IMG/VR virus record: IMGVR_UViG_3300047445_000186
Coordinates: 62,001-126,000 of that record
Direction: 5' to 3' (one strand)
Length of the DNA stretch: 64,000 nt
Each line of letters begins with the position of its first letter. Positions within the stretch are counted from its first letter, which is position 1. The notes beneath the pieces are model-generated. The model searched no databases. It was not told where the DNA came from and saw only the letters and a list, made by a program, of their open reading frames with translations. Of this stretch, positions 1 to 64,000 are shown in pieces. The translations under genes were made by a program, and so were the position numbers.

Positions 1-2
1 GA

Positions 3-209
3 GAGGCGCTCGTACTGAAGCTCGAGAGTTCTGAGCTCCATCACCGCCATCGGGAGTTCATCTCCTATGGCGGGACGCACGACTTTGACGAGTACCGTCC
101 GCACATGACCCTCTGCACGAGAGTCCTGTCGATCGACGAGACGAAGCTCAGTCCGATTACGTTCAGCCTGACGTTCCACAAGGAATACAACGAACCGCTT
201 GACCTGTAA
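3..209 (+). CDS. acb1: Acb1/T4 gp57B-like 2H phosphoesterase, C-terminal part (5' truncated by window)
   Basis: Frame 3 reads EALVLKLESSELHHRHREFISYGGTHDFDEYRPHMTLCTR...HKEYNEPLDL*. The second HxT motif (PHMT) in an HDFDEYxPHxT context and the EYxExLxL tail resemble T4 gp57B/Acb1 as recalled. Not in the ORF track because there is no start codon in the window. Confidence 0.7.
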   Translation, partial: EALVLKLESSELHHRHREFISYGGTHDFDEYRPHMTLCTRVLSIDETKLSPITFSLTFHKEYNEPLDL

Positions 210-243
210 TGTGTTATGATGCTCATCCACAACGGAGAAAACC

Positions 244-402
244 ATGGATGAGTACATCGTGAATTTCAGTATCAAGGTCGACGACAAGGCGACTGCCGAA
301 GAACTGCAGAATCTCGTGAAGCAATTCATCTCTGAGAAAGCGCAGTTCGAACTCGGCCTCGAACTCGATGATCACATGAGTACGTCGATAGTGCGAGTTT
401 AG
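244..402 (+). CDS. small hypothetical protein (52 aa)
   Basis: GGAG SD upstream; MDEYIVNFSIKVDDKAT...STSIVRV, ends TAG. Confidence 0.55.
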   Translation: MDEYIVNFSIKVDDKATAEELQNLVKQFISEKAQFELGLELDDHMSTSIVRV

Positions 403-424
403 AGGCATTAGGTGACAGATAGCG
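401..424 (+). repeat. dispersed 24-bp intergenic motif, copy 1
   Basis: AGAGGCATTAGGTGACAGATAGCG; near-identical copies at 20601-20623 (+) and 50335-50358 (-). Confidence 0.9.
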
Positions 425-447
425 GAGGACCTTAGGGTCCTCTTTTC
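424..447 (+). terminator. rho-independent terminator
   Basis: GGAGGAC-CTTAGG-GTCCTC followed by TTTT. Confidence 0.7.
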
Positions 448-469
448 GTTTCCGGAGCCAGCGCAGCCC

Positions 470-475
470 TAAATA
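470..475 (+). promoter_or_regulatory. T4-like late promoter TAAATA
   Basis: TAAATA 25 nt before the start codon at 500; the same hexamer precedes many other genes (see findings). Confidence 0.6.
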
Positions 476-499
476 TCAGGTTCACACAAGGAGAAAGAT

Positions 500-877
500 A
501 TGGACAAGCTGGCAACTGTAATCGAAGTCTTTGGCTTCAACATCAGCCTGATGAACGCGACGATCTTCATCGTCCTGATCGGCATGCTGATGCTCTTCCG
601 TCGTATTCAAGCATCTGAGAAGCTCGACTTCGCGGACATGATCACCAAGGACGGGCGTGCTGTTTCCCTGACGAAGGTTCTGCAGCTCATTGGTGGTATC
701 ACCGCCACATGGGTGATCGTGAAGCTCACACTTGCAGGTGGTCTGAACGAGGGCCTGTTCGGCGTGTACCTCGCGTACGTAGGCGCGATCGAAGGTTATA
801 GCAAGTTCGTAGCTGCAAAGTACGGCTACACCGAGAAGTCGATCAAGGACGCTGATCAAGCGGCCAAGACAGAGTAA
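500..877 (+). CDS. small membrane protein, possible holin
   Basis: AGGAG SD; about three hydrophobic segments and a charged C-terminus; late-type promoter. Confidence 0.7.
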   Translation: MDKLATVIEVFGFNISLMNATIFIVLIGMLMLFRRIQASEKLDFADMITKDGRAVSLTKVLQLIGGITATWVIVKLTLAGGLNEGLFGVYLAYVGAIEGYSKFVAAKYGYTEKSIKDADQAAKTE

Positions 878-924
878 TCTCTGTACACGCGGCCAGTGCA
901 ATGCTGGCCGCGTTCTGTTACAAG

Positions 925-980
925 TCCGGCGATCGTTACAGATTCGTTTACACGAACCTCGGGATCGATATAGAATTCAC
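925..980 (+). promoter_or_regulatory. sigma70-like early/middle promoter with upstream CGTTACA box
   Basis: CGTTACA...TTTACA-N18-TAGAAT-TCAC; architecture repeated at 14.7, 20.6, 25.4 and 61.4 kb. Confidence 0.65.
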
Positions 981-1009
981 CTATCGACAAACAAACGTAG
1001 GAGCTGAAT

Positions 1010-1699
1010 ATGACCGGATTGTTCGCCAAGGCAAAGACCCTCACCAAGCCTGTTACCGCTGCCAAGAAGCAAGAGCGCCAAGAGATTCCGGTCGCGCAGC
1101 TCCAACAGCTTTGCGAAATCAAGGCGCTCATGCAGACCCTCGAGGGTGTGTACAAGTCGCTCGAAGGCGAAGTCAAGGAAGCCGGTTTCGCCGAGTTCCT
1201 CACGATGACCCAGAACACTGGTGTTCGCCCTGACTCCTTCCGCGGCATCGATGGTATGGCTTCTGCCTCCGTCGAAATGCGCAAGCGCGGTACGAACTCG
1301 GCCCTGAACGAAGACGAGTGCAAGCTCCTCCGCGAGCACAACATCGAGCCGTTCGAACAAGAAGTCCAGAAGCAACTGTTCGCGATCAACCCCGCGTACG
1401 CCGAGCAGGAAAACCTGATGGCGAAGGTCGAAGCCGCGCTGTCCAAGGTGAAGGACCTGCCGGAAGACTTCATCGTCCAACAAGCCGGCGTGACGAAGTT
1501 CGTCGTGACCGACGAGATGATGGACAAGGCGTTCAAGAACGGCGACGGCGAAGTCCTCCGGATCGTGAGCACGATGGCCCTGAAGCCGAAGCTGAACGAA
1601 GAATACCCGATGGCCGAGCTGTTCGACAACGTGAAGAAGATCGTCCAGCCCGAAGTGAAGGCCAAGAAGGCGGTCCTCCCCGGCAAGAAGGCAGCCTAA
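1010..1699 (+). CDS. hypothetical early protein (229 aa)
   Basis: AGGAG SD, strong phage codon bias, directly behind promoter. Confidence 0.85.
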   Translation: MTGLFAKAKTLTKPVTAAKKQERQEIPVAQLQQLCEIKALMQTLEGVYKSLEGEVKEAGFAEFLTMTQNTGVRPDSFRGIDGMASASVEMRKRGTNSALNEDECKLLREHNIEPFEQEVQKQLFAINPAYAEQENLMAKVEAALSKVKDLPEDFIVQQAGVTKFVVTDEMMDKAFKNGDGEVLRIVSTMALKPKLNEEYPMAELFDNVKKIVQPEVKAKKAVLPGKKAA

Positions 1700-1722
1700 G
1701 TCGAGAGATCAAGGAGATCATC

Positions 1723-1923
1723 ATGATGTACCTTGTCTCTCGCACTCCGCGCCACGAGCTCCGCCTCTCGAAGTCCATCCGCGTGACGGTCGTGCACGCA
1801 GCTTCGAAGGCCGAGGCTCTCCGCACGGCAGCCCAGAACGACCCCGCGTTCTCCGATGAGAACGACAGCTTCAACGCGGCGAAAGCCGAGCCCCTGAAGT
1901 CCTCCACCACGTACACGTTCTGA
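1723..1923 (+). CDS. hypothetical protein (66 aa)
   Basis: AAGGAG SD before ATG 1723; 3' part of track ORF 1318..1923. Confidence 0.7.
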   Translation: MMYLVSRTPRHELRLSKSIRVTVVHAASKAEALRTAAQNDPAFSDENDSFNAAKAEPLKSSTTYTF

Positions 1924-1925
1924 TC

Positions 1926-2570
1926 ATGCTCGCTCCACTCGCCACTGGTCTCCGGTACGAAAGCTACTCGTATCTCTGGGCTCCCCGCCCCGAAGTCAAG
2001 ATCGCAAAGTCCCAACTCGCGTTCTACGAGAACAAAGGCTGGTGGGCCCAGAAAAAGAAGAACGGCACTTGCACGCTGATCTTCGCGAAGAAGAACGAGA
2101 TCATCTTCAAGACGCGCCACAAGGACATCGAGGACGGCAATCACCGGATGTGGCGCCCCGAGGGAGATCACAACGCGTTCTTCGCAGGTCGCGCGAAGTG
2201 GAACGTGTTCGTCGCCGAACTCCTGCACTCGAAGGTCACTGGCGGCCCGAAGAACGAGCTGTACATCTTCGATCAGATCGTCCAAGACGGTGTCCAACTC
2301 GTGGGTACCACGTTCGCCGAGCGGCAGCACATTCTGCACGAGCAGTTCAGCGGCACGGACGAAGGCGATCAAGTTCGGATCGCTCCGCGAATCACGCTCG
2401 CGAAGTGCTTCGACGAAGGTTTCATCGAGACTTTCGATCACCTGAAGAAGGAAGACGAAGGTCTCGTTCTCAAGAATCCCGACGCCCCGCTCCTCGCCTG
2501 CATCAAGGCCGGCTCGAACAACGCGTGGCAAGTGAAGTGCCGCATTGGCCACAAGAATTACTCGTTCTAA
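1926..2570 (+). CDS. ATP-dependent ligase-like nucleotidyltransferase (adenylation domain only)
   Basis: Motif I KKNG, motif III YIFD, motif IV EGLVLK, motif V WQVK; no room for an OB domain. Confidence 0.7.
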   Translation: MLAPLATGLRYESYSYLWAPRPEVKIAKSQLAFYENKGWWAQKKKNGTCTLIFAKKNEIIFKTRHKDIEDGNHRMWRPEGDHNAFFAGRAKWNVFVAELLHSKVTGGPKNELYIFDQIVQDGVQLVGTTFAERQHILHEQFSGTDEGDQVRIAPRITLAKCFDEGFIETFDHLKKEDEGLVLKNPDAPLLACIKAGSNNAWQVKCRIGHKNYSF

Positions 2571-2574
2571 AATC

Positions 2575-2886
2575 ATGACCGTTCTCTCTTTCCAATCCAT
2601 GGTCGCTATCCCCTTTCGAGGCGCGAAGAAAGCGGATGTTATCGCGGCGTTCGAGAAAGCCGGCATTCCACTGTACGAAATCGCCGAGCCGAAGGAAGAC
2701 ATGATCATCCTGAAGAAGTTCGTCTTTGATGACTGGCCCGAAGGGCAGATCGAGTTCGTGTTCAAGAAGCTCGGCGTCTGGGACTTCAGCTTCACGGCCT
2801 GGCGGCTTTGGGCATGGGAAGAAAAGTTCGGTGCCGTCGTCGGGGACAGAGAAATCCCCGGTGAAAAGCTCGAATGGACCCTCTGA
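2575..2886 (+). CDS. hypothetical protein
   Basis: ATG 5 nt after the upstream stop; typical codon usage. Confidence 0.7.
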   Translation: MTVLSFQSMVAIPFRGAKKADVIAAFEKAGIPLYEIAEPKEDMIILKKFVFDDWPEGQIEFVFKKLGVWDFSFTAWRLWAWEEKFGAVVGDREIPGEKLEWTL

Positions 2887-2920
2887 GAACACCCCGGTTG
2901 CACCACTTCAGAAAGCTGAT

Positions 2921-3208
2921 ATGTCCTACACCTTCGTCTGTTTCGTGTCCCTGATGTACCTGATGTTGCTCGCAGGCAATCACCTCCTACTGCGGAACAT
3001 CTTCCTGCGGAATGCGCTGATCCTGCCGCTCGTGCTCCTTCGAATTCTGTTCCACGGAGCGTCGTACGTGCTCGATCTGATCTCGGGCTGGGTCTTGAAC
3101 ATCGGCGATTTCCTGCCAGGTTTCTCGCGCTCGTATCAAGATCTCGAGAACGTCGCGACTTCGAAGCGGAACCATCGCCTCACGCAAAAAGACTGGGAAA
3201 GCCTGTGA
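2921..3208 (+). CDS. hydrophobic membrane protein
   Basis: MSYTFVCFVSLMYLMLLAG...; long hydrophobic stretches; stop overlaps the next start. Confidence 0.6.
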   Translation: MSYTFVCFVSLMYLMLLAGNHLLLRNIFLRNALILPLVLLRILFHGASYVLDLISGWVLNIGDFLPGFSRSYQDLENVATSKRNHRLTQKDWESL

Positions 3209-3396
3209 TGGACGACAATGATCCGGAACTCTTGACCGAAGAAGCTCGTCAAGACATGCTCGCCTCGATGCGCAAGCGCCTCGTCCATGAACGCTCGACC
3301 GCTCTCGACATCGTGCTGTTCATGGACGTAGCCGAGCGACTCACGCCCATAAAGCTGGTCGACGCATTCAACACTTTCTGGAACGCGAGAATCTGA
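3205..3396 (+). CDS. hypothetical protein
   Basis: GTGA overlap coupling with the upstream gene; TGATG coupling with the downstream gene. Confidence 0.65.
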   Translation: MMDDNDPELLTEEARQDMLASMRKRLVHERSTALDIVLFMDVAERLTPIKLVDAFNTFWNARI

Positions 3397-3659
3397 TGGA
3401 ACACCTCGTAAGCTGGAGCGGCCTTGGCCTTACTCTGCTGTTCGTGCTTTGCACGATCGTGCTGGTCGCTCTCTGGTACTGGCCTCGAAATTCTGATGGC
3501 ACGATGATGAGCGCCGAGGAACTCGACGAGCTCTTGTCGAAGATGCCGTCGTCTGGAGCGACCTCAGACAAGATGATGTACGCGCTGATTGTGATCGCGC
3601 TTCTCGCAATCGCGCTCACGAGACACAGTGAGAAGAACACTCTCGATATAGACCGGTGA
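3396..3659 (+). CDS. small two-TM membrane protein
   Basis: Two hydrophobic helices; TGATG coupling. Confidence 0.7.
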   Translation: MEHLVSWSGLGLTLLFVLCTIVLVALWYWPRNSDGTMMSAEELDELLSKMPSSGATSDKMMYALIVIALLAIALTRHSEKNTLDIDR

Positions 3660-3781
3660 TCCCGAACCTGATCCCGAATTGTACCGAGACGAAACCGTGA
3701 TGTACTCCCGAACCCAGACGAATAGAATAACCGAACCATGAACACATGTGCGCCCGGTTCTGGGAACGGTAAAATGGTTGA

Positions 3782-4270
3782 ATGTTTGAACTCACCATCA
3801 ATCCAAATCGCATCGAACTCGATGAAGCGTACATGTCCATGGCCGAGATCTGGGCCAAGCGATCGAAAGCAAATCGACTCCAAGTCGGTGCGCTGATCGT
3901 GAAGGATCGCCAGATCATCTCGGACGGCTACAATGGTATGCCGTCAGATTCAAAGGATGATGTATGCGAGATCTACGACAGGGACGGGAACCTAAGAACC
4001 AAAATGGAGGTGCTGCACGCGGAGTCGAACGCACTTCTCAAGATCGCGGAAAATGGTGGAGTTGGAGCGCAAGGTGGAACCTTGTACACCACGTACTCTC
4101 CTTGTCTGGAGTGCGCAAAGCTGATCAAGCAATCGAAGATCCGTCGGGTCGTGTACAGGAACTCATATCGTGTGCAAGACGGCATTCAACTGTTGCGCAA
4201 TTGGGGCGTCGAAGTTTCGCATCTCGCATCCGCGGAATCCGATGCGACATGCGCCGGGCACGGAAGCTGA
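3782..4270 (+). CDS. dCMP deaminase
   Basis: QVGALIVKD, GYNG, HAESNAL, PCLECAK zinc-binding deaminase motifs. Confidence 0.92.
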   Translation: MFELTINPNRIELDEAYMSMAEIWAKRSKANRLQVGALIVKDRQIISDGYNGMPSDSKDDVCEIYDRDGNLRTKMEVLHAESNALLKIAENGGVGAQGGTLYTTYSPCLECAKLIKQSKIRRVVYRNSYRVQDGIQLLRNWGVEVSHLASAESDATCAGHGS

Positions 4271-4430
4271 TGCACCTGCATTCGAAGCACGTTGATCCGA
4301 AGATCAATCCCGTCGACTTCATCGAGAGCGACATGGGAACTCTCCAGTAACTCTCGATCGGCCAAGTGTAACGCTTGCGAAACTCGCGCGCGGTTGGTGT
4401 ACAATTCACCATCATCACTTGGAGATCACC

Positions 4431-4787
4431 ATGTTCAAGCAACGCACTGCTACCGTGAACCGCCAGACCTTCAACCCCAAGAGCACCGCGCACGTGAAGT
4501 CGCTCGAGATCTTCCTGCGGACCGGCACCTGGGGCGATGTCTCGTTCTTCATCGAAGCGCCATTCACGGATGTCCCGACCACGGTGCTCACGAAGTTCGC
4601 GCTCTCGAAGCTGAACGTGACTCCCGAGACCGCGGCCGAGCGCATGGCCCGGTACGCCGCGAAGAACGTGCTCGTGATCGACGACATGGACGACCCGGTC
4701 GTGAACACCCCGGAACTCGTTGCGCAGGCCCTGCCGACCGTGCTCAAGAAGTACGAAGGGCTGGAGCTCGAACCCCTCCCTGCATGA
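4431..4787 (+). CDS. hypothetical early protein
   Basis: TACAATTCAC promoter at 4400, GGAG SD. Confidence 0.8.
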   Translation: MFKQRTATVNRQTFNPKSTAHVKSLEIFLRTGTWGDVSFFIEAPFTDVPTTVLTKFALSKLNVTPETAAERMARYAAKNVLVIDDMDDPVVNTPELVAQALPTVLKKYEGLELEPLPA

Positions 4788-5341
4788 CAGACGAACTGTT
4801 CACTGAACTGAACGACCGCACCTTGCGGTTCGACGGAATCTCGGTGCTCGACCCTGAAATGGTCGAGCACTTTTTGCTGCGTGGCATGAAGCCAAATCAA
4901 ATGCGTGTTCTCGAGCTCACACCAGAGCTCGAGACGTTCAACGAGAACGTTCCACCTGATGAACGGCTCTCGACAGAAATCTTCGAGGAACCTCAGTTCG
5001 AGGTTTCTTGGGAGTTGCCACCGAAGTACCTGGAGCTCGATGTCGAGCAGCACGTGCTGGCGGTGTTCGGTGAGCGTCTGCCTGAACTGGCGTATGACGC
5101 TACACAAACAGAGACGGCGATCACTCGTGTCGCCAGAGAGCTTGAGGAGTATGAGAGGCGAGGATTGACTGACCTGCTCAGGACAATCATTTACACGCTC
5201 GACAGATTCAAAGAGACAAACCAAGTGTTCGGTGTCGGGCGAGGCTCATCATGCGCTTCATTCGTGCTATTTTTGTTAGGACTGCACGTCGTAGATTCCA
5301 TCAAATACGACGTTCCACTGGAGGAATTTTTTCATGACTGA
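4784..5341 (+). CDS. DNA polymerase III alpha (DnaE)-like fragment, N-proximal palm region
   Basis: GVGRGSSCASFVLFLLGLHVVDSIKYDVPLEEFF matches the DnaE GxGRGSAAGSLVxYxLGITxVDP...FERF motif. Confidence 0.8.
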   Translation: MTDELFTELNDRTLRFDGISVLDPEMVEHFLLRGMKPNQMRVLELTPELETFNENVPPDERLSTEIFEEPQFEVSWELPPKYLELDVEQHVLAVFGERLPELAYDATQTETAITRVARELEEYERRGLTDLLRTIIYTLDRFKETNQVFGVGRGSSCASFVLFLLGLHVVDSIKYDVPLEEFFHD

Positions 5342-5615
5342 TCCAACTACCATCATCGAGTTCTATTGGTCGGCCGAGCCGAAGAACGGAAAGATGGCCT
5401 GGTGCGTGAACTGGAAGATGATGACCGAGAAGGGCGAAACGCTCTGCCACGGCGTCGGACACAAGAGTGAACGCGATGCTGCAATGAGTGTTCAGCGAAT
5501 CGCTGATGCGCTCACGCACAATCACCACCATCTGACCACGCATCATCTGGGGCCGAAGCCAACATCCCCACTTGCTGATTACCATGAAGACACAATCATG
5601 GGTATTCCAGTCTAG
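5334..5615 (+). CDS. hypothetical protein
   Basis: ATGA overlap with the upstream gene; ends TAG. Confidence 0.7.
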   Translation: MTDPTTIIEFYWSAEPKNGKMAWCVNWKMMTEKGETLCHGVGHKSERDAAMSVQRIADALTHNHHHLTTHHLGPKPTSPLADYHEDTIMGIPV

Positions 5616-5632
5616 CCAAGACCTGGAAACAG

Positions 5633-5661
5633 AAAAGGGACCTTACGGTCCCTTTATTTTT
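5633..5661. terminator. bidirectional terminator between convergent genes
   Basis: AAAAGGGAC-CTTACG-GTCCCTTT-ATTTTT. Confidence 0.75.
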
Positions 5662-5678
5662 GCTCAGATCCCGGAGGA

Positions 5679-5876
5679 TTAAGCAAGAGCTGCGGTAGCG
5701 ATGAACGCGGTGCCGTTGAACACCTTAATCATGTTCGCAGTCGTGTCAAACACAACAGTGCCTGGCTTAATTGCGTTCACTTCTTGCGTGCCAGTTGGGC
5801 CGAAAGCAGCGACGAGAGCGGTGATTTGAGTAGTCGTGTATGTGCGGAACGAGCCAGCAACGTTACGGAATGCCAT
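5679..5876 (-). CDS. small late protein (65 aa), possible virion decoration protein
   Basis: AGGAG SD and TAAATA on the minus strand; PGTVVFDTTANMIKVFNG resembles the G-x-x-x-FDTT-x-x-x-KxYNG motif of structural proteins. Confidence 0.7.
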   Translation of the reverse strand: MAFRNVAGSFRTYTTTQITALVAAFGPTGTQEVNAIKPGTVVFDTTANMIKVFNGTAFIATAALA

Positions 5877-6014
5877 GTGATTTTCTCCTAAGGGGGAAGG
5901 TAAGAGAAACTCCACACCATGCAGAGTTCCAGCAGCTATTTAGCCCGCTGGCCGGCCGGAGTAAATAAAGAACGCCATTATGGCGTGCCATACCCATCTA
6001 GGAGAAATTGCACC

Positions 6015-6245
6015 ATGTCGAACGCAATTCGCAGCGCCCGCGGCGTCTTTGTTGATTTTGAACTCTTGGCCATCAAGGCCCAACTCGCCGCAGTTCCGGT
6101 CCCAAAGCCAGTCTTGGATCGTCGCGTCGCTATCGAAGAACGCGAAGGGATCAAACCTCTCGCAACCCCTGCTGTCGATGAACTGCTTGCAGTTGCCGCT
6201 GCTGCAGCTGACGCATCCGCTCGCGTAGCTCCAAAGCGGAAGTAA
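6015..6245 (+). CDS. hypothetical late protein
   Basis: TAAATA at 5962, AGGAG SD, ATG 6015. Confidence 0.75.
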   Translation: MSNAIRSARGVFVDFELLAIKAQLAAVPVPKPVLDRRVAIEEREGIKPLATPAVDELLAVAAAAADASARVAPKRK

Positions 6246-6457
6246 TGTTCCATTCGACGAACAATCTGTTCTTCGGGAAGAAGGACGGGAACGTCCGGAT
6301 CCTGAAGCTCAGGACCGCTCCATCAGACTTTCCGAAGTTCGACACGAGTTTCCCTGCGCATGACGTGCTGTTAGACGTTACAATTGATGCTGGTACCTGG
6401 AGTTCGATCGTGTCATTGCAAGACGAGCGCCAGATCGATTATTTCTTTGTGGACTAA
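6245..6457 (+). CDS. hypothetical protein
   Basis: TAATG coupling. Confidence 0.7.
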   Translation: MFHSTNNLFFGKKDGNVRILKLRTAPSDFPKFDTSFPAHDVLLDVTIDAGTWSSIVSLQDERQIDYFFVD

Positions 6458-6458
6458 C

Positions 6459-6779
6459 ATGAGCACTCTTCGCCCTCTCGGGAACACCATCCTTTTCACT
6501 TTCCTCGACGCAACCAGCGGTTCAGCTGGTAAGTTCACCGAACGCACTCGCGGCGGCCTGATCATCCCTCAACTGCAAAGCACCCAGAAGGGCGAGCGCT
6601 GGGGCAAGGTCACGCACATCGGTCCTGATGTCGAAGGCATTGCAGTCGGTGAATTCATCCTGATCGAGCCGATGATGTGGACGACCCACGAAGTCTTCGA
6701 AGGCGAGAAGGTCTGGAAGACGAACGACACGAAGGTCATGGCCGTCACCGATGACGAGTCACTGACAGTCACTTGGTAA
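6459..6779 (+). CDS. groES: GroES-like co-chaperonin
   Basis: LRPLGNTILF, TRGGLIIP, GKVTHIGPDV...VGEFIL match the Cpn10 fold signature. Confidence 0.8.
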   Translation: MSTLRPLGNTILFTFLDATSGSAGKFTERTRGGLIIPQLQSTQKGERWGKVTHIGPDVEGIAVGEFILIEPMMWTTHEVFEGEKVWKTNDTKVMAVTDDESLTVTW

Positions 6780-6801
6780 TGAGACCAATCAAGGAAGTCT
6801 G

Positions 6802-7986
6802 ATGCTGTTCGTCCTAATCACGTTCCTTGCTGCATTCCTGATCGAGGGTCTTGGGACCCTTGTGTCGGTTATCGGCCTGAGCACGTTGTTCGGCGCGAAT
6901 CCAATTATCATCGCGCTCGCGATCTCCCTCGACGTCGGCAAGCTCGTCGTTGTCTCGATGCTGTACAAGTACGGCAAAGAGATGGGGAAGGTCATGAAGA
7001 CGTACGCGTTCATCGCTGCAACGATCACAATGATCATCACCTCGGCTGGAGCCGCTGGTTATCTCTCTGGTGAATTCCAGAAGGCGATCATGGGTACTCA
7101 AGAGGGGAGCCTGAAAGTCTCTGTGCTGAAGGATCAGCAGAAGAAGTACGAAGATCGAAAGCGCCAGATCGATGATCAGATTGCTGCGTTGCCTGAGAAG
7201 ACGACGGTGAATCAGCGATTGAAGCTCATGAACGGCTTCAAGGCCGAGCAAGCTGAACTGCAGAACAAAATCTCTGATATTGACAAGCAGCTGCCTGAAC
7301 TCCAGATCCATCAGATCGGTGTTGAAGCGAAGGCTGGTCCAATTCTTTACATCGCGAAAGCGTTCGACATTCCCGTGGAGTCTGCAGTGAAGTACGTGAT
7401 TTTGATGATCATCTTTGTGTTCGACCCGTTGGCGGTCTATCTGATTCTGGCAGGGAACTTCTTGCTCGATCGGATGCGACGTCTGAAGGAGAAGGCTGGG
7501 ATCGTTCAAGAAGAACCGAAGGAAGCTGAAGACCCACGTCAGTTCCCAGCGAACTACGGCTTCGTTGCTCAAGAGGTCGCTGACGTCTTGCCTGAAGCGG
7601 TCACGAAGGAATACGACGCACAGCAAGCGCTCAGAGTCGTCGATCTGGCTGACTTCGAGCCGATCAATCAGGAACATAACCTGGCTGATGCGCTTCGCGA
7701 ATACGAACCACCGGTGGAGCCAGTCGTCGTTCAGGAGAAAGTACCTGAGCCAGCTCCACCGGTTCCTCAGCCAGTCGTGATTGAAGAGCCCATCATCGAG
7801 GCGGAGCCAGTGCAACCGGCGACACCTGATGAAGCCGAGCGTACGCTCGAGAAGCGAGAAGAGATCACGCTCGACGATCTGATTCCTGCTCGTTCTTCCT
7901 TGAACGACATCAATCTGAACGAACCCGGTTCGAACGTGGTATTCGATTCGACACCACAAGCGGTCACGAGTCGACACTACATCTGA
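6802..7986 (+). CDS. membrane protein with coiled coil and Pro/Glu-rich tail
   Basis: Three N-terminal TM helices, a coiled coil, a fourth TM (IIFVFDPLAV) and an acidic low-complexity C-terminus. Confidence 0.85.
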   Translation: MLFVLITFLAAFLIEGLGTLVSVIGLSTLFGANPIIIALAISLDVGKLVVVSMLYKYGKEMGKVMKTYAFIAATITMIITSAGAAGYLSGEFQKAIMGTQEGSLKVSVLKDQQKKYEDRKRQIDDQIAALPEKTTVNQRLKLMNGFKAEQAELQNKISDIDKQLPELQIHQIGVEAKAGPILYIAKAFDIPVESAVKYVILMIIFVFDPLAVYLILAGNFLLDRMRRLKEKAGIVQEEPKEAEDPRQFPANYGFVAQEVADVLPEAVTKEYDAQQALRVVDLADFEPINQEHNLADALREYEPPVEPVVVQEKVPEPAPPVPQPVVIEEPIIEAEPVQPATPDEAERTLEKREEITLDDLIPARSSLNDINLNEPGSNVVFDSTPQAVTSRHYI

Positions 7987-8005
7987 TCCTGACCCGCTCA
8001 GAAAC

Positions 8006-8029
8006 AAAGGAGGCTTCGGCCTCCTTTTT
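8006..8029 (+). terminator. rho-independent terminator
   Basis: GGAGGC-TTCG-GCCTCC-TTTTT. Confidence 0.8.
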
Positions 8030-8080
8030 CGTTCCCAGTTCCAGGACGCGCTCAAGAGCCCCTCCGTTTACAATACACTT

Positions 8081-8995
8081 ATGGCATTGAACAAACTCTG
8101 GGTGGAAGCTTACCGCCCCAAAACTGTCTCCGACGTCGTGTTCGCGAATCCCGAGGAACGCACGTTCTTCGATAACGTTGTGAAATCGAAGTCACTTCCG
8201 AATCTGCTCTTGGTTGGCGCTCCTGGCACTGGCAAGACCTCATTGAGTGGTGCGCTCTTGAATGACCTTGGCGTTCTGCCTGAGGACGTTCTTCGCGTGA
8301 ACTGCTCGGACGAGAAGATCGACGCGATGCGCGACAAGGTGAAGACCTTTGCGTACACGATGGCTATGGGCGACTTCAAGGTCGTGCAGCTCGAGGAAAT
8401 GGACAATCTGTCGAACGACGCGCAGAAGCTCCTTCGTTCCCTGCTCGAAGAAGTCTCTGGATCGTGTCGCTTCATCGGCACCGGGAACTACCAGAACCGG
8501 ATCATTCCAGCGATGCAGGATCGATTCCAAGTGTTCAACTTCAGCAAGCCAGATCGTGATGACATCGCGCTCCGAGCTGCATGGGTTCTCGAGGTCGAGA
8601 AGATCGAGTTCGAAGCCGAGGATCTGTTGAAGGTCGTCGAAGCTGGGTACCCGAGCGTTCGTCGAGTTCTCAGCCTGCTCGAGAAATCCTCGAAGACCGG
8701 GAAGCTCGTCGTGATCGGCGAAGGCGCGGTCGCAGACTGGAAGCTCCAACTGCTGCCACTACTCGAAGCGTCGGACCTGAAGGGTGCTCGCACTCTTGTC
8801 TGCGCCTCGGCCTCGAAGGACGAACTGCAAGACGTCTATCGGTACTTGTACGACAATCTGCATCGCTCGAAGAAGCTGAACACGGTTGCTGATGAAGCAG
8901 TCGTTCTGATCGCAGACTATCAGCGGTACCACGAAGCCGTGGACGACAAGGAGATCCACATCGCGGCTCTGTTCATCGAGCTCGGAGCCCTGTGA
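8081..8995 (+). CDS. sliding clamp loader AAA+ subunit (T4 gp44/RFC-like)
   Basis: LWVEAYRP RFC box II, GAPGTGKT Walker A, LEEMDNL Walker B-like, RFIGTGNY sensor. Confidence 0.92.
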   Translation: MALNKLWVEAYRPKTVSDVVFANPEERTFFDNVVKSKSLPNLLLVGAPGTGKTSLSGALLNDLGVLPEDVLRVNCSDEKIDAMRDKVKTFAYTMAMGDFKVVQLEEMDNLSNDAQKLLRSLLEEVSGSCRFIGTGNYQNRIIPAMQDRFQVFNFSKPDRDDIALRAAWVLEVEKIEFEAEDLLKVVEAGYPSVRRVLSLLEKSSKTGKLVVIGEGAVADWKLQLLPLLEASDLKGARTLVCASASKDELQDVYRYLYDNLHRSKKLNTVADEAVVLIADYQRYHEAVDDKEIHIAALFIELGAL

Positions 8996-9252
8996 TGCAC
9001 TACCACGTTGATTCACCGAACTGGGAGTACTACGTCGAGGAAGCGAAGCTTCGTGGTCTGCAAGAAGGCGCTTCGCATCTGATCGTTGCAACTTCATGGG
9101 ATGATCCAGATGATTTGACAACTGAGTTCTACTTCGCGTTTGACGATGAAGGTGATTACGACAAGGACTCCGGCGTGATCGAGAAGCGCGTGAACAACGG
9201 TGGCGGGCAAATTCGCGCTGTGATCGAACTTGGCAGCATTACACACGGGTAA
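8992..9252 (+). CDS. hypothetical protein
   Basis: GTGA overlap. Confidence 0.65.
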   Translation: MMHYHVDSPNWEYYVEEAKLRGLQEGASHLIVATSWDDPDDLTTEFYFAFDDEGDYDKDSGVIEKRVNNGGGQIRAVIELGSITHG

Positions 9253-9255
9253 ATT

Positions 9256-9453
9256 ATGTACTACCAACTTAACGAACTGAAACCAGGTGATCGAATCACC
9301 GTGTACATGCGCGGGAACCACGTAGTGTCGAACATAATCTTTGTGTCGTACAGTGGCGCCGAAAGCCTTTTGTCGGCAACTGACAGAGGCTACCAGTTCT
9401 TCATTGACACTCGGTCAATTGTGATGTTCCAGCTGAATAAGCTTCCAGACTGA
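9256..9453 (+). CDS. hypothetical protein
   Basis: Tight packing, SH3-like composition. Confidence 0.6.
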   Translation: MYYQLNELKPGDRITVYMRGNHVVSNIIFVSYSGAESLLSATDRGYQFFIDTRSIVMFQLNKLPD

Positions 9454-9698
9454 TGCAAGAACAAGTCGACCCAATGATCCGCGAGGATTACCTCTCGCAG
9501 ATCCGCGCATATGCTGTGACACTGAACAGTCACTCACCAGCTCGTGATTTGAACCAGGTGATTCACCGACTCGAGGATGCAGTGATGGATCTGTACGAGC
9601 ACTCGATCCTCACCGAGCATGGATCAAGTCTTCACTACGGGGTCGCTGAAGTCTTAGAATGTATTGACTACCTCAAGAATCTAAATGGCGTTCGATAA
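9453..9698 (+). CDS. hypothetical protein
   Basis: TGATG coupling. Confidence 0.65.
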   Translation: MQEQVDPMIREDYLSQIRAYAVTLNSHSPARDLNQVIHRLEDAVMDLYEHSILTEHGSSLHYGVAEVLECIDYLKNLNGVR

Positions 9699-10176
9699 AG
9701 AAAATTTCGATCTGTTCGCGTTCCTCGGACAGCTGAACAAGCGTGACATGCACGCGTACGAGAAGCTCAGTGAAGAGGGCAAGAAAGCGGCGCACCCATT
9801 CGTGATCATGCGCTGGTTGAGCGGCACGAGTGACCAAGCCCAGATCGTTCGACTGAACGCGACTGCGAATCGCTGCATGTTCGCTCTTGGCGAAGAGAAG
9901 GGATTGCTGTTCAAGCTCCTCGCAGCCGCGTGCACAGGGCCGAAGCGGAACCAGTGGATCAAGGGACCAGGTTCATCGAAGTCTCGTCTCGCGACAGAAG
10001 CGATCACGGCCAGGTTCGGCTGCTCGACCCGCGAATCAGAGGAGCATCTCGGGTTGCTGGAGCCCACGGACGTTCTACAATTCGCAGAAGAAGCTGGTTG
10101 GGAAAAGGACCAGTTGAAGAAGCTCCAGGTTGAACTGGGTATCGAAACCGTAAAAGTGAAACCAAAGAAGAAGTAA
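9685..10176 (+). CDS. possible clamp loader small subunit (gp62-like)
   Basis: HPFVIMRWLS segment, size and proximity to the gp44-like gene; the function is inference. Confidence 0.55.
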   Translation: MAFDKENFDLFAFLGQLNKRDMHAYEKLSEEGKKAAHPFVIMRWLSGTSDQAQIVRLNATANRCMFALGEEKGLLFKLLAAACTGPKRNQWIKGPGSSKSRLATEAITARFGCSTRESEEHLGLLEPTDVLQFAEEAGWEKDQLKKLQVELGIETVKVKPKKK

Positions 10177-10913
10177 TGGACCGTGAAGCATTGCGACTAG
10201 CAGCAGCAAGCCGTAGGAACGAAGCAGGTTACCAGCCTGTCCGAGCCACGTGGCCTTGCGAATTCTGCCTGCGCGACTTCCAGACCGAGAACGGTTTCAT
10301 GAATCACCACTGCCCTGAACGAGCGAAGCTCGAGGAGATGCGTTCACCTCGTGGCCAAGCAGCTTATGCGTACTACGCAGAGTGGATGCGTCTTCAAAAG
10401 CGCTCCGTTCCTGATGCAGAACGGTTCATGAACTCGCGACAGTGGAACTACTTCTTGAAGTTCACGGATTGGTCTGAGAAGACCGCGGTTCCGAGACCGA
10501 ATCAGTTCATCAAGCTGATGGTTGAGACGGCCACGCAACCAGTGCTGTGGTGTCGTGACAACACGTACGCAATGTACCTCCAGTGGTACGACAACGTGTA
10601 CCCACCGACACAGCAGTTCATTGAGACGTACGACGCACTCGCCTCGTACGCTCGAGATCTGGAAGTGCCAATCTCTGGAGTGTACCCCGCGATCGGAGCA
10701 ATGGAGATCGCGCGACTCGTTCGTCGCCGGAAACTCTCGCCTTGGTTGCTCGTCGTCTCTCAGAACTTCCTGAACTGGGTGCGAGCTCTGCCTCCAATGG
10801 AGCGTGATGTCCTCTCTGAAGCGATCAACTTCAGCGCGTACGCCCAGAAGCTGAAGCAGAACCCTGAACTGGCGCGTGAATTCGCGTCTGCATGTGAACT
10901 TGAAAATGTCTAA
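10176..10913 (+). CDS. conserved hypothetical protein with N-terminal zinc finger
   Basis: CEFC-x12-HHC; TAATG coupling. Confidence 0.8.
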   Translation: MDREALRLAAASRRNEAGYQPVRATWPCEFCLRDFQTENGFMNHHCPERAKLEEMRSPRGQAAYAYYAEWMRLQKRSVPDAERFMNSRQWNYFLKFTDWSEKTAVPRPNQFIKLMVETATQPVLWCRDNTYAMYLQWYDNVYPPTQQFIETYDALASYARDLEVPISGVYPAIGAMEIARLVRRRKLSPWLLVVSQNFLNWVRALPPMERDVLSEAINFSAYAQKLKQNPELAREFASACELENV

Positions 10914-11106
10914 TTTCGTTGGCTACCCTGAGAGCACTCGTCGTTTCTACGCCGAGCTGATTTACGCTTCGCTCTTGAACATCGCTGCGGTCCGCCAAGG
11001 ATTGTTCGATGAGTACTTCAGCGCAGACTTGACTGGTGATACCTGGTTCCGCTTTGTCGAGGCTCAGCCAGAAATTCACCATCACATGGTGGTTGGCAGC
11101 GTGTAA
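10906..11106 (+). CDS. hypothetical protein
   Basis: ATG 10906 overlaps the upstream stop; TAATG coupling to the next gene. Confidence 0.6.
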   Translation: MSNFVGYPESTRRFYAELIYASLLNIAAVRQGLFDEYFSADLTGDTWFRFVEAQPEIHHHMVVGSV

Positions 11107-11672
11107 TGGACATTGACGTCGACGTCTCCCCAACATTCGATCGGACGATTTTCCCGTGGGTGCGGGCATCTGTCGTTCGTGATGGACAACTGACTCCACA
11201 TCCTTGCGGCACGTACCCGCAGTCGATGCCGATCGATCCTGTCACGAAGCTCGCAGCGATTCCGTACGACGTTGCCGAAGAGCTCGGGTACTTCAAGATC
11301 GACTTCCTGAATCTGAACGTGTACCAACACTTCAAGACCCGAGGCGAGATTGAGGCGCTCCTGAAAATCGAGCCTGACTGGACGCTTCTGCAATTACAAT
11401 CGAATCATCACAAGCTCTTTCAGCTTGCGAACCACGGTGAACTGCTCTTGAAGCTGAAGCCGAAGTCGGTTCTCGAGCTTGCAGACGTGATGGCACTGAT
11501 CAGACCAGGCAAGCGACAGCTCGTGCCGCTGTACATGAAGGATCGGAACATGGCGCGTCAAGTGCTATGGTCTCGGAACGACGAAGGGTATGCGTTCAAA
11601 CGCTCACACGCACTTGGGTACTCGATGGTACTCGTGCTGCAACTACATTTGATTGAACAGGGAAGACTCTGA
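11106..11672 (+). CDS. DNA polymerase III alpha (DnaE)-like fragment, catalytic palm/finger region
   Basis: MDIDVD (PDIDxD catalytic motif), PHPCG, GYFKIDFLNL, QLFQ-like KLFQL, ALIRPG, YAFKRSHALGY are all DnaE signatures. Confidence 0.85.
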   Translation: MDIDVDVSPTFDRTIFPWVRASVVRDGQLTPHPCGTYPQSMPIDPVTKLAAIPYDVAEELGYFKIDFLNLNVYQHFKTRGEIEALLKIEPDWTLLQLQSNHHKLFQLANHGELLLKLKPKSVLELADVMALIRPGKRQLVPLYMKDRNMARQVLWSRNDEGYAFKRSHALGYSMVLVLQLHLIEQGRL

Positions 11673-11869
11673 TGGCGAAAAAGAAACAAGGCGAGATCGA
11701 TTACGAGGCATTCTTGAGTGAGCTCTCTGCACTCACCCTGAAATATCGCGTGTCGATCGGTGGTTGCGGTTGCTGCGGTAGCCCGCATCTGACCGAGCTC
11801 GAGAAGAAAGTGACTGCTGGCTCGTACACGGTTTCAGACTCATACGACGACTTGACATTCCGGACGTAA
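11672..11869 (+). CDS. hypothetical protein
   Basis: IGGCGCCGSP motif; TGATG coupling. Confidence 0.75.
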   Translation: MAKKKQGEIDYEAFLSELSALTLKYRVSIGGCGCCGSPHLTELEKKVTAGSYTVSDSYDDLTFRT

Positions 11870-11879
11870 GGGGAAATTT

Positions 11880-12101
11880 ATGGATCTGTTTCTTTCGTGG
11901 ACTGGGTTCGTCATCTCGGTCATCGCTGTTGCTGCTTTCATCTACAGCGGCTGCACATTCGCGACGATGGCTGTTTCAATCTGGCGCAATGCTGGACAGC
12001 AGAGTGATCGTTGGTATGCGGCTGGTCTCGGCGTGACGACCGCGGTCTGCGCAGTCGGCGCGACTTTCTTCCTTCACATTGCATCGGTGGTCGTACGATG
12101 A
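11880..12101 (+). CDS. two-TM membrane protein
   Basis: Two hydrophobic helices; GGGGA SD. Confidence 0.7.
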   Translation: MDLFLSWTGFVISVIAVAAFIYSGCTFATMAVSIWRNAGQQSDRWYAAGLGVTTAVCAVGATFFLHIASVVVR

Positions 12102-12268
12102 AACCGAAGAACCGCGAAAACGCGCTTGCGAACTTGCAAGCGCTCATCGAAGGGACACTCGACAAGAGCACCCTGACCCTCAAAGAAGCGAAGCACATGG
12201 AGGAGATCGTGTTCGAGACGATCGTCACAAAGCTCGCAACGGTCGATGAACCATGGGAAGTCCAATGA
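12098..12268 (+). CDS. hypothetical protein (56 aa)
   Basis: ATGA overlaps on both sides. Confidence 0.65.
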   Translation: MKPKNRENALANLQALIEGTLDKSTLTLKEAKHMEEIVFETIVTKLATVDEPWEVQ

Positions 12269-12474
12269 GCGATTACGATCGTCTTCATGATGTGCTCTGG
12301 GAAGCGCTCGACATCGAGCTCTCTGACGGGCAGATTGACAAGGTCTTGGAACTTGTGCCTAGCCAGCTCGTCGCTGAAGGTGATGAGTGGGGTTGGGACA
12401 CGGTCACGAGCGATGAGCTGTTCCGCTGGGCTAAGAAGAACTTCAATCAGCTCGTGTTCATGTTCGCTTATTAA
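12265..12474 (+). CDS. hypothetical protein
   Basis: ATGA overlap; acidic. Confidence 0.7.
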   Translation: MSDYDRLHDVLWEALDIELSDGQIDKVLELVPSQLVAEGDEWGWDTVTSDELFRWAKKNFNQLVFMFAY

Positions 12475-12544
12475 CAGTCTGTAAAACCTGAGTCTGATCT
12501 GAACAATCAGACTTACAATGATCTTCTTGTGATAGGAGATCGAA

Positions 12545-12994
12545 ATGTATAAACACCCAGACATTGTTCCAGTCGAGGACAATCAATTCGACAAGAGGGT
12601 CATCCCCCTTACATGTTTTGAGAAGCATGGGAAGGTCATGGATCACACGTCGAAGGGGAAGGTCGTAATCGGCGATCTTTGCGTGACTGGGTACTTCGAT
12701 GTGTACGAACATGGGGTCGCGATTCCCCATGAGTTCATCGAGGTCACGATGTTGGGTGGCTCAGTCGTTCCTTGTTTCCGGCGAAAGTCGCACAAGGACG
12801 ATTGGGTGATCTGCCAGAACTTCCAGTTCCACGGCGTGTACGCACCTGAGCCTGAACCCGTGCCTGCACGTAAGCGAGCAGCGAAGACGGCTGCGGCCGT
12901 CGCAACCGCGAAGAAGCTCACGAAGATCACGACAGTGAAGCGGAAGGCGCCAGTGAAGAAACACCCGCCACCGGTGATGCACGCCCATCACTGA
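12545..12994 (+). CDS. hypothetical protein
   Basis: AGGAG SD; basic C-terminal tail. Confidence 0.75.
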   Translation: MYKHPDIVPVEDNQFDKRVIPLTCFEKHGKVMDHTSKGKVVIGDLCVTGYFDVYEHGVAIPHEFIEVTMLGGSVVPCFRRKSHKDDWVICQNFQFHGVYAPEPEPVPARKRAAKTAAAVATAKKLTKITTVKRKAPVKKHPPPVMHAHH

Positions 12995-13063
12995 ACCCAG
13001 GAATGCGTGAGCGTGCGTTCTTGAACATGTGACAATAGAAGGAAACCACATGTTAAGAATTTC

Positions 13064-14146
13064 ATGCTCTACGATCCTCCAGTCCGGAATCTGCTCTGCG
13101 CGCTCACGTACGGTTCGCACCTGTACGGGACGAACACCCCAACGTCCGATCACGACTTCAAGGCCGTGTACCTCCCAGAGCTGCGTGACCTGATCCTCAC
13201 GAAGACGCCAAAGGTCCTGCGCTTTCGCTTTGACGCGAATGGAGACCCTGTGGGTGGTGACAAGCCGATGCCAGACAATGGGTACGAGGCTGAGCACGTC
13301 CCCGTGCAAAAGTTCGTGCAAGACTGGCTGAGCGGTCAAGCGTACGCGGTTGAGGCCGTATTCGCAGTCCTGCATGGCGCGCACGAGCTGCATCAGCCAG
13401 CGTCTTGTTTCACTCTCGAGACACGTCGCTGGAACGAGTTCGCGCGTCTGTGCCGGATCCTAGCGACTCGGTACGTGCACAAGAACGTGCAAGGTATGGT
13501 CGGCTTCGCCGTGAAGCAGACGTTCGATTACGTTCGGCGCGGTGAGCGGCTGAACCAAGCTCTGAAGGTCATCGAGGTCACGAAGAACCTCACGACGTTC
13601 GGCGTTCCGAATACGCGCCTGGATTCGCCTACTTCGTACTACAGCAACGACGGCGTGGTTGATGGAGAGATCAAGAAGGCGATCACGTACATCGCACTCC
13701 AGACGGGTCTCGAGCTTGGTGAAGCGATCCAGCATGATCGGAAGATCTTGACGCTGAAGCTGAACGGGCGTGAGTACCTCGAGACGACTTCGCTCGAGAA
13801 CTTCCTGACAGCGGTTCAAAAGCTGGCTGATCAGTACGGTGAACGCTCAACGAACGCGTCGAAGACCGACGTTGACTGGAAGTCGCTGATGCATGCGGTT
13901 CGCGTGTACCAACAGGTTCTCGAGCTCTTGAACACCGGAACGATCTCGTTCCCTCGCGAGAACTCTGATTACCTACTGCAGATCCGTCGTGGAGAGCTCA
14001 CGCTCGACGAGGTGAAGGACAATCTGCGGAAGCTGGATGATCTCGTGAACGCGACTCTCGCTACCACGAACCTTCCAGAGGTCACGGAGTCCTTCAAGGA
14101 CGAAGTCGAAGATGTGCTACACGCCTGGCTGAAGGCGCTGTACTGA
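13064..14146 (+). CDS. DNA polymerase beta-superfamily nucleotidyltransferase
   Basis: YGSHLYGTNTPTSDHDFKAVY is the hG[S]x9DhD motif; C-terminal KSLMHAVRV helix bundle. Confidence 0.85.
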   Translation: MLYDPPVRNLLCALTYGSHLYGTNTPTSDHDFKAVYLPELRDLILTKTPKVLRFRFDANGDPVGGDKPMPDNGYEAEHVPVQKFVQDWLSGQAYAVEAVFAVLHGAHELHQPASCFTLETRRWNEFARLCRILATRYVHKNVQGMVGFAVKQTFDYVRRGERLNQALKVIEVTKNLTTFGVPNTRLDSPTSYYSNDGVVDGEIKKAITYIALQTGLELGEAIQHDRKILTLKLNGREYLETTSLENFLTAVQKLADQYGERSTNASKTDVDWKSLMHAVRVYQQVLELLNTGTISFPRENSDYLLQIRRGELTLDEVKDNLRKLDDLVNATLATTNLPEVTESFKDEVEDVLHAWLKALY

Positions 14147-14150
14147 ACGA

Positions 14151-14176
14151 ATAAGAGCTCCCTAGGGAGCTCTTAT
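14151..14176. terminator. hairpin between convergent genes
   Basis: ATAAGAGCTCC-CTAG-GGAGCTCTTAT perfect stem. Confidence 0.75.
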
Positions 14177-14192
14177 GTTTTGCGATGGCTCT

Positions 14193-14645
14193 TTAGAGAG
14201 CTGCTGCGAAAGCGATCACCGAACTCTTCGGTTTGATCTCGACGCCTGCTGGAACGTACGGTGCGCGTCGACGACGAACTCGAGCTGGTGTGGTCAAGTC
14301 GTACTGGAATGGTTTGCCTACAAGGCGGGTCACGTACGCGATGTCGAACGTCTTGTAGATCTTCCGTGTCACACTCGTCAAGCCTAGACGAGAGAGCTCG
14401 AACGAAAGCGGGTACTCAGCGTTCGTGCCAGCCAACCAGCCTTCAGCTACTTCGATGAAGGTCTGAAGATCGATCCCTTCCTGCTGGGCATGATCTAGCA
14501 CGTACGCCGTGATGCTATCGTCGTTGATGTTATCGACGATCACGAGATAGTGCTCGCGCCGATGCTCAAGCATACTGAGCAGATGCAGATTGCCGTTGTC
14601 CGAAACCGGCTCTACGATCAGCGTGGGGATTTTGCGTTTTGACAT
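14193..14645 (-). CDS. conserved hypothetical late protein
   Basis: Minus-strand TAAATA at 14672-14677; plausible codon usage. Confidence 0.8.
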   Translation of the reverse strand: MSKRKIPTLIVEPVSDNGNLHLLSMLEHRREHYLVIVDNINDDSITAYVLDHAQQEGIDLQTFIEVAEGWLAGTNAEYPLSFELSRLGLTSVTRKIYKTFDIAYVTRLVGKPFQYDLTTPARVRRRRAPYVPAGVEIKPKSSVIAFAAAL

Positions 14646-14711
14646 TCGTTATGTTCTTATCTGGTTCAGGATATTTATTTCGACCGGCGAGCGCGTCGTT
14701 ACGAGTTCGGC

Positions 14712-14762
14712 CGCCGTTACAGATTAGTTTACACGCGTTTCCAGGTTGTTGTACAATTCACC
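14712..14762 (+). promoter_or_regulatory. early/middle promoter with CGTTACA box
   Basis: CCGCCGTTACAGATTAG-TTTACA-N18-TACAAT-TCAC. Confidence 0.7.
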
Positions 14763-14783
14763 CATCGACAAACAAACTGAGGA

Positions 14784-15170
14784 ATGAAGATGCTGACCAA
14801 AGACAAAGTTTCCACCATCCAGTCCGATCTGCAAGCTGCCCTGGCCGAAGTCGCCAAGAAGCACGGTCTCTCGATGAGCGGCACTCGCATCGTCTTCGGC
14901 TCCACGGACTTCAAGCTCACCTGCCAATTCGCCGACAAGAGCGCGACCGGCGGCGAAGAGATCGACCCCACCCTGATCGCGAACCTCCGCCGGAACGGCC
15001 CGCTGTACGGCTTCACGATGGCCGATGTGAATCGCGAATTCCAGATCCCGGGCAAGGGCACTGCGAAGTTCCTCGGCCTCCGTGGTCGCTTCGCGATCAT
15101 CCAGTTGAATGGCAAGAACTGGAAGTACGACGTGAACATGATCGCCGCGATGGTCAAGGCTGCACGATAA
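14784..15170 (+). CDS. hypothetical early protein
   Basis: GAGGA SD, strong codon bias. Confidence 0.85.
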   Translation: MKMLTKDKVSTIQSDLQAALAEVAKKHGLSMSGTRIVFGSTDFKLTCQFADKSATGGEEIDPTLIANLRRNGPLYGFTMADVNREFQIPGKGTAKFLGLRGRFAIIQLNGKNWKYDVNMIAAMVKAAR

Positions 15171-15463
15171 TGAGCGAACTGAAAGGCAGCACCCGCCGCG
15201 GGTATTTCGCCGGTGAAATTCTTCGAAGGAAAAGCAAGATGCCTGTCCCTCAGCACCAGCACGACTGCGATTGCTGCACGTTCCTCGGAAATGCCGGCAC
15301 CGCTGATCTGTACTTCTGCCCGCAAGGCGGATTCCCGACCGTGATTGCGCGGTACGGCGAAGCCGGGAACTACGCGAGCGGCCTGTTCGCCCACGACGTG
15401 AATCCCGATCTGCGTGAAGCGAAGCGTCGCGCGCAGCTCCTCGGCCTCCTCCCCAAGGACTGA
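15170..15463 (+). CDS. hypothetical protein
   Basis: TAATG coupling; HDCDCC...DLYFC...TVIARYG. Confidence 0.75.
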   Translation: MSELKGSTRRGYFAGEILRRKSKMPVPQHQHDCDCCTFLGNAGTADLYFCPQGGFPTVIARYGEAGNYASGLFAHDVNPDLREAKRRAQLLGLLPKD

Positions 15464-15468
15464 TCACC

Positions 15469-16056
15469 ATGAAGGACAATCCCCGCGCCCTGCTCACTCC
15501 GCGCCTGATGAAGCGCGTCGAGGACAAGCTCCTCGAGTGCATCGAGATCGCGAAGCAGAAATTCCCGAAGCACGAGTGGCCGATGCCGGAAGTCCGGTAC
15601 GACGTGAAGAACACGGTCGGCGGCTTCGCGTACGGGCAGCAGTGGCTGATTCGCCTGAATCTGATCCTCTGCTTCGAGAACGAGGACCACTTCGTGAACC
15701 ACACGGTGCCGCACGAGTTCGCACACTTGATGCAGCGCCGAGTGCACGGATTCACGAAGGAAGTCAAGGAGTCGAGCGGCGAGATCAAGATCAAGAAGAT
15801 CATGGCGCACGGCAAGGAGTGGAAGGAGATGATGGGACACCTCGATCAAGTCCCTCGGAAGTACCACAACTACGACACGACCTCGATTGCGAAGCGTCAT
15901 CGCTCGAGTCGAGGCGCCGTGATCACGGGAACCCAGACCGCGCTGATGCTGAAGCGCCTCGAGAACGGCGTGAAGCGCCTCCAACCGGCAGCGAAGAAGG
16001 ACTTCCTGCTCTGGCTCGAGCAGCACATCGAAGAACTGCCGGAGAACGAGCAATGA
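15469..16056 (+). CDS. SprT-like zinc metalloprotease
   Basis: TVPHEFAHL (HExxH), GGFAY, HGKEWKEMM are SprT signatures. Confidence 0.88.
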   Translation: MKDNPRALLTPRLMKRVEDKLLECIEIAKQKFPKHEWPMPEVRYDVKNTVGGFAYGQQWLIRLNLILCFENEDHFVNHTVPHEFAHLMQRRVHGFTKEVKESSGEIKIKKIMAHGKEWKEMMGHLDQVPRKYHNYDTTSIAKRHRSSRGAVITGTQTALMLKRLENGVKRLQPAAKKDFLLWLEQHIEELPENEQ

Positions 16057-16226
16057 TCACCGCATGGATTCTCGTCGGGTACCTTGCGACGATGAACAGG
16101 CAACCGACCCCTCCTTCGCCCGCGACCTTCGCAGATGAAGCATCCTGCGACATCGTGAAACGCGCTTCCATCGATGTCGCACGCGAGTCCTCGCTGCGAT
16201 GCGTCAAAGTCAATCTGGTAAAGTAA
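16053..16226 (+). CDS. small secreted/membrane protein
   Basis: MITAWILVGYL...CDIVK...LRCVKV; ATGA overlap. Confidence 0.65.
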   Translation: MITAWILVGYLATMNRQPTPPSPATFADEASCDIVKRASIDVARESSLRCVKVNLVK

Positions 16227-16228
16227 AA

Positions 16229-16888
16229 ATGGCACACATGAAAGATCTGATGATGGTCTCGTACGTCCACCCGAAGGACTTGAAGACTCGCTATCGCCAG
16301 TCCGCGTACGACGTGCTGCCTCCCTGGGCGTTCGCAGTCCAAGACGAGATACCGACGGCCGATGAGATCGTGCTCCTCCAAGCGAATCAAGCGAAGGAAA
16401 CCGAGCCAGTCGGCGAAATAGTCGTCACCAAGGATTCGAGCGGCGAGATCGTTGCCGTGACTCGTCAAGACGAGGAAGGTCGCGTCTTGAAAGTGATCGC
16501 CACGACCTCGCGAGGTGCGCAACGCCGGATGTACATCCCCGAGATCGGTGACCACGTCAAGCTCGCCGAGCCTTGGGCCTTCCGCCTGTTCGACGAGTAC
16601 CGGAACGCCTCGATGTTCGAGCACCTCGCGCTTCCCGACCCTCGCGCCAGTAAGAAGCCTCGCGATTTCGCTGAAGTCGAGCTCCCCGCCGGCACCGAGC
16701 TCGGCGTCGATCGCGTGTACATCCGTCGAGGGAATGCCGAGTTCTCGTCGATCACGTTCAACTTGATCGGGTACAAGAAACCCAAGGGCAGTGGTCTCCC
16801 CAGTCGTGTGCGGTTCTGGGCGAAACTCGAGGACGTGAACCGCATGGTCTTCTTCTCAGCGACCGAGTCGCAAAAACTGGAGTTATGA
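16229..16888 (+). CDS. hypothetical protein
   Basis: Packed ORF, typical codon usage. Confidence 0.8.
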   Translation: MAHMKDLMMVSYVHPKDLKTRYRQSAYDVLPPWAFAVQDEIPTADEIVLLQANQAKETEPVGEIVVTKDSSGEIVAVTRQDEEGRVLKVIATTSRGAQRRMYIPEIGDHVKLAEPWAFRLFDEYRNASMFEHLALPDPRASKKPRDFAEVELPAGTELGVDRVYIRRGNAEFSSITFNLIGYKKPKGSGLPSRVRFWAKLEDVNRMVFFSATESQKLEL

Positions 16889-16889
16889 A

Positions 16890-17402
16890 ATGACACAAGA
16901 ACAGCGTGGTGCAGTTCCGCCGAAATCGGGACTTGGAATTTCGACTTGGCTTTGGCTCGTGTTCGGCGCGTTGTTCGTGCTGGCCAAGATCCACAAGTAT
17001 TTTCCAACCGCGTCTGTTCGCTCGTCGCTCGTACTCGTGATCTTCGGCGCACTGATCTTCTTGATCACGATTTGCAGGAAGTGGCCGCTCTGGAAGTACA
17101 TGATGTTCATGTTGATGCCGGCGATCGGGTACGCTGCATTCGAAGGTGGCGGTCGCCCGAACGGCGAGTTCTTGAACCTGCACTGGCTCGTGTGGATCTT
17201 CATCGGAGCATTCACGTTCACATTCACCGCGATGGCGAAGTGCATTCACGAAGACGCGATCTTGAAAGCGCAGAACCCCGAGTACGTGACGACGATGGAG
17301 ATCTTCCTGCCGATCGTTGCAGTCGTCGCGATCCTGAAAATTCCCACAATAATCGCGATCATTTTCGCCGTGATCGTCGTGATCGGTCAATCTGGTGTAT
17401 AA
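16890..17402 (+). CDS. multi-pass membrane protein
   Basis: About five hydrophobic helices. Confidence 0.8.
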   Translation: MTQEQRGAVPPKSGLGISTWLWLVFGALFVLAKIHKYFPTASVRSSLVLVIFGALIFLITICRKWPLWKYMMFMLMPAIGYAAFEGGGRPNGEFLNLHWLVWIFIGAFTFTFTAMAKCIHEDAILKAQNPEYVTTMEIFLPIVAVVAILKIPTIIAIIFAVIVVIGQSGV

Positions 17403-17432
17403 TTCATCAACACAAATCCTGGAGCATCCCGA

Positions 17433-18854
17433 ATGACCATCGCCACCTTCGTCCAAGCCCTCAAAACCTGTGAATCCGCGAGCGGTGCAGGCAAGAAGGC
17501 AGTGATTCAGACCGCGCTGAAGGGTCTGAGCGCCGACGGCCGGGTCCTGATGTTCTACGCGATGAATCCGTACTTCACGTACGGCGTGAAGAAGTACGTC
17601 CGCCCGACCGAGTACGCGGATCAAGACGCCCCGCTGAGCACGATCACCGACGTGCTCGATCAACTTCGCGCTCGCGAGCTGACTGGCACCGCAGCGAAGA
17701 ACATTGTGACGATGTTGCTTGGCGCGTTCACGAAAGAAACCTCGCACTACCTCGAGCGAATCCTCGACAAGGACCTGAAGGCCGGGTTCTCGCCAGAGAC
17801 GTACAACAAGGTCTGGCCAGGCGAGCCAGTCCCGACGTTCTCGGTGATGCTCGCCGACAAGTGTGCCGATGCCGACGAGTTCGAGCAGTACGTCACGTTC
17901 CCATGCCAAGGCGATGTGAAGTACGACGGTGAACGGAACATCGCGATCGTGAAGTCCGTGCACGGCAAGGTCGAGGTCTCGAACATCTCGCGCTCTGGTC
18001 TCGAAGCGTTCCACATGAATGGCCTGTTCGATTCCGAGCTCGCAGAAATCCATGCGTATGTGAAGGAAAAGTTCGGTTGGGACGACTTCATTCTCGATGG
18101 TGAGCGGTTCGCGAACGACTGGACCGACACGATGAACGCGAAGAAGAGCGGCCTCGAAGGTGAAGACGCGAAGTCGCGAATGTTCATCCGCGCGTTCTTC
18201 ATGATGCCGCTCAAAGACTGGTTGGCGCAGAAGACCTTGATCACGATGCGCCAGAACCGCGTGAACATCGAGCAAATCCTGAGCGATCTGCCGCACATCA
18301 CGCGAATCACTCTCAGCACCGGTCGCGAAGTCAAGGACTACCAAGACATGACGGCGTTCTGCGACGAAGTCACGACTCCTGGTTATGACGGCCAAGCCAA
18401 GGGTCACGAAGGTCTGATTCTCAAGGAATGGGAAGCCACGTACTCGTGGGATCGCTCGATGGCCTGGTGCAAAGTGAAGAAGTTCTACGATGTCGACATG
18501 AAGATCGTCGGCTTCCTGCCTGGCCGTCCGAAGTCGAAGTTCGAGAAGACGCTCGGGAAGCTCACGGTCATTGGTGTGATCGAGGAAGGTTCGATGAAGG
18601 GCACTTTCATCAAGTGCAACGTCGGCTCTGGTATCAAGACCTTGAAGCCGAAGGACGATGACAGCGTTCCGACTCGTGACGAAATCTGGAACAGCCAAGC
18701 GAAGTTCCTTGGTGGCACTGTCGTGGTGAAGTACCAAGAGATCACGCTCGCCAAGGGCAAGACGGTTCACAGCCTCCGGTTCGGCACGGTCTCTCGCTTC
18801 CGCGATGACAAGATCATCGAAGTCGAAGATATCACCGAAGGTGCAGACGCGTAA
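17433..18854 (+). CDS. lig: ATP-dependent DNA ligase
   Basis: DVKYDGER motif I, ILDGE, EGLILK, WCKVKK, C-terminal OB (VKYQE...SLRF). Confidence 0.95.
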   Translation: MTIATFVQALKTCESASGAGKKAVIQTALKGLSADGRVLMFYAMNPYFTYGVKKYVRPTEYADQDAPLSTITDVLDQLRARELTGTAAKNIVTMLLGAFTKETSHYLERILDKDLKAGFSPETYNKVWPGEPVPTFSVMLADKCADADEFEQYVTFPCQGDVKYDGERNIAIVKSVHGKVEVSNISRSGLEAFHMNGLFDSELAEIHAYVKEKFGWDDFILDGERFANDWTDTMNAKKSGLEGEDAKSRMFIRAFFMMPLKDWLAQKTLITMRQNRVNIEQILSDLPHITRITLSTGREVKDYQDMTAFCDEVTTPGYDGQAKGHEGLILKEWEATYSWDRSMAWCKVKKFYDVDMKIVGFLPGRPKSKFEKTLGKLTVIGVIEEGSMKGTFIKCNVGSGIKTLKPKDDDSVPTRDEIWNSQAKFLGGTVVVKYQEITLAKGKTVHSLRFGTVSRFRDDKIIEVEDITEGADA

Positions 18855-19018
18855 TGTTGAACGTTTTCAAAACCGTGGTCTTGCTGGCCGTATTCATCGC
18901 TCTCGGCGAGATCCTCGTTCGAATCGCTTTTCTCGGCGCAGTCCTGTCCACGACTGCGTTCCTCGTGTTCTGCTGCTTCCTAGCTTGGATTGCTCGAGGT
19001 CTCCTATGGCGTAGCTAG
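18854..19018 (+). CDS. small two-TM membrane protein (54 aa)
   Basis: Not in track; TAATG coupling; MLNVFKTVVLLAVFIALGEILVRIAFLGAVLSTTAFLVFCCFLAWIARGLLWRS, ends TAG. Confidence 0.65.
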   Translation: MLNVFKTVVLLAVFIALGEILVRIAFLGAVLSTTAFLVFCCFLAWIARGLLWRS

Positions 19019-19034
19019 CCTCCTGCTAGCCCTC

Positions 19035-19069
19035 AGGGCCTACACTTCGTGAGAGGTGTAGGCCCTTTC
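19035..19069 (+). terminator. terminator hairpin
   Basis: AGGGCCTACAC...GTGTAGGCCCT-TTC. Confidence 0.7.
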
Positions 19070-19155
19070 AGCTTTCCGGATTCGATGCAACCGGCGACCC
19101 CTCGTGTAGCCAGATCGCCTAAATACAGCTGAAGCAGCCAGCACAGGAGCAGGCC

Positions 19156-19329
19156 GTGAAGTTGTATGATTTTTCCGTGTACGCTAAAAAGCGTGAAGTT
19201 CAGCTCAGTGCTGCACGGGTCCTTGCGCTCAAGGAACGACTGCACGAACCTGGGATCGTGCTTGAACTCAAACGCGAGGTTCAAGACTGGCTAGTCCTCC
19301 ACCAAGAGGTCTCGCACAAGGCGTCCTAG
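19156..19329 (+). CDS. small late protein, MKLxD/E-type N-terminus (57 aa)
   Basis: Not in track; TAAATA 19120, AGGAG SD, GTG start, MKLYDFSVYAKKREVQL... Confidence 0.55.
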   Translation: MKLYDFSVYAKKREVQLSAARVLALKERLHEPGIVLELKREVQDWLVLHQEVSHKAS

Positions 19330-19371
19330 TTCCTGGATTCAGTTGCGAGGCTGAGCAACTAGAATCTAGAG

Positions 19372-20175
19372 ATGAGTACCAAATACATCCGTGTCGCAAG
19401 CGACCTGCACCTTGAGGGGTTCATGGGTCGAAACATCGAGACCCTGCAAATCGACATGCTTCCAAAGCATGAGAACGACGCCGAGTCAATTCTTGTTCTC
19501 GCTGGCGACATCAGCTCCAGCCCCACGCAGCTCTGCCAGTTCCTGAAGGTAATCGAGAATCGATTCCGTCGCGTCGTGTACGTGCCAGGAAATCACGAGT
19601 ACTACAACAACGACTTCTCGACTTGGACTCCAGCAGTCCGTGACGCGCTCGAACAGAACTGTCCGAATACCTCGGCTGCTCTGAGCGAAGTGAAGATCGA
19701 AATCATCGACGGAATTCGGTTCATCTTCGGCACGCTTTGGGCCGATGGTGGCGACAGTCTGCACTCCCAAGCGAAGGTTGGCGCTGGTCTCTGGGACTTC
19801 AGCATCATCCGCGACAAGGGAATGCGGTTCACGGTTCAAGACATGCAGCAAGTCCACAAGGCGCAGAAGTCGCAGATCAAGCAAGCTCTTGCGATGCCGT
19901 TCGAAGGGAAGACGATCGTCGTGTCCCATCACATGCCTTCGTACCGTCTGTGCCATCCGCGTTTCGGTACCGAGATAAACGGTGGATTCGCTTCGAACTG
20001 TGACGCGATTTTGGCAGGTGACGATCACCCAGACATCTGGATTCACGGTCATACGCACGACACGATCGACACTGAGCTGTTCGAGACTCGAATTGTCTGC
20101 AATCCACGCGGATACCAACGCGAGGCGAACAAGTCCGAGTTCAACACGTTCGCGCCGAAGTTCATCGATGTCTAA
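19372..20175 (+). CDS. calcineurin-like metallophosphoesterase
   Basis: SDLH, LAGD, GNHEY, SHH, HGHTH motifs. Confidence 0.93.
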   Translation: MSTKYIRVASDLHLEGFMGRNIETLQIDMLPKHENDAESILVLAGDISSSPTQLCQFLKVIENRFRRVVYVPGNHEYYNNDFSTWTPAVRDALEQNCPNTSAALSEVKIEIIDGIRFIFGTLWADGGDSLHSQAKVGAGLWDFSIIRDKGMRFTVQDMQQVHKAQKSQIKQALAMPFEGKTIVVSHHMPSYRLCHPRFGTEINGGFASNCDAILAGDDHPDIWIHGHTHDTIDTELFETRIVCNPRGYQREANKSEFNTFAPKFIDV

Positions 20176-20602
20176 CGTTGTTGACTTCACTGCGAGGCGG
20201 CAAGCGAAAGTTTCGCCGCCTCCGAAAATTCCTACGATTTTCGAGATCAACGTCGAGCAAGTCGATGCGCTGATTGGCGACTGGGAGAAGATGGTTCGAG
20301 CGAATCGCTTGAATGACTACTTCAAGACGGCCTTGCCAAACGTGATCGGCTTCGACAGCACCGTGAACTACATGGCGGATCTGAACGAGATCGCTCGAGT
20401 CGAGATCAAGCTTGGGATCGGTCCTGTCGTGTTCTTCCCTGGGAACTCGGAGAAGAACAAGCTCGGCTGGATCTGCGAGTACAAGATCGGGAACGACTTC
20501 ATCGCGACCCCGGAGCTCATGAGCGAGTGCTACGCTCGGACGTTCGGGATTCTGCTGTACTTGAAAGTGAAGAGAGCAGCCCTGCAAAGCGGCGCGATTT
20601 AG
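20168..20602 (+). CDS. hypothetical protein
   Basis: MSNVVDFTARRQ start overlapping the upstream stop; ends TAG. Confidence 0.75.
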   Translation: MSNVVDFTARRQAKVSPPPKIPTIFEINVEQVDALIGDWEKMVRANRLNDYFKTALPNVIGFDSTVNYMADLNEIARVEIKLGIGPVVFFPGNSEKNKLGWICEYKIGNDFIATPELMSECYARTFGILLYLKVKRAALQSGAI

Positions 20603-20623
20603 AGGCATTAGGTGGCAGATAGC
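20601..20623 (+). repeat. dispersed intergenic motif, copy 2
   Basis: AGAGGCATTAGGTGGCAGATAGC, one mismatch to copy 1. Confidence 0.9.
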
Positions 20624-20675
20624 CGCCGTTACAATCGTTACAGATTGGACCTGCAGGATGTAGTACAATTCATCC

Positions 20676-21086
20676 ATGCACAAACAACCTCTCACTCCTG
20701 AACAAGAACAGTTCGTTCGCGAACTTGAAGGTGCCAAGGCGATCGCTGAAGCCGCTGACAAGCGCCTGAGCGATGTTCGCAAGAAGTGCAAGCACTTGTT
20801 CACGAGCTTGACCGACGAGATGCGCGGAGAGCTGAGGACGCTCTCGCAGAAGTCGTGGAAGTACGACAGCGCTGATTGCCTGCTCTGCCAGCGCTCGTTC
20901 GGATACCGCTGCCCCGACAGCCCCGACACAGTGTGTCACTACTACACGGAATCCGTGCCGTTCACTGCGCAGAACGGTGTGCGACTGGTCACCGGCGAAT
21001 TCGTGGACTACCCCGAAGGCCACGACGTCGAGAACGAAACCGATGATCAGTGCATCTTCTGCGGCCAACCCGAGGAGCGCAAGTAA
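20676..21086 (+). CDS. Cys-rich hypothetical protein
   Basis: Behind the TACAATTCA promoter at 20664; CxxC, CPDSP...CHY and CIFCG motifs. Confidence 0.8.
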   Translation: MHKQPLTPEQEQFVRELEGAKAIAEAADKRLSDVRKKCKHLFTSLTDEMRGELRTLSQKSWKYDSADCLLCQRSFGYRCPDSPDTVCHYYTESVPFTAQNGVRLVTGEFVDYPEGHDVENETDDQCIFCGQPEERK

Positions 21087-21202
21087 TGGACTTCCACGAC
21101 GCGTTCAGCGAAGCGGCTCTCGACGAGTTCAACCTGTACTGGAACCACGGGTACTCGATCTGGGATTTCGGACCAATGTTCTGCATGGGAGGCGAACTGT
21201 GA
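21086..21202 (+). CDS. small hypothetical protein (38 aa)
   Basis: TAATG and GTGA coupling on both sides. Confidence 0.5.
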   Translation: MDFHDAFSEAALDEFNLYWNHGYSIWDFGPMFCMGGEL

Positions 21203-21519
21203 AGCACATCGACGGTTACATTTTCATTCCGTACGGCGGCCAACGTCGATTCGGTCTGAAGACGCACGATCGCCTTGACGGCCAGGTGGTGATGTTCGTG
21301 GATCCTCGCCCCGAGCTGAACATGATGTTCCCACATCAAACGGCCCCGACCTGCCGTGCACTCACGTGCGATCGTGAAGACGAAGAAATCATGGGCCTCG
21401 TGATGGACAAAACCGCGGACGCCGCGCTGAAGCTCGGTGCCGGCAAGAACACGTACATCAAGTTGGAGAATGGCGTGCACATCATTCTCGTCAATCCTGG
21501 AAAGGTCACCAATGTCTGA
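21199..21519 (+). CDS. hypothetical protein
   Basis: GTG start overlapping the upstream stop. Confidence 0.65.
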   Translation: MKHIDGYIFIPYGGQRRFGLKTHDRLDGQVVMFVDPRPELNMMFPHQTAPTCRALTCDREDEEIMGLVMDKTADAALKLGAGKNTYIKLENGVHIILVNPGKVTNV

Positions 21520-23215
21520 AGTCGCTGAATCCCGCACCGAGTTCGTTTCCTTCCGCGTCGACGGCGGCTGGCTCGCGGATTTCGCTCGCACCCGTCTCGA
21601 AGAAGGCGCGTGGGACCGAGCTCTCTCGCTCTTGACCGACTCGCTCGATGGCCTGACGACCGATCAAGCGGTCGCGATCTTGAAGGGTGAAGCCACCCTC
21701 ACTGGCGACTCGAGCGACAAGGAAGGGATCGGGTACAAGGTTCTCCCGAAGACCGGCAAGCTCGCGAAGAAGATGCAAGATCGCTTGGACTACATGTACG
21801 GGAACATCTTCCGTCGTGGTGACGAGCTCTGGAAACCGTACGCCCTCGTGTCGGGCTGGGACAAGGAGGACTGGCACTTCGCGAACAGCTTCAAGGGCAC
21901 GTACCGCATGGAAGGCGTCCGCGACGACAAGTACCTCGCGGGTCTGCGTTCCCTGTACTACGCGAACGATCCGAACAAGGACATGCTTCTGCGAATCGCC
22001 GAGCGCTGGGTCGGTGATCAAGTGATCGCGGATGTCCTGTGCGAACGCGTGAAGGGCATGCCACCGTTCTGGTACAAGGTCAGTACGAACGATCCGAAGA
22101 AGTTCATCGAGGAACGACTGAACAAGCGTGGACTTCCGATCCGTGGCGCCGTGTTTGGCAGCAAGGGCGAGATCACGAAGTACAGCAATCAAGATCTGAA
22201 GCCTGAAGACATCACGGCGCTCGAAGCCGCGCGATCAATCGAAGAGAAGGCCGACACGATCGCCCCACCCACGCTCTTGAGCGACAAGGGCGAAGACGCG
22301 ATGAACGACATGGCGGCCAAGGACCTGTTCGCCGAGCTCCTCGCGACCACGACTTCGTACCTCGTGTCCGCACCGACCGACTACGCGGAACTTCGCGAGA
22401 TGGATCGCGTGTTCGAGAAAGGCGTTGACACCCTGCACCGTCATGCCACGGGCGATCAGTGGGAGATGATCGACGAGCTTCGCAAGAAGTTCAGCACCGA
22501 GCGAGAACGCATCCTTGGCGATCAAGTCCGCGCACAAGCCGACGAACATGGTGGTTGGCTCGAACTTCCGCTGATGTATAAGGGGAAGCCGTACACGAAG
22601 CAGCGCACATTGCGAGTGCCGAAGAATCCGTTCCTGTACTGGTCGCTTCGGTACTTCAACTTCGAAGATCATGGTCACGCGAAGCCGCACTGGGACTTCG
22701 TCGCCGGCTCTGGCCACAAGATGATGAACGACGATCCGTACCACACGGACTGGATGCTCGGTGCTGGTGTTCCGCTTGACGAGGCGTACAGCCACGAAGA
22801 CGGCAGCTTCGGTGAGATCGTTCGCTCGAGCTCGTACGAGTTGAAGAACAAGCTTGTTCGAGAGTACACGGGCCATGCGTTCACGACGCTGACCAAGGGC
22901 GACAAGACGTACATCTCCGGTGAGGTCGTATTCCCGAAGCCGAACGAACGAGTTCCGACTGGTTCAATCGCGATCGTGCCGCATGCCGGCCCAGAGTACC
23001 AGCTCGCCATGGAGTCTGCGAACATGGAAAGCCTCGAAGGATATCGTGGCTGCATCATCTGCGAAACTGGCGGAAAGCTCGCGCATCTCGTGGTCGTCGG
23101 TCGAGAGTTCAAGTGCACCGTGTTGATGATGCCAGGCGCAACGAAGATGTACCGCAAGGGTGATCGGGTCTCGATCGACCTGAATGAAGGTACGATCACG
23201 AATCAGATTTTCTGA
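21512..23215 (+). CDS. large protein with C-terminal phosphohistidine swivel (PEP-utiliser mobile)-like domain
   Basis: C-terminal IICETGGKLAHLVVVGREFKCTVLMMPGAT...GDRVSIDLNEGTI matches T-x-x-GG-x-x-x-H-x-x-x-V-x-RE-x-G-x-P...G-x-x-V-x-VDG-x-x-G. Confidence 0.75.
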   Translation: MSEVAESRTEFVSFRVDGGWLADFARTRLEEGAWDRALSLLTDSLDGLTTDQAVAILKGEATLTGDSSDKEGIGYKVLPKTGKLAKKMQDRLDYMYGNIFRRGDELWKPYALVSGWDKEDWHFANSFKGTYRMEGVRDDKYLAGLRSLYYANDPNKDMLLRIAERWVGDQVIADVLCERVKGMPPFWYKVSTNDPKKFIEERLNKRGLPIRGAVFGSKGEITKYSNQDLKPEDITALEAARSIEEKADTIAPPTLLSDKGEDAMNDMAAKDLFAELLATTTSYLVSAPTDYAELREMDRVFEKGVDTLHRHATGDQWEMIDELRKKFSTERERILGDQVRAQADEHGGWLELPLMYKGKPYTKQRTLRVPKNPFLYWSLRYFNFEDHGHAKPHWDFVAGSGHKMMNDDPYHTDWMLGAGVPLDEAYSHEDGSFGEIVRSSSYELKNKLVREYTGHAFTTLTKGDKTYISGEVVFPKPNERVPTGSIAIVPHAGPEYQLAMESANMESLEGYRGCIICETGGKLAHLVVVGREFKCTVLMMPGATKMYRKGDRVSIDLNEGTITNQIF

Positions 23216-23228
23216 TACAATACGGGCT

Positions 23229-23432
23229 ATGAAGCCCGTTAACAAACCGAATCTTGGCCGCCAGCCGCTTGGTCCTCTGATCAAGTCGTCACTGGCGGCC
23301 TTCGTGCAAAAGCGCGAACCAGACGAGCTCGTGATCGTGCATCACTACACTGACACTCGCACGAAGCTCCAACTCGAAGTCGAGCGTCGCTCCAGCACAC
23401 TGGGGCTCTCATTCGAACGAATTGTTCTCTGA
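23229..23432 (+). CDS. hypothetical protein
   Basis: Packed ORF; TGATG coupling to the next gene. Confidence 0.55.
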   Translation: MKPVNKPNLGRQPLGPLIKSSLAAFVQKREPDELVIVHHYTDTRTKLQLEVERRSSTLGLSFERIVL

Positions 23433-23980
23433 TGGCGCAGCAAGTCTTTCACAAGGAGCTCACGCTCCGCGAGGGCTTCCTTGTATCTGAACTTCCAAAG
23501 CGCTCGCGTCTGATCAATGGTCGAGAGGTTGGCCTCTGTTCTGGCATCAAGCTATTCACCGCAATGCAAGGTCGGCCGATCAAGTGCTGGAAGTGCGAAG
23601 CGGTCGCTGATCGCTGGATTCTCGGCAAGGGTAAGAACGACAAGCTCAGTTCGCCAACGCTGAATCTGTACGCGACTCGCACTGTGAAGCGGAAAATGTT
23701 CGGCAAGAAGCGAGTTCTGCAAGAGCTCGTGATGATGACACGCGATCACATCATTCCAAAGAGTCTCGGCGGCGTGGACTTGAACGAGAATCTCCGCCCT
23801 GGTTGCGAAGACTGCAACTCTGATCGTGGCCATGCAATGGATGAAGCTGATCTGCTGTTCATGGCGAATCATCCCCATCTGATTGACGAAGAGCGTCGAC
23901 TTCAGGGTCTTGAGAACCAGCGTCGGGCTGAGCTTCGACGACAAGAGCAAGCTCGAGCTCGAGACGCCGCTCTAACCTGA
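23432..23980 (+). CDS. HNH endonuclease-domain protein
   Basis: CWKC...MTRDHIIPKSLGGVDLNENLRPGCEDCNSDRG. Confidence 0.85.
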   Translation: MAQQVFHKELTLREGFLVSELPKRSRLINGREVGLCSGIKLFTAMQGRPIKCWKCEAVADRWILGKGKNDKLSSPTLNLYATRTVKRKMFGKKRVLQELVMMTRDHIIPKSLGGVDLNENLRPGCEDCNSDRGHAMDEADLLFMANHPHLIDEERRLQGLENQRRAELRRQEQARARDAALT

Positions 23981-24049
23981 TCCAAATCTGCACCCCCTGA
24001 TCTTTCCTTGTCCGCGTACAATGAGGTACGCAATAAACAAGGAAAGAAA

Positions 24050-25321
24050 ATGGTTGCAGAACTCAAAGAACACGTCAACAAGCGCTCGCTTGTCACAGCC
24101 CGTACAATCGACGGTCTGTTCCCAATTGAAGGCGCTGACGCAATCGAAGTAGCGCAAGTCGATGGCTGGAAAGTCGTCGTGAAGAAGGGCGAGTTCAACG
24201 TGAACGACCCCTGCCTGTACTTCGAAATCGACAGCTTCCTGCCTGAAGGAAATCCCGCTTGGCAGTTCCTCGTGGACAAGCAACCGAAGGTGTTCAACGG
24301 CGTGCGTGGTCACAAGCTCAGAACGATCAAGCTCCGCGGTCAGATCAGCCAAGGGTTCGTAGTTCCGTACAAGGCGTTCCCAATCGTTGTCGCGGCCGTG
24401 ACGAACGACACGACGTTCCCAGTCCCTGAAGAACTGCGCGCTGAGTTCGACAATCTCGTGTTCGGTATGCACGAGCACGAAGCTCAGCTCGACGCTCGAG
24501 ACATGGACTTCAGCGATCTGCTTGGCGTGACGAAGTGGGAAGTCCAGCTTGCGGCGAATCTGCAAGGTCAAGCCGAAGGTCTGTTCCCGTCGTTCATCCA
24601 GAAGACGGACCAAGAGCGTTGCCAGAATCTGAAGAACGAAATCTTTGGGTACGAGGACCTCGTGATTCCGGCTAATGAGCACCGTCCAGAAATCGTTCGG
24701 AGGGCCCTGGCGTCGCCTGATGACGCGTACGAGATCACGGTCAAGCTTGATGGCTCGTCGATGACGGCGTTCGGTCGTGGCGTCATTGAGCAGGACGGCG
24801 AACAGTCGCACCTGAACATCGATGTCGGCGTATGCTCGCGTAACCTGCAGCTCAAGGTCAACGAAGCGAACGCAGAAAACTCGTTCATCAAAACGTCGAC
24901 AGACTCTGGATTGCTGCAAGCGATCATGTTCTACGTGCGTGAAACTGGTGAATCGATTGCCGTTCAAGGTGAGCTCATGGGCCCGAACATCCAAGGCAAC
25001 CGTGAACAACTCACGAAGGCGGCGTTCTATCTGTTCGACGTGTACCTCATCAATGAGGGTCGGTACGCCACGCCGATCGAGCGCGGTGAAGTGTTCCGCA
25101 GGCTCGTCGAGCTTGGTGCGAAGATCGAGCACACGCCGATCAAGCACGCGAAGACAACGCTCATTGAGCTCGGCCTGAAGACGATCGACGATCTGTTGAA
25201 GTTCGCTGAAGGTCCGTCGATCAAGCACCCGATCCGCGAAGGTCTCGTGTTCAAGCGACTGGACGGCAAGTTCAGCTTCAAGGCGATCTCGAACAAGTAC
25301 CTCGAAAAAGAGAAGGACTGA
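24050..25321 (+). CDS. RNA ligase, Rnl2/DRB0094-like with N-terminal OB domain
   Basis: IEGADAIE...GWKVVVKKGEF...YFEIDSFLP...LRGQISQG N-domain; VKLDGSS, QGELMGP, FYLFDV, REGLVFK, FKAISNKYL. Confidence 0.92.
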   Translation: MVAELKEHVNKRSLVTARTIDGLFPIEGADAIEVAQVDGWKVVVKKGEFNVNDPCLYFEIDSFLPEGNPAWQFLVDKQPKVFNGVRGHKLRTIKLRGQISQGFVVPYKAFPIVVAAVTNDTTFPVPEELRAEFDNLVFGMHEHEAQLDARDMDFSDLLGVTKWEVQLAANLQGQAEGLFPSFIQKTDQERCQNLKNEIFGYEDLVIPANEHRPEIVRRALASPDDAYEITVKLDGSSMTAFGRGVIEQDGEQSHLNIDVGVCSRNLQLKVNEANAENSFIKTSTDSGLLQAIMFYVRETGESIAVQGELMGPNIQGNREQLTKAAFYLFDVYLINEGRYATPIERGEVFRRLVELGAKIEHTPIKHAKTTLIELGLKTIDDLLKFAEGPSIKHPIREGLVFKRLDGKFSFKAISNKYLEKEKD

Positions 25322-25415
25322 TCATCCCGACGCGAACTCGAACCCTCGTTACACTCGTTACGAATTCGGGTTCGCGGATGTAGTACAATCACTCATCGAC
25401 AAAACGAGGATGACC

Positions 25416-25562
25416 ATGAAGCAAGCCACTCTCGACGCCGCTTTCGCAGCGCTCCAGACCGAAATCAAGAACGGGACCGAGTACCCGGACGCGATCTGGA
25501 AGATCAGCCAACGCTTCAAGGTCGATCACGAGATCATCGAAGCAATGTACGACAACCTGTGA
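25416..25562 (+). CDS. small early protein (48 aa)
   Basis: Not in track; TACAAT promoter 25384, GAGGA SD; MKQATLDAAFAALQTEIKNGTEYPDAIWKISQRF... Confidence 0.7.
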   Translation: MKQATLDAAFAALQTEIKNGTEYPDAIWKISQRFKVDHEIIEAMYDNL

Positions 25563-25570
25563 GCACGACC

Positions 25571-26071
25571 ATGGCACAAATCCTCTCCCGCGCTCGCCCC
25601 AACACCGCTGCGAACGACGCTGCGATGTACACCCCCACGCAGCAAAAGTACGACATCCGCGACAAGCTCACGGTCGATCAGTCGTGCAACGTCGAGTACG
25701 AGCGGAAGATGATCGTCCGCGAGCTGAAGATGTCGCTCTCGCGCGAAGAGCTACTCGCGATCAAGACGGCCAAGCGCTGGAATCTCTGGAGCGCACATTC
25801 GGCCCTGACCCGCTGCATCGTGGCCGAGTACGAGCTGAACATCGACGGGCATCACATCACGCAAATCTGGCGCGATGCCGAAGCACGGTACCCGCTCGTG
25901 AACATCGCCCGCACCGCCTGCGAATTCCACCCGTGCGAACCGACGAACTTCGCGCTCTCATGCATCAAGCGACTCTGGGAGAACCTGCAAGTCGCGGAAT
26001 TCATCGACACCCATCCTGCCATGACGCGGTATGCCGAAGCGCTTGACAGCTTCGCCGCCAGAAAGATCTGA
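25571..26071 (+). CDS. hypothetical protein
   Basis: Typical codon usage. Confidence 0.75.
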   Translation: MAQILSRARPNTAANDAAMYTPTQQKYDIRDKLTVDQSCNVEYERKMIVRELKMSLSREELLAIKTAKRWNLWSAHSALTRCIVAEYELNIDGHHITQIWRDAEARYPLVNIARTACEFHPCEPTNFALSCIKRLWENLQVAEFIDTHPAMTRYAEALDSFAARKI

Positions 26072-26072
26072 A

Positions 26073-26564
26073 ATGAACTGCTCACCCACCCTGACTCCCG
26101 AAGAATTCTCGGACGTGCACAACGGGAAGTGCAAGCTGTGCTCGGTGATTGAACGCCTGAGCAACGTGGTCGCCCCAGCGGTTCTTGCAGAACTGCAAGC
26201 AGCAGTGGACCTGTTGAACAAGGGTCTGCAGCGAGCGTACGATCTCGACGACGCGGAATGGGAGCGCAAGCACTCGATTGCAAAGGCAATCGGCGAGGCG
26301 AATGGCTTCAAGTCGGCCTGGAGCATCTCCGAAGTTGACAATTTCACGGCTGTTCCATTCCCGACCGCGACGCAAGTTACGTACATCGACCACTGGGGTC
26401 CACACGAGGTCTTGGTGAAGATCAAGCTGAACAGCACGTGGGAAGATCTCTGGCGCGCTGCAGATACCGCGATCGCGCTCAGCACGGATCAGCACCACAT
26501 TTTCATCGAGCGCTTCAAACTCGCCGACGACGGTTTCACCCTGATTCTCTCCACTGGAAGCTAA
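26073..26564 (+). CDS. hypothetical protein
   Basis: Packed ORF; WEDLWRAADTAI...DQHHIFIERF C-terminus. Confidence 0.8.
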   Translation: MNCSPTLTPEEFSDVHNGKCKLCSVIERLSNVVAPAVLAELQAAVDLLNKGLQRAYDLDDAEWERKHSIAKAIGEANGFKSAWSISEVDNFTAVPFPTATQVTYIDHWGPHEVLVKIKLNSTWEDLWRAADTAIALSTDQHHIFIERFKLADDGFTLILSTGS

Positions 26565-27719
26565 ATGAATCTGACTCTGATTTGGTTCTTGGTCTTGCCG
26601 ATCATCGGCGGCGCCACGATCTGGCACTTCAATCGAAACACGAGCGCTGGGGTTTTCCTCGCGCCGATCGCTTTCGTCCCTGGCGCGATCCTGATCGGTC
26701 TCGTGTTCCTGATCTCGTACGGCTCGGCCGTGATCGACACAGAGATTTGGAGCGGCCAGGTCGTTTCGAAGACTCGAAAACACGACACGTACGAGGAATC
26801 GTACGAGTGCAATTGCAAGAACGTCTCGCGAACAGTGGGCTCTGGCAAGGATGCTCGGACCGTGACCGATCGCGTTTGCGACACGTGCTACCGAACGCAC
26901 TACACCGTGGACTGGGATTGCCAGACGACCGTTGGCTCGTTCCGGATCGACCGCAAGGACAGCACATGGCGCTCAGTGTACGACTCGGCAGATCCTGCGC
27001 GGTACACGTCAATCCAGAAGGGTGACCCTGCGGCGAAGACAGCGAAGTACACGAACTACGTGCAAGCCGTACCGAACTCTCTGTTTGCTGCAGTTGGAGA
27101 GACCACAAAGGCGCGATTCGCTGGAAAGCTCCCCGCGTATCCAGATCAGATCTACGACTTCTACCGAATCAATCGGTTCCTGTCCCCTGGGTTCTCGTTC
27201 CTCGACGCTGGAAAGTGGAACGAAGACATCTCGAACATCCTTCGTGATCTCGGCCCGGCAAAGCAGGTGAATGTGATCGTGGTTGTCGCGAAGACGGACG
27301 ATCGAGCGTACACCGCTGCACTGCGTGATCACTGGGAAGGCGCGAACAAGAACGACGTTGTGCTCGTGATTGGCTCCCTCGACGGCACGAAGATCGAGTT
27401 CGCCGAGGTCATGAGCTGGACGAAGAGCGAGATCTTCAAGATTGAGCTGCAAGACCGAGTGCAAGACATTGGCGTGATCGAGCGGAATCAGATCATGAGC
27501 GCCGTGCAACAGCAGATCGTGAAGAACTTCCAACGTCGCCATATGCGAGAGTTCGAGTACCTGAAGGGCGCGATTGATCCGCCGATGTGGCTCCTTGTCA
27601 CCCTGTTGATCACGCTCGTCGCTGGTTATGGTATTGCTGCAGCAGCCCTGACGGGTGCTCTCGATCGCTTCAGTGGTCGCAATCGCCGTGGAATTTACGG
27701 TCGCCGAGTTTTTCGTTAG
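26565..27719 (+). CDS. membrane protein with large periplasmic domain
   Basis: Two N-terminal TMs, CxC...CxxC, a C-terminal TM and a basic tail; ends TAG. Confidence 0.88.
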   Translation: MNLTLIWFLVLPIIGGATIWHFNRNTSAGVFLAPIAFVPGAILIGLVFLISYGSAVIDTEIWSGQVVSKTRKHDTYEESYECNCKNVSRTVGSGKDARTVTDRVCDTCYRTHYTVDWDCQTTVGSFRIDRKDSTWRSVYDSADPARYTSIQKGDPAAKTAKYTNYVQAVPNSLFAAVGETTKARFAGKLPAYPDQIYDFYRINRFLSPGFSFLDAGKWNEDISNILRDLGPAKQVNVIVVVAKTDDRAYTAALRDHWEGANKNDVVLVIGSLDGTKIEFAEVMSWTKSEIFKIELQDRVQDIGVIERNQIMSAVQQQIVKNFQRRHMREFEYLKGAIDPPMWLLVTLLITLVAGYGIAAAALTGALDRFSGRNRRGIYGRRVFR

Positions 27720-27725
27720 GACATC

Positions 27726-27983
27726 ATGTTTCGCTTTCTGTTCAATTGCTTTCGCAAGACGCCCGTGACCCCGCTCGCTGAAGACCAAGCGACCCTCGAA
27801 GGACTGGAGAAGATCGTGCACGACTTCGGTATGCGAGTTCACGAGTACATCACGCACCCTCTTGCCGACAAGGTCCAAGCTCGCAAACTCGAGGATGTGC
27901 TGCAGTACCACGAGGAACTTGTTCACTGCGCTCGCGCGAACATCTCAACCCGAAAACTCTGGAACACACTCGGCTACAACTGA
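27726..27983 (+). CDS. hypothetical protein
   Basis: AGGA SD. Confidence 0.7.
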   Translation: MFRFLFNCFRKTPVTPLAEDQATLEGLEKIVHDFGMRVHEYITHPLADKVQARKLEDVLQYHEELVHCARANISTRKLWNTLGYN

Positions 27984-28024
27984 GCTAGAATTCAACTCTC
28001 ATCAAACCACTGGAGAAGATCATC

Positions 28025-28612
28025 ATGAAGAAACAAGTTGGAATGGCTCTGTCGAGCCTCCTGGTCCTGATCGGCACGATCGCCCTGATCGCGCTGCTCG
28101 TGATCCCCTCGTACATCTCGGCCGCGAACTACGGGAACAAGGTCGAGAACACGCTGAACGCGAAGATCGAAGACAACGAGAACATCTACGCCCAAGGCAC
28201 CCAAGCGGTCATGGAAATCGCGCAGGTTCCGACGATGATGAAGAACGATCTTCTCGAGCTCGTGAAAGCCGAAATCCAGGGGAAGTACGGCAAGGACGGC
28301 TCGCAAGCTACCGTGCAGTTCCTTCGTGATCGCAATATCCCAATCGACGCCTCGATGTACAAGGCGATCCAACAGCAGATCCTCGCGTTCCGGAACAAGT
28401 TCGAAGTCGCTCAACGTGAAATGCTCGATCAGCGGAACACGTACCAAATCGCGCTCGGCACCGTCTGGCAAGGCATGTGGCTGAAGTTCGCCGGCTATCC
28501 GAAGATCGATCTGAAGAAGTTCACGATCGTGACGACCGAAAAGGCTCGTGCAACGTTCGAAACGAAGCGTGACAGCGGCATCAATCTCGGTGGCCTTCGC
28601 CCCGCTCAGTAA
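28025..28612 (+). CDS. membrane-anchored helical protein (LemA-like, tentative)
   Basis: TAGAATTCA promoter 27986; N-terminal TM then YISAANYGN and amphipathic helices ending ...FAGYP. Confidence 0.8.
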   Translation: MKKQVGMALSSLLVLIGTIALIALLVIPSYISAANYGNKVENTLNAKIEDNENIYAQGTQAVMEIAQVPTMMKNDLLELVKAEIQGKYGKDGSQATVQFLRDRNIPIDASMYKAIQQQILAFRNKFEVAQREMLDQRNTYQIALGTVWQGMWLKFAGYPKIDLKKFTIVTTEKARATFETKRDSGINLGGLRPAQ

Positions 28613-28623
28613 GGACTACGGCC

Positions 28624-29274
28624 ATGTGGAAGACTCTCAAGAATCTCGTCGTTGAAGACGACTCCAGCGGCCAGTCCGCTGCTCCGAAGACCACGACGAC
28701 CGCAGCCACCCCGCTCGGTCACGCAGCTCCGGCCTCGACCGCAGTTGCAGCAGACAACAAGTTCGTTCAAGCACTGCGCGGTGCAATCAAGAACCGCGCC
28801 ACAGCGTTCACCTCGCTGCTCGCAGCCGCAGACAAGCTCGTGACGATCATCCCCGATCCCACGACTCGACTGAAGGCCGCGTTCGCGACGGTTGCTGGCG
28901 AAGGTCGCGGCGTGAAGGAAGTTCTGGGCGCTCTCGAGATCCATGCGTCTGACTTGGAGGGACAACGCCTGCAGTTCCAACGTGCGGCCGAGGAGGCCAA
29001 GAACATCGCTGTTGGTGGACTCCAAAGGGAGCTCGACACGATTCAACCGAGTGTCGCTGGTGCACAAAGCCAGATCACCTCGATGCAGACGCAGATTCAG
29101 TCTCTGAACGAGCTGATCGCGCAGAAGTCAGCACGTGGTGCTGAGCTCACGGCGCAGATCTCGACCGAGAACCAACGTCTCACGACGTCGCAGCAAGAAT
29201 TCGAAACCGCGCTCACGATCGTGAAGAGCGAGCTGGATGGCCAGAAGGCGATCATCCTGACCGCACTGTCCTAA
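28624..29274 (+). CDS. coiled-coil protein
   Basis: Long heptad-rich C-terminal half. Confidence 0.85.
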   Translation: MWKTLKNLVVEDDSSGQSAAPKTTTTAATPLGHAAPASTAVAADNKFVQALRGAIKNRATAFTSLLAAADKLVTIIPDPTTRLKAAFATVAGEGRGVKEVLGALEIHASDLEGQRLQFQRAAEEAKNIAVGGLQRELDTIQPSVAGAQSQITSMQTQIQSLNELIAQKSARGAELTAQISTENQRLTTSQQEFETALTIVKSELDGQKAIILTALS

Positions 29275-29297
29275 TCAACGAAACTGGAAAGAAAAAG

Positions 29298-30314
29298 ATG
29301 GAAGATTCCGCAAAGACCAAGTCGTTCTGGGCCCGACCTGAAGGCACCACGGGTATGCTTGCGCTGGCAGCCGCCGGTGTTGGTCTGTACATCGCAGCTC
29401 CCGCGCTCCTCGGCTTCATGACGATGCTCACGGCCCTGCTCGGCCAAACGATCGCGGCAGTCTCGCTCGCTGCAGTGCTCGGCGCTCTGCTGTTCATCAT
29501 CAGCGACAAGAAGTTCCGCACCCTCGGCGCGTACATGTTCAAGAGCGTGATGCGCAAGATCACTGGCGTTTTCGTCGAGATCGATCCAATTGGGATCATG
29601 AAGTCGTACATCGAGTCGCTGATTGGCAAGCGCGAAGTGATGGAAGTCTCGCGTGACAAGCTCAGCGGGCAGATCACGGTCTTGAAGAAGCAGATCAATC
29701 AGAACTCGTCTGAGTACGACAAGTCGATGTCGATGGCCGCGCTTGCTCACCAGAAGGGGAACAACTCGGTGTTCAGCGTACAAAGCCGCCAAGCTGGCCG
29801 TCTCGAGAAGCTGAACAGGGACTCGCTCGGCCCACTGCTCTTGCAGATGGAAGTGCACCTTCGCGCAATCAACAAGTACCACGAAGTCACTGGCACTGTG
29901 ATTGACGACTTGAAGAACGAAGTCTCGGCCCGCAAGATCGAACGCGACATGATCTTGGCTTCGCATACGGCAATGAAGGCAGCCAAGCGAATCCTGAACG
30001 GTGGCGGCGATGCGAAGGAGCTGTTCGATCAAGCGATGGAATTCGTGGTTGAAGACTTCGGCATGAAGATGGGCGAGATCGATAGCTTCATCGAGAACTC
30101 GAAGGGCTTCGTCGAAGGTCTGGACATGCAGAACGGTGTGTACGAAGCCGATGCGCTGAAGAAGCTCCAAGCCTGGGAGAACAAGGCCGACAGCATCCTG
30201 CTCGGGAACTCGAAGGCCCAGCTCCTGGACAGCTCGACCCTGACGAGCTCGCTGAATGTGAACATCGGTGTGCCGGCTGCGACGGTCGTCGATTACTCGA
30301 AGCTGATCAAGTGA
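29298..30314 (+). CDS. membrane-anchored PspA/ESCRT-III-like coiled-coil protein
   Basis: Two TMs then VEIDPIGIMKSYIESL and long helices, resembling the PspA DP-x-x-I-L motif. Confidence 0.7.
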   Translation: MEDSAKTKSFWARPEGTTGMLALAAAGVGLYIAAPALLGFMTMLTALLGQTIAAVSLAAVLGALLFIISDKKFRTLGAYMFKSVMRKITGVFVEIDPIGIMKSYIESLIGKREVMEVSRDKLSGQITVLKKQINQNSSEYDKSMSMAALAHQKGNNSVFSVQSRQAGRLEKLNRDSLGPLLLQMEVHLRAINKYHEVTGTVIDDLKNEVSARKIERDMILASHTAMKAAKRILNGGGDAKELFDQAMEFVVEDFGMKMGEIDSFIENSKGFVEGLDMQNGVYEADALKKLQAWENKADSILLGNSKAQLLDSSTLTSSLNVNIGVPAATVVDYSKLIK

Positions 30315-30391
30315 TCAACCTGGGCGAGCTCTGACACAAAAGTGCTCGCCCAGAATAGAATTCACTTCTCATCAAACCCCTGGAAAAAAGA

Positions 30392-32116
30392 ATGAAACTC
30401 AAAGTTGTTCCGAAGATGCTGCTCATCGGCCTCGTGGTCGGTGGTGCTTACTTCGGTATCCAAGCTGCGCTGAACAGCGGCTACCTGAAGCCGAAGGCCA
30501 CGGTCGCGGTCTCGGTTCCCGACAAGATCGACTTCGGCACCGCCGCTCCGGTCGTCATTCCCGCCGCAACGAGCGCGATCACCGCCTCGGCGAGCACGAA
30601 GGAAACGATCCGCATCAAGTCCATTCCCTGGAACGGCACCACTGGTCTGCAGTACGCGAAGGCCGCTGGTCTGTTCAAGCAACGCGGTCTGAACGTCGAT
30701 GTGCAACGTGAAGACGACTACGCGAAGCTGATCGCCGACATGGCATCGTTCGCGAAGGATCCGAACACCGGTTCGCACTTCACGATCATCATGGGCGATG
30801 GTCTCCCAGCGTACATCATCGGCCTGAACGAAGCACTGAAGCCGTTCAACCAGTCCGCAGCGATGATCGCCGGCATCGGGTACTCGCGTGGTGAAGACAA
30901 GTGCATCATCGACGGGAACGCTGATCCTCGCGGTTCCCTGATCGCTGGCTACCTCGGCGATGGCGACATCAACATCTGCATCAAGTACGCGGCCGACAAC
31001 GGTATCCCCGTGAACTCCGATCCGAAGACGTTCGATCCGAACGCGATGAACTTCCTCGGCACCGGCTCTTTCGTCGAAGCTGACGAAAAGTTCATCGCCA
31101 GCGCGAAGTCGAACTACACGTCGGGCGGTTCCTGCGAAGATCGCAAGGTCGTTGGCGGCGGTACCAAGAAGGTCTGCGTGAACGGCACCGCCACTTGGAC
31201 TCCTGGTGATACCAAGGTCTTCGGTGAACTGAAGAAGCTCGGGAAGTCGATCAAGGTCATCGGTTCCACGAAGGAATACGCCTGGCAAATGCCGACTGCT
31301 GTGATCGGCAACAAGCAGTGGATGGCCAAGAACCCCGAAGTCGTGAAGGCCATGCTTGCAGCGATCTTCGAAGGTGGTGAAAAGGTTCGCTCGAACAGCG
31401 ACGCCCTGATGATCGCCGCAGCTGAACAAGCTCGAGTGAACAACGAAGGTGATGCAGCGTACTGGAGCACGATGTTCAAGGGTACCACTGAAGTCGGCCC
31501 GAACGGCAAGGCGATCAGCCTCGGTGGTTCCACGACGAATGGTGTGTCTGACGCAGCCTTCCTGTTCGGTCTGAACGGCAACGACAATCTGTACAAGAAG
31601 GTCTACACGGTGTACGGCAATATCGCAGTGAAGTACTTCCCTGATGTGATGCCTGGTGGTCTGGTTCCTTACGAGCAAGCTGTCGACAGTTCGTACGTTC
31701 AAGCTCTCCTCGGTCAGTCGACGAACGTAGCTCCTGCTGCCGTGCCGACCTACACCGCTGGTACCGAAACGTTCGCATCGAAGTCGTACGCAATCGAGTT
31801 CGAAACTGGCAAGGCAACGTTCACGCCGAAGGCTGTCGCTGTTCTGAATGACCTGCTCGATCAAGCTGCTGTGACGTCGCTCTCCGTGCAGATCAATGGC
31901 CACACCGACAACGTCGGCAATCCAGCCACGAACCTCTCGCTGAGCAAGGCACGAGCTGACTCGGTGAAGAACTTCCTGTCGCAGAACGCGCCGAAGAACT
32001 TCCCTGACGAACGAGTCGTTGCACGAGGTTTCGGCGATACGCAGCCAGCCGCCGATAACGCGACTCCCGCTGGCAAAGCGAAGAACCGCCGAGTCGAAGT
32101 GATCTTGAAGAAGTAA
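30392..32116 (+). CDS. NMT1/THI5-like substrate-binding domain fused to OmpA-like peptidoglycan-binding domain
   Basis: N-terminal anchor; PWNG...GLNVDV...GYSRGEDK periplasmic binding fold; C-terminal INGHTDNVG...NLSLSKARA...GFGDTQP...NRRVEV. Confidence 0.9.
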   Translation: MKLKVVPKMLLIGLVVGGAYFGIQAALNSGYLKPKATVAVSVPDKIDFGTAAPVVIPAATSAITASASTKETIRIKSIPWNGTTGLQYAKAAGLFKQRGLNVDVQREDDYAKLIADMASFAKDPNTGSHFTIIMGDGLPAYIIGLNEALKPFNQSAAMIAGIGYSRGEDKCIIDGNADPRGSLIAGYLGDGDINICIKYAADNGIPVNSDPKTFDPNAMNFLGTGSFVEADEKFIASAKSNYTSGGSCEDRKVVGGGTKKVCVNGTATWTPGDTKVFGELKKLGKSIKVIGSTKEYAWQMPTAVIGNKQWMAKNPEVVKAMLAAIFEGGEKVRSNSDALMIAAAEQARVNNEGDAAYWSTMFKGTTEVGPNGKAISLGGSTTNGVSDAAFLFGLNGNDNLYKKVYTVYGNIAVKYFPDVMPGGLVPYEQAVDSSYVQALLGQSTNVAPAAVPTYTAGTETFASKSYAIEFETGKATFTPKAVAVLNDLLDQAAVTSLSVQINGHTDNVGNPATNLSLSKARADSVKNFLSQNAPKNFPDERVVARGFGDTQPAADNATPAGKAKNRRVEVILKK

Positions 32117-32134
32117 TCCTTCATTCCTGATCCC

Positions 32135-32165
32135 AAGGGCAGAGTCGAAAGGCTCTGCCCTTTCT
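32135..32165. terminator. bidirectional terminator
   Basis: AAGGGCAGAG-TCGAAAGG-CTCTGCCCTTTTC. Confidence 0.75.
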
Positions 32166-32569
32166 TACTTGTACTTGTCAGCACTCAGATCGTGTGCGAT
32201 CACGCTGACCTTCACGGTGCCTTGCTTTGAAATGATCGCGTGCTCTGCGCGATGATGACCATCGAACAGGTGCACCAAACCATCAGGGGTCTTGATCCCT
32301 GTTGGCGCTCCAGGTGATGCAGATTTCGGAGTCCACGAATCAGCAATCCAGTCCTGCGTTGCTCGCAGATTCTGAACTGGAATCTCTTCCAATGAGAAGT
32401 CAGCTCGCTTGTGATCGAACACGATTCGACCAACGTGCTCGTACGTGAACTTCGACATCGGAATCGTGATCTTGCGATGCGGAAACCCGAGCTCACCGTT
32501 CTCGTCATCGAAGTCCTCGTCCTCGTAGTCTTCGTCGTCCTCGACCTGATGAATCTCATGCAGCTTCAT
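32165..32569 (-). CDS. ParB/sulfiredoxin-like domain protein with MKLHEI N-terminus
   Basis: IPVQNLRATQ and LFDGHHRA motifs; minus-strand TAAATA 32601-32606. Confidence 0.75.
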   Translation of the reverse strand: MKLHEIHQVEDDEDYEDEDFDDENGELGFPHRKITIPMSKFTYEHVGRIVFDHKRADFSLEEIPVQNLRATQDWIADSWTPKSASPGAPTGIKTPDGLVHLFDGHHRAEHAIISKQGTVKVSVIAHDLSADKYK

Positions 32570-32587
32570 GGTACTAAAATTTCAGTT

Positions 32588-33373
32588 ATGATCTCAGCTC
32601 TATTTACTCCGTACGCCTTGGGCCGAAAGCTCTCGGTAAAGTTCCTGGCCGGTGTCTCTCTGGCGACACTGATGGTGTTCTGGGCACTCGCTCCAGCTTC
32701 GACAGGTATCCCTACACAGCTCTCGATCGTTCACTCCTGGAACACCCTGGCCCTCGAGCAAGGCCTTCTGCTTGAGCTGTTCCAGTCGACGATCGTGATT
32801 TGGAAAGCTCTGTTCCTAAGTGCATTCATCGCTGGTGGGATCGCAGCTCTAGTCACGGCCGACATCTTCAAGCCCGTTGGCACGTTCATCGCGTCGATGC
32901 GCTTCCTTGGTTTCGCTGGCTTGACGTTCCTGTTCACGATCTGGACGAGTGATGGGTCACAGTTGAAACTCGCGCTCCTCACGTTCGGCATGACGGTCTT
33001 TTTGACGCGCTCAACGATCGACATGGTCAAGAGCATTCCACAATCCGACATCGATTACGCGCGCTCGCTTGGTCTCAAGGGTTGGGGCTTGACATGGGAG
33101 CTCGTTGTTCGTGGCCGCTCCGCTGACATGCTCGACTTGGTTCGTCAGAACGCAGCCGTTGGGTGGACTCTGCTCTCCATGGTCGAAGGCCTGGTCAGAT
33201 CTGAAGGCGGGATCGGTGCTCTGCTCTTGAACCAGAACAAGTATTTCAATTTGAGTGCAGTGTTCGCGATTCAACTTACGATTCTAGGGTACGGCATCAT
33301 TCAAGACTTCGGTCTTAGCTACCTTCGTAGCGTGCTTTGTCCTTGGACCAAACTTAATCGGAGCGATAAGTGA
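32588..33373 (+). CDS. ABC transporter permease (NitT/TauT type)
   Basis: Six TM-like helices; EAA-loop IDYARSLGLKGWGLTWELVV; MVEGLVRSEGGIG. Confidence 0.9.
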   Translation: MISALFTPYALGRKLSVKFLAGVSLATLMVFWALAPASTGIPTQLSIVHSWNTLALEQGLLLELFQSTIVIWKALFLSAFIAGGIAALVTADIFKPVGTFIASMRFLGFAGLTFLFTIWTSDGSQLKLALLTFGMTVFLTRSTIDMVKSIPQSDIDYARSLGLKGWGLTWELVVRGRSADMLDLVRQNAAVGWTLLSMVEGLVRSEGGIGALLLNQNKYFNLSAVFAIQLTILGYGIIQDFGLSYLRSVLCPWTKLNRSDK

Positions 33374-33696
33374 CCAAACCATTCAGTCCCGCGGAAGCCC
33401 GCAAAGCCAAGCAACAATCGATCCCACCGGAAGTGATCGAGGTTGTGAACACCATCCTTGCTCGGGAATGCTCCCAATCTGGGTACGCAACCATGCTCGA
33501 GGAAGACGTGATCACTGCGATTCTCGAGGCGATCCCCGCCGCGACCCGCTCGCAAATCTACAAGGACCACTGGCTCGATTTCGAAGAAGCCTATCGTGCT
33601 CAAGGATGGAGCGTCGACTATGACGCGCCTGGGTACAACGAGAGCTACAAGGCGAGCTACACCTTCCGCCCGAAGCGTGGAGGTGACCGTGACTAA
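33370..33696 (+). CDS. hypothetical protein
   Basis: GTGA overlap; WLDFEEAYRAQGWSVDYDAPGYNESY. Confidence 0.8.
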   Translation: MTKPFSPAEARKAKQQSIPPEVIEVVNTILARECSQSGYATMLEEDVITAILEAIPAATRSQIYKDHWLDFEEAYRAQGWSVDYDAPGYNESYKASYTFRPKRGGDRD

Positions 33697-33901
33697 GCTC
33701 ATTCAAGTTTCCCTGTACACGAACGACAAGAACGATGGGACGGTGCTTCATCTCCCAGTGCTTCCTCCAGTTGGCGCATTCTTGAACTACGGTCAACGTG
33801 CGTACACCGTGATCCGCGTGATCTTCGATCTCGAGATCAGCGATCGGTACAGCGATGTGCGGAACACTACGAAGATCAAACTCCTGCTTGAAGAACGATG
33901 A
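33689..33901 (+). CDS. hypothetical protein
   Basis: GGAGG SD before GTG 33689. Confidence 0.65.
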   Translation: MTKLIQVSLYTNDKNDGTVLHLPVLPPVGAFLNYGQRAYTVIRVIFDLEISDRYSDVRNTTKIKLLLEER

Positions 33902-34689
33902 GCTACGAAAAGAAAGAGCGACTGCTCACGATCGAGAACGTGAACTTGCAGTACGGCGAGAAGGTCATTCTGCGCGATGTGAATCTGCACGTTGACAACA
34001 TTGTTCGGCCGGGGATGCAGCAAGGTCAAGTGGTCGCGCTGCTCGGTCTGTCGGGCTCTGGAAAGACTCAACTGTTCCGATGCATTGCAGGTCTCCAAGC
34101 TCCGACCGGTGGTGTCGTAAAGCTCATGAGCGACACTCAGGTGAAAGCGGGCGACGTCGGTGTGGTGCAACAAGCATACCCGCTTCTCAATCACCGGACG
34201 ATCTGGTCGAACCTGATGCTGGCTGCGCACGGCAAGAAGGAGAACAAGGAAAAGGCGGAGAGCCTCCTTGCGCACTTCAAGCTGAGCGACAAGAAGAACT
34301 CGTACCCACTCGAGCTCAGTGGTGGTCAACGACAGCGTGTGGCGATCATCCAACAGCTCCTGTGCTCATCGCACTTCTTGCTGATGGACGAACCGTTCAG
34401 CGGTCTCGATGTGATGGCGAAGCGGCGTGTGTTCGACACGATCAACACCGTAGCGACAACCGACGAGTTGAACACGGTGATCTTCACCACGCACGATCTG
34501 GAAGCAGCGGTCACTTTGGCCGACACGATCTGGATCATTGGCCACAAGGAAGGCGATCCTCCTGGCGCGACCGTGTTGAAGCAGCTCGATCTCGCGGCGA
34601 TCGGCCTGGCCTGGACGCCTGACATCCAGCGCCACCCTTTGTACTTCCAAACCGTACTCGAGCTGAAAGAGCTCTTCGCATCACTGTGA
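33898..34689 (+). CDS. ABC transporter ATP-binding protein
   Basis: GLSGSGKT Walker A, VVQQ Q-loop, LSGGQRQR signature, LLMDEPFSGLD Walker B/D-loop, TTHD H-loop. Confidence 0.96.
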   Translation: MSYEKKERLLTIENVNLQYGEKVILRDVNLHVDNIVRPGMQQGQVVALLGLSGSGKTQLFRCIAGLQAPTGGVVKLMSDTQVKAGDVGVVQQAYPLLNHRTIWSNLMLAAHGKKENKEKAESLLAHFKLSDKKNSYPLELSGGQRQRVAIIQQLLCSSHFLLMDEPFSGLDVMAKRRVFDTINTVATTDELNTVIFTTHDLEAAVTLADTIWIIGHKEGDPPGATVLKQLDLAAIGLAWTPDIQRHPLYFQTVLELKELFASL

Positions 34690-34782
34690 TTTGCAAGTGA
34701 ACCCGAATTCACTTTAGCCGTTCATGCTGAGTGCACGATAGAATTCACCTGTCAACAACATCATCTGACTGGAGTATTTCAA

Positions 34783-35079
34783 ATGGCACTCAAGCCCGTT
34801 CCCAAGCTCATCCTGATCGCCGTCATCGTTGGCGGTGTCGGCTACGGAGCCACGAAGTTCATGCCCGCTTCCGCTCCTGCTCAAGCAGCAGCACCGATCG
34901 AAGCACCCACTGTGGTTGCACCGCCCACTGCGCAAGTCCAAGAAGCACGCGCAGTTCCGGCTCCGGCCCCAGCACCTGTGAGCGAGCCCGTTCAGCAAGC
35001 GCCGGAACGCACCTTCCAAGCCGCTCCCGCGCAGAACGACGCCGGCATGAACGCCCTGCTCGGTCTGAAGAAGAAGTAA
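34783..35079 (+). CDS. membrane-anchored Pro/Ala-rich protein
   Basis: TAGAATTCAC promoter 34739; N-terminus MALKPVPKLILIAVIVGGVGYG parallels that of the OmpA fusion (MKLKVVPKMLLIGLVVGGAYFG). Confidence 0.8.
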   Translation: MALKPVPKLILIAVIVGGVGYGATKFMPASAPAQAAAPIEAPTVVAPPTAQVQEARAVPAPAPAPVSEPVQQAPERTFQAAPAQNDAGMNALLGLKKK

Positions 35080-35104
35080 ATCGATCATCAACTGGAGTAA
35101 CGAA

Positions 35105-36019
35105 ATGAACAAGAACTACCGCGGCTTCGCATTCGCCGCCTTGGCGCTGGCCTCTTGCGCTGCACTCGCAGCTCCCGTCGGGATCGCCTCTGGCCAACCC
35201 ACCGGCACGAACTACCCGATGGTCGAGGACATCAAGAAGGTCTGCTCGGCACCGGGCTCGCCGATCAACAACAACGTCAGCGACGGTTCGCTCGACAACC
35301 TGTTCAAGATTTACGGCGACAAGAACTCGCAGTACGCCGTGGTCCAAGCCGACGCGCTGGTCTACCAGCAAGGCCAGGACAAGAAGATGATGGACCGCAT
35401 TCTGACGGTCTTCCCGTTCTTCTCGACCGAGATCCACCTGGTCGCCAAGGACGGTTCCCCGATCAATTCCCTGGCCGATCTGCAGGGCAAGCGTGTGGTC
35501 GAAGGCCCTGAAGGTTCCGGCACCTGGGTCACGGTCCAAGTGATCAAGGCCCTGACCGGCGTGACGTGGCAGCCATTCTTCGCGTCCCAACAAGACGGCT
35601 TCAATGCCGTGATGAGCAACCAAGCTGACGCCGAGTTCATCGTCGCTGGCAAGCCGATCGGCATGCTCACGAAGGCGAGCGGCTTCAAGCTCGTGCCGCT
35701 CAAGAATCCGAAGCTCGACGAGTTCAAGCTGTACACGAAGACGATGATCTCGACCGGCTCGTACGCCTCGCAGAAGACCGCGGTGCAGACGTACAAGGTC
35801 GACAATGTGCTCGCAACGTACGCGTTCAAGAACCAGTACCAGAAGGAAATCGGCGATCTGGTCACGTGCATCACGAAGAACATCGGCCGCCTGCAGACCG
35901 AGCCTGGCTTCCACGAGAAGTGGAAGGACGTCGATCCTCTCGACATCCAGCGCATCGACTGGCCCACGCACCCCGCCGCGCTGAGCGCCATTCAACGTGA
36001 AGCGAAGGCACGCAAGTGA
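35105..36019 (+). CDS. TAXI-family TRAP solute-binding receptor
   Basis: Signal peptide; IASGQPTGTNY, SDGSLDNL, AVVQADAL, STEIHLVA, INSLADLQGKRVVEGPEGSGT. Confidence 0.88.
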   Translation: MNKNYRGFAFAALALASCAALAAPVGIASGQPTGTNYPMVEDIKKVCSAPGSPINNNVSDGSLDNLFKIYGDKNSQYAVVQADALVYQQGQDKKMMDRILTVFPFFSTEIHLVAKDGSPINSLADLQGKRVVEGPEGSGTWVTVQVIKALTGVTWQPFFASQQDGFNAVMSNQADAEFIVAGKPIGMLTKASGFKLVPLKNPKLDEFKLYTKTMISTGSYASQKTAVQTYKVDNVLATYAFKNQYQKEIGDLVTCITKNIGRLQTEPGFHEKWKDVDPLDIQRIDWPTHPAALSAIQREAKARK

Positions 36020-36336
36020 TCGATCACAACCCAGACCATCTGGATTTCGCGATCACGCCAGAGCGACAGGCCATTCGACAATTCCTGTCGAAGCCCGCAC
36101 CAATGCCTCAAGCCTGCGGTTGCATGGGGCCGCAGGCGATCGACGGAAGTTCCTGGGACCCCAGCTCTGGCACGAAATACGAGGACATCAAGCGGTACCC
36201 TTCCTGTCCTTGCGCGATGCAGTGGCATGAAGAAATCGACGGTCAGTTCTACGTGATCGACGAGAACAGATCACCTGATGGGATCACGCACACGGCCACT
36301 CTGGTCGGACCGGTCGGAGGACCGTACAAGAAGTAA
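36016..36336 (+). CDS. Cys-containing hypothetical protein
   Basis: GTGA overlap; ACGCMGP...CPCAM. Confidence 0.75.
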   Translation: MIDHNPDHLDFAITPERQAIRQFLSKPAPMPQACGCMGPQAIDGSSWDPSSGTKYEDIKRYPSCPCAMQWHEEIDGQFYVIDENRSPDGITHTATLVGPVGGPYKK

Positions 36337-36710
36337 GTTGTTGGTTGGTTGTTTTCTTAGGTTGATCTCGCCAGAGTGATGACCTGGCGAGCGAAGGGCA
36401 GAAGAGGTACGGGTACTCCAGCCGTATTCCTTCTGCCCTTCTTCTTTGCTCGGGTCCGGGGTGACCTCCGGACAGTGTATAATTACCATGTTAAGCGATG
36501 TTTCAATGACCCGGTCAGACCGGCCGGGAAATGAAACCTTTAGTTTACTTTTTGAAACCTGATCACTTTTAAAGGCGGAACCCGAGTAAATTTGGTGATA
36601 CATCCGGAAACGTCCTTCGGTTAGAGTACAATACATCTACAGCGTCGAGTAATAAGAGACAAGAACGCTGCAATAAAACTACATTTTTTGGACGAGGTTT
36701 TTTGAAAATT

Positions 36711-37421
36711 ATGGCAAAGATTCTGTTCGTGTCGTCTTCCGTGCAAGCTGCTCTCATGACGCAAGTGTTCATTCCCGAGCTGATCGATGGTTTCTGGAAG
36801 AACCATCGCCCCGCTGGTCATGGTGAAGTTTGGAAGGACGTCGACGTTCAAGTTACCGTGGATGGCACGCTCGGTCCGGTTGGATTCGATGCGCCGCGGA
36901 ACTACAACTTCCTCAACCTGGATTTCGCTCTGCCGAACGAAGCTCGTCTGGTTGCAGTTGCACAAGGTGCGAAGGCAAGCTCGAACTTCAAGTCGGTCAA
37001 GAAGGAACTGATCGAACTCGGTCGCATCGTTGGTTCGCGTCTCGCTTCGCGTGATGCAAACCCTCTGAAGCTGTTCCGTGGTAATCACAAGCCTGGTACG
37101 CAGACGGTTTCGTCCGCTCGAGCTCGTGCTGCCGCGAACGCCATGGGTTCGGCCGGTACTCAAGCCCTCGGCCTGGTCAGCGTGCAAGCCCCATCTGCAA
37201 TCGTCGTGACTCCTGAAGTCGCAGGCGCTCGCAAGATGACCGGTCCGAAGCGGACCGTGACGAAGGTGAAGAGCACCCTCCCAGCGCGCTCTCCCGAGCA
37301 AGTCGCAGCAACGAAGGCGAAGCTCGCCGAGCTGCACGAGACCGTGACCACGACCTCGCAAGGTGCCACGGTCCGCCGTGTCCCCGCAGTGATCGAAGCA
37401 TCGACCCCTGCTGCCGAGTAA
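36711..37421 (+). CDS. hypothetical protein with basic Ala-rich C-terminus
   Basis: TACAAT promoter about 36627, GAGG SD; strong codon bias. Confidence 0.85.
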   Translation: MAKILFVSSSVQAALMTQVFIPELIDGFWKNHRPAGHGEVWKDVDVQVTVDGTLGPVGFDAPRNYNFLNLDFALPNEARLVAVAQGAKASSNFKSVKKELIELGRIVGSRLASRDANPLKLFRGNHKPGTQTVSSARARAAANAMGSAGTQALGLVSVQAPSAIVVTPEVAGARKMTGPKRTVTKVKSTLPARSPEQVAATKAKLAELHETVTTTSQGATVRRVPAVIEASTPAAE

Positions 37422-37435
37422 TCCTCGGCAAGAAG

Positions 37436-37462
37436 AAGGCCTGGTAACCCCAGGCCTTTTTT
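37436..37462 (+). terminator. rho-independent terminator
   Basis: AAGGCCTGG-TAACC-CCAGGCCTT-TTTT. Confidence 0.8.
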
Positions 37463-37488
37463 GTCACCAAAATTTGGACGTTACAATT

Positions 37489-37662
37489 ATGATCATGTTC
37501 CTGAAGCGAGTCGGCGAAGACCACCCTGGATTCCGGTACGGAACTCCTGACGAGACGCGAGTGCCTCCCTGCTTTCGAATGGAGAAAGCAGAACTCGGAG
37601 CGCAGCGCGACGAGTGGATCAAGAATTTCGGTCGCGAGTACGTGATCGTCGAGCAGCCCTGA
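37489..37662 (+). CDS. small hypothetical protein
   Basis: Typical codon usage. Confidence 0.55.
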   Translation: MIMFLKRVGEDHPGFRYGTPDETRVPPCFRMEKAELGAQRDEWIKNFGREYVIVEQP

Positions 37663-37716
37663 TCCCTGTCTCAGGACGACGGCGCCGCGCTAGATAAATA
37701 CAATTACCCTAAGCTA

Positions 37717-37762
37717 GAGCGATAGACGCTCTCAGCATCAACAGCCAAACGAGGAGCTCGCC
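37717..37762 (+). promoter_or_regulatory. conserved leader motif of NAD salvage genes, copy 1
   Basis: GAGCG-ATAGA-CGCTC hairpin, then CGAG-GAG-CTCG over the SD; shared with 42833-42875. Confidence 0.65.
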
Positions 37763-38932
37763 ATGGCATCGAAAACAGACGTCACCGTCTACATCGGAAG
37801 GTTCACGCCTTTCCACTTGGGTCACGCGCATGTTCTGCGCCAAGCCCTGAACAACTCCAAGCTCGTCATCGTTCTGCTCGGTTCGGCTTATCTGGCGCGA
37901 TCACTGAAGAACCCCTTCACGTTCATCGAACGTCGCAGGATCATCGAAAGCTGGGTCTCGGCCGAGATCATGGCCGGCACGATTCCGCACGACGCCGAAA
38001 TCCACTTCGCTCCGCTCCGCGACTTCACGTACAACAACGCTCTCTGGATCCGCAATGTCCAGGAGAAGGTGAAGACGATCGTTCGCGATGTGGCACTCCG
38101 TACGAATCAAATCCTGACCGACATCCGTGTCACTGGTTCGGATCGCGATGAATCGACCTGGTACCTGAACGCGTTCCCGCAATGGAAGAAGGCGCTGGTC
38201 GAAACGTTCCGTCACGACGGTACCGGCGATCTGAGTGCGACCGAAGTTCGTGAACTCCTGTTCTCCGGCCGGGCCATGGAGCCGGGCGTTGCTGAACGCC
38301 TGATCGCGATGCTCCCACGTACGACCTATGAATGGCTAGTCAAGTTCGCCGACTCACCAGAACACTTCCGGTTGGCACGGTGGTACGAACAGAACAGAGC
38401 CTATAAGGAAGCCTGGTCGGTTGCACCGTACGCCCCGATCTTCACCACGGTCGATGCCGTGATCGTTCAGTCCGGTCACATTCTCGTCGTCGAGCGCGGA
38501 GCTGAACCGGGCATGGGGCTCTGGGCTCTGCCTGGCGGATTCCTGAACACGAATGAACGGCTGCGTGATGGCGTTGTCCGTGAAGTTCTGGAAGAAACTG
38601 GGCTGCGCCTCGCTGACGGCAAGAAGGCGAAGGAGATCACGGAAGACATTCTGAAGAATTGCATTCGTGAACAGGAAGTGTTCGACGCTCCTGATCGCTC
38701 GATGCGTGGTCGAACCATCACGCACGCGTTCTTCATTCGTCTCGATGACACGAAGCCGCTCCCCAAGGTGAAGGGACAGAACGCGCCACTGCACGAAACT
38801 GGTGGTGTCGCCGAAGTCGAGACTGCGAAGGCGTTCTGGCTGCCAATCAACGAAGCTCTGAGCCGCTCGGAGATGTGGTTCGAAGATCACCACGCAATCA
38901 TCGAGACGATGATTGGCGGAAAGGACCTGTAA
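37763..38932 (+). CDS. nadM: bifunctional NMN adenylyltransferase / ADP-ribose pyrophosphatase (NadM-NUDIX)
   Basis: IGRFTPFHLGH (HxGH), SLKNPFT, SATEVR; Nudix box LPGGFLNTNERLRDGVVREVLEETGL; FEDHH. Confidence 0.95.
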   Translation: MASKTDVTVYIGRFTPFHLGHAHVLRQALNNSKLVIVLLGSAYLARSLKNPFTFIERRRIIESWVSAEIMAGTIPHDAEIHFAPLRDFTYNNALWIRNVQEKVKTIVRDVALRTNQILTDIRVTGSDRDESTWYLNAFPQWKKALVETFRHDGTGDLSATEVRELLFSGRAMEPGVAERLIAMLPRTTYEWLVKFADSPEHFRLARWYEQNRAYKEAWSVAPYAPIFTTVDAVIVQSGHILVVERGAEPGMGLWALPGGFLNTNERLRDGVVREVLEETGLRLADGKKAKEITEDILKNCIREQEVFDAPDRSMRGRTITHAFFIRLDDTKPLPKVKGQNAPLHETGGVAEVETAKAFWLPINEALSRSEMWFEDHHAIIETMIGGKDL

Positions 38933-39264
38933 TGCTGATCTACCTCGCTGCTCCGTACAGCAACGTCGAAGACAAGGACGAGCTGATGAAGAAGATCATG
39001 ACGTACTCAGGTGCGTACATGCTCGAGAACAAGGGCTCGCACATCGTGTCGCCGTTGTTCAATCACTACTCGCTCGAGCATGTGCCTGAGCTCGGTGGAA
39101 CGTACGAGTTCTGGGAAGCGTACTCGGCTGAACTGCTGGGTGTCTGCAGAAAGATGATCGTGCTCACTCTGCCTGGCTGGACGAAGAGCAAAGGCGTGCA
39201 GTCCGAGATGATGATCGCGAAGTCGCGTTCCATCCCGGTTGAGTTCGTCGAACTGTGTATCTAA
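38932..39264 (+). CDS. DUF1937-like / nucleoside 2-deoxyribosyltransferase-fold protein
   Basis: IYLAAPYS...SPL...LPGWTKSKGVQSEM. Confidence 0.75.
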   Translation: MLIYLAAPYSNVEDKDELMKKIMTYSGAYMLENKGSHIVSPLFNHYSLEHVPELGGTYEFWEAYSAELLGVCRKMIVLTLPGWTKSKGVQSEMMIAKSRSIPVEFVELCI

Positions 39265-39312
39265 AAGGTAAGATTCGGACCTTCCTAATCGAATCAAAAC
39301 TGAAAGAAGAAA

Positions 39313-39987
39313 ATGAACTTTCCTGGTGGCAACAAATTCATGGACCGTATGTTCCGCAAGGCTGATGGCGTTGTGTGGGACCTGATGAGCGGCAAGATCG
39401 GCGTGCAAACGTCGGAAGGTATCGCAACGATCGCCGGTGAAGGCGACGACGCGCAGATCACGCTGAACGTGATGGACGAATTCGGCCTGGCTCTGCCAGC
39501 GTTCGCCCAAAGCACGCCAGTCGCGTCGATCAACGTCGGCGACATCATCTACCGCGGCAAGCGCGACAACGTCTCGTTCGTGATCGGCAAGACCGACAAT
39601 GGCAAGTTCAAGGTGATGAGCACCGATGGTGTGACCTCCACCTGGACTCCTCCGAAGGTCGCGATGCTCGGCTTCGAAACTGGCGTGATGGTTCTCCGCT
39701 CGCTGGCCACGATGCTGCCGAACGGCGACAAGGGTCTGGGCGCAATGCAGAACATGCTCCTCCCAATGATGATGATGGGTGGCGGCGAACTGGGCGGCGA
39801 CATGGAAAGCATGCTCCCCCTGATGCTGATGTCCCAAACCAATGGCGGCGACGCTGGTGGCATGGGGAACATGATGCAGACCATGATGATGATGAAGATG
39901 ATGAAGGGCGACGGCGGTTCCCTGTTCGGCGGCAGCTCGAAGAAGTCGACTTCTGAAAGTGGCCGCACCCCTTTCTACAAGGGCTGA
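39313..39987 (+). CDS. hypothetical protein with Met/Gly-rich C-terminus
   Basis: Strong codon bias; MLPMMMMGG repeats. Confidence 0.85.
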   Translation: MNFPGGNKFMDRMFRKADGVVWDLMSGKIGVQTSEGIATIAGEGDDAQITLNVMDEFGLALPAFAQSTPVASINVGDIIYRGKRDNVSFVIGKTDNGKFKVMSTDGVTSTWTPPKVAMLGFETGVMVLRSLATMLPNGDKGLGAMQNMLLPMMMMGGGELGGDMESMLPLMLMSQTNGGDAGGMGNMMQTMMMMKMMKGDGGSLFGGSSKKSTSESGRTPFYKG

Positions 39988-40082
39988 CCGAAGACAGCAG
40001 CGCTAGCGAGAAGTACCACACAGGTCTCCGATCGCTAAGCGCTGCGGAAAGCCAAGCACTGTCAGACATCAGGATTGTAGGC

Positions 40083-40484
40083 ATGCGGTTCTATCCAGGA
40101 TCGTTTGATTCTCTGATCCGAGCATCGCGCTCTCCTGACACCATGATGACCCGGTTATACTTGGTCTCGGAAGTGAACAACAAGTATGATCAACATGCTG
40201 TGATGGTTCACGATGGTGAAAGAAAGATCGCAAGTGTTTGCGCAGAAGATGCACCGAAGGTTCGAGCACTGCTTGAAGCATGGCGAACCGAAAGTTCATC
40301 GGATGATGTGCTGGTTTGCTCGATTGAATATGTCTCTGAAGCGTTCAACGCGGAGAAGTTGTTCAGAAACCGCGGTACTTTGAAAATCCGCGGTCGTCAT
40401 CGAGTGAATGAGCGCCTTGCTCGCAAATACGTCAAAGAGCGTGGTAATCGGATCGATCCGAAAACGTTCGAACTAGTTAACTGA
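40083..40484 (+). CDS. hypothetical protein, possible HIRAN-like
   Basis: YLVSEVNNKYDQHAVMV...IASV resembles the HIRAN EPxNxYDxxAVxV motif. Confidence 0.65.
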   Translation: MRFYPGSFDSLIRASRSPDTMMTRLYLVSEVNNKYDQHAVMVHDGERKIASVCAEDAPKVRALLEAWRTESSSDDVLVCSIEYVSEAFNAEKLFRNRGTLKIRGRHRVNERLARKYVKERGNRIDPKTFELVN

Positions 40485-40494
40485 AGGAAGAAAA

Positions 40495-41400
40495 ATGGGA
40501 AACGCACGTTGGGATGACAGAGCGTACAAGTCGTACGCTGATACCACGAACTACCGCAGTGCAAGCATCGACAAGGTGTTCTCGCACAAGGTGAATGAAA
40601 AGCTCGATCCGCGGAACGTGAAGGTCGGCAAGGGCGATCGCAAGGGTCTGCAGCTTCGCGAGTCGATCATCAGCGAAGAAAATCCGAATCCGACCCCGAT
40701 CATTCTCGGTCTGGACGTCACTGGTTCGATGGGCCAGGTCGCTGAGCAAATCGCGAAGGACGAGCTGCCGACGCTGATGACGAAGATCCATGAAACTGGC
40801 GTCGTGACTGATCCGCACGTGATGTTCATGGGGATCGACGACGTGTTCGCTCAAGGTCATGGTGCTCTGCAAGTCTCGTACTTCGAGCCTGATCTGCGGA
40901 TCGTCGAGCAGCTGCGGAACATGTGGCTCGTCAAGAACGGTGGCGGGAACGGTTCCGAGTCGTACGACTTGGCCTGGTACTTCGCTGGTCGGTACACCTA
41001 CCTCGAAGGCTTCGAGAAGCAAGATCGCAAGGGCTTCTTGTTCACGTTCGGTGATGAGCCTGCACCGTTCCAAACTGTCAGCCCCGGTCATCTGGAGCAA
41101 ATCTTCGGCCCTGGCGACTACGAATCAACTGCACCTGCAGTGAGCCTGAAGTCGGCACAAGCGAAGTACCAAGTGTTCCACATCGTGGTTGAACGCAGCT
41201 CCAGCAGCCGCTCCCTGCGCAAGAGCTGGACGGATCTGCTCGGCAATAACGCGATCTTCCTGCGCGAAGTGGAGTTCCTGACTCCTGTCGTTCTTGCAAC
41301 GATGGCAATCGCGAACGGCGCGAACATCCAAGACGTGATCGCTGAAAGTGAATGCCCTGCTGAACTGCGGCACGCATTCGCGAACGTGCTGGGTGAATGA
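40495..41400 (+). CDS. vWA domain protein
   Basis: MIDAS-type GLDVTGSMG, MGIDD, GGGNGSESY, FTFGDEP. Confidence 0.88.
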   Translation: MGNARWDDRAYKSYADTTNYRSASIDKVFSHKVNEKLDPRNVKVGKGDRKGLQLRESIISEENPNPTPIILGLDVTGSMGQVAEQIAKDELPTLMTKIHETGVVTDPHVMFMGIDDVFAQGHGALQVSYFEPDLRIVEQLRNMWLVKNGGGNGSESYDLAWYFAGRYTYLEGFEKQDRKGFLFTFGDEPAPFQTVSPGHLEQIFGPGDYESTAPAVSLKSAQAKYQVFHIVVERSSSSRSLRKSWTDLLGNNAIFLREVEFLTPVVLATMAIANGANIQDVIAESECPAELRHAFANVLGE

Positions 41401-41555
41401 TGCTCGAGTACAAGATCGCTGCGGGTACCAGCATTCGTGAGCTGGAAATAGCGGTCCAATTCTGGCTCGATCTCGGATGGTCACTGCAAGGTGGTGTCGG
41501 AGTTGGGCCGTACTTGTACCAAGCTCTCGTTAAAACCAAAACTGAAGAAGTGTAA
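41397..41555 (+). CDS. small DUF1737-like protein (52 aa)
   Basis: Not in track; YKI...LEIAVQFWLDLGWSLQGGV...YQALVK; ATGA and TAAATG coupling. Confidence 0.7.
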   Translation: MMLEYKIAAGTSIRELEIAVQFWLDLGWSLQGGVGVGPYLYQALVKTKTEEV

Positions 41556-42782
41556 ATGTCTGGCTCTACTGTTGCAGTTATCGGTGCGAATTTTGGTGAT
41601 GAAGGCAAGGGCCTGATCACTGACTTCGAAACCCGTCGTCTGAATGCGAAGCTTGTCGCGCGCATGAATGGTGGAGCTCAGGCAGGACACACGGTAGTCA
41701 CCACCGAAGGAGACCGGCATGTGTTCGGTCACTTCGGTGCTGGCACCTTTGCAGGTGCTGACACGTACCTGCCAGCCACCTTCCTTGTGAACCCTCTCGT
41801 TCACGAAAAGGAAAAGAATACCCTTGGCGCGAGAGCTACAAGAACGTTCGTACATCCACATGCACCTGTCTCGACGATCTGGGACATGGCATTGAATGCG
41901 ATCGTTGAGCTCTCGCGCGATAAGCCACATGGCTCTTGCGGCCTTGGCATCAATGAGACCGTGACTCGCACTATTGCTGGGCACGGTATTCTGTTCAACA
42001 TGCTGAAGACTCAGACGGTCGAGCACGTTGCTGGTGTGATGAGCCTGATTCGTCGTGACTGGATTCCAGAACGGATCAAGAGCTTCGGCATCGATTTCAA
42101 TTCGCATAGTGATCAGCTGCGTGCAAAGCTTGAGCCGATGCTGAACGTGCTGAATGACCTCGACTTCATGCGACACGCCCAGCGGCTTGTCGATGCAGCC
42201 GCTGGTCTTGAACTCGGTCAGCCGACGATTGAAGGCAATCTTGTGATTGAAGGTGCGCAAGGCTTGCAGCTCGATCAAGACCTCGGAATCTTTCCGCACG
42301 TGACTCGTTCGATGACGGGCCTCGGATCGGCGATCGTGACTGCGAATGAACTTGGCCGCAAGAGTGTTCAGCCCGTGTACATCACGCGTTGCTACCTGAC
42401 TCGCCATGGTGCAGGGCCACTCGAGCACGAGAAGATTCGATTCACTGAGCAGAAATTGTTCGATCAGACTAATCAACCGAATCAATGGCAAGGTACGCTT
42501 CGGTACGCACCACTGAATCTCGTGCAGCTTGAAGACTTCATTCGCCGCGACTGTGTGCGTGGTGCTGAATTCGCCAGCCGCATGAAGATCGAACTGGAGC
42601 AGCCAACGATCGCGGTCACGTGCCTCGATCAGGTCGGCTCTGAGATCTCGATGTTCGGCGCAGATCAAGAATTAGTCACGATCCCGACAGAGAATGCAGC
42701 TAGCTACATTGCAGACACGTTGAAACTCAGGTTGAGCCACTCGTCCCGCGGCCCATCTGCTGCTGACGTGCAGTTCATGTAA
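41556..42782 (+). CDS. purA: adenylosuccinate synthetase-like protein (divergent PurA)
   Basis: GANFGDEGKG, NGGAQAGHT, EGAQGLQLD, PHVTRS, YLTRHGAGP. Confidence 0.88.
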   Translation: MSGSTVAVIGANFGDEGKGLITDFETRRLNAKLVARMNGGAQAGHTVVTTEGDRHVFGHFGAGTFAGADTYLPATFLVNPLVHEKEKNTLGARATRTFVHPHAPVSTIWDMALNAIVELSRDKPHGSCGLGINETVTRTIAGHGILFNMLKTQTVEHVAGVMSLIRRDWIPERIKSFGIDFNSHSDQLRAKLEPMLNVLNDLDFMRHAQRLVDAAAGLELGQPTIEGNLVIEGAQGLQLDQDLGIFPHVTRSMTGLGSAIVTANELGRKSVQPVYITRCYLTRHGAGPLEHEKIRFTEQKLFDQTNQPNQWQGTLRYAPLNLVQLEDFIRRDCVRGAEFASRMKIELEQPTIAVTCLDQVGSEISMFGADQELVTIPTENAASYIADTLKLRLSHSSRGPSAADVQFM

Positions 42783-42797
42783 AATTGATCTATTGAA

Positions 42798-42875
42798 GAG
42801 GTGTGCCGAAGACCTCAATGAACTTCGGCAGTGAGCGATAGACGCGAGCTAAGAAAAGTAGAGGAGCTCTACCAA
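42798..42875 (+). promoter_or_regulatory. structured leader of NAMPT gene, leader motif copy 2
   Basis: GAGGT/ACCTC and TGCCGAAG/CTTCGGCA overlapping pairings; GAGCGATAGACGC; GTAGAG-GAG-CTCTAC hairpin covering the SD. Confidence 0.65.
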
Positions 42876-44342
42876 ATGTCACAAAGAACCGCAGCAGAAT
42901 TCCTGGCCCCGAAGGCCACGGACATCAAGTACACGCACGACGATCAGCTGATCATCAGCCTGATCTGCCGTACCGACTCGTACAAGTTCGGTCACCCGTT
43001 CGCATACCCCGAAGAAGTGAAGGGGATGTCCTCGTACGGCGAAGCCCGTGTCGATCGGAAGACCACGATCATTCCGTTCGGAATGCAGATCCTCGTGAAG
43101 AAGTTCCTCACGCAACGGATCACCATGGCGCACATCGACGCTGCTGAAGCATTCGCGCTCGCTCACTTCGGCCGCCCTCTGTTCGCTCGCGCTGCCTGGG
43201 AAAAGGTCGTGCAAGTGTACGACGGCTACCTGCCCCTGATCATCCGCGCAGTTCGCGAAGGTACGAAGATCACCGGTGGCCTGCCGATCTACAGCGTGAC
43301 CTGCCTCGACGAAGACCTGTTCTGGATGTCGAGCGGTATCGAAACGCTGATCCTTCGCGGTATCTGGTACCCGACGTCGATCGCGACGATGGACAACTCG
43401 ATCAAGCGCGAAATCAAGCACTACTACGAAATCACCGGCGCAGACATGAATCTGCTCCCGTTCTCGCTGCACGACTTCGGTGGTCGCGGTGTGACGAGCT
43501 CGGAGCAAGCTGAAATCGGTGGTGCAGCGCACACCGTGAACTTCATGGGTTCCGACACGGTCGAAGGCGTCCTTGCGGCGAACTTCTACTACAAGCACGC
43601 AATGACTGCGTTCTCGGTGTTCGCAACCGAGCACAGCATCGAATGTTCGTTCGGTGGTGGTCGTGAAGACGCACTGCGGTACATCCGCCAAGTGCTGAAG
43701 AACGCGCTCCCTGGCTCGATCGTTTCGTTCGTGCTTGACGGGTACGACGTGTACCGTGAAGCCGAGCTGGCCTGCACCGTGCTGCACGACGAAATCCTGG
43801 CGACGAACGCGAAGGTCGTGTTCCGCCCTGACAGCGGCGACATGATGGAAGTCGTTCCCCGCATCCTGCTCCTGCAAGCGAAGTGCTTCGGCACTGTGAA
43901 GAACTCGAAGGGTTTCCTGAAGGTGAACACCGTCGGCATTCTGCAAGGCGATGGCGTTGATCACCTTGCGATCACCTCGCTGCTTGGCAAGCTCCTGACC
44001 ATGGGGTTCTCTGCTGACAACGTCGTGTTCGGCTCGGGTGGTGCTCTCCTGCAGAAGGTCAATCGCGACACATTCAAGTTCGCACAGAAGGCCTCCGCTG
44101 TTCTCGTGAATGGCGTGTGGAAGGGTATCGCGAAGGATCCGATCACCGACCCTGGCAAGAAGTCGAAGGAAGGCATCCTCACTACCGTGCGTTCGCGCAT
44201 GACTGGTGAACTGATGGCTGCTCGCCTCGATCTGGCGCCGCTGAACGAAGAATTCGAGGACCTCCATGTCCTGGTTTACTACTACGGTCAGCTGTACAAC
44301 GAGACCACGATGGACGAAGTCCGCGAACGCGCAGCAGTCTGA
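42876..44342 (+). CDS. nadV: nicotinamide phosphoribosyltransferase
   Basis: TDSYKFGH, LHDFGGRG, ATEHS, SFVLDGYD, VFRPDSGD, LQGDG, FGSGGALLQKVNRDTFKFAQK, KDPITDPGKKSK. Confidence 0.96.
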   Translation: MSQRTAAEFLAPKATDIKYTHDDQLIISLICRTDSYKFGHPFAYPEEVKGMSSYGEARVDRKTTIIPFGMQILVKKFLTQRITMAHIDAAEAFALAHFGRPLFARAAWEKVVQVYDGYLPLIIRAVREGTKITGGLPIYSVTCLDEDLFWMSSGIETLILRGIWYPTSIATMDNSIKREIKHYYEITGADMNLLPFSLHDFGGRGVTSSEQAEIGGAAHTVNFMGSDTVEGVLAANFYYKHAMTAFSVFATEHSIECSFGGGREDALRYIRQVLKNALPGSIVSFVLDGYDVYREAELACTVLHDEILATNAKVVFRPDSGDMMEVVPRILLLQAKCFGTVKNSKGFLKVNTVGILQGDGVDHLAITSLLGKLLTMGFSADNVVFGSGGALLQKVNRDTFKFAQKASAVLVNGVWKGIAKDPITDPGKKSKEGILTTVRSRMTGELMAARLDLAPLNEEFEDLHVLVYYYGQLYNETTMDEVRERAAV

Positions 44343-44344
44343 TC

Positions 44345-44569
44345 ATGCAGAAGTACGACCTGACCGTTCTCACGAAGTTTGAACCTCAAGCTCGTGAGAT
44401 GTGCAAGAACCTTGGAGTCAACCCTGACGAACAGGTCCATGCCGGTGAGTACGGTTGGATTCAACCTGCATGGTTCGCCGAAGCCGAGAGGCTGGCAGTT
44501 CTGTTCGATCGCCTGGTGCTCCTAGGGGTGATCGAACAGAAAGCTGTACAGCTTATCACCCTCCCTTAA
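44345..44569 (+). CDS. hypothetical protein
   Basis: TGATCATG coupling. Confidence 0.7.
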   Translation: MQKYDLTVLTKFEPQAREMCKNLGVNPDEQVHAGEYGWIQPAWFAEAERLAVLFDRLVLLGVIEQKAVQLITLP

Positions 44570-44605
44570 ACGGTGTCCCTGAACACCACCTGATCACTCC
44601 GGAAT

Positions 44606-44923
44606 ATGAACGTCGACATCGCGATCTTTGATGACCAGACCCAAGACCCGAACGCATCTGTTCGGAATGCCGTGCACTGCCTCGCATGGGTGCAGGTCGA
44701 AACCCAACCGTCGGTGCAGAATCCGAAAGTCCCTGATCTACTGATCATCGCAAGCGGTGGCAAGCAGTACCGCTTCACGAATCCCGCGTTGGTCTCGATC
44801 GGTCATGGCCGCACTGTGCTCCGCGTGTTCGAAGCACGTGACAGCGGTTCCGTTGGTGGTGTCGTCGAGCGCATGATCGTGATCATGGTTGCTGGCGCCC
44901 TTGGCGAAGCACTGCACGACTGA
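44606..44923 (+). CDS. hypothetical protein
   Basis: Typical codon usage. Confidence 0.7.
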   Translation: MNVDIAIFDDQTQDPNASVRNAVHCLAWVQVETQPSVQNPKVPDLLIIASGGKQYRFTNPALVSIGHGRTVLRVFEARDSGSVGGVVERMIVIMVAGALGEALHD

Positions 44924-44925
44924 TC

Positions 44926-45258
44926 ATGAAAAATCTGATCATCGCAGCTCTGCTGCTCGCATCGTCTACTGTGTTCGCGCATGGTAGCTCCCATCCAAAG
45001 AAGGAAGACCCGCCTCCGCCGCCAGAAGTTGTCGCGACTGGAAAGCCTTGTTGGATCCAGGTGAACGACGAGCCGACGTACATGAACGCGAAGTTGATCA
45101 CGCAGATCAGCAAGACGCGTGTATGGAACAAGAAAACTTCCGAGTACGACCTTCCGGCGGTGTTTTATCAAGCAGGTAAACAGACAGCCGTGGCTGCAAC
45201 CCCGAATCCTGAAGCGGTCATGAAAGACTTCATGGCGCAAACCGACAAATGCAAATGA
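44926..45258 (+). CDS. secreted protein
   Basis: Signal peptide MKNLIIAALLLASSTVFA; two Cys. Confidence 0.8.
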   Translation: MKNLIIAALLLASSTVFAHGSSHPKKEDPPPPPEVVATGKPCWIQVNDEPTYMNAKLITQISKTRVWNKKTSEYDLPAVFYQAGKQTAVAATPNPEAVMKDFMAQTDKCK

Positions 45259-45265
45259 GATCACC

Positions 45266-45664
45266 ATGCGCTGGGCCCAATACCACTCCAAAGGATATGA
45301 GTGCTCTTCGCGAGGCGATAAGCGCTTCAGCGCTCTGTTCGCTCGCCTTGCTGATGGAAGAACTATCGAAGAAGGGTATCAGCTGGACGTCAAGGGATAC
45401 CGACAGCATTCGAATGAGTGGCGAGCCGGCAAAGGTAAGCCTCCACTTAACGGCAAAACAAAGGCCGAACTCTGGGCTGAGTATCTCGTACTCTGGGAAA
45501 CCTGGGCAAGCGAGAATCCCGAGCTGATCGTTGAACTAGAATTGAAATCTCGCGATAAAGTTCTAACCGATATGTTCGCGACGACAGACGTAAACCAAGC
45601 GCACGCACTGAGCGTGATCATTCGAAACATGCGTGAGAACGCGAGAACAGGATTCACTTTTTAA
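45266..45664 (+). CDS. NADAR-like ADP-ribose hydrolase (tentative)
   Basis: YECSSRGDKRFSALFA...TIEEGYQ...K; C-terminal WASENPELIVEL...VLTDMFA...NQAHAL parallels the NADAR QNPxL...L-x-E...N-x-L pattern; the function is inference. Confidence 0.5.
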   Translation: MRWAQYHSKGYECSSRGDKRFSALFARLADGRTIEEGYQLDVKGYRQHSNEWRAGKGKPPLNGKTKAELWAEYLVLWETWASENPELIVELELKSRDKVLTDMFATTDVNQAHALSVIIRNMRENARTGFTF

Positions 45665-45666
45665 TC

Positions 45667-45885
45667 ATGCCGAACATCCATCGCCAAGTCACCGTCGTCA
45701 TTTCGCCCGACGAAGTGATGAACATTCTCCGCCAGCATGGTCAAGTTCCTGAGAACGCCGTCGCAAAGTTCTCGCACCGCGTTGGTGACAGCCGTGGGAG
45801 CGCATGCTCGGCGCATGCTCCGCACGTTTCGTTCACGTACACCGAAGGCCTGACGCCGACCAGCACCTACGGTGGTCCGGGCTAA
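45667..45885 (+). CDS. hypothetical protein
   Basis: TAATCATG coupling. Confidence 0.7.
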   Translation: MPNIHRQVTVVISPDEVMNILRQHGQVPENAVAKFSHRVGDSRGSACSAHAPHVSFTYTEGLTPTSTYGGPG

Positions 45886-45937
45886 CTATGTACGGGTCCG
45901 TCGATCTATGATATAAAGGTTCCTGAAAGGAACCCGT

Positions 45938-46288
45938 ATGATTCTGAATCGACGGAAGCTGATAAGCAGCAGAGAAGCAGTTGAGGCAAAGTGTCAGCAC
46001 GACAAGCCTTGTTCTGATTGTCCATGGGCTCGTGATTCACTTCACGGCTGGTTAGGTGGATTTTCACCTGACACGTGGACAGCGGCTGCGCACGGCGAAG
46101 AGGTAATTTGGTGTCACATGCTAATCGGCGCGCAATGCGCCGGTGCTGCGATCTACCGCGCGAATGTTGCGAAGAACACCAGATCCGATCAGACTCTTCG
46201 TCTCCCAAAAGATCCAAAGATGGTGTTCAACACGCCGTTCGAGTTCTGGGATCACCATACGATCGCGCCCAGGAAGGACAAGAAATGA
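45938..46288 (+). CDS. Cys/His-rich hypothetical protein
   Basis: KPCSDCPW...WCH...CAGA. Confidence 0.8.
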   Translation: MILNRRKLISSREAVEAKCQHDKPCSDCPWARDSLHGWLGGFSPDTWTAAAHGEEVIWCHMLIGAQCAGAAIYRANVAKNTRSDQTLRLPKDPKMVFNTPFEFWDHHTIAPRKDKK

Positions 46289-46527
46289 TCCAGCTTCTCT
46301 TGACATTCACGACACCTGTGTCGTACACCGCGCAAGAGCTCACTGCCGTGATAAATGGTCGTGGACCGAGGCGGTGGCAAGCAAAAACCGTTCGCGTTTC
46401 GCAGATGCTGAAGATGGCCGCGGGATCACGGCGGCTCACGGTTGACCGGAAGATCATCGTGAACAAGCTCATTGTCACGTACTCAGGTCCAGAAAGCGTA
46501 TTCGAAGAGATCATGAAACGGGCGTAG
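46285..46527 (+). CDS. hypothetical protein
   Basis: AGGA SD, ATGA overlap; ends TAG. Confidence 0.6.
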   Translation: MIQLLLTFTTPVSYTAQELTAVINGRGPRRWQAKTVRVSQMLKMAAGSRRLTVDRKIIVNKLIVTYSGPESVFEEIMKRA

Positions 46528-46561
46528 AATCCTTAAATAGAAGGAACTACCTGCCCTGAAC

Positions 46562-47005
46562 ATGAAACTGTTTGAACTGAAATCCCACCGTCCGCGCGTG
46601 CACACACCGGACACGATGGATCTGTACCTTGATCTGTCCGAGTACGGCATGAGCGACGAAGTCGACGTTCAAGTCGAATACGAATACGAAGGTGAGTCGC
46701 ACACCGATCATCCTTACGGTTCCGGCACCGCTCGTGAACATCACCCAGCTCGCCTGACCGTCGGTGAAGTGAAGACGATCCGTGACGAGCCAACGTACGA
46801 TCAAGACGGGAACGAGAACGGAACTCCGCTGCCAAAGGGCACCGTGATTTCGAATCTCGAGTGGTACAAGCATGCGGACAGCCTGCACGACTGGATCGAA
46901 GAGAAGGTTCAGAGCAAGCTCGCAGACATGGCCGACGAGAACTTCGAAGAGCCAGATCGCGATGATTACTACGACGCGTACTCTGATTACGACGGCCCTA
47001 ACTGA
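46562..47005 (+). CDS. acidic late protein, MKLFEL N-terminus
   Basis: TAAATA 46534; very acidic. Confidence 0.85.
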   Translation: MKLFELKSHRPRVHTPDTMDLYLDLSEYGMSDEVDVQVEYEYEGESHTDHPYGSGTAREHHPARLTVGEVKTIRDEPTYDQDGNENGTPLPKGTVISNLEWYKHADSLHDWIEEKVQSKLADMADENFEEPDRDDYYDAYSDYDGPN

Positions 47006-47013
47006 GAACCACT

Positions 47014-47361
47014 ATGAATCTGACTGAAATCCGCGGCGCAAAGCCGCACAAATTCGCCATTGTCTATGAAGGATCATGGGAAGGCGAAGACGAGAACCAC
47101 ACTGAGTACTCGATGCTTGATGTGTTCGAAGTCTCTGCTGCCGATCTGAAGAAGTTCGCTGCCGCGAATGACTGGCCTGTCGGCGAGTTTATTGATGGCG
47201 CCGACGGTAGCGCTGAAGCAGCCACTGTTCTTGCGAAAGCACTGGAAGCTGGACAGCTCGGCAAGAAGACCGGAAAAGTTAAGGTGTTCGGTTCTGATGT
47301 CGGCGTCGAGAACGTCGAATCTGCAGATAGCAGCGTCAATCTGTTGTTCCCTGAGCTGTAA
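47014..47361 (+). CDS. acidic late protein, MNLTEI N-terminus
   Basis: Same transcription unit. Confidence 0.8.
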   Translation: MNLTEIRGAKPHKFAIVYEGSWEGEDENHTEYSMLDVFEVSAADLKKFAAANDWPVGEFIDGADGSAEAATVLAKALEAGQLGKKTGKVKVFGSDVGVENVESADSSVNLLFPEL

Positions 47362-47714
47362 TGAAACTCCAAGAACTCCACGAAGCAGCTGAAGGATCGG
47401 GCAAGACGATCATCAGCGATGCGTCAAAGACCTTGCGTGGGATCGCTGCAAAGCATGGGCTCGTGCTGAAGACGAACCCACGCGAAAACAAGACATCCTT
47501 TGTTTGGGACCTCGGTTTCGAACCAAACGCGGCGAACTACCACAAGATGCATTCGGGTGAAAGCGGCGTGAACAAGCTGTTCACTGATGCGATCGACAAG
47601 TTCTGGCAAGATGTCGCGAAGCTTCCAGGTGAAAAGTTCTCGAATGGTGTTAAGCTCGAGCCAGGCGTGAAACCACGTCACGGCTTCGGCCACTCGCTGA
47701 AGATCATGAAGTGA
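47361..47714 (+). CDS. late protein, MKLQEL N-terminus
   Basis: TAATG coupling. Confidence 0.8.
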   Translation: MKLQELHEAAEGSGKTIISDASKTLRGIAAKHGLVLKTNPRENKTSFVWDLGFEPNAANYHKMHSGESGVNKLFTDAIDKFWQDVAKLPGEKFSNGVKLEPGVKPRHGFGHSLKIMK

Positions 47715-47764
47715 TCCCGAAGATCAAGGTTCTCGAACAGACGATCTTGATCTACAATAGAAGT

Positions 47765-48040
47765 ACTGCAGCAATGCAGTGATTGCCGTAATTCGGACTG
47801 ACTTGATGGATTTTGGACGGGGGTTCGACTCCCCCCACCTCCACCAAAAGAAGCTTGATCGCAGGATTCTTCTGATGGGGGTGCCATGGTTTCGACAAGG
47901 TTACTGAGATGACGTACGCGGCAGGAGAGACGACCGACCTAATCGGCGTAAATGAAGTAAATGCTAACTCTGATAGCTTCCGTCTCGTCGCCTAAACAAC
48001 GACCCCGGTGAGGTCAGCCGCCTTATAAAGAAACGGTTAG
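47765..48040 (+). ncRNA. ssrA: circularly permuted (two-piece) tmRNA
   Basis: Acceptor piece first: GGACGGGGGTTCGACTCCCCC-CACCTCC-A-CCA ending 47846. A 30-nt spacer follows, then the coding piece GGGGGTG-CCATGGTTTCGAC from 47877. The acceptor helix pairs fully with G3-U70. Resume context GTAAAT-GCT; tag ANSDSFRLVA* at 47963-47995. TACAAT at 47753. Outer ends are approximate. Confidence 0.9.
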
Positions 48041-48090
48041 AAAATAGAAAGTTGATCAAGCCTCGGCCGAAGTCCTTTTGATTTTTCGCT

Positions 48091-48120
48091 ACAAGGACCT
48101 TCGGGTCCTTGTTTGTTTTC
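48091..48120 (+). terminator. terminator after tmRNA
   Basis: ACAAGGACC-TTCG-GGTCCTTGT-TTGTTTT. Confidence 0.8.
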
Positions 48121-48160
48121 TGGGCCTGTAAATACCGGTTTCATACACAGAGACAGAATC

Positions 48161-48385
48161 ATGGAACCAGCTCGCATAGAAGATTACTTCTTCAAGTCCG
48201 TAGCAGCGATCGGCGACACAGGCGACACCGACGTGCATCATTTCCAGACCGATGATGAGGACTACTTCTTCTCGCCCGGTGCGAACGAGTGGCCCGATTT
48301 CTTCACTGACGGGGTTGAAGACGAGAATCCGGCGCAAGGAAAAATTCCTGCAGAAAAACCGCGCAAAATTTTCTCGTCACGCTGA
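48161..48385 (+). CDS. small acidic late protein
   Basis: TAAATA 48129; ATG 48161. Confidence 0.65.
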   Translation: MEPARIEDYFFKSVAAIGDTGDTDVHHFQTDDEDYFFSPGANEWPDFFTDGVEDENPAQGKIPAEKPRKIFSSR

Positions 48386-48405
48386 ACCCGCCCTAAATAA
48401 GCCGT

Positions 48406-49086
48406 ATGATCCTCTCTGAACTCCATGGCGGCTTTGAAGGCCAAACACTCGAACAGGTCGTGAAGGCCTTGGTCACCAAGAACAAGCTCGGATCGGCTGA
48501 TGGTTCGAACGCGATCGTTCTATACGCGCCTTCCAAGAGCTACGTTTACCGCGTGTGGGTAGACGATGCTGGGTACGAAGAGTGGCTGAAGTACGCGGTT
48601 CAGAATCAATCGAATCCGCACGTGTTGAAGGTCCTCTCAAAGGTTCGCACTGTGCAGCCGAAGCTGGCCGGAATTCCTGACGGAAAGACCGTGAAGTTCG
48701 TGAAGCTTGAAAAGCTCGGCGATCTGACGATGGAACTCGCGAACACGATCACGACCGCGTTCCAAGCGGCTGGTGAGCTTGGTGAAGCCGAACTCAGAGA
48801 GATGGAGTACGACGGCTTCGTTGAGACGATGAAAGAAACGGCCGAGATGTACACCGATGACGGTGAAGGCGATCACATCGTAAAGACCATGAAGAAGTAC
48901 GATTCGTTCTTCAAGTTCTACTATGAGCTTTCGGTCGAGAAGGGGTACCGCGACATGCACGCTGAGAACTGCATGATGCGTGGCTCTGTTCCTGTGATCA
49001 TCGACCCATTGCATCTCGATGAGAACATCATCTCGGCCTCTGACATGGTCGGTGCCCTTGACCTCGGCGGGCGCGGTCCTCGCTAA
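48406..49086 (+). CDS. protein kinase-like fold enzyme with MILSEL N-terminus
   Basis: KLGSADGSNAIV glycine-rich-loop-like, LEKL hinge, YRDMHAENCMM catalytic loop, VIIDP; TAAATA 48394. Confidence 0.7.
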   Translation: MILSELHGGFEGQTLEQVVKALVTKNKLGSADGSNAIVLYAPSKSYVYRVWVDDAGYEEWLKYAVQNQSNPHVLKVLSKVRTVQPKLAGIPDGKTVKFVKLEKLGDLTMELANTITTAFQAAGELGEAELREMEYDGFVETMKETAEMYTDDGEGDHIVKTMKKYDSFFKFYYELSVEKGYRDMHAENCMMRGSVPVIIDPLHLDENIISASDMVGALDLGGRGPR

Positions 49087-49146
49087 CCCGAACTATTTTC
49101 GGAAACGGATTGTACAGGTCTCCGGGTCTGTGTATAATTCACTCAT

Positions 49147-49221
49147 GCGCCTGTAGCTCAACGTCGGAGCAGTGGATTCTAAATCTGAAGGTCGTGGGGT
49201 AGGCACCCACCAGGCGCACCA
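49147..49221 (+). tRNA. amber-decoding tRNA (anticodon CUA) with non-canonical D and T loops
   Basis: GCGCCTG/CAGGCGC acceptor, GCTC/GAGC D stem, GTGGA-TTCTAAA-TCTGA anticodon arm (CTA at 49179-49181 by canonical spacing), AGGTC variable, GTGGG-GTAGGCA-CCCAC T arm, A73, CCA; own promoter TATAATTCAC at 49133. Confidence 0.78.
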
Positions 49222-49237
49222 AATTCTGGAGTAGGAA

Positions 49238-49348
49238 ATGAGTAGACGCAAACAGCAGGGCGATGCGCTTTTCTTGGCCATTCTTGCCGTGGTTGTCACC
49301 CTTGTGGTGATCGCCTGGATTGTGCAGACACAGTCCACCTCTTTCTAG
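49238..49348 (+). CDS. small single-TM protein (36 aa)
   Basis: Not in track; AGGA SD; MSRRKQQGDALFLAILAVVVTLVVIAWIVQTQSTSF, ends TAG. Confidence 0.55.
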   Translation: MSRRKQQGDALFLAILAVVVTLVVIAWIVQTQSTSF

Positions 49349-49382
49349 TCGTAAATAGTTTCACCAACCAAAGGAGTATTCC

Positions 49383-49727
49383 ATGAAGCTGTAGAACCTC
49401 AAGTCGTACCTTTACACGATTTCTCGCCGCGATCTCCCCCTCGCGCAACAGGCCGTTCAAGCTGCCCACGCTGGCATCGAGCACGCCTATCAATTTGGTC
49501 GCCCTGCCGATCACCATCCCTCGTACATTCACCTGACGATTCGCGACAAGCATCAGCTTGAGCAACTCCGTGCGCGTCTCCACAGCGCAGGCATCGGCAC
49601 GTCCGAATTTCACGAGCCTTACCAAGACTGGGGTCTCACGGCAATCGCTTGCTGTCTGACCGAAGACAATCGCAATCTGCTCAAGGGCCTTCAGCTCTGG
49701 CGCCTTCCAACTCAGGAGATGACATGA
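49383..49727 (+). CDS. Pth2-like peptidyl-tRNA hydrolase with in-frame TAG at codon 4
   Basis: Not in track. TAAATA 49352, AAGGAG SD, ATG AAG CTG TAG, then 110 open codons: NLKSYLYTISRRDLPLAQQAVQAAHAGIEH...EFHEPYQDWGLTAIACCLTEDNRNLLKGLQLW. This matches the Pth2 V-x-R-x-DL...AQ-x-x-HA and G-x-x-T-x-x-A...L-x-L patterns. No in-frame ATG/GTG/TTG lies between the TAG and the conserved N-terminal motif. Confidence 0.8.
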
Positions 49728-50332
49728 AAATCACGTACAACGAAAATCCAATGGCCGCAACGATCGAGCTCGATGAGCATGAGAAGCGCGAGCTCCGCAA
49801 TCGAATCGAGATCAAGGAGCTGAAGGAGCTCTTGTACGACACGCACTTCCATCTGGTCGACGAGTACGACGGGAAGTACTTCGATCTGGCGAAGGCCCGA
49901 GAGAATGTGGAGCCTTCGTACTATTACGCGGACGACACCCCGACCTGCGGTCTCGAGAAGCGAGTCGAAGAACTCTACCAGTACGCGCTCAGTGAACAGA
50001 CGAGCTCCCACGCCGGTGATTGCACGTGCTTCGCCTGCTCCTGCACGAAGTGCTGGTTCGAAGGGATGCTCGGCATTGATACGATCAAGGGACTTGGGAA
50101 GCACGAAGGTCACAAGATCTACGCAGCTTTCAGCAGGGAAGGTATGACGGTCGATCGCTTGATCGCTGAGTGGGAAGCTGCTCCTCCTATCGTCGCAACC
50201 AAGGACTGGCATGAGGGTCACACTGACCGTTGGAATGCTGAACGAGCTAAGGCGCTCGCCTGGTTGAAGGAGTACCGGACGTTGGTAGGAACCACGACGG
50301 TCACCCCGGTTGGTGTCGATCGGACTCTGTGA
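49724..50332 (+). CDS. hypothetical protein with Cys cluster
   Basis: AGGAG SD, ATGA overlap with the Pth-like gene; HAGDCTCFACSCTKC. Confidence 0.85.
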   Translation: MKITYNENPMAATIELDEHEKRELRNRIEIKELKELLYDTHFHLVDEYDGKYFDLAKARENVEPSYYYADDTPTCGLEKRVEELYQYALSEQTSSHAGDCTCFACSCTKCWFEGMLGIDTIKGLGKHEGHKIYAAFSREGMTVDRLIAEWEAAPPIVATKDWHEGHTDRWNAERAKALAWLKEYRTLVGTTTVTPVGVDRTL

Positions 50333-50334
50333 AA

Positions 50335-50358
50335 CGCTATCTGTCACCTAATGCCTCT
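50335..50358 (-). repeat. dispersed 24-bp intergenic motif, copy 3 (inverted)
   Basis: CGCTATCTGTCACCTAATGCCTCT is the exact reverse complement of 401-424. Confidence 0.9.
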
Positions 50359-50388
50359 TAATTCACGCCTCACCCTAAAGGACTTCAC

Positions 50389-50997
50389 ATGACGTAGGTT
50401 TACCCCACTTCCTTCGACGAGCTCAAAGCAGCGATGCAATCAGGCACGCAAACGAGAGGGATCAGCTTCTGGGAGCATGGTTCACTTGTCTCACGCCGGT
50501 TCTGCGATCTCATGAACCCGAACCCGCAGATGATCTGGCGACTGCCTGCTTGGTTCACTGAGCACGCGGATTGGATTCGCGAGACGCTGATGCCTCACTT
50601 CGAGAACATCGCGATCTACCACCAATGGCACGATTGCGGTAAGCCGTACTGCAAGACGATCGACGAAGACGGCAAGGTCCATTATCCAGATCACGCTGAA
50701 ACGTCTGCAAAGATCTGGAATTCGCTCACTCAAGGACAAACTGACCCTTGGGCGAAGGACAATCGTTGGATTGGTTGCCTGATCCGCGATGACATGCTTT
50801 GTCATCAACTCCGTCCAGCCGATGCAGAGGCTTTCGCCTTGAACCCGAACGCTGTCACGCTTCTCACGACCGCATTGTGCGAGCTGCATGCGAACGCCTC
50901 CATGTTCGGAGGTCTCGAATCCGACTCTTTCAAGATCAAGTACAAGCGTCTTGATAAGTGCGGTGCTACTATTCTCAATAAACTCACGAAGGAATAA
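50389..50997 (+). CDS. HD-domain phosphohydrolase with in-frame TAG at codon 3
   Basis: AAGGA SD 6 nt before ATG ACG TAG GTT TAC CCC..., in frame with track ORF 50434..50997; EHG...WHDCGKPYC...DGKVHYPDHAETSAKIW HD motifs. ATG 50434 lacks an obvious SD. Confidence 0.8.
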
Positions 50998-50999
50998 TC

Positions 51000-51260
51000 A
51001 TGGAATTCAATTCACGCTCTACCTATCTCGCCGCCGTCAAGGACTGGCAATTCAAATACTTCTCGAAGATCGCCGAGATCCGAGCGATCAAGCTGAAGTT
51101 CAAGGACGTTCATCGTGAACAGGCGAAAGGAAAGTTCGCGCACGTGTACGGTCTTCGCAGCGAACTGCACGACGCGCAGAATGATCTTGTGAAGCTTGTC
51201 GTTCAGCGAGAAGAAGGCCGACGAGAAGCACATCGTCAGTACATCGCCGCGCACTCCTGA
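51000..51260 (+). CDS. helical hypothetical protein
   Basis: AAGGA SD, TAATCATG coupling. Confidence 0.8.
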   Translation: MEFNSRSTYLAAVKDWQFKYFSKIAEIRAIKLKFKDVHREQAKGKFAHVYGLRSELHDAQNDLVKLVVQREEGRREAHRQYIAAHS

Positions 51261-51326
51261 ACCAGAGTTTGTACGTCAGCTCGAGCTGGGTTGACGTACA
51301 ATGTGGTTACTCGCTAACACTAACTA

Positions 51327-51635
51327 ATGGCGAGAATGAATACAGAACGAGTTTGGTACAAGGCGAAGCTGCTCCCAGCAGCCCAGTCAATTTTTACAGA
51401 AGGTTTCTACCCGGAACCGAAGGCTAGAACTGGGTCCCAGTACGTGTACTTCACTCAGGTGGACTCTGCTCCTACGAATTCGAAGGTGCTGATTGCATCT
51501 CGACTCGCGGAGAACTCTTTCCGTATGTTGACGTTGGAACTGGCGAAGCATTGTCTTGAACCAGGCGATAAGGCAACGCGCGCTGAGATGAGTGAGCTGA
51601 ATCGTTTAAGCGCGCATCTCGAAAAGCACGTATGA
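51327..51635 (+). CDS. hypothetical protein
   Basis: TACAAT upstream at 51297; overlap with the next gene. Confidence 0.6.
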   Translation: MARMNTERVWYKAKLLPAAQSIFTEGFYPEPKARTGSQYVYFTQVDSAPTNSKVLIASRLAENSFRMLTLELAKHCLEPGDKATRAEMSELNRLSAHLEKHV

Positions 51636-52123
51636 CCCGCAATCTCTGGCTTGATCTCGAAGACACGATCATCGCTCCTGTGACGAACGGCTGGCCTCAG
51701 ACGTCGCTCGTGAACGAGGAGAAGATCTTGGCGTTCATCGAGGAATACAAGCCAGACCACGTGCACATCTTCTCGTTCGCAATCTGGAACCAGTTCGAAT
51801 TCCGCGCGTTCCAGTTGTTCACACAGCCGATGATCGAGCGCGTGCTGATGATCAAGCTTGACGTGATTCCAACAGTCGATGATCACATCATCAAGGCCTG
51901 TTGCCGCGTTATGAAGATGGCGCACGAGTACGTTGACTTCGAGGAGATGAGCAACTTCTGGGGAAAGCACGAAGCATTCCGCCTGTTCCTCCGCGATCGG
52001 TACAAGTCAGGATCGGTCGAGACTGATCACGTTCTGCTCGATGACGCCGTGTTCAACGAAGAATTCGTGTGGCCTGATCTGAAGATCAAGGGCCGCGTCC
52101 TGAATATTGATCAAATGAAATGA
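51632..52123 (+). CDS. HAD-superfamily hydrolase
   Basis: LWLDLEDTII motif I, VHIFS motif II, KHE, VLLDD motif IV. Confidence 0.75.
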   Translation: MTRNLWLDLEDTIIAPVTNGWPQTSLVNEEKILAFIEEYKPDHVHIFSFAIWNQFEFRAFQLFTQPMIERVLMIKLDVIPTVDDHIIKACCRVMKMAHEYVDFEEMSNFWGKHEAFRLFLRDRYKSGSVETDHVLLDDAVFNEEFVWPDLKIKGRVLNIDQMK

Positions 52124-52230
52124 CGTTCCTTTCATCATTCACTGCGCTCCCAGCAATCGGTCCAGAGAACCGAGTACAGCAGTGGGATCGAATCACTGAC
52201 GTGAGAATAACAATTCCAAGGAGAGAACCA

Positions 52231-52578
52231 ATGGCCCAGAACCCTGTATTTGAAACCTTCGATGAAGACGCGATCGTGACTCGTGAAGGACTGATCCGCG
52301 CACTTCAAGCCGGTAAAGTTCGAGTAGCATTCACGACAGCAGACGGCTCGCCGCGCGACATGGAATGCACGCTGAACGAAAGCCTGATTCCTACTGAGCA
52401 GCGTCCTGTGAAGGCGCCAATCACTACTCTGCAAGACATCGCGTACGCACCTGATCCGAGAACGATCGCCGAAGCTACCAAGGTCCAAGACCCGAATTTG
52501 ATCAAAGTGTACGCGCTTGACCGTCAAGGCTGGCGTTCGTTCCGCTTTGAACGACTACTTTCCCACTCAAACCCCTGA
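52231..52578 (+). CDS. WYL_2/Sm-like beta-barrel protein (T4 61.1-like)
   Basis: AAGGAG SD before ATG 52231; VRVAFTTADGSPRDMECTL...IKVYALDRQGWRSFRFERL. Confidence 0.8.
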   Translation: MAQNPVFETFDEDAIVTREGLIRALQAGKVRVAFTTADGSPRDMECTLNESLIPTEQRPVKAPITTLQDIAYAPDPRTIAEATKVQDPNLIKVYALDRQGWRSFRFERLLSHSNP

Positions 52579-52584
52579 AAGAAC

Positions 52585-52905
52585 ATGGAAGTTAAATCAT
52601 TCCTCCTGCAAACTGGTCAAGAGATCATTGCTGAAATCGTCGCGCACTCGTCTTCGGATGAGAAGTGGACAATCCACAATCCACTGGCCGTGCACATCAT
52701 GCAAGGTCCAGACGGCAAGCCACAGCTCGGCTTCGCACCGATCTCGATGATCCACAAGACTGACGTCGACATCGTCGTGCACCGCACTTCGCTGTTGCTC
52801 GAACCTGTCGAAGTCGAAGAAGCGGTCGCGTCCTCGTACATCCAACAACAGACTGGCCTGATCGTCGCTCCAACGGCGCTGGGCAAGCAAATCCTGCACA
52901 GCTAA
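52585..52905 (+). CDS. Sm-like fold hypothetical protein
   Basis: VKSFLLQTGQEIIAEI...IHNP...FAP. Confidence 0.75.
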   Translation: MEVKSFLLQTGQEIIAEIVAHSSSDEKWTIHNPLAVHIMQGPDGKPQLGFAPISMIHKTDVDIVVHRTSLLLEPVEVEEAVASSYIQQQTGLIVAPTALGKQILHS

Positions 52906-52906
52906 G

Positions 52907-53056
52907 ATGCTAGACCTCTTGAAGAAATACGGCGTGAAAGCCGGCCTCGCAGCAGCGATTGTGGTTGCACTCACCGTGATCCCGCTGTACTTCCAATACA
53001 AGACGACCGTTGATTTCGATGCTAGAATCACGGCTCTCGAAAAGGCTGCAAAGTGA
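52907..53056 (+). CDS. small single-TM protein (49 aa)
   Basis: Not in track; MLDLLKKYGVKAGLAAAIVVALTVIPLYFQY...; GTGA overlap with the next gene. Confidence 0.6.
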   Translation: MLDLLKKYGVKAGLAAAIVVALTVIPLYFQYKTTVDFDARITALEKAAK

Positions 53057-53304
53057 ACGCAACTGAACAATTCCGGCAACTGGTCGAGCAGCTCGCATAC
53101 TACGATCACGAGAACGACACGGACGTGGTCTCGCAGACCGTGATCCTGGTGAACGACCTCGTTGCAGAACAAGCGACGCAGGCCGAAGCAATCGATGCAT
53201 TCACCGGGTACGCTGAGGCTCTGGCTGAAATTCTGGATGATGCCGAGCAACGCACGCTCGTTCAGTCCGTGTTCAAACAGATTCCGACTCTGCTGTTCCT
53301 GTAA
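53053..53304 (+). CDS. hypothetical helical protein
   Basis: GTG start overlapping the upstream stop. Confidence 0.7.
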   Translation: MNATEQFRQLVEQLAYYDHENDTDVVSQTVILVNDLVAEQATQAEAIDAFTGYAEALAEILDDAEQRTLVQSVFKQIPTLLFL

Positions 53305-53324
53305 GGTCTGTCCTGGAGTAAAAT

Positions 53325-53348
53325 AGCACCCATCACGGGTGCTTTTTC
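53325..53348 (+). terminator. rho-independent terminator
   Basis: AGCACCC-ATCAC-GGGTGCT-TTTT. Confidence 0.75.
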
Positions 53349-53405
53349 GCATCCAGCCTAGCCGATCCTGTAAATAAAGACGAACTAAATCATTAGGAAT
53401 TTCGT

Positions 53406-54080
53406 ATGAAGATGCTGCAAGAACTGCTCACGCTCCGTGAAGCTTTTGAAAAGATTGAGCTGAAGGACCTGATCACTCACTTCCCAAAGTTCCACGGTAA
53501 GGCTCTCGAAAAGCTGTGGGGCGGCTCACGTCTCGTTTGGAACGGCGACGCGTTCTTCACCGACAGTCAATGGGGTCCTGCGTACAAGAAGTCTGTCGCT
53601 GCTTGCGAAGCGTACGCGAAAGACGGGTACAACACTGACGCAACGATCTCGCTCGACACGGGTGGTATCGGTGAATCGCACCACGGTGGTGACTTCACGT
53701 TCGACATCGAATTCAAGGATGCCGATATGCAGGAAGTCTATTGCGGTTACCGCACTGAAGACGACACGCTGTTCATCGGGTTCGACACCTGGGTCTCGGA
53801 AGACGCTTTCAACGAAGCTTGGGACAAGGAATTCCAGAACGAAACCGGCGAAGAATTCGATCACGAGAACGATCAGCACCGCGAAGTGTTCGACAAGGCA
53901 TGGGCTGAGTACCAGCGCGAAGGCCTCGGCATGTGGGGTGTTCTGTACTCGATCACGCACGGCGACGATGCATACACGGCTGAAGCAACTGATGCTCAAC
54001 CAGGCGGCTTCTACCGCGGGATCTACAAGAAGATGAAGGCTGATCAGGGTAACGAGATCATCGATCTTCGTCTGGACTGA
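53406..54080 (+). CDS. acidic late protein, MKMLQEL N-terminus
   Basis: TAAATA 53371, AGGA SD. Confidence 0.85.
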   Translation: MKMLQELLTLREAFEKIELKDLITHFPKFHGKALEKLWGGSRLVWNGDAFFTDSQWGPAYKKSVAACEAYAKDGYNTDATISLDTGGIGESHHGGDFTFDIEFKDADMQEVYCGYRTEDDTLFIGFDTWVSEDAFNEAWDKEFQNETGEEFDHENDQHREVFDKAWAEYQREGLGMWGVLYSITHGDDAYTAEATDAQPGGFYRGIYKKMKADQGNEIIDLRLD

Positions 54081-54082
54081 TC

Positions 54083-54529
54083 ATGAAATTCGGTCTGATC
54101 GTGGAGATCAACGAACTCCTGAGCGAAGGTGCTGCAGAAGGTTTTGATCCAAGCGGCAAATTTGTAGGCTGGTCACTGCGACTGCTGGCGACTGCCTCTG
54201 GCCACAAGGTCTCTCCAGGTCTTGGGGCCATTCATGGTGACGTGATCTTCTTCAAGAACGAATTAGAAGCCCGTGCAGCGGTCAAGAAAGCTGGCATGGA
54301 CGGATTCCGGTTCGCGACTCCAGCAGAATTCAAGCTCCTGAAGGCGAATGGATTCGGTATTCGTCTGAAGGAAGAAGTAGTCGTGCACGACATGGGCGAC
54401 GGCCTGAAGGCTTACTCGATCTTGAAGGACAGCTCCTGGCACAAGAACGCCTACAAGGAAGTTCCGAAGGACGCCTGGTCGATCGGTAAGTTCGTGACCC
54501 TGCACAGACAAGATCGTCGTCAAGACTGA
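54083..54529 (+). CDS. late protein (MK...ELLSEG N-terminus)
   Basis: TGATCATG coupling. Confidence 0.8.
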   Translation: MKFGLIVEINELLSEGAAEGFDPSGKFVGWSLRLLATASGHKVSPGLGAIHGDVIFFKNELEARAAVKKAGMDGFRFATPAEFKLLKANGFGIRLKEEVVVHDMGDGLKAYSILKDSSWHKNAYKEVPKDAWSIGKFVTLHRQDRRQD

Positions 54530-54535
54530 TCCCGA

Positions 54536-54567
54536 GCGAGATCCCGTGTGAGAACGCCGGATCTCGC
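54536..54567 (+). terminator. hairpin ending the late unit
   Basis: GCGAGATCC...GGATCTCGC followed by an AT-rich tract. Confidence 0.6.
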
Positions 54568-54577
54568 TATATAGATT

Positions 54578-54590
54578 TATAATTCATTCA
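54578..54590 (+). promoter_or_regulatory. promoter of the tRNA array leader
   Basis: TATAAT-TCATTCATGCGC, nearly identical to TATAAT-TCACTCATGCGC before the CUA tRNA at 49133. Confidence 0.65.
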
Positions 54591-55018
54591 TGCGCTGCTG
54601 CAAAGCAACGTAGACAACCGGATAGAGTAACTTCAAATGTACGCAACGTCAGTAACAGTCGGATATACATCAAGCCCAGTGCTTGGTGGTACCTCGCCTG
54701 CGCTCGCCTTGCCACTGGAGTTGACCCTCAGCTAAAGTTCTAACGAACCAAACGCAACGAGGGTCTAGACGAAAGTCGAGACCCTCGAGTGGTATCTGGA
54801 AGTTGATAAACGGTCATCCTGATAACTGATGAGTCAGTGATGATTAAGAAGATTACAATAACTCATCGACGCTGATTGAACATCGTTTCAACAGCAGCAA
54901 ATCTGAAAAGATCTGCAGTTCATTAAAAATTTAGAACACCAATCAAGCGCGCAGCTTGATGATCTGATCCGGTCTCGCAGATGCGACAAAGGTGAAAGAG
55001 AATTACTGCGCAGCTTTT

Positions 55019-55094
55019 ACCCGGTTAGCTCAGTTGGTAGAGCGGCGTCATGACATGGCGTAGGTCGTTGGTTCAAACCCAACACCGGGTACCA
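55019..55094 (+). tRNA. tRNA-Val(GAC)
   Basis: ACCCGGT/ACCGGGT acceptor; loop ATGACAT; TTCAAAC T loop; CCA. Confidence 0.85.
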
Positions 55095-55303
55095 TTGGAA
55101 ATCGCTCTTGTGACATCTTCTAACATGGAAAGATTCGCGGTGAGTATCGTAAAAATGCTGGTTTCGAGATCCAGCTGTCATTCGAGTGATTCCCAATGGT
55201 AAGAAAATCCTTGTTGTGAGGGTGGAAAGCGGAACACTGGCCATTTCGGTAAATCCTTTTGGTTGCACGCAGTTTTGAGTACATTCAACAGTCAATGAGG
55301 TAT

Positions 55304-55392
55304 GGGCCCGCTGTCCTTGGAGAGATAAGCTCGCTGTAAACGAGTGGCACGCAAATAAGTCTGAACTGGTTCGATTCCAGTCGGTCCCACCA
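55304..55392 (+). tRNA. tRNA-Tyr(GTA)
   Basis: GCTCG-CTGTAAA-CGAGT; long variable arm; CCA. Confidence 0.8.
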
Positions 55393-55400
55393 AATAACTT

Positions 55401-55483
55401 TCGCTTCAACCGTTGTGGTAACGGCCCGACTTTGAATCGGTGGTCACGAAAACTGATGAGGTTCGATTCCTCGTAGCGATCCA
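55401..55483 (+). tRNA. atypical tRNA-Gln(TTG)
   Basis: CCCGA-CTTTGAA-TCGGT; extended variable region; TTCGATT T loop; CCA. Confidence 0.65.
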
Positions 55484-55499
55484 AATTGAAGAACACCTT

Positions 55500-55586
55500 G
55501 CCCAGGTGGCGGAATTGGTAGACGCGCAGCGTTGAGGTCGCTGTGTCCGAAAGGACGTGGAGGTTCGAGTCCTCTCCTGGGCACCA
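55500..55586 (+). tRNA. tRNA-Leu(GAG)
   Basis: CAGCG-TTGAGGT-CGCTG; canonical long variable arm; CCA. Confidence 0.95.
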
Positions 55587-55681
55587 TGAAAATAAGAACA
55601 AAAACAAACACGGAACGATGTTGTCCTCGCAACATCGGGAATGTGAGGTCGCAGAAGCGATCTAAAACCGAGGCGTACTAA

Positions 55682-55774
55682 CCGTACTGATGAGCTGGTG
55701 AAACTCCAGCGAAACGCACTGAGAAAAGTTCATCGAGGTAAGAACTCTGAACGTAGTACCAGTAGCGTATACGG
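55682..55774 (+). ncRNA. type I hammerhead ribozyme
   Basis: Stem I CCGTA/TACGG; core CTGATGA; stem II GCTGG/CCAGC; GAAA; stem III ACGC/GCGT; GUA cleavage triplet with the cut after 55769. Confidence 0.85.
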
Positions 55775-55889
55775 GACAATGTGGTGAAGTTAAATGCAGT
55801 GAGTGCACTTACTGTATGATGCACCTTTGGTCAGCTTACATGCTGGTCAAGTTCAAGATCGGACCTTGATCGTTGCACCCGACCAATTT

Positions 55890-55965
55890 GGGCTTAAGCA
55901 TTGGGGTTGCGGGAACGCCTTGCAAGTGTTCTGTCAGTGGAGTTCGATTCTCCCTAGGTCCACCA
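55890..55965 (+). tRNA. tRNA-Cys(GCA)
   Basis: AACGC-CTTGCAA-GTGTT; CCA. Confidence 0.8.
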
Positions 55966-56024
55966 GAATGTTTCTCATTGTAGACAATGTACACAATGAG
56001 AAACAGTTTAAGAATGCACTTTGT

Positions 56025-56098
56025 CAGAGTGTGGTGACAAGTGGACGTCGACCGGGTTTGGAACCTGGAATATGCCGGTTCGAGGCCGGCCACTCTGA
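56025..56098 (+). tRNA. tRNA-Pro(TGG)-like, no encoded CCA, inside a 20-bp inverted repeat
   Basis: CCGGG-TTTGGAA-CCTGG; flanks 56012-56031 and 56091-56110 are perfect complements. Confidence 0.6.
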
Positions 56099-56113
56099 CA
56101 AAGTGCATTCGAT

Positions 56114-56190
56114 CGGAGATTAGCGCAGTCTGGTAGCGCATCTGCTTTGGGAGCAGAGGGTCAGAGGTTCGAATCCTCTATCTCCGACCA
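56114..56190 (+). tRNA. tRNA-Pro(TGG)
   Basis: Canonical CGGAGAT acceptor; TCTGC-TTTGGGA-GCAGA; CCA. Confidence 0.95.
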
Positions 56191-56340
56191 AATATCTCTC
56201 CATGACACGGGGAGTACAATGTGATAAGTTCCGTGTCCTTAGTCGGTGAAAGTTCGCGATAGCGCCGGAAACGGTTTGACTCGAGCAAGATGAAGATCGC
56301 TAGATCTTGCCGGGAAGCACTTGGTTATGCTTCAGCTATT

Positions 56341-56414
56341 TTGGTAGTAGCATGTGTGGGATATGCAGCCCTTTGGTGGGAAGATCACAGGTTCAAATCC
56401 TGTCTACTGATCCA
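56341..56414 (+). tRNA. degenerate tRNA-like gene (Pro TGG-like anticodon region)
   Basis: Acceptor, D and T arms and CCA present; anticodon stem poorly paired. Confidence 0.45.
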
Positions 56415-56531
56415 GGTAAGTCTCAGTCCTTCTAATGACTGAGTGGTGGAACGTCGCGTTGAAACCAATGCGGCCCCAGAACGTGAAATTGAATGTGGTC
56501 TGAACATCATTTGTTTACCACAGGAGAAATC

Positions 56532-56810
56532 ATGTTCAAAGTTCAATACGATGTCAATGTTCCAGGCGCATGGCGCGGTGCTCGGACTCTGTCCCCAGGC
56601 GATCTCGGCGAAAACCCTTCGGGGTGGACGATCACGGGTGTTGTCCATGAGGATTATTTCGAGTGGGTGAATTACTTTGAAGCGAAGCATCCTACCTTCG
56701 GGTGGGTACGTGGAGACTTCGAGTCGGAAATCCAGGCAAAATCTAAGAAAGCGTTCGCGCACTTCTTAGAGAATCATCCGCCAAATGAGTGGGATTACGG
56801 CGATATCTGA
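56532..56810 (+). CDS. conserved hypothetical protein in tRNA array
   Basis: AGGAG SD; GWTITG...EDYFEWVN...GDFE...WDYGDI. Confidence 0.8.
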   Translation: MFKVQYDVNVPGAWRGARTLSPGDLGENPSGWTITGVVHEDYFEWVNYFEAKHPTFGWVRGDFESEIQAKSKKAFAHFLENHPPNEWDYGDI

Positions 56811-56852
56811 AAGAACTCTCCTCGGTATGAGATAAAAAGGCCGTGAAATTCT

Positions 56853-56928
56853 GGGGGATTAGCTCATCTGGGAGAGCGGCAGCTTTGCAAGCTGTAGGTG
56901 ATCGGTTCGAGTCCGATATCCTCCACCA
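56853..56928 (+). tRNA. tRNA-Ala(TGC)
   Basis: G3-U70; GCAGC-TTTGCAA-GCTGT; CCA. Confidence 0.95.
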
Positions 56929-57146
56929 AATTTGATCCTAACGGCGCTAATAACCGAGATAACGCCGTGAAGAACATGAACTGCTGGCAAAGTCGATAAA
57001 TTCCTTCTCAGGATGTGCAGTTGTTCAGGGTCAATTCGTTTATTGGTTGTAGGTGCTGCCCCACGTAAAGTACAGAACCTTCAGAATTCCGTGATCAGAT
57101 ACGGCCGCCTAACAAGCGGCAAGAGTCCTCTGATCGCGATCCAATT

Positions 57147-57220
57147 TCGACGCTAGTGTAGTAGATGCACGCCGTCCATGAGTGGCGGAAGGAAAGGTGC
57201 AAATCCTTTGTGTTGATCCA
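57147..57220 (+). tRNA. atypical tRNA-like gene (anticodon position TGA, short variable loop)
   Basis: Full cloverleaf spacing and CCA, but A33 and T loop TGCAAAT. Confidence 0.5.
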
Positions 57221-57225
57221 TCTTT

Positions 57226-57297
57226 GCGGGTGGTTTGTGGAATACGTTTAGCCTTCCAAGCTGAAAGATGCAGGTTCGAACCCTGTCGCCCGCTCCA
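57226..57297 (+). tRNA. tRNA-Gly(TCC)
   Basis: TTAGC-CTTCCAA-GCTGA; U73; CCA. Confidence 0.9.
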
Positions 57298-57384
57298 TAT
57301 CTGAACGCTCTTGCGGTAAAGAGTGCAGCGCCTGCAGCGTGTCTTCTCCCTCGAGGACAAGTGCATTCGAGAGCGTTCAGATAT

Positions 57385-57470
57385 GGGTATTCGTCAGAGC
57401 TGGAGAGCTGAAGCGGGCTGTAACCCCGTTCCTTATAGGTGAGCAGGTTCGATTCCTGCAGTACCCACCA
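57385..57470 (+). tRNA. tRNA-Tyr(GTA), second copy
   Basis: GCGGG-CTGTAAC-CCCGT; variable arm; CCA. Confidence 0.88.
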
Positions 57471-57488
57471 GAATTTTAGGAGTTCAAA

Positions 57489-57752
57489 TTGCGTTGTAAA
57501 CCAGGTATCCTCGCCGAGATTATCGGCGGTGTAGATGGTCTGAACAAAGGAAAGATCGTTGAAGTCGTTGCGTTCGCAGGAATGCACGTTGAATTCGGTC
57601 CAATCTGGGAAATCAGGTCACGCACTCTCGATCTCGTTTCTGAGTACGGTGGAATGTCTAAGGACGCGCACTGTGCTGACATTTGGTTGAAGCCGATTCC
57701 AACGGATCCGCTCCCACCAAAGGTGAAGACAAAAGACCTCGAGCTCGTATGA
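57489..57752 (+). CDS. hypothetical protein
   Basis: AGGAG SD with TTG start; WLKPI motif; ATGA overlap. Confidence 0.7.
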   Translation: MRCKPGILAEIIGGVDGLNKGKIVEVVAFAGMHVEFGPIWEIRSRTLDLVSEYGGMSKDAHCADIWLKPIPTDPLPPKVKTKDLELV

Positions 57753-57979
57753 TCGTGTGTCTCTGCTACCGAGTCTCTTCGAATGAGATTCGCGACGCAG
57801 CGAAGTTCTTGAACGCGAAGACCATTGAGGAACTCCAATGTGGTCTCGAAGTCTGCCAGAATTGTGAAGTGTGCAAGCCGTACATTGAAGCGATTCTGCA
57901 GGAAACGGTTCCTTCCGTATCGCATGGGTTAAGCGATGGTGATCACGATACCACAATCGAGACGCGGCTACTGTGTTAA
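57749..57979 (+). CDS. bfd: Bfd-like [2Fe-2S] protein
   Basis: MIVCLCYRVSSNEIRDA...VCQNCEVCKPYIEAIL, the Bfd CxC...CxxC pattern. Confidence 0.75.
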   Translation: MIVCLCYRVSSNEIRDAAKFLNAKTIEELQCGLEVCQNCEVCKPYIEAILQETVPSVSHGLSDGDHDTTIETRLLC

Positions 57980-58140
57980 TGTGGTGAGATGTACTCTAGA
58001 GTCTCGGCCATGAACGTTCCTGTTCATTGGAGATACGAATATTCCCTGAGTTGGTTTATGAGAAAGTTCACGTTAACAACTGCTCAAAGCTGGTAGGTAA
58101 GCTACAAGTCGTAATGTTGGGAAACGTCGCGCAGATATAT

Positions 58141-58216
58141 GCCCTTGTAGCTCAGTGGTAGAGCACCCGCCTTGTAAGCGGTAGGTCGCGAGTTCAATTC
58201 TCCGCCAGGGGCACCA
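58141..58216 (+). tRNA. tRNA-Thr(TGT)
   Basis: CCCGC-CTTGTAA-GCGGT; CCA. Confidence 0.9.
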
Positions 58217-58224
58217 TGAATTAT

Positions 58225-58304
58225 TGCGGGGTAGGGGAGTCTGGTCGTCCCCGCCAGTCTCATAAGCTGGAGATCGTGCGGTTCAAATCCCACCCCCGCA
58301 ACCA
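58225..58304 (+). tRNA. tRNA-Met(CAT), initiator-like acceptor
   Basis: GCGGGG acceptor; loop CTCATAA; CCA. Confidence 0.8.
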
Positions 58305-58349
58305 ATTCCCTGAGTTGATGTTGAACTCTAATACAAGAAATCATCACCT

Positions 58350-58426
58350 GCCCTGTTACGCTAATTGGTAGTGCGGACAGTTTCAAACACTGTTGGTTCT
58401 CGGTTCGAATCCGAGATGGGGCACCA
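58350..58426 (+). tRNA. tRNA-Leu(CAA) with short variable loop
   Basis: ACAGT-TTCAAAC-ACTGT; 5-nt variable loop; A73; CCA. Confidence 0.78.
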
Positions 58427-58431
58427 GATTT

Positions 58432-58508
58432 GCGGTCGTGGTGTAATTGGTAAACGCCTCCGGTTCAGAACCGTAGTCCTGTGGGTTCGAGTCCCACCGA
58501 CCGCACCA
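58432..58508 (+). tRNA. tRNA-Leu(CAG) with short variable loop
   Basis: TCCGG-TTCAGAA-CCGTA; short variable loop; A73; CCA. Confidence 0.8.
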
Positions 58509-58642
58509 GAACGAAACGTGCAGCAATGCACCGATATCGCCGAACGTGGTAGGCGTAGAGCATGGGCTAAATCGATGATGCAGCATGCCGCTAAGTAACA
58601 ACCAACTCTTGTTGATTATCAGACTAAATCATCAGAATTCAT

Positions 58643-58752
58643 GCGCGTGTTGCGGAACGGCACACGCTGTCGGTAAAGAGCCGACGACCCAGACGTTCGA
58701 CTCGTCTTAAACTATGGAGGGGATGTAGGTTCGAATCCTACCGCGCGCACCA
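58643..58752 (+). ncRNA. Leu-like tRNA with an extra T-arm-like hairpin
   Basis: GCGCGTG/CGCGCGC acceptor, Leu-type D arm, GTCGG-TAAAGAG-CCGAC, extra AGACG-TTCGACT-CGTCT, then GTAGG-TTCGAAT-CCTAC, A, CCA. Confidence 0.6.
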
Positions 58753-58874
58753 GGTTTTGATCGATGCCTTAATTGGGTATCTGTGTTCCAGACGGATTGT
58801 TCTTCGGTCTGGACGTGAAGTACTCGCTCCCACAGAGTAAGAGAACATGAGGGGAGTCTCGATCAAATTAGTTT

Positions 58875-59005
58875 GGAGTCGTGGTGTAATGGTAGCACAC
58901 GTACAAACTCGATTTCTCCATTTTGTCGCTTCGGCGACCGCACTGAAATTGATTATCTCCCGTAACGAGCGGGGACCGCGGTTCGAATCCCGGTAGACTC
59001 CACCA
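58875..59005 (+). ncRNA. tRNA-like RNA with large insertion replacing the anticodon arm
   Basis: GGAGTC/GACTCC acceptor, GGTGTAATGGTAGCAC D arm, GGTTCGAATCC T arm, ACCA; 131 nt total. Confidence 0.65.
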
Positions 59006-59010
59006 AATAT

Positions 59011-59086
59011 AGGCATGACGCTGAAATGGTTTCAGGCCGCGGTCACATCGCGGATTTAGGGAGTTCGATTCTCCACTTGCCCACCA
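59011..59086 (+). tRNA. tRNA-Val(CAC)
   Basis: CCGCG-GTCACAT-CGCGG; imperfect acceptor; CCA. Confidence 0.7.
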
Positions 59087-59096
59087 TTGTTTTGAG

Positions 59097-59244
59097 AATG
59101 TTTATCAGAAAGTCTAACCGCTGACAGTTGGTTATCTACTTTTACTGCTTAAAAAATCCGGAGATGGTTCAATTCCTCTCATGGTCTGCTGGTGCCGGAG
59201 ACCAATGCCCAACTTCACTTTTGTTCGGCGTTCTGATAAACATT
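59097..59244 (+). ncRNA. candidate structured RNA closed by a 14-bp inverted repeat
   Basis: AATGTTTATCAGAA/TTCTGATAAACATT; internal hairpins, including a GGTTCAATTCC T-loop-like element. Confidence 0.45.
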
Positions 59245-59257
59245 TTGAAAGAGTATC

Positions 59258-59491
59258 ATGAAAATGGTAACCCGCGACGATTATCCTAATTTGGATCCGG
59301 AAGTTTCAGTGCACAATTGCACTGCAGAAAATCCGATGCCTCCAGAGGTTGGAGATCGCGCTCAAGAGCTGAAGCAGCTTTGGGTACATCATGATACTGA
59401 AGAAATTTGGGAGAGCGATTCAGGCCGCTTTATGCGCGTTCGCTGTCTGCACTGCAAGTACGAGTACACAATCGACTTCGGTGATGATTGA
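59258..59491 (+). CDS. small zinc-ribbon-like protein
   Basis: HNC...WVH...RCLHCKY. Confidence 0.65.
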   Translation: MKMVTRDDYPNLDPEVSVHNCTAENPMPPEVGDRAQELKQLWVHHDTEEIWESDSGRFMRVRCLHCKYEYTIDFGDD

Positions 59492-59496
59492 GATTT

Positions 59497-59571
59497 GGGT
59501 CCTTAGCACAGCGGTAGTGCGGCTCCTTTACACGGAGTAGGTCGTAGGTTCGATCCCTACAGGACCCACCA
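59497..59571 (+). tRNA. tRNA-Val(TAC)
   Basis: GCTCC-TTTACAC-GGAGT; CCA. Confidence 0.93.
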
Positions 59572-59628
59572 AGTTTTGTCACCCTACCCAAGGGGTCCAT
59601 GAGAGTGGTTGGAAGCATCATGGCAAGT

Positions 59629-59703
59629 GTTTACGTAGCTCAGTGGAAAGAGCGCCATCCATCGCGTGGTGGAGACGCAGGTTCGAATCCTGTCGTAGTT
59701 CCG
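59629..59703 (+). tRNA. degenerate tRNA (anticodon position ATC), no CCA
   Basis: Canonical D and T arms; loop CCATCGC; weak acceptor. Confidence 0.45.
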
Positions 59704-59809
59704 TGACAAATTATTTTGCTGCTTGGTAAGACAAGCTAACGGAGGATGGGAAGTACGTCGCCATGAAGGCGATACGGCGGATACCCCACCGGCCTTGCAG
59801 CTCCAATTT

Positions 59810-59901
59810 GGAAGATGATACCTGATGGTGACGGTGGCTCCCTGCTAAGGAGTTCGTCCGGTGATGAACCGGATTCGGTTCGATTCCGACCTCTTCCTCC
59901 A
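59810..59901 (+). tRNA. tRNA-Ser(GCT)
   Basis: GCTCC-CTGCTAA-GGAGT; long variable arm; CCA. Confidence 0.9.
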
Positions 59902-59905
59902 ATAT

Positions 59906-60015
59906 GGCGCATTGACCTGTAGTAGCGCTTAAATGCAGGGCGATATGGTATCAAGCACGAAGGCTGCTCGAGCAGCTAGAGGCAATGAGGTTCGAATCCT
60001 CCCAGTGCGCCGCCA
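59906..60015 (+). ncRNA. tRNA-like RNA with 9-bp acceptor stem
   Basis: GGCGCATTG/CAGTGCGCC, G, CCA; GAGG-TTCGAAT-CCTC T arm; CCTGTA/TGCAGG and GCTGC-TCGA-GCAGC arms. Confidence 0.6.
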
Positions 60016-60032
60016 ATTTAGTGGAGTGAGAC

Positions 60033-60338
60033 ATGAAACTGCGAAACATCATCCTCGCTCTGAAGGACCAACTGCCGCTCAGACGGCTGATCAGAAATCT
60101 TTGGAACGGTCGTGTGACTGGTCTGACGCATCCAAGAACGCACTTGAATGCGAACGGCAAACCAAAGATCATGTACAACACAAAAGCGACTGCAGTGAAA
60201 GCTGCAGCTGCGATGGCCGCGAAGCGTGGCGTACCGTTCGGAAATTGGAAATGCATGCATTGCGATGGTTTCCACATCGGCAAGAACCGATCGTACGACA
60301 ACTTCAAGGCAAATCAGAACATGGAAGAGTCTCCCTGA
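60033..60338 (+). CDS. basic hypothetical protein with CxxC
   Basis: GGAG SD; WKCMHCDGFHIG; 3' end overlaps the tRNA-Ser gene. Confidence 0.75.
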   Translation: MKLRNIILALKDQLPLRRLIRNLWNGRVTGLTHPRTHLNANGKPKIMYNTKATAVKAAAAMAAKRGVPFGNWKCMHCDGFHIGKNRSYDNFKANQNMEESP

Positions 60339-60413
60339 TGGTGATGGGGTCCGCCTCGAAAGCGGTTCTGTCCACGCGAGTGGGCAACGGTTCGATTCCG
60401 TACTCTTCCTCCA
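60323..60413 (+). tRNA. tRNA-Ser(CGA)
   Basis: TCCGC-CTCGAAA-GCGGT; long variable arm; CCA. Confidence 0.9.
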
Positions 60414-60420
60414 GAACAGT

Positions 60421-60475
60421 GGGTGGGTTTGTGGCAAACCCGGGAATGCAGGTTCGAGTCCTGTCCCATCCACCA
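60421..60475 (+). ncRNA. 55-nt anticodon-less mini-tRNA with alanine identity elements
   Basis: GGGTGGG/CCCATCC acceptor with G3-U70, A73, CCA; GCAGG-TTCGAGT-CCTGT T arm; only 20 nt between acceptor and T arm. Confidence 0.75.
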
Positions 60476-60701
60476 ATAGTTGAGGGCCTTCGATCGCATC
60501 GAGGGCGTGGTTAGACTGCGCAGTCGGACGAAGATCGTGGCCACGGTCAATGTCCTAAAAGTTGTTTGGTATGTGAGGTTCAACTCCTCACCAACTTTAA
60601 CCACCTCATTCAATTTAAGCGGGACCGCTGGGTCAACAAGTCTGCATAAGCCGGAGGTGCTTGCACCGAAGAGAGATACAGCCCAGGTTAAAACCGCTTT
60701 T

Positions 60702-60790
60702 GGAGAGTTGTCCCTGATGGTGATGGGCACCGCTTGGAAAGCGGTTGCACTGCGAAAGCGGTGACGGTTCGATTCCGTAGCTCTCCTCCA
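60702..60790 (+). tRNA. tRNA-Ser(GGA)
   Basis: ACCGC-TTGGAAA-GCGGT; long variable arm; CCA. Confidence 0.92.
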
Positions 60791-60797
60791 GAATTCC

Positions 60798-60874
60798 GCG
60801 CGAATGGCCGAATCGGTATAGGCAAGAGGCTTAAACCCTCTTTGTTGTCGGTTCGAGTCCGACTTCGCGCACCA
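60798..60874 (+). tRNA. tRNA-Leu(TAA) with short variable loop
   Basis: AGAGG-CTTAAAC-CCTCT; short variable loop; A73; CCA. Confidence 0.82.
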
Positions 60875-60879
60875 AACAT

Positions 60880-60962
60880 GGCCTCGTGGATAGTGCAAAT
60901 CGGTACAGCTACCGGGTTTAGAACCCGGACCATTGTGAGTTCGAGTCTCACCGAGGCTACCA
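60880..60962 (+). tRNA. tRNA-Leu(TAG) with short variable loop
   Basis: CCGGG-TTTAGAA-CCCGG; 6-nt variable loop; enlarged D loop; CCA. Confidence 0.8.
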
Positions 60963-60971
60963 TGAATTTTT

Positions 60972-61047
<76 letters not shown>

Positions 61048-61052
61048 GATAT

Positions 61053-61138
61053 GCGTGAGGTCGTGGGACCTATGGCAAAGCGCGAATCGGCCGAGAACGC
61101 GCCGAAGTCGCTTGGTTCGACTCCAAGCTCCCGCTCCA
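61053..61138 (+). ncRNA. Gly-like tRNA variant with expanded anticodon loop
   Basis: GCG acceptor start, U73, CCA, canonical T arm; GCGCG-AATCGGCCGAGAA-CGCGC arm. Confidence 0.55.
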
Positions 61139-61159
61139 ATATTGGTGTTCTAAATTTAT

Positions 61160-61249
61160 GGAGACGTGGCAGAGTGGCCTATCGCTCCGGCCTTGAAAAC
61201 CGGCGACCCTTAACCGGGTCCGTGAGTTCGAATCTCACCGTCTCCGCCA
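61160..61249 (+). tRNA. tRNA-Ser(TGA)
   Basis: Loop CTTGAAA; long variable arm; G73; CCA. Confidence 0.93.
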
Positions 61250-61254
61250 TCTAT

Positions 61255-61343
61255 GTTCAGTGTGGTGAGCAATTGTCGAATTGGTACAGCCCCTTGCGTT
61301 TAGCGAGGCCACTTTGCGGGTTCGAATCCCGTCACTGAACTCC
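61255..61343 (+). ncRNA. degenerate tRNA-like gene with 8-bp acceptor
   Basis: GTTCAGTG/CACTGAAC; GCGGG-TTCGAAT-CCCGT; CCTTG-CGTTTAG-CGAGG; no CCA. Confidence 0.45.
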
Positions 61344-61344
61344 T

Positions 61345-61392
61345 CCGTTACAGTCGTTACACATTCACGCGCAGGATGTAGTACAATTCACC
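61345..61392 (+). promoter_or_regulatory. early/middle promoter with tandem CGTTACA boxes
   Basis: CCGTTACAGTCGTTACAC-ATTCACG...GGATGTAG-TACAAT-TCAC. Confidence 0.7.
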
Positions 61393-61416
61393 ATCGACAC
61401 TGAAACGGAGATCCTC

Positions 61417-61794
61417 ATGACCGAAAAGACCATCGACGAAAAGAAGCGCGAATTCTACGTCGGCCACGTGAACAGCGGCCTGGAAGGCGCGAAGCGCAAG
61501 ATCGCGAAGTTCGCCGCCGACGTCGTCGAGAACCCCGAGCATGCGATGACCTGGTCTGACGACACGTTCACCACCGCGGCGAAGCACACGATGTACACGC
61601 GGATCGCACAGGGCCTGGGCCGTGAAGAATGCACGCTCCAGATGGTGTACGACACGCTCCAGTCCGAGTTCCTGAGCAAGGCTCGGTACATCAACAATCG
61701 CTCGACTTCGACCGGCTCGAACCGCATGGCTGACTGCACAGTCTCGGTCCTGGCCGAAGAGCTCGAGTTCCTGGGCCGCGGGTTCCTGGGCTGA
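61417..61794 (+). CDS. hypothetical early protein
   Basis: GGAG SD; strong codon bias. Confidence 0.85.
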   Translation: MTEKTIDEKKREFYVGHVNSGLEGAKRKIAKFAADVVENPEHAMTWSDDTFTTAAKHTMYTRIAQGLGREECTLQMVYDTLQSEFLSKARYINNRSTSTGSNRMADCTVSVLAEELEFLGRGFLG

Positions 61795-61798
61795 TCAG

Positions 61799-62164
61799 AT
61801 GAGCACCAAGATCTACCCGATGCAGCTCAGCGAGAGCACCGCGCGGAAACTCGTGTCGAACCACCTCAGGGTTCCGTTCGAACGTGAAATGCGCGCGCGG
61901 TACGGAGACGTCTCGCTCACGTACTACGCCACTCTCCAGGAGAACGGCGAGGTCGATGTGTTCGTGCACTACGTGAGCGAAGGGTTCGGCATCCAATCGG
62001 CCGGCCCGCTCATTCGCGAGAAGATCCGGCCGTACGATGCGGAGCGGATCGCCGAGCTGGAAGAACAGCGGAAGTTCGAGATCGCTCGTGCCGAGTACGA
62101 ACGCCGCCAATCAGTGAAGGCTCTCGCCGAGATCGACAAGATCAAGAAGAAGCTGTTCGCCTGA
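61799..62164 (+). CDS. hypothetical protein
   Basis: Packed ORF. Confidence 0.8.
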   Translation: MSTKIYPMQLSESTARKLVSNHLRVPFEREMRARYGDVSLTYYATLQENGEVDVFVHYVSEGFGIQSAGPLIREKIRPYDAERIAELEEQRKFEIARAEYERRQSVKALAEIDKIKKKLFA

Positions 62165-62170
62165 TCCCAC

Positions 62171-62204
62171 CCGACGCCGAACCTTATTTGAGGTTCGGCG
62201 TCGG
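62171..62204 (+). terminator. strong hairpin, probable terminator
   Basis: CCGACGCCGAACCT-TATTTG-AGGTTCGGCGTCGG. Confidence 0.7.
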
Positions 62205-62228
62205 CGTTTCCGGAGCTAGAATCCGGGA

Positions 62229-63170
62229 ATGGCTGAAATCACAGAACAGGTTCGAGCGAAAATTCAAGCAGATGCCACGGCCCGGCTGAAGGAGCTTCGT
62301 GCTCGGAACGTAGGCTCGGAGGAACCAGGGGCCCTCTGTGGCACCGTTCCAACCAAGCCCAATTGGCTAATCATCGGCAGCACGGCGGCGTACCGGTGGT
62401 TCCCGGACATGCGGAAACCGGCCGATCTCGATCTGCTCACGCCAGCAACGATCAAGACCTCGAGCACCCAGCTCTGCTTCGTAGACACGCAGTGGCACGC
62501 AGCAGCCGAGCATGTTCTGTCCGTGAATCGCGACCCAGTGTTCGCGGATCCAGACGTGCTGTACACGCTGAAGGTCTCGCACGCGCACTGGAACATCAAG
62601 TGGCAGAAGACGATGGACGACATCGAAATTCTCCGCCGCAAAGGGTGCAAGCTGAACTTCAAGTTGTACGAACATCTCGTCGAAGTCTGGACAGAGATTC
62701 ACGGCAAGAAGCACGTGAACATGAACCAGTCGATGGACACGTTCTTCAAGGATGCCGTTCAGCGCGAGTACGATCACGAGTACCTCCATGAGCTCGTCGC
62801 GTTCAACGGTCGACCAATGCACGAGCGCCTTCGTCCTGACATCGGTACCGCATGGTGTGACCAGAATCTGTTCAATGCTCTGACCCCTGATGAACAGGCG
62901 CAAACAGTCCTAGAAGAGATAATGGCTACTGCTATCGAGCGTTCCCGTCTGAACAATACGGCCCGTAAGAGCCAGAAGTTCGCGGCGATGAACAGAGCAC
63001 ACTTCCTGCTTTGCACATCCATGACCAAGGGATGGTTCGCGCGGTACCTGATTTTGAATCGATTTAACTTACTTTATGAGCGAAAAGAAGAATGGCTGAC
63101 GATAATGAACAAAGCGCTTTCGGTGATTTCGACAGCACCGACTCGAGCGTGTACACCTCGAAGCAATTGA
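62229..63170 (+). CDS. nucleotidyltransferase-like phage protein
   Basis: IIGSTAAYRWFPDMRKPADLDLL (hGS...DhD), YTLKVSHAHW, YDHEYLHELVA; the true start may lie downstream. Confidence 0.7.
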   Translation: MAEITEQVRAKIQADATARLKELRARNVGSEEPGALCGTVPTKPNWLIIGSTAAYRWFPDMRKPADLDLLTPATIKTSSTQLCFVDTQWHAAAEHVLSVNRDPVFADPDVLYTLKVSHAHWNIKWQKTMDDIEILRRKGCKLNFKLYEHLVEVWTEIHGKKHVNMNQSMDTFFKDAVQREYDHEYLHELVAFNGRPMHERLRPDIGTAWCDQNLFNALTPDEQAQTVLEEIMATAIERSRLNNTARKSQKFAAMNRAHFLLCTSMTKGWFARYLILNRFNLLYERKEEWLTIMNKALSVISTAPTRACTPRSN

Positions 63171-63553
63171 CCCTGCTTGCTCTGACCGATCCTTGCGAGG
63201 CCCTGCAGATTGTGTTCGCTGGTTTGTCTGGCGACGCTGAAAAGGAGGACTTCGATTTGGAACAGTTCTGGAGCGAATGCTATCCCGAGCTTGAAGATTT
63301 CTCGGACGGTAAGGAGCACTACCTCGGCCTGACGTACCAGCTCGTGCATCAAGAAGGCGGCCACGAAGGTGGCGGCGAATCTGTCGATCGCGTGTACGCG
63401 CTGAAGGACTTCGTGAGCGGTGATGTGCACGCATTCATTCGCCAAACTGGTTACTACTACAGCCATAACGGCACAGAGTGGGACGATGGTCTGAACCAGG
63501 TGTATGCCCGCGAAGTAATGATCACGATCTACGAGGATAATCCGCATGTCTGA
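63092..63553 (+). CDS. acidic hypothetical protein
   Basis: VHQEGGHEGGGE...IRQTGYYYSHNGTEWD...V; paralogous to the next gene. Confidence 0.75.
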   Translation: MADDNEQSAFGDFDSTDSSVYTSKQLTLLALTDPCEALQIVFAGLSGDAEKEDFDLEQFWSECYPELEDFSDGKEHYLGLTYQLVHQEGGHEGGGESVDRVYALKDFVSGDVHAFIRQTGYYYSHNGTEWDDGLNQVYAREVMITIYEDNPHV

Positions 63554-63887
63554 AGAACTCACCAAGAAATTCGCGAAGAAGGATCCTGTCGCGTTCGTGA
63601 CGGCGCTGATCCGCTCACTCGGATATTCCACTAACCAGGCCGGTCGGTACAAGTACAAGAGTGATCTTGAACATGACGACTTCACGATGAAGCTCGTAGC
63701 CGAAGACGGTGGTGAGGGCGACGGCGCTCCGATCAGCCTCGTGTTCGAGGTCCAAGAGAACGGAAAGCATGTTCTGTACTTCGAAGTGACGGGAACGTAC
63801 AGCTCGTGGGCCGACACCGAGTACGATAGCGATATCGTGATCGTGAAGCCGAAGCAAGTGAAAGTAACCCAGTGGTTCCCCGTATGA
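63546..63887 (+). CDS. hypothetical protein, paralog of the upstream gene
   Basis: VAEDGGEGDG...FEVTGTYSSWADTEYD...VKPKQVKVT. Confidence 0.8.
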   Translation: MSEELTKKFAKKDPVAFVTALIRSLGYSTNQAGRYKYKSDLEHDDFTMKLVAEDGGEGDGAPISLVFEVQENGKHVLYFEVTGTYSSWADTEYDSDIVIVKPKQVKVTQWFPV

Positions 63888-64000
63888 TGCTCGAGGATTA
63901 TGTCGCGCATCTGAAGGAACTGGCTGAACAGTTCCACACGGAGTGGGTCAAGAGCCGGGTAACCAATCCACGGGAGTGGCCTCTGATGATGAACCAGGCA
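63884..64000 (+). CDS. hypothetical protein, 3' truncated by window
   Basis: ATGA overlap; MMLEDYVAHLKELAEQFH... open to the window end. Confidence 0.55.
   Translation, partial: MMLEDYVAHLKELAEQFHTEWVKSRVTNPREWPLMMNQA

What the first reader, a model, noticed from the sequence alone, without database searches (positions are those of the whole stretch)
49352..49727. Hidden Pth2-like gene missed by the ORF track because of TAG at codon 4
Seen: TAAATA late-type promoter, AAGGAG SD, MKL*, then an uninterrupted 110-codon frame carrying the Pth2-type motifs ISRRDL...QAVQAAHA and GLTAIA...LQLW. Its stop overlaps the next start (ATGA). No alternative start codon precedes the first conserved strand, so any functional protein needs readthrough. 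The MKL start also resembles the MKLxE late-protein family. Standard annotation would drop this gene or call it a pseudogene.
Basis: partly seen in the sequence, partly recalled or inferred. Interest (0 to 1): 0.75.

Follow-up and report, generated by a model that had tools for sequence, protein, structure and literature searches.

The report
Suppressor-tRNA-gated Pth2-like phage gene
A jumbo phage hides a peptidyl-tRNA-hydrolase-like gene, and a second tRNA-end enzyme gene nearby, behind a stop codon placed just after the start codon, and it carries next to them its own suppressor tRNA that reads that stop, which names long-sought targets for jumbo-phage suppressor tRNAs.

Summary
ATG 49383 is followed by AAG CTG, TAG (49392-94) and an open 110-codon frame to TGA 49725-27.

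- **Fold:** the product has a Pth2 fold (pLDDT 91.8; TM 0.70-0.79 to archaeal Pth2, Bit1 and PTRHD1). It scores below the Pfam PTH2 cut-off.
- **The TAG is not damage.** Of 57 distinct related leaders, 51 have ATG, 0-6 codons and an in-frame stop (49 TAG, 2 TGA, 0 TAA). The next base is always a purine. No start codon follows in 50 of the 51. dN/dS is 0.17.
a tRNA with anticodon CUA lies at 49147-49221, 170 nt upstream (Rfam 43.4 bits). Relatives carry canonical tRNA(CUA) genes beside the gene.
- **Covariation:** the two lineages that independently switched the gate to TGA both carry tRNA(UCA).
- **A second gated gene:** 50389 ATG ACG TAG, then 199 codons. It encodes an HD domain like that of CCA-adding enzymes and is gated the same way.
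- **Link between the two proteins:** they are fused in phages XacN1 and RAS14.
- **Cultured phages:** GAP32, Serratia BF, XbC2, RsoM2USA and XacN1 show the same gate, unannotated or truncated in GenBank.

The genome otherwise uses the standard code. Best reading: a private, suppressor-tRNA-dependent translational gate on two tRNA-acceptor-end enzymes, inside a tmRNA/tRNA island. Why they are gated is inferred, not shown.

The parts
47733..48086 (+). Permuted (two-piece) tmRNA gene of betaproteobacterial type, tag ANSDSFRLVA. It forms the upstream part of the island.
   Evidence: ARAGORN places it at 47754-48086. Rfam beta_tmRNA scores 130.9 bits (gathering 84) at 47733-48058, and tmRNA_permuted scores 125 bits. 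A permuted tmRNA lies upstream on the same strand in at least 13 distinct related loci.
48406..49086 (+). 226-aa ORF of unknown function between the tmRNA and the suppressor tRNA.
   Evidence: Listed. No Pfam or NCBIfam hit; only faint PHROG hits.
49147..49221 (+). Suppressor tRNA gene, anticodon CUA (reads UAG). It has a 7-bp acceptor stem, discriminator A, an encoded CCA and a canonical anticodon loop (UU-CUA-AA). Its T loop (GUAGGCA) and D loop (no GG) are non-canonical.
   Evidence: Missed by ARAGORN at the default threshold and found at -ps90. Rfam tRNA RF00005 scores 43.4 bits against a gathering score of 29, E 2e-8. The minimum-free-energy fold is a cloverleaf. Relatives carry canonical tRNA(CUA) genes in the same neighbourhood: 80 of 82 are found at the default threshold.
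49238..49348 (+). 36-aa ORF with a hydrophobic core, a possible small membrane protein.
   Evidence: faint match to phrog_21895.
49352..49358 (+). TAAATAG promoter-like motif.
   Evidence: The same motif sits at the same distance in many relatives' leaders.
49371..49376 (+). Shine-Dalgarno AAGGAG, 6 nt before the ATG.
   Evidence: Related leaders carry a GGAG or AGGA at similar spacing.
49383..49394 (+). Gate: ATG AAG CTG TAG (M K L stop), followed by A at the next position.
   Evidence: The gate is conserved in 51 of 57 distinct leaders.
49395..49727 (+). Body of the Pth2-like gene (110 codons plus TGA). The first beta strand starts 4 residues after the gate.
   Evidence: AF2 pLDDT 91.8. Foldseek TM 0.70-0.79 to Pth2, Bit1 and PTRHD1. 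145 homologues were found. dN/dS is 0.17.
49724..50332 (+). 202-aa Cys-rich ORF of unknown function between the two gated genes. Its start overlaps the Pth2-like stop.
   Evidence: No family hit. The ESM Atlas gave nothing reliable.
50335..50370 (+). Short repeated motif upstream of the second gated gene. It also occurs elsewhere in the genome.
   Evidence: Contig pieces match this stretch at other places of the same long contig. The conserved sequence reads as 'YLSPNA' in relatives' upstream translations.
50377..50397 (+). Second gate: SD AAAGGA, then ATG ACG TAG (50389-50397), followed by G.
   Evidence: Relatives read MT*, MS*, MK*, MNL* and so on; L016 has TGA.
50398..50997 (+). Body of the HD-domain gene (199 codons plus TAA). 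It resembles the C-terminal HD / tRNA-binding part of class II CCA-adding enzymes. ORF callers start it at the internal ATG 50434.
   Evidence: AF2 pLDDT 95.5, with residues 6-15 (before the internal Met) forming a confident helix. Foldseek top hits are 3wfo-3wfs, 'tRNA processing enzyme', TM 0.54-0.60. The ESM Atlas gives TM 0.7-0.8 to HD plus tRNA_NucTran2_2 proteins. It is fused to the Pth2-like domain in RAS14 and XacN1.

Best explanation
**What it is.** The window comes from a 332-kb jumbo phage found in rhizosphere metagenomes. The finding is a functional gene for a Pth2-fold protein. Its translation starts at ATG 49383 and must pass an in-frame UAG at codon 4.

**How the stop is read.** The phage's own amber-suppressor tRNA (anticodon CUA, 49147-49221) is encoded 170 nt upstream on the same strand. 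A second gene (gate 50389-50397, body to 50997) is locked in the same way. It encodes an HD domain like that of CCA-adding enzymes.

**What the gate does.** Ribosomes load at a good Shine-Dalgarno site and make a 1-7 residue peptide. They then either terminate, giving no protein and nothing truncated worth degrading, or continue if charged suppressor tRNA wins against release factor 1. Output of both enzymes is therefore zero without the tRNA and scales with its activity. The purine after the stop is the context known to favour suppression.

**Shown here.**
- The anatomy of the gates.
- Their conservation across relatives.
- The fold of both proteins.
- The presence of the tRNA.
- Anticodon and stop codon changing together in two independent lineages.
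- The absence of genome-wide recoding.

**Inferred.**
- The tRNA is charged and active; which amino acid it inserts is unknown.
- The two proteins work together on the 3' acceptor end of tRNAs. The Pth2-like protein would hydrolyse a peptidyl or N-blocked aminoacyl ester. The HD protein would remove a 3' phosphate-type block.

**Why they are gated (my estimates).**
- About 40%: rescue and recycling capacity is tied to the level of stop-codon suppression. Suppression drives ribosomes past UAG stops into non-stop stalls, and the island also encodes a tmRNA.
- About 25%: a leak-proof timer or lock for enzymes that are harmful when made early.
- About 15%: negative feedback, in which the enzymes act on the suppressor tRNA itself.
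For: **Anatomy.** Searches show both gates.

**The stop is a conserved trait.** Of 57 distinct leaders, 51 are gated: 49 with TAG, 2 with TGA and none with TAA. The next base is A in 41 and G in 10. No ATG/GTG/TTG lies between the stop and the first strand in 50 of the 51; L026 has GTG directly after its TGA. TAG ends only about 6% of genes in this genome by a crude count.

**Purifying selection.** Median dN/dS is 0.17 over 210 pairs. No stops or frameshifts occur in 52 distinct ORFs.

**The tRNA.** Rfam scores it 43.4 bits against a gathering score of 29. Of 31 distinct TAG-gated loci with at least 4 kb held, 26 have a tRNA(CUA) in the flank. 80 of 82 of these tRNAs are canonical.

**Covariation.** The two TGA-gated loci carry tRNA(UCA). 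L016 has two of them, and its second gene also uses TGA. L026 has one, 3.4 kb downstream. On the protein tree these are two separate switches: 2 changes are needed, starred branches force 2, and no bootstrap tree places them together.

**The second gate** is conserved in relatives and in cultured phages.

**Cultured phages.**
- GAP32 (MAQ*), Serratia BF (MTH*) and XbC2 (MAH*) have an annotated Sup-tRNA about 3 kb away. Their HD gene carries a conserved in-frame TAG at codon 47.
- RsoM2USA reads ML* and MKS*. Its paper reports one CUA suppressor.
- XacN1 and RAS14 have a fused HD+Pth2 gene behind an MK* gate.

**Standard code otherwise.** Searches find no recoding, and the genome has no release-factor gene.

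**Folds.**

**Predicted heterodimer.** ipSAE is 0.49 against 0.00 for the best control, which the tool rates as weak support. That mark was reached by 58 of 80 solved complexes and 2 of 110 mismatches, but only 7 of the 80 passed at 0.60 or under.

**tmRNA.** It is conserved upstream of the module.

**The sequence is not an assembly error**.
Against: - No expression, charging or proteomic data exist for any of these phages, so suppression is inferred from sequence.
- The window's own tRNA has a non-canonical T loop and D loop. It may be a weak suppressor or none.
- Five long TAG-gated loci show no suppressor within the DNA held.
- A monophyletic clade has an ordinary ATG on the Pth2-like gene yet keeps tRNA(CUA). 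The HD gene is still gated in L077 and L079 of that clade, while L021's leader is unclear.
- Pfam PTH2 is not reached. Read by eye, not by a residue-level alignment, the stretch that corresponds to the Pth2 'GK' motif reads QQ here (alignments). The catalytic role of that motif's Lys is recalled from memory. Hydrolase activity is therefore unproven.
- In XacN1 an in-frame ATG lies 4 codons after the gate, so that copy could also be made without suppression.
- The reason for gating is not established by any test here.
Confidence: 0.8

Rival explanations
1. The gene is read through without a dedicated tRNA. The UAG is leaky because release is inefficient on very short nascent peptides and a purine follows. 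A near-cognate tRNA such as the phage's tRNA-Gln(CUG) reads it. The gate then senses release factor 1 activity or general translation stress, as the RF2 gene senses RF2.
For: The stop is almost always UAG (read by RF1 only) and never UAA. The mini-ORF has 1-7 codons behind a strong SD. The window's suppressor tRNA looks atypical. The genome encodes tRNA-Gln(CUG) and tRNA-Gln(UUG).
Against: A matching suppressor tRNA lies beside the gene in most loci. Its anticodon switches to UCA exactly where the gate is UGA, in two independent lineages. A tRNA-independent sensor does not predict this.
Confidence: 0.1
2. The mini-ORF is a loading site only. After terminating at the stop, the ribosome restarts at the adjacent non-canonical codon (AUU, AUC or GUU), so no stop is decoded.
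For: The codon after the stop is ATT or ATC in 29 and GTT, GTC or GTG in 10 of 51 distinct leaders. AUU is a known rare start codon.
Against: In 12 of 51 leaders, this window included, the next codon is AAC, ACA, ACC or AGC, and no near-cognate start precedes the first beta strand. In GAP32, XbC2 and BF the HD gene carries its TAG at codon 47, where restart would lose a folded part. This model does not explain the tRNA covariation.
Confidence: 0.04
3. The gene is a recent pseudogene, or the TAG is a sequencing or assembly error.
For: A single C-to-T change would turn CAG into TAG. Database proteins such as P0005 read Q at this place.
Against: The same gate occurs in 51 of 57 distinct relatives down to 33% identity, under strong purifying selection. 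Three metagenome runs and a second IMG/VR contig hold identical sequence. The Q in database entries probably comes from gene callers that apply code 15 to short contigs, because the related locus L010, with a matching MKA leader, shows TAG at that place.
Confidence: 0.01
4. The phage uses genetic code 15 (TAG = Gln) throughout, like recoded crAss-like and Lak phages, and this gene is one of many recoded genes.
For: A suppressor tRNA(CUA) is present. TAG is the rarest stop in this genome.
Against: Reading TAG as sense does not lengthen ORFs more than reading TAA as sense does. TAG ends about 25 of 411 crude gene calls. A genome-wide scan found only these two genes with SD, ATG, up to 3 codons and TAG in front of a long coding frame without a start codon, and no convincing mid-gene TAG. 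No release-factor gene is present.
Confidence: 0.03

Closest known systems
Stop-codon recoding in phages with their own suppressor tRNAs (code 15 TAG=Gln, code 4 TGA=Trp; crAss-like, Lak and other huge phages; e.g. PMC9523058, PMC7886860, PMC13037316)
   Same: A phage-encoded suppressor tRNA decodes in-frame stops in phage genes. A role in regulating or timing translation has been proposed for those phages.
   Different: Here the genome uses the standard code. Only two neighbouring genes carry the stop. In the soil clade it sits within the first 2-7 codons. The gated genes are tRNA-end enzymes rather than structural or lysis genes, and they are linked to the tRNA gene. No release-factor gene accompanies the system.
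Peptidyl-tRNA hydrolase 2 (Pfam PF01981; archaeal Pth2, human PTRH2/Bit1), PTRHD1 and Atu0240-type proteins
   Same: The alpha/beta fold matches (TM 0.70-0.79, E about 1e-5). The QAxHA motif matches the AQxxHA motif of Pth2. PTH2 in jumbo phages was already noted by Iyer et al. 2021 (PMC7824862).
   Different: The score is below the Pfam cut-off (14.3 against 23 bits; best family member E 2e-4). The invariant residues are the family's own (Q22, H25, E29, E74, P75, G80, T82). No activity has been tested.
Autoregulated recoding of the release factor 2 gene prfB (in-frame UGA at codon 26 passed by +1 frameshift when RF2 is scarce). This comparison rests on established knowledge, not on a test here.
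   Same: An early in-frame stop in a gene of the translation-termination and rescue sphere makes its output depend on the competition between release and continued decoding.
   Different: Here the frame is kept, so this is readthrough rather than a frameshift. A dedicated tRNA supplies the decoding. Whether the product feeds back on the event is unknown.
Lambda bar minigenes and peptidyl-tRNA drop-off (established knowledge)
   Same: A strong SD drives an ORF of a few codons ending in a stop. Such minigenes release short peptidyl-tRNAs, which are the substrate of peptidyl-tRNA hydrolase.
   Different: Here the minigene is in frame with a conserved ORF that has no start codon of its own. Drop-off was not tested.
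Engineered suppressor-tRNA gates (feed-forward 'leak dampener', PMC7969014; AND logic, PMC11669171)
   Same: Amber codons in a target gene plus a separately supplied suppressor tRNA give an AND gate with very low leak.
   Different: Those are synthetic. This one is natural and conserved across jumbo phages.
C-terminal HD / tRNA-binding region of class II CCA-adding enzymes (PDB 3wfo-3wfs; Pfam HD plus tRNA_NucTran2_2). This applies to the second gated gene.
   Same: The fold matches (TM 0.54-0.60 in PDB, 0.7-0.8 in the ESM Atlas), and the H..HD..GKP..H..D motif is present.
   Different: The protein stands alone without the nucleotidyltransferase head. It has no Pfam hit at E 0.01 or better. 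In XacN1 and RAS14 it is fused to the Pth2-like domain.

Membership tests
PTH2 (PF01981) | Score at or above Pfam's gathering threshold (23 bits) | tested here: not met
   The window protein scores 14.3 bits, E 0.047. 51 of 78 family members match weakly, best E 2e-4, and none was reported above the cut-off. The search of the window's own genome scores 12.9 bits.
PTH2 (PF01981) | Pth2/Bit1 alpha-beta fold | tested here: met
   AF2 pLDDT is 91.8 and pTM 0.84. The top 15 PDB hits are Pth2, Bit1 or Atu0240, with TM mostly 0.63-0.76. The Swiss-Prot AFDB hits are all Pth2, PTRH2 or PTRHD1, TM up to 0.79.
PTH2 (PF01981) | Catalytic residues of Pth2 (a Lys in the N-terminal GK motif and an Asp in the DAG.T motif, as recalled from work on the Sulfolobus enzyme) | tested here: inconclusive
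   HMMER aligns only residues 11-74 to profile positions 8-81, short of the DAG.T region. By eye, the GK position reads QQ, and an invariant E74-P75 lies near the place of the Asp. No residue-level structural alignment was available.
PTH2 (PF01981) | Hydrolysis of peptidyl-tRNA or N-acetyl-aminoacyl-tRNA | not testable with these tools
   This needs an enzyme assay.
Phage stop-codon recoding by a phage suppressor tRNA | Phage-encoded tRNA whose anticodon matches the in-frame stop | tested here: met
   A tRNA(CUA) lies at 49147-49221. Relatives carry CUA with TAG gates and UCA with TGA gates.
Phage stop-codon recoding by a phage suppressor tRNA | In-frame stops in conserved genes under purifying selection | tested here: met
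   Two genes meet this.
Phage stop-codon recoding by a phage suppressor tRNA | Genome-wide reassignment (coding density rises under code 15, with many genes affected) | tested here: not met
   Searches find only two gated genes, and TAG still ends about 6% of crude gene calls.
Phage stop-codon recoding by a phage suppressor tRNA | The stop is actually decoded as an amino acid in infected cells | not testable with these tools
   No RNA run or proteome was available; the runs found are DNA metagenomes kept as contigs.
Canonical elongator tRNA | Cloverleaf with a 7-bp acceptor stem, U33, purine 37 and a CCA end | tested here: met
Canonical elongator tRNA | Conserved elbow nucleotides (G18 G19 in the D loop; T54 Psi55 C56 in the T loop) | tested here: not met
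   The window's D loop is AACGUCG and its T loop GUAGGCA. Relatives have the canonical loops.
HD-domain phosphohydrolase / CCA-adding enzyme C-terminal region (second gene) | HD fold and the H..HD..D metal-binding motif | tested here: met
   Invariant residues are H78, D79, K82, H99, D132 and H136. Pfam gave no hit at E 0.01 or better.

The most novel reading that the evidence does not exclude
The suppressor tRNAs of standard-code jumbo phages have had no known targets since XacN1 (2018). On this reading they exist mainly to operate a private codon lock on a two-enzyme tRNA-acceptor-end module, the Pth2-like protein plus the HD protein. The lock would be a natural sensor or feedback circuit: the amount of the enzymes reports, and possibly sets, the activity of the suppressor tRNA or the state of the tRNA pool. 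It would work together with a phage tmRNA.
Probability: 0.4. Interest if true: 0.9.

Novelty: new variant of a known kind. Interest (0 to 1): 0.85.

Why it matters
**An open question gets candidate answers.** Papers on cultured jumbo phages report suppressor tRNAs but no targets. [quoted passage not shown] The RsoM2USA and Atu_ph07 papers only speculate. Here the targets are named. They were invisible because the stop lies right after the start codon, so gene callers skip or truncate the gene.

**A new use of a stop codon.** A virus can use a stop codon as a gene-specific lock without recoding its genome. This is the natural counterpart of engineered amber/suppressor AND gates.

**Annotation.** It explains truncated or missing calls in GenBank records of GAP32, Serratia BF, XbC2, RsoM2USA, XacN1 and RAS14.

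**A testable link.** It connects suppression, tmRNA rescue and tRNA 3'-end chemistry. Several of the phages involved are cultured, so the link can be tested directly.

Tried and rejected
1. **Pseudogene or sequencing error.** Rejected by conservation, dN/dS and identical independent assemblies.
2. **Genome-wide TAG recoding.** ORF-length statistics under alternative stop sets, crude gene calls and two scans for in-frame TAG gave only the two gated genes. The other candidates looked like antisense or non-coding noise.
3. **Q at the gate.** My first reading was that TAG replaced CAG, because database proteins P0005 and P0013 show Q there. I withdrew it when related DNA with a matching MKA leader (L010) showed TAG at that place. 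Those proteins were probably called under code 15.
4. **RF1 sensing or near-cognate readthrough as the main mechanism.** Downgraded once the tRNA and its covariation were found.
5. **Identity of the suppressor tRNA.** Similarity to the phage's 44 other tRNAs gave no clear parent: the best matches are 0.67 identical, to Val and Ile tRNAs. The tRNA has a short variable arm, so it is not Leu-, Ser- or Tyr-type.
6. **Searches that found nothing.** A nucleotide search of the phage collection gave no match. A profile search of PDB sequences gave no Pth2 hit. Pfam and NCBIfam gave nothing for the neighbouring ORFs. The ESM Atlas gave nothing reliable for the 202-aa ORF.
8. **Literature.** Three full-text searches found no description of a start-proximal stop gate.
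Full report
**Source and observation.** The window is bases 62001-126000 of a 331,776-bp IMG/VR virus record, estimated 94% complete. The phage occurs in rhizosphere metagenomes.
- TAAATAG at 49352-58 and AAGGAG at 49371-76.
- ATG at 49383, then AAG CTG, then TAG at 49392-94.
- An open 110-codon frame from 49395 to 49724, ending at TGA 49725-27, which overlaps the next gene's ATG at 49724.

No ATG, GTG or TTG lies in frame until codon 109, so ORF listing does not show the gene. Codon usage marks this frame as coding: 0.18, against -0.30 and -0.50 in the other two frames. Contigs from three metagenome runs, and a second IMG/VR contig, carry the identical sequence.

**The protein.** The 110-residue piece after the stop scores below the Pfam PTH2 threshold (14.3 against 23 bits), as do 51 of 78 relatives. 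An AlphaFold model built on 78 homologues is confident (pLDDT 91.8). Its top structural matches are all Pth2-type:
- archaeal Pth2;
- human Bit1/PTRH2;
- PTRHD1;
- Atu0240.

TM-scores are 0.70-0.79 at E about 1e-5. The first beta strand begins four residues after the stop, so no downstream start could give a whole domain. 'Pth2-like' is therefore right for the fold. Membership by score is not met, and the catalytic residues could not be checked.

**The stop is a conserved feature, not damage.** A protein search found 145 homologues at 60-80% identity. I fetched 84 related loci from viral and metagenome collections and read the DNA upstream of the conserved 'YLYxISRRD' strand.
- Of 57 distinct leaders, 51 have ATG (rarely GTG), 0-6 further codons, and an in-frame stop.
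- The stop is TAG in 49, TGA in 2 and never TAA.
- The next base is A in 41 and G in 10.
- Between 3 and 8 variable codons follow before the first strand.
- No start codon lies between the stop and the strand in 50 of the 51. The exception, L026, has GTG directly after its TGA.
- TAG ends only about 6% of this genome's genes by a crude count.

The frame behind the stop is under purifying selection: median dN/dS is 0.17 over 210 pairs, and 52 distinct sequences have no stops or frameshifts. One monophyletic clade has an ordinary ATG instead. Database proteins that start 'MQAAHA' (about 91 aa) appear to be truncated gene calls. Those reading 'MKAQNLK' probably come from callers that used code 15.

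**The missing piece: a suppressor tRNA.** ARAGORN at its default threshold listed 45 RNA genes in the genome (44 tRNAs and the tmRNA), none with a stop anticodon. At a relaxed threshold it found a tRNA with anticodon CUA at 49147-49221. This lies in the 150-nt gap just upstream of the gene and on the same strand.
- Rfam's tRNA model scores it 43.4 bits against a gathering score of 29.
- It folds as a cloverleaf.
- It has a perfect 7-bp acceptor stem, discriminator A, an encoded CCA and a canonical anticodon loop.
- Its T and D loops lack the usual elbow nucleotides.

In the relatives the corresponding genes are canonical: 80 of 82 are found at the default threshold. Of 31 distinct TAG-gated loci with at least 4 kb held, 26 have one or two tRNA(CUA) genes in the flank.

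**Anticodon and stop codon change together.**
- Locus L016 has a TGA gate and carries two tRNA(UCA) genes instead. Its second gated gene also uses TGA.
- The other TGA-gated locus, L026, has a tRNA(UCA) 3.4 kb downstream on its contig.
- The two proteins are only 62% identical.
- On a maximum-likelihood tree the two loci sit in different supported groups. Two changes are needed, starred branches force two, and no bootstrap tree unites them.

The gate and the anticodon therefore changed together twice. A tRNA-independent mechanism does not predict this.

**A second gated gene and the link between the two.** I scanned the genome for an SD, ATG, up to 3 codons and TAG in front of a long coding frame without a start codon. 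The scan returned exactly two genes: the finding, and ATG ACG TAG at 50389-97 followed by 199 codons. Relatives keep this second gate, mostly as 'MT*'.

The product models confidently (pLDDT 95.5), including a helix that lies before the internal Met used by gene callers. It resembles the HD / tRNA-binding C-terminal part of class II CCA-adding enzymes, with an invariant H..HD..GKP..H..D motif.

In Stenotrophomonas phage RAS14 and Xanthomonas phage XacN1 this domain and the Pth2-like domain form one polypeptide behind an 'MK*' gate. A complex prediction gave weak support for a heterodimer. The ipSAE was 0.49 against 0.00 for the best control. That mark was reached by 58 of 80 solved complexes and 2 of 110 mismatches, but passes at 0.60 or under are rare among true complexes.

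**Cultured phages.** Homologues at 33-41% identity occur in Rak2-like and other jumbo phages.
- GAP32 (MAQ*), Serratia BF (MTH*) and XbC2 (MAH*) have the gate and an annotated Sup-tRNA(CUA) about 3 kb away. The gene is missing or truncated in the records. In these three the HD gene has an ordinary start but a conserved in-frame TAG at codon 47, and it is annotated in fragments.
- RsoM2USA has both gates, and its paper reports one CUA suppressor.
- K64-1 has an ordinary start and no suppressor in the flank that was read.

**Not a recoded genome.** Treating TAG as sense does not lengthen ORFs more than doing the same with TAA. TAG ends about 25 of 411 crude gene calls. No convincing mid-gene TAG was found. 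The genome has no release-factor homologue.

**Context.** The module lies 1.3 kb downstream of a permuted, betaproteobacterial-type tmRNA. That tmRNA is conserved upstream in at least 13 distinct relatives. The module also lies 6 kb upstream of a 24-tRNA array. TAAATAG is enriched and lies 20-40 nt before many start codons, so a promoter directly upstream is plausible.

**Mechanism and purpose.** The shown parts are the anatomy, the conservation, the folds, the tRNA and the covariation.

The inferred mechanism is this. Ribosomes start at the leader ATG. At the stop they either release a peptide of a few residues or, if charged suppressor tRNA is present, continue into the enzyme. Output is nil without the tRNA and scales with it. 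A purine after an amber codon is the context long known to favour suppressor tRNAs over RF1. That point is established knowledge recalled from memory, not tested here.

Placing the stop at codons 2-7 avoids wasteful truncated products. The purpose of gating is not settled:
- I favour coupling of tRNA recycling and ribosome-rescue capacity to the level of suppression. Suppression sends ribosomes past UAG stops, and the island also carries a tmRNA.
- A leak-proof lock for enzymes that are harmful when made early is an alternative.
- Feedback on the suppressor tRNA itself is another.

The enzymes' likely substrates are N-blocked aminoacyl-tRNA or peptidyl-tRNA, and blocked tRNA 3' ends. This also fits a counter-defence role against toxins that modify the tRNA acceptor end. 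That is inference only.

**Literature.** PTH2 in jumbo phages has been noted (PMC7824862). Suppressor tRNAs were reported in XacN1, RsoM2USA and Atu_ph07 without identified targets. Three full-text searches found no description of this gate. The library lacks most subscription journals, so prior description cannot be excluded.

**Caveats.**
- No expression data exist for any of these phages.
- This phage's tRNA is atypical and might be weak.
- The inserted amino acid is unknown.
- The gene counts come from a crude caller.

Noticed in passing
window 47733-48086 (+): The phage encodes a permuted (two-piece) tmRNA of betaproteobacterial type, with tag ANSDSFRLVA. It is conserved upstream of the suppressor-tRNA module in many relatives, with varying tags. 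It hints at a betaproteobacterial host or donor.
   Followed up: partly
window 49147-49221 (+): In this lineage, and in the identical L002, the suppressor tRNA has 6 of 7 T-loop bases and the D loop changed, yet every stem is kept. The T stem is identical to that of relative L011. The pattern looks like a replaced elbow rather than decay, and it is unexplained.
   Followed up: partly
window 56341-56414 (+): ARAGORN reports a tRNA with a 6-nt anticodon loop and a two-base 'anticodon' (tg), assigned Gln or Pro. It lies inside the 24-tRNA array.
   Followed up: partly
window 59629-59702 and 60880-60962 (+): tRNA-Asp(AUC) and tRNA-Gly(ACC) have A at position 34, which is unusual for these amino acids.
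   Followed up: no
window 50335-50370 (+): A motif of about 36 nt upstream of the second gated gene recurs elsewhere in the genome on both strands. It is conserved upstream of the same gene in relatives (translated 'YLSPNA'). It may be a promoter or a regulatory repeat.
   Followed up: partly
window 46534-46540 and 49352-49358; genome-wide: TAAATAG occurs 28 times in the genome, 21 of them on the main coding strand, mostly 20-40 nt upstream of start codons. One copy lies before the 'MKLFELK' gene at 46562. It is a candidate phage promoter core.
   Followed up: partly
L088 4324-4893 (GAP32), L090 (XbC2), L087 (Serratia BF): In these cultured phages the HD-domain gene has a conserved in-frame TAG at codon 47 and is annotated as three or four small hypothetical proteins.
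   Followed up: yes
L093 2390-3343 (XacN1 ORF364) and L091 3440-4303 (RAS14): The HD-like and Pth2-like domains are fused into one protein behind an MK-TAG leader. In XacN1 an in-frame ATG follows four codons after the TAG.
   Followed up: yes
window 49724-50332 (+): A Cys-rich 202-aa ORF sits between the two gated genes. No family or fold match was found, and its Atlas model has low confidence.
   Followed up: partly
related loci, e.g. L004, L030, L036, L051 upstream of the HD-like gene: A recurring 'AGCATTAG..GCAAATAAGG'-like sequence precedes the second gated gene in several relatives. Its function is unknown.
   Followed up: no

What the first reader, a model, noticed from the sequence alone, without database searches (positions are those of the whole stretch)
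55682..55774. Type I hammerhead ribozyme embedded in the tRNA array
Seen: every conserved core nucleotide and all three helices are present (CCGTA/TACGG, CUGAUGA, GCTGG/CCAGC, GAAA, ACGC/GCGU, GUA site), with an insertion of roughly 45 nt in stem III that holds a further hairpin. It lies between tRNA-Leu(GAG) and tRNA-Cys. Inference: host-independent self-processing of the polycistronic tRNA transcript, or generation of a defined end for the structured RNA that follows (55775-55885, ending ...CCGACCA).
Basis: partly seen in the sequence, partly recalled or inferred. Interest (0 to 1): 0.66.

Follow-up and report, generated by a model that had tools for sequence, protein, structure and literature searches.

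The report
Hammerhead ribozyme inside phage tRNA array
A genuine self-cutting hammerhead RNA sits among the tRNA genes of a 332-kb soil phage. It is placed to cut the long tRNA transcript two bases ahead of an odd tRNA-shaped RNA, an arrangement that recurs in other phages and offers a testable job for phage hammerheads.

Summary
Window 55682-55774 (+) carries a complete type I hammerhead: stem I CCGUA/UACGG, core CUGAUGA, a 5-bp stem II hairpin, GAA, and stem III ACGC/GCGU. Stem III extends by four more pairs and holds a 38-nt insert. The cleavage site follows A55769.

A relaxed descriptor hit 1 of 400 dinucleotide shuffles of the window. The element alone folds into the hammerhead junction as its minimum-energy structure.

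It belongs to a large phage class with the same stem II. I found 137 unique cores in IMG/VR and metagenomes; 121 of them parse as type I, with covarying stems I and III. Long stem III inserts are common in this class. Rfam models miss the class, including its compact canonical members.

It is the only hammerhead in the 332-kb genome. A distantly related jumbo phage with syntenic genes, and a 22-kb contig fragment with a similar array, each carry one hammerhead inside their tRNA arrays. In six cases the cut falls 2-19 nt upstream of a tRNA or tRNA-like gene.

The most likely function is self-cleavage of the array transcript, which frees the 5' end of a 114-nt cloverleaf-like RNA ending in ACCA (55772-55885). 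Cleavage itself is untested, because no RNA data exist. This is a new member of a known kind in an apparently undescribed context.

The parts
55500..55586 (+). tRNA-Leu(GAG), the upstream neighbour, with an encoded CCA end
   Evidence: ARAGORN; Rfam tRNA model, 53.1 bits
55587..55681 (+). 95-nt spacer with two predicted hairpins (55609-55645 and 55646-55663). It ends in the AA (55680-81) that flanks stem I in most class members. It holds GGGAATGTGAGG at 55637-55648.
   Evidence: Fold; 'AA' flank present in 74 of 121 class members; the same 12-mer lies upstream of the L029 hammerhead
55682..55686 (+). Hammerhead stem I, 5' strand (CCGUA)
55687..55693 (+). Catalytic core C3-A9 (CUGAUGA)
55694..55710 (+). 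Stem II hairpin: GCUGG, loop UGAAACU, CCAGC
   Evidence: the same stem II occurs in 52 IMG/VR loci and at least 120 metagenome loci; 12 other unique members have the same loop
55711..55713 (+). Core G12 A13 A14
55714..55768 (+). Stem III: ACGC/GCGU plus ACUG/CAGU across bulged A55764, enclosing a 38-nt insert with its own hairpin
   Evidence: Folds; stem III inserts of 30 nt or more in 32 of 121 class members
55769..55769 (+). H17 = A. The predicted cut is between 55769 and 55770. It would leave a 2',3'-cyclic phosphate upstream and a 5'-OH downstream.
   Evidence: Position follows from the hammerhead consensus; H17 is A in 35 of 121 class members; the end chemistry is established hammerhead knowledge, not tested here
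55770..55774 (+). Stem I, 3' strand (UACGG). Bases 55772-74 are shared with the closing stem of the downstream RNA.
55772..55885 (+). RNA 'X': a 114-nt predicted four-way junction. Its closing stem is CGGG.CAAUG paired with CGUUG..CCCG. It has three hairpins, the last with a 5-bp stem and a 7-nt loop. It ends in a single-stranded ACCA, 4 nt before the next tRNA.
   Evidence: Fold -38.5 kcal/mol, z = -2.70. Not called a tRNA by ARAGORN with or without introns or by Rfam at E up to 10. No homologue in G001, G002 or elsewhere in G000.
55890..55965 (+). Next tRNA, read as Ala(UGC) by ARAGORN; atypical, with an encoded CCA end
   Evidence: absent from the Rfam tRNA hits

Best explanation
This is a functional type I hammerhead self-cleaving ribozyme of a widespread phage class, transcribed as part of the + strand tRNA array of a 332-kb jumbo phage.

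Proposed mechanism:
1. As the transcript emerges, stems II and III and the 5-bp stem I form.
2. The RNA cuts itself between A55769 and U55770.
3. The ribozyme body stays on the upstream fragment (tRNA-Leu, spacer and hammerhead) with a 2',3'-cyclic phosphate end.
4. The downstream fragment starts with 5'-OH-UA.
5. The short stem I falls apart, and C55772-G55775 re-pair with CCCG at 55878-81. This closes the terminal stem of a 114-nt cloverleaf-like RNA that ends in ACCA.
6. The 3' end of that RNA is set in the usual way, by RNase P cutting at the next tRNA 4 nt further on, followed by trimming.

The hammerhead therefore splits the array transcript and supplies a near-mature 5' end for a tRNA-shaped RNA that the standard tRNA models do not recognise.

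Shown here: the motif, its homology, stem covariation, thermodynamic accessibility, and the recurrent placement just 5' of tRNA genes. Inferred: co-transcription, cleavage in vivo, the refolding step, and the purpose.
For: Motif and fold:
- The core is complete and canonical, with three helices.
- The hammerhead junction is the minimum-energy fold of the element. It is within 1.2 kcal/mol of the minimum in contexts of 190-466 nt.
- A relaxed descriptor hit 1 of 400 shuffles.

Class membership:
- The same stem II and core occur in 52 IMG/VR and at least 120 metagenome stretches. Of 137 unique cores, 121 parse as type I.
- The window's features match the class: a 5-bp stem I (81 of 121), an AA 5' flank (74 of 121), and a long stem III insert (32 of 121).
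- Stem I covaries at all 5 pairs and stem III at its variable pairs. 96% of cells are paired, against 26-40% when the partners are slid.

Genomic context:
- It is the only hammerhead in the 332-kb genome.
- G001 (342.6 kb) has syntenic ORFs at 31-55% amino-acid identity. G001 and the fragment G002 each have one hammerhead inside their tRNA arrays.
- Their stems show compensatory changes. Stem I is ACGCA/UGCGU in G001 and AAACGCA/UGCGUUU in G002, and AUCGCA/UGCGAU in L165.
- The cut-to-gene distance is 6 nt in L165 (tRNA-Leu), 6 nt in L007 (tRNA, 30.9 bits), 9 nt in L145, 15 nt in L153 and 19 nt in L033. It is 2 nt here.
- Every tRNA near these hammerheads lies on the hammerhead's strand.
- X is stably folded (z = -2.70) and ends in ACCA, 4 nt before the next tRNA, like the array's tRNAs.
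Against: - There is no direct evidence of cleavage or of an RNA end. No RNA run holds this phage.
- No Rfam hammerhead family reaches its gathering score.
- The stem I-stem II tertiary contact needed for fast cleavage at cellular Mg2+ is not identified.
- With upstream sequence included, a 4-bp GUAC/GUAC hairpin that sequesters the stem I 5' strand is slightly favoured, by 1.2 kcal/mol.
- In the relatives the hammerhead precedes ordinary tRNAs that RNase P can process. In all cases it leaves a leader. It therefore does not make a mature 5' end and is not needed for tRNA maturation as such.
- X has no detectable homologue, so its reality as an RNA gene rests on one sequence and its fold.
- In L110, L112 and L128 the same class follows a tRNA directly. 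In L164 it precedes a terminator-like hairpin. Placement 5' of a tRNA is therefore not universal.
Confidence: 0.6

Rival explanations
1. The hammerhead is active but acts as a generic transcript-partitioning or insulating element, as proposed for prophage hammerheads that flank genes. It would uncouple the fate of the upstream and downstream RNA. For example, a 5'-OH end could evade 5'-monophosphate-dependent decay, and a cyclic phosphate end could block 3' exonucleases. On this view its position next to X is incidental and it has no specific role in making X or any tRNA.
For: Most class members sit just upstream of a ribosome-binding site and start codon, not of a tRNA. 'AGGAGG' is the most common downstream 6-mer. 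In L145 and L153 the hammerhead follows a stop codon and separates an ORF from a tRNA. Some members follow a tRNA or precede a terminator-like hairpin. Perreault et al. 2011 proposed processing of long phage transcripts into gene-length units (PMC3088659).
Against: The 2-nt spacing and the three bases shared between stem I and X's closing stem look designed. Six cases show the cut 2-19 nt upstream of a tRNA or tRNA-like gene. This rival differs from the best explanation mainly in emphasis.
Confidence: 0.25
2. The motif is an inactive or decaying relic. It could be a hitch-hiking selfish element that once moved into the array, retained by chance and contributing nothing to the phage.
For: The function of prokaryotic hammerheads is an open question (PMC6155905). 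The tertiary contact is not identified. The array holds many degenerate tRNA-like sequences, so decayed elements are tolerated here. The long stem III insert could slow folding.
Against: Every core position is canonical and all stems are intact. A distant syntenic relative (31-55% protein identity) and a further array-bearing fragment keep one hammerhead in the array, with compensatory stem changes. The sequence is identical in contigs from three further rhizosphere runs.
Confidence: 0.1
3. The element acts as a type III-like or switching structure. The upstream GCGUA (55673-77) would pair with ACGC (55714-17) in place of the downstream strand. This would give a different cut site after A55677, or an off-state that delays cleavage.
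For: Rfam's only hit reads it this way: Hammerhead_3, 21.9 bits, E = 0.019, over 55670-55720. The upstream strand is transcribed first.
Against: In that reading stem I would be a 9-nt stretch with at most 2 bp, so no active hammerhead can form. The score is far below the gathering score of 48.5. The upstream repeat is not present in L007 or L033. The downstream stem III has 8 bp against 4.
Confidence: 0.03
4. The match to the hammerhead consensus arose by chance.
For: The bare pattern CTGATGA-N6-36-CGAAA is expected 0.75 times per window.
Against: The full descriptor hit 1 of 400 shuffles. The stem II and loop are identical to other phage hammerheads. Relatives have homologous elements at the equivalent place.
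Confidence: 0.02

Closest known systems
Type I hammerhead ribozymes of phages and prophages (Perreault et al. 2011, PMC3088659; review PMC6155905)
   Same: Same catalytic core, three-helix junction and type I topology. Intergenic position in phage DNA. The proposed role is cutting long phage transcripts into units.
   Different: This one lies inside a jumbo-phage tRNA array, immediately 5' of a tRNA-shaped RNA. Those papers describe hammerheads flanking protein genes. I found no mention there of tRNA-array hammerheads.
Rfam hammerhead models: Hammerhead_3 (RF00008), Hammerhead_HH9 (RF02275), RAGATH-1-hammerhead (RF03152)
   Same: They are the best-scoring Rfam families for the window element (Hammerhead_3, 21.9 bits) and for a compact class member (HH9 21.5 bits, RAGATH-1 16.4 bits). 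RAGATH-1 shares the type I topology, a 5-bp stem I and an A-rich 5' flank.
   Different: All scores are far below the gathering scores of 48.5, 52 and 56.3. The Hammerhead_3 alignment uses the wrong stem III strand. This phage class is not covered by any current Rfam model.
Theta ribozymes: minimal HDV-like ribozymes next to phage tRNAs (Kienbeck et al. 2024, PMC10879173)
   Same: They are small self-cleaving ribozymes in phage genomes with the cut site adjacent to tRNA genes, proposed to replace or assist protein enzymes in tRNA end formation.
   Different: The fold is different (HDV-like versus hammerhead). Theta ribozymes are linked to tRNA 3' ends, whereas this hammerhead cuts on the 5' side and leaves a short leader. 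That paper does not mention hammerheads.
Hammerheads with large insertions ('discontinuous' hammerheads such as the mammalian CLEC2 3'-UTR example; recalled from memory, not checked here)
   Same: The conserved core is split by a long non-conserved insert in one helix.
   Different: The insert here is only 38-47 nt, lies in stem III, and is a common variant within this phage class (32 of 121 members).
Engineered hammerhead-tRNA or hammerhead-guide RNA fusions, in which stem I is formed with the first bases of the downstream RNA (own knowledge)
   Same: The design logic is the same. The 3' strand of stem I overlaps the start of the RNA to be released, so self-cleavage gives a defined 5'-OH end.
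   Different: Those are synthetic and leave no extra bases. This one is natural and leaves a 2-nt leader (6-19 nt in relatives).

Membership tests
Hammerhead ribozyme | Conserved core: C3 U4 G5 A6 N7 G8 A9, and G12 A13 A14 | tested here: met
   CTGATGA at 55687-93 and GAA at 55711-13
Hammerhead ribozyme | Three helices around the core, an A15.1-U16.1 pair, and a cleavage-site base H17 that is not G | tested here: met
   Stem I has 5 bp, stem II 5 bp, stem III 4+4 bp. The pair is A55714-U55768. H17 is A55769. This is the minimum-energy fold.
Hammerhead ribozyme | Helices supported by compensatory changes among homologues | tested here: met
   On 16 class members, stem I has changes on both sides at all 5 pairs, and stem III at its variable pair. 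The covariation score is 0.394 against 0.095 for shuffles. The array homologues L007, L033 and L165 have different but complementary stems I and III. Stem II could not vary, because the search pattern fixed it.
Hammerhead ribozyme | Reaches the gathering score of an Rfam hammerhead family | tested here: not met
   There is no hit at gathering threshold. The best is Hammerhead_3 at 21.9 bits against 48.5. The test has little force, because a compact canonical class member scores only 21.5 bits against 52, and L006 and L012 give no hit at E up to 0.1.
Hammerhead ribozyme | Site-specific self-cleavage giving 2',3'-cyclic phosphate and 5'-OH ends | not testable with these tools
   No RNA run holds the phage. 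Contigs cannot show RNA ends.
Hammerhead ribozyme | Tertiary contact between stems I and II, needed for fast cleavage at physiological Mg2+ | tested here: inconclusive
   The class keeps a 7-nt loop II (UGARAYU) and an AA just 5' of stem I, and the window has both. No pairing or known loop-receptor interaction was demonstrated.
Type I topology | Stem I is open and stems II and III are closed by loops | tested here: met
   121 of 137 class members parse the same way.
Theta / HDV-like tRNA-associated ribozymes | Nested double-pseudoknot HDV-like fold that cuts at its own 5' end, downstream of a tRNA | tested here: not met
   No HDV-like family appears among the Rfam hits at E up to 10 in 54500-62000. 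The element is a hammerhead that cuts near its 3' end. It is an analogue in role, not a member.
tRNA (for the downstream RNA X, 55772-55885) | Cloverleaf with a 7-bp acceptor stem, D arm, 7-nt anticodon loop and canonical T loop, recognised by tRNA models | tested here: not met
   ARAGORN finds nothing, with or without introns. The Rfam tRNA model gives no hit at E up to 10. The closing stem is 4+5 bp with an internal loop. The loops have 4, 6 and 7 nt. The T-like loop AUCGGAC departs from the consensus. X shares only the four-way junction, the 3' ACCA and its position in the array.

The most novel reading that the evidence does not exclude
Type I hammerheads are the 5'-side counterpart of theta (HDV-like) ribozymes in phages. 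They would be phage-encoded, protein-independent cutters that free the 5' ends of tRNAs and tRNA-like RNAs from array or mRNA-tRNA transcripts. In this phage the ribozyme would be required to make a non-canonical, CCA-ended tRNA-shaped RNA (X) that RNase P cannot recognise. X itself would be a new functional RNA, for example a decoy for host tRNA-targeting defences or a substrate of the phage's own CCA-adding and RNA-repair enzymes.
Probability: 0.25. Interest if true: 0.7.

Novelty: new member of a known kind. Interest (0 to 1): 0.5.

Why it matters
The roles of bacterial and phage hammerheads are still called an open question (PMC6155905). A hammerhead whose cut lies a few bases upstream of a tRNA or tRNA-like gene, recurring in several phage lineages, gives a concrete and testable function. 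That function is splitting tRNA-array transcripts and pre-setting 5' ends. It would complement the HDV-like theta ribozymes proposed for phage tRNA 3' ends (PMC10879173).

The work also exposes an annotation gap. This abundant phage class has at least 137 distinct cores in a capped sample and is present in isolated Pseudomonas phages. It is invisible to current Rfam hammerhead models and unannotated in GenBank records.

Tried and rejected
- **Rfam at gathering threshold** gave no hammerhead. In E-value mode it gave only a partial Hammerhead_3 hit that uses an upstream GCGUA as the stem III strand. I rejected that type III reading because stem I would have at most 2 bp and the repeat is not conserved in L007 or L033.
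- **My own covariance model R1** scores the window at 39.9 bits. The score comes from the core and stem II, which the search pattern had already fixed, and the 3' strand is aligned to a nearer spurious site. I do not count it as independent evidence.
- **RNA evidence.** No RNA run holds the phage. DNA contigs from four rhizosphere runs cover 55557-56150 in three of them with no differences, so there is no natural variation to test pairing.
- **Close relatives found through a neighbouring protein** gave only a near-identical 234.5-kb contig.
- **GenBank phages** hold no homologue of the hammerhead-plus-X locus. The tRNA region of Ralstonia phage RsoM2USA has no hammerhead.
- **BLAST of X and of the upstream spacer** against G001, G002 and G000 found no homologue.
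- **Promoter and terminator scans** of the array were at chance level.
- **Upstream AGUAGG/GUGAGG words** looked recurrent but occur in only 12 of 115 upstream flanks, so they are not a general feature.
- **RtcB** is absent from the genome.
- **Literature searches** for hammerheads linked to phage tRNAs found nothing relevant in the held library. This does not prove that none exists.

Full report
**Source**

The window is bases 62001-126000 of a 331,776-bp IMG/VR virus record, estimated 94% complete. It is a jumbo phage from rhizosphere metagenomes. Positions 55019-61249 of the + strand hold about 24 ARAGORN-called tRNA genes. A permuted betaproteobacterial-type tmRNA lies upstream.

**Observation**

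- Stem I: CCGUA (55682-86) pairs with UACGG (55770-74).
- Core: CUGAUGA (55687-93).
- Stem II: GCUGG / CCAGC, closed by the loop UGAAACU (55694-55710).
- G12-A14: GAA (55711-13).
- Stem III: ACGC (55714-17) pairs with GCGU (55765-68), which includes the A15.1-U16.1 pair.
- H17: A55769.

Stem III continues for four more pairs, ACUG/CAGU, across a bulged A55764. It encloses a 38-nt insert with its own hairpin.

The element alone (55680-55776) folds into this three-way junction as both the minimum-energy and the centroid structure, with z = -2.66. When the hammerhead pairs are forced in contexts of 190, 304 and 466 nt, the energy is 1.2, 0.0 and 1.2 kcal/mol above the unconstrained minimum.

The bare core pattern is expected 0.75 times per window by chance. 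A full descriptor is much rarer. It required the exact core, all three stems of at least 4 bp with G-U allowed, and an insert of up to 140 nt. It hit 1 of 400 dinucleotide-preserving shuffles, and hit the real window only at this place. No ORF of note covers the element.

**Homology**

I scanned IMG/VR for the core with this stem II, using CTGATGAGCTGG-N5-9-CCAGCGAAAC. The scan returned 52 loci.

After removing duplicates there are 137 distinct cores, of which 121 parse as type I hammerheads. Within those 121:
- Stem I has exactly 5 bp in 81.
- The two bases 5' of stem I are AA in 74.
- H17 is C in 79, A in 35 and U in 7.
- Loop II is UGARAYU-like.
- Stem III holds an insert of 30 nt or more in 32.

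The window element fits the class on every count, including its insert.

On an alignment of 16 compact members, 96% of cells form standard pairs, against 26-40% when the partners are slid. All five stem I pairs and the variable stem III pair change on both sides. Stem II cannot vary, because the search pattern fixed it.

The same core occurs, unannotated, in isolated Pseudomonas phages of 56-59 kb.

**Rfam**

No hammerhead family reaches its gathering score. The only weak hit is Hammerhead_3, at 21.9 bits against 48.5. It pairs ACGC with an upstream GCGUA (55673-77) and leaves stem I with almost no pairs. I reject that reading.

The Rfam failure says little. L006 and L012, which are perfect compact type I members, give no hit at E up to 0.1. 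L024 reaches only 21.5 bits on HH9 and 16.4 bits on RAGATH-1-hammerhead. This phage class is simply not covered by the current models.

My own model R1 finds the window at 39.9 bits. That score comes from the pattern-selected core, and the 3' strand is mis-aligned, so I do not count it.

**Context and relatives**

- The element is the only credible hammerhead in the 332-kb genome.
- G001 is a 342,591-bp record with terminal repeats. It shares syntenic ORFs beside and inside the array at 31-55% amino-acid identity.
- G002 is a 22-kb fragment that holds 17 tRNAs.
- G001 and G002 each have one strong hammerhead, and in both it lies inside the tRNA array.
- Their stems differ from the window's in a compensatory way. 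Stem I is ACGCA/UGCGU in G001, AAACGCA/UGCGUUU in G002 and AUCGCA/UGCGAU in L165. Stem III has 9, 10 and 5 bp respectively, with inserts of 35-62 nt.

In several loci the cut site lies just upstream of a same-strand tRNA gene:

| Locus | Distance from cut | Downstream gene |
|---|---|---|
| L165 | 6 nt (exactly the stem I strand) | tRNA-Leu(UAG) |
| L007 / G002 | 6 nt | degenerate tRNA-Leu-like gene, 30.9 bits on the Rfam tRNA model |
| L145 | 9 nt | tRNA-Pro |
| L153 | 15 nt | tRNA-Pro |
| L033 / G001 | 19 nt | 86-nt tRNA |
| window | 2 nt | X |

All tRNAs found near class members are on the hammerhead's strand.

The placement is not universal. Most members precede a ribosome-binding site and start codon. 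Three follow a tRNA-Glu directly. One precedes a terminator-like hairpin.

**The downstream RNA, X**

From C55772 to A55885 the sequence folds into a four-way junction at -38.5 kcal/mol, with z = -2.70. Its parts are:
- a closing stem, CGGG.CAAUG paired with CGUUG..CCCG;
- a long irregular hairpin;
- a 9-10-bp hairpin;
- a hairpin with a 5-bp stem and a 7-nt loop;
- a free 3' ACCA.

It ends 4 nt before the next tRNA, as the array's tRNAs do, and they also carry encoded CCA.

X is not a tRNA by ARAGORN, with or without introns, or by the Rfam tRNA model at E up to 10. It has no detectable homologue. I therefore call it a tRNA-shaped RNA candidate and nothing more.

Bases 55772-74 belong both to hammerhead stem I and to X's closing stem, so the two folds exclude each other. 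The hammerhead partner is transcribed about 110 nt before X's 3' partner. This favours the order: fold the hammerhead, cut, release, then refold into X.

**Mechanism proposed**

Self-cleavage at 55769/55770 would split the array transcript. The ribozyme would stay on the tRNA-Leu fragment with a cyclic phosphate end. X would be released with a 5'-OH and a 2-nt leader. X's 3' end would come from ordinary RNase P cutting at the next tRNA, followed by trimming.

In role this parallels the HDV-like theta ribozymes that sit at phage tRNA 3' ends (PMC10879173), but on the 5' side and with a different fold.

The main rival is that the hammerhead is a generic transcript partitioner, as Perreault et al. 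proposed for prophage hammerheads (PMC3088659), with no special tie to X. The two views overlap. I give 0.6 to the specific reading and 0.25 to the generic one.

**What is missing**

- There is no RNA evidence. No RNA run holds the phage.
- DNA contigs from three other rhizosphere runs are identical across the element.
- The tertiary contact between stems I and II is not identified.
- A small competing GUAC/GUAC hairpin exists upstream.

**Literature**

In the held library I found hammerheads in phages and prophages (PMC3088659, PMC6155905) and tRNA-linked HDV-like ribozymes (PMC10879173). I found no report of hammerheads in phage tRNA arrays. The library lacks most subscription journals, so prior description cannot be excluded.

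**Verdict**

This is a real hammerhead: a new member of a known kind, in a context that seems undescribed and that offers a testable function. Interest 0.5.

Noticed in passing
window 47733-48086 (+): The phage encodes a permuted (two-piece) betaproteobacterial-type tmRNA. ARAGORN gives the tag peptide ANSDSFRLVA. Rfam scores are beta_tmRNA 130.9 bits and tmRNA_permuted 125 bits. This hints at a betaproteobacterial host.
   Followed up: no
window 58981, 59167, 59990, 60452, 60578, 61115, 61320 (+), in gaps of the tRNA array: Canonical T-arm motifs (GGTTCGA-like with flanking complementary arms, several followed by CCA) lie in stretches where neither ARAGORN nor the Rfam tRNA model calls a gene. 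The array seems to hold several more atypical or degenerate tRNA-like genes. Gaps of 200-670 nt remain unexplained.
   Followed up: partly
ARAGORN reads it as Ala(UGC), with the anticodon at the unusual position 32. The Rfam tRNA model does not detect it even at E up to 10.
   Followed up: partly
window 55637-55648 (+); L029 upstream of its hammerhead: The 12-mer GGGAATGTGAGG lies about 35 nt upstream of stem I. The identical 12-mer lies upstream of the hammerhead in an unrelated 34.7-kb contig (L029). Related AGUAGG/GUGAGG words occur near some other members, but in only 12 of 115 upstream flanks.
   Followed up: partly
window 55673-55677 and 55675-55687 (+): An upstream GCGUA duplicates the stem III 3' strand together with the cleavage-site base. 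A GUAC/GUAC hairpin can sequester the stem I 5' strand. Both are possible competing folds. Neither is conserved in L007 or L033.
   Followed up: partly
G000:138242-138610, G000:254052-254648, G000:49304-50479 (all outside the window): The phage encodes three proteins that could act on RNA ends. One is a CCA-adding-enzyme family protein (PF01743, 89.6 bits). One is a T4 Rnl1-like RNA ligase (PF09511, 88.8 bits). One is a 391-aa protein with a weak HD domain and a P-loop kinase domain (AAA_33, 69 bits). No RtcB is present. Together they could form an RNA heal-and-seal set acting on 5'-OH and cyclic-phosphate ends, which are the ends a hammerhead makes.
   Followed up: partly
L033 / G001:C1 about 221008-221093; G002 about 10762-10841: In G001 the RNA after the hammerhead is an 86-nt tRNA with a long variable arm (type II body) but a UGU (Thr) anticodon. 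This is an odd combination. In G002 it is a tRNA-Leu-like gene whose anticodon loop is reduced to 5 nt.
   Followed up: partly
L006, L012, L024 and the whole class; GenBank PQ738200.1, PQ758388.1, PQ758389.1: Compact, textbook type I hammerheads of this phage class fall far below every Rfam hammerhead gathering score. They are unannotated in isolated Pseudomonas phages. This is a coverage gap in current annotation.
   Followed up: yes
L110, L112, L128 (metagenome contigs); L164: In three contigs the hammerhead starts 0-7 nt after the CCA end of a tRNA-Glu(UUC). In L164 the cut is followed by a terminator-like hairpin with a U run and then tRNA-Ser. The links between hammerheads and tRNAs are therefore more varied than placement 5' of a tRNA.
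   Followed up: no
window 59629-59702 and 60880-60962 (+): ARAGORN calls tRNA-Asp with anticodon AUC and tRNA-Gly with anticodon ACC. A at position 34 is unusual for these families in bacteria.
   Followed up: no
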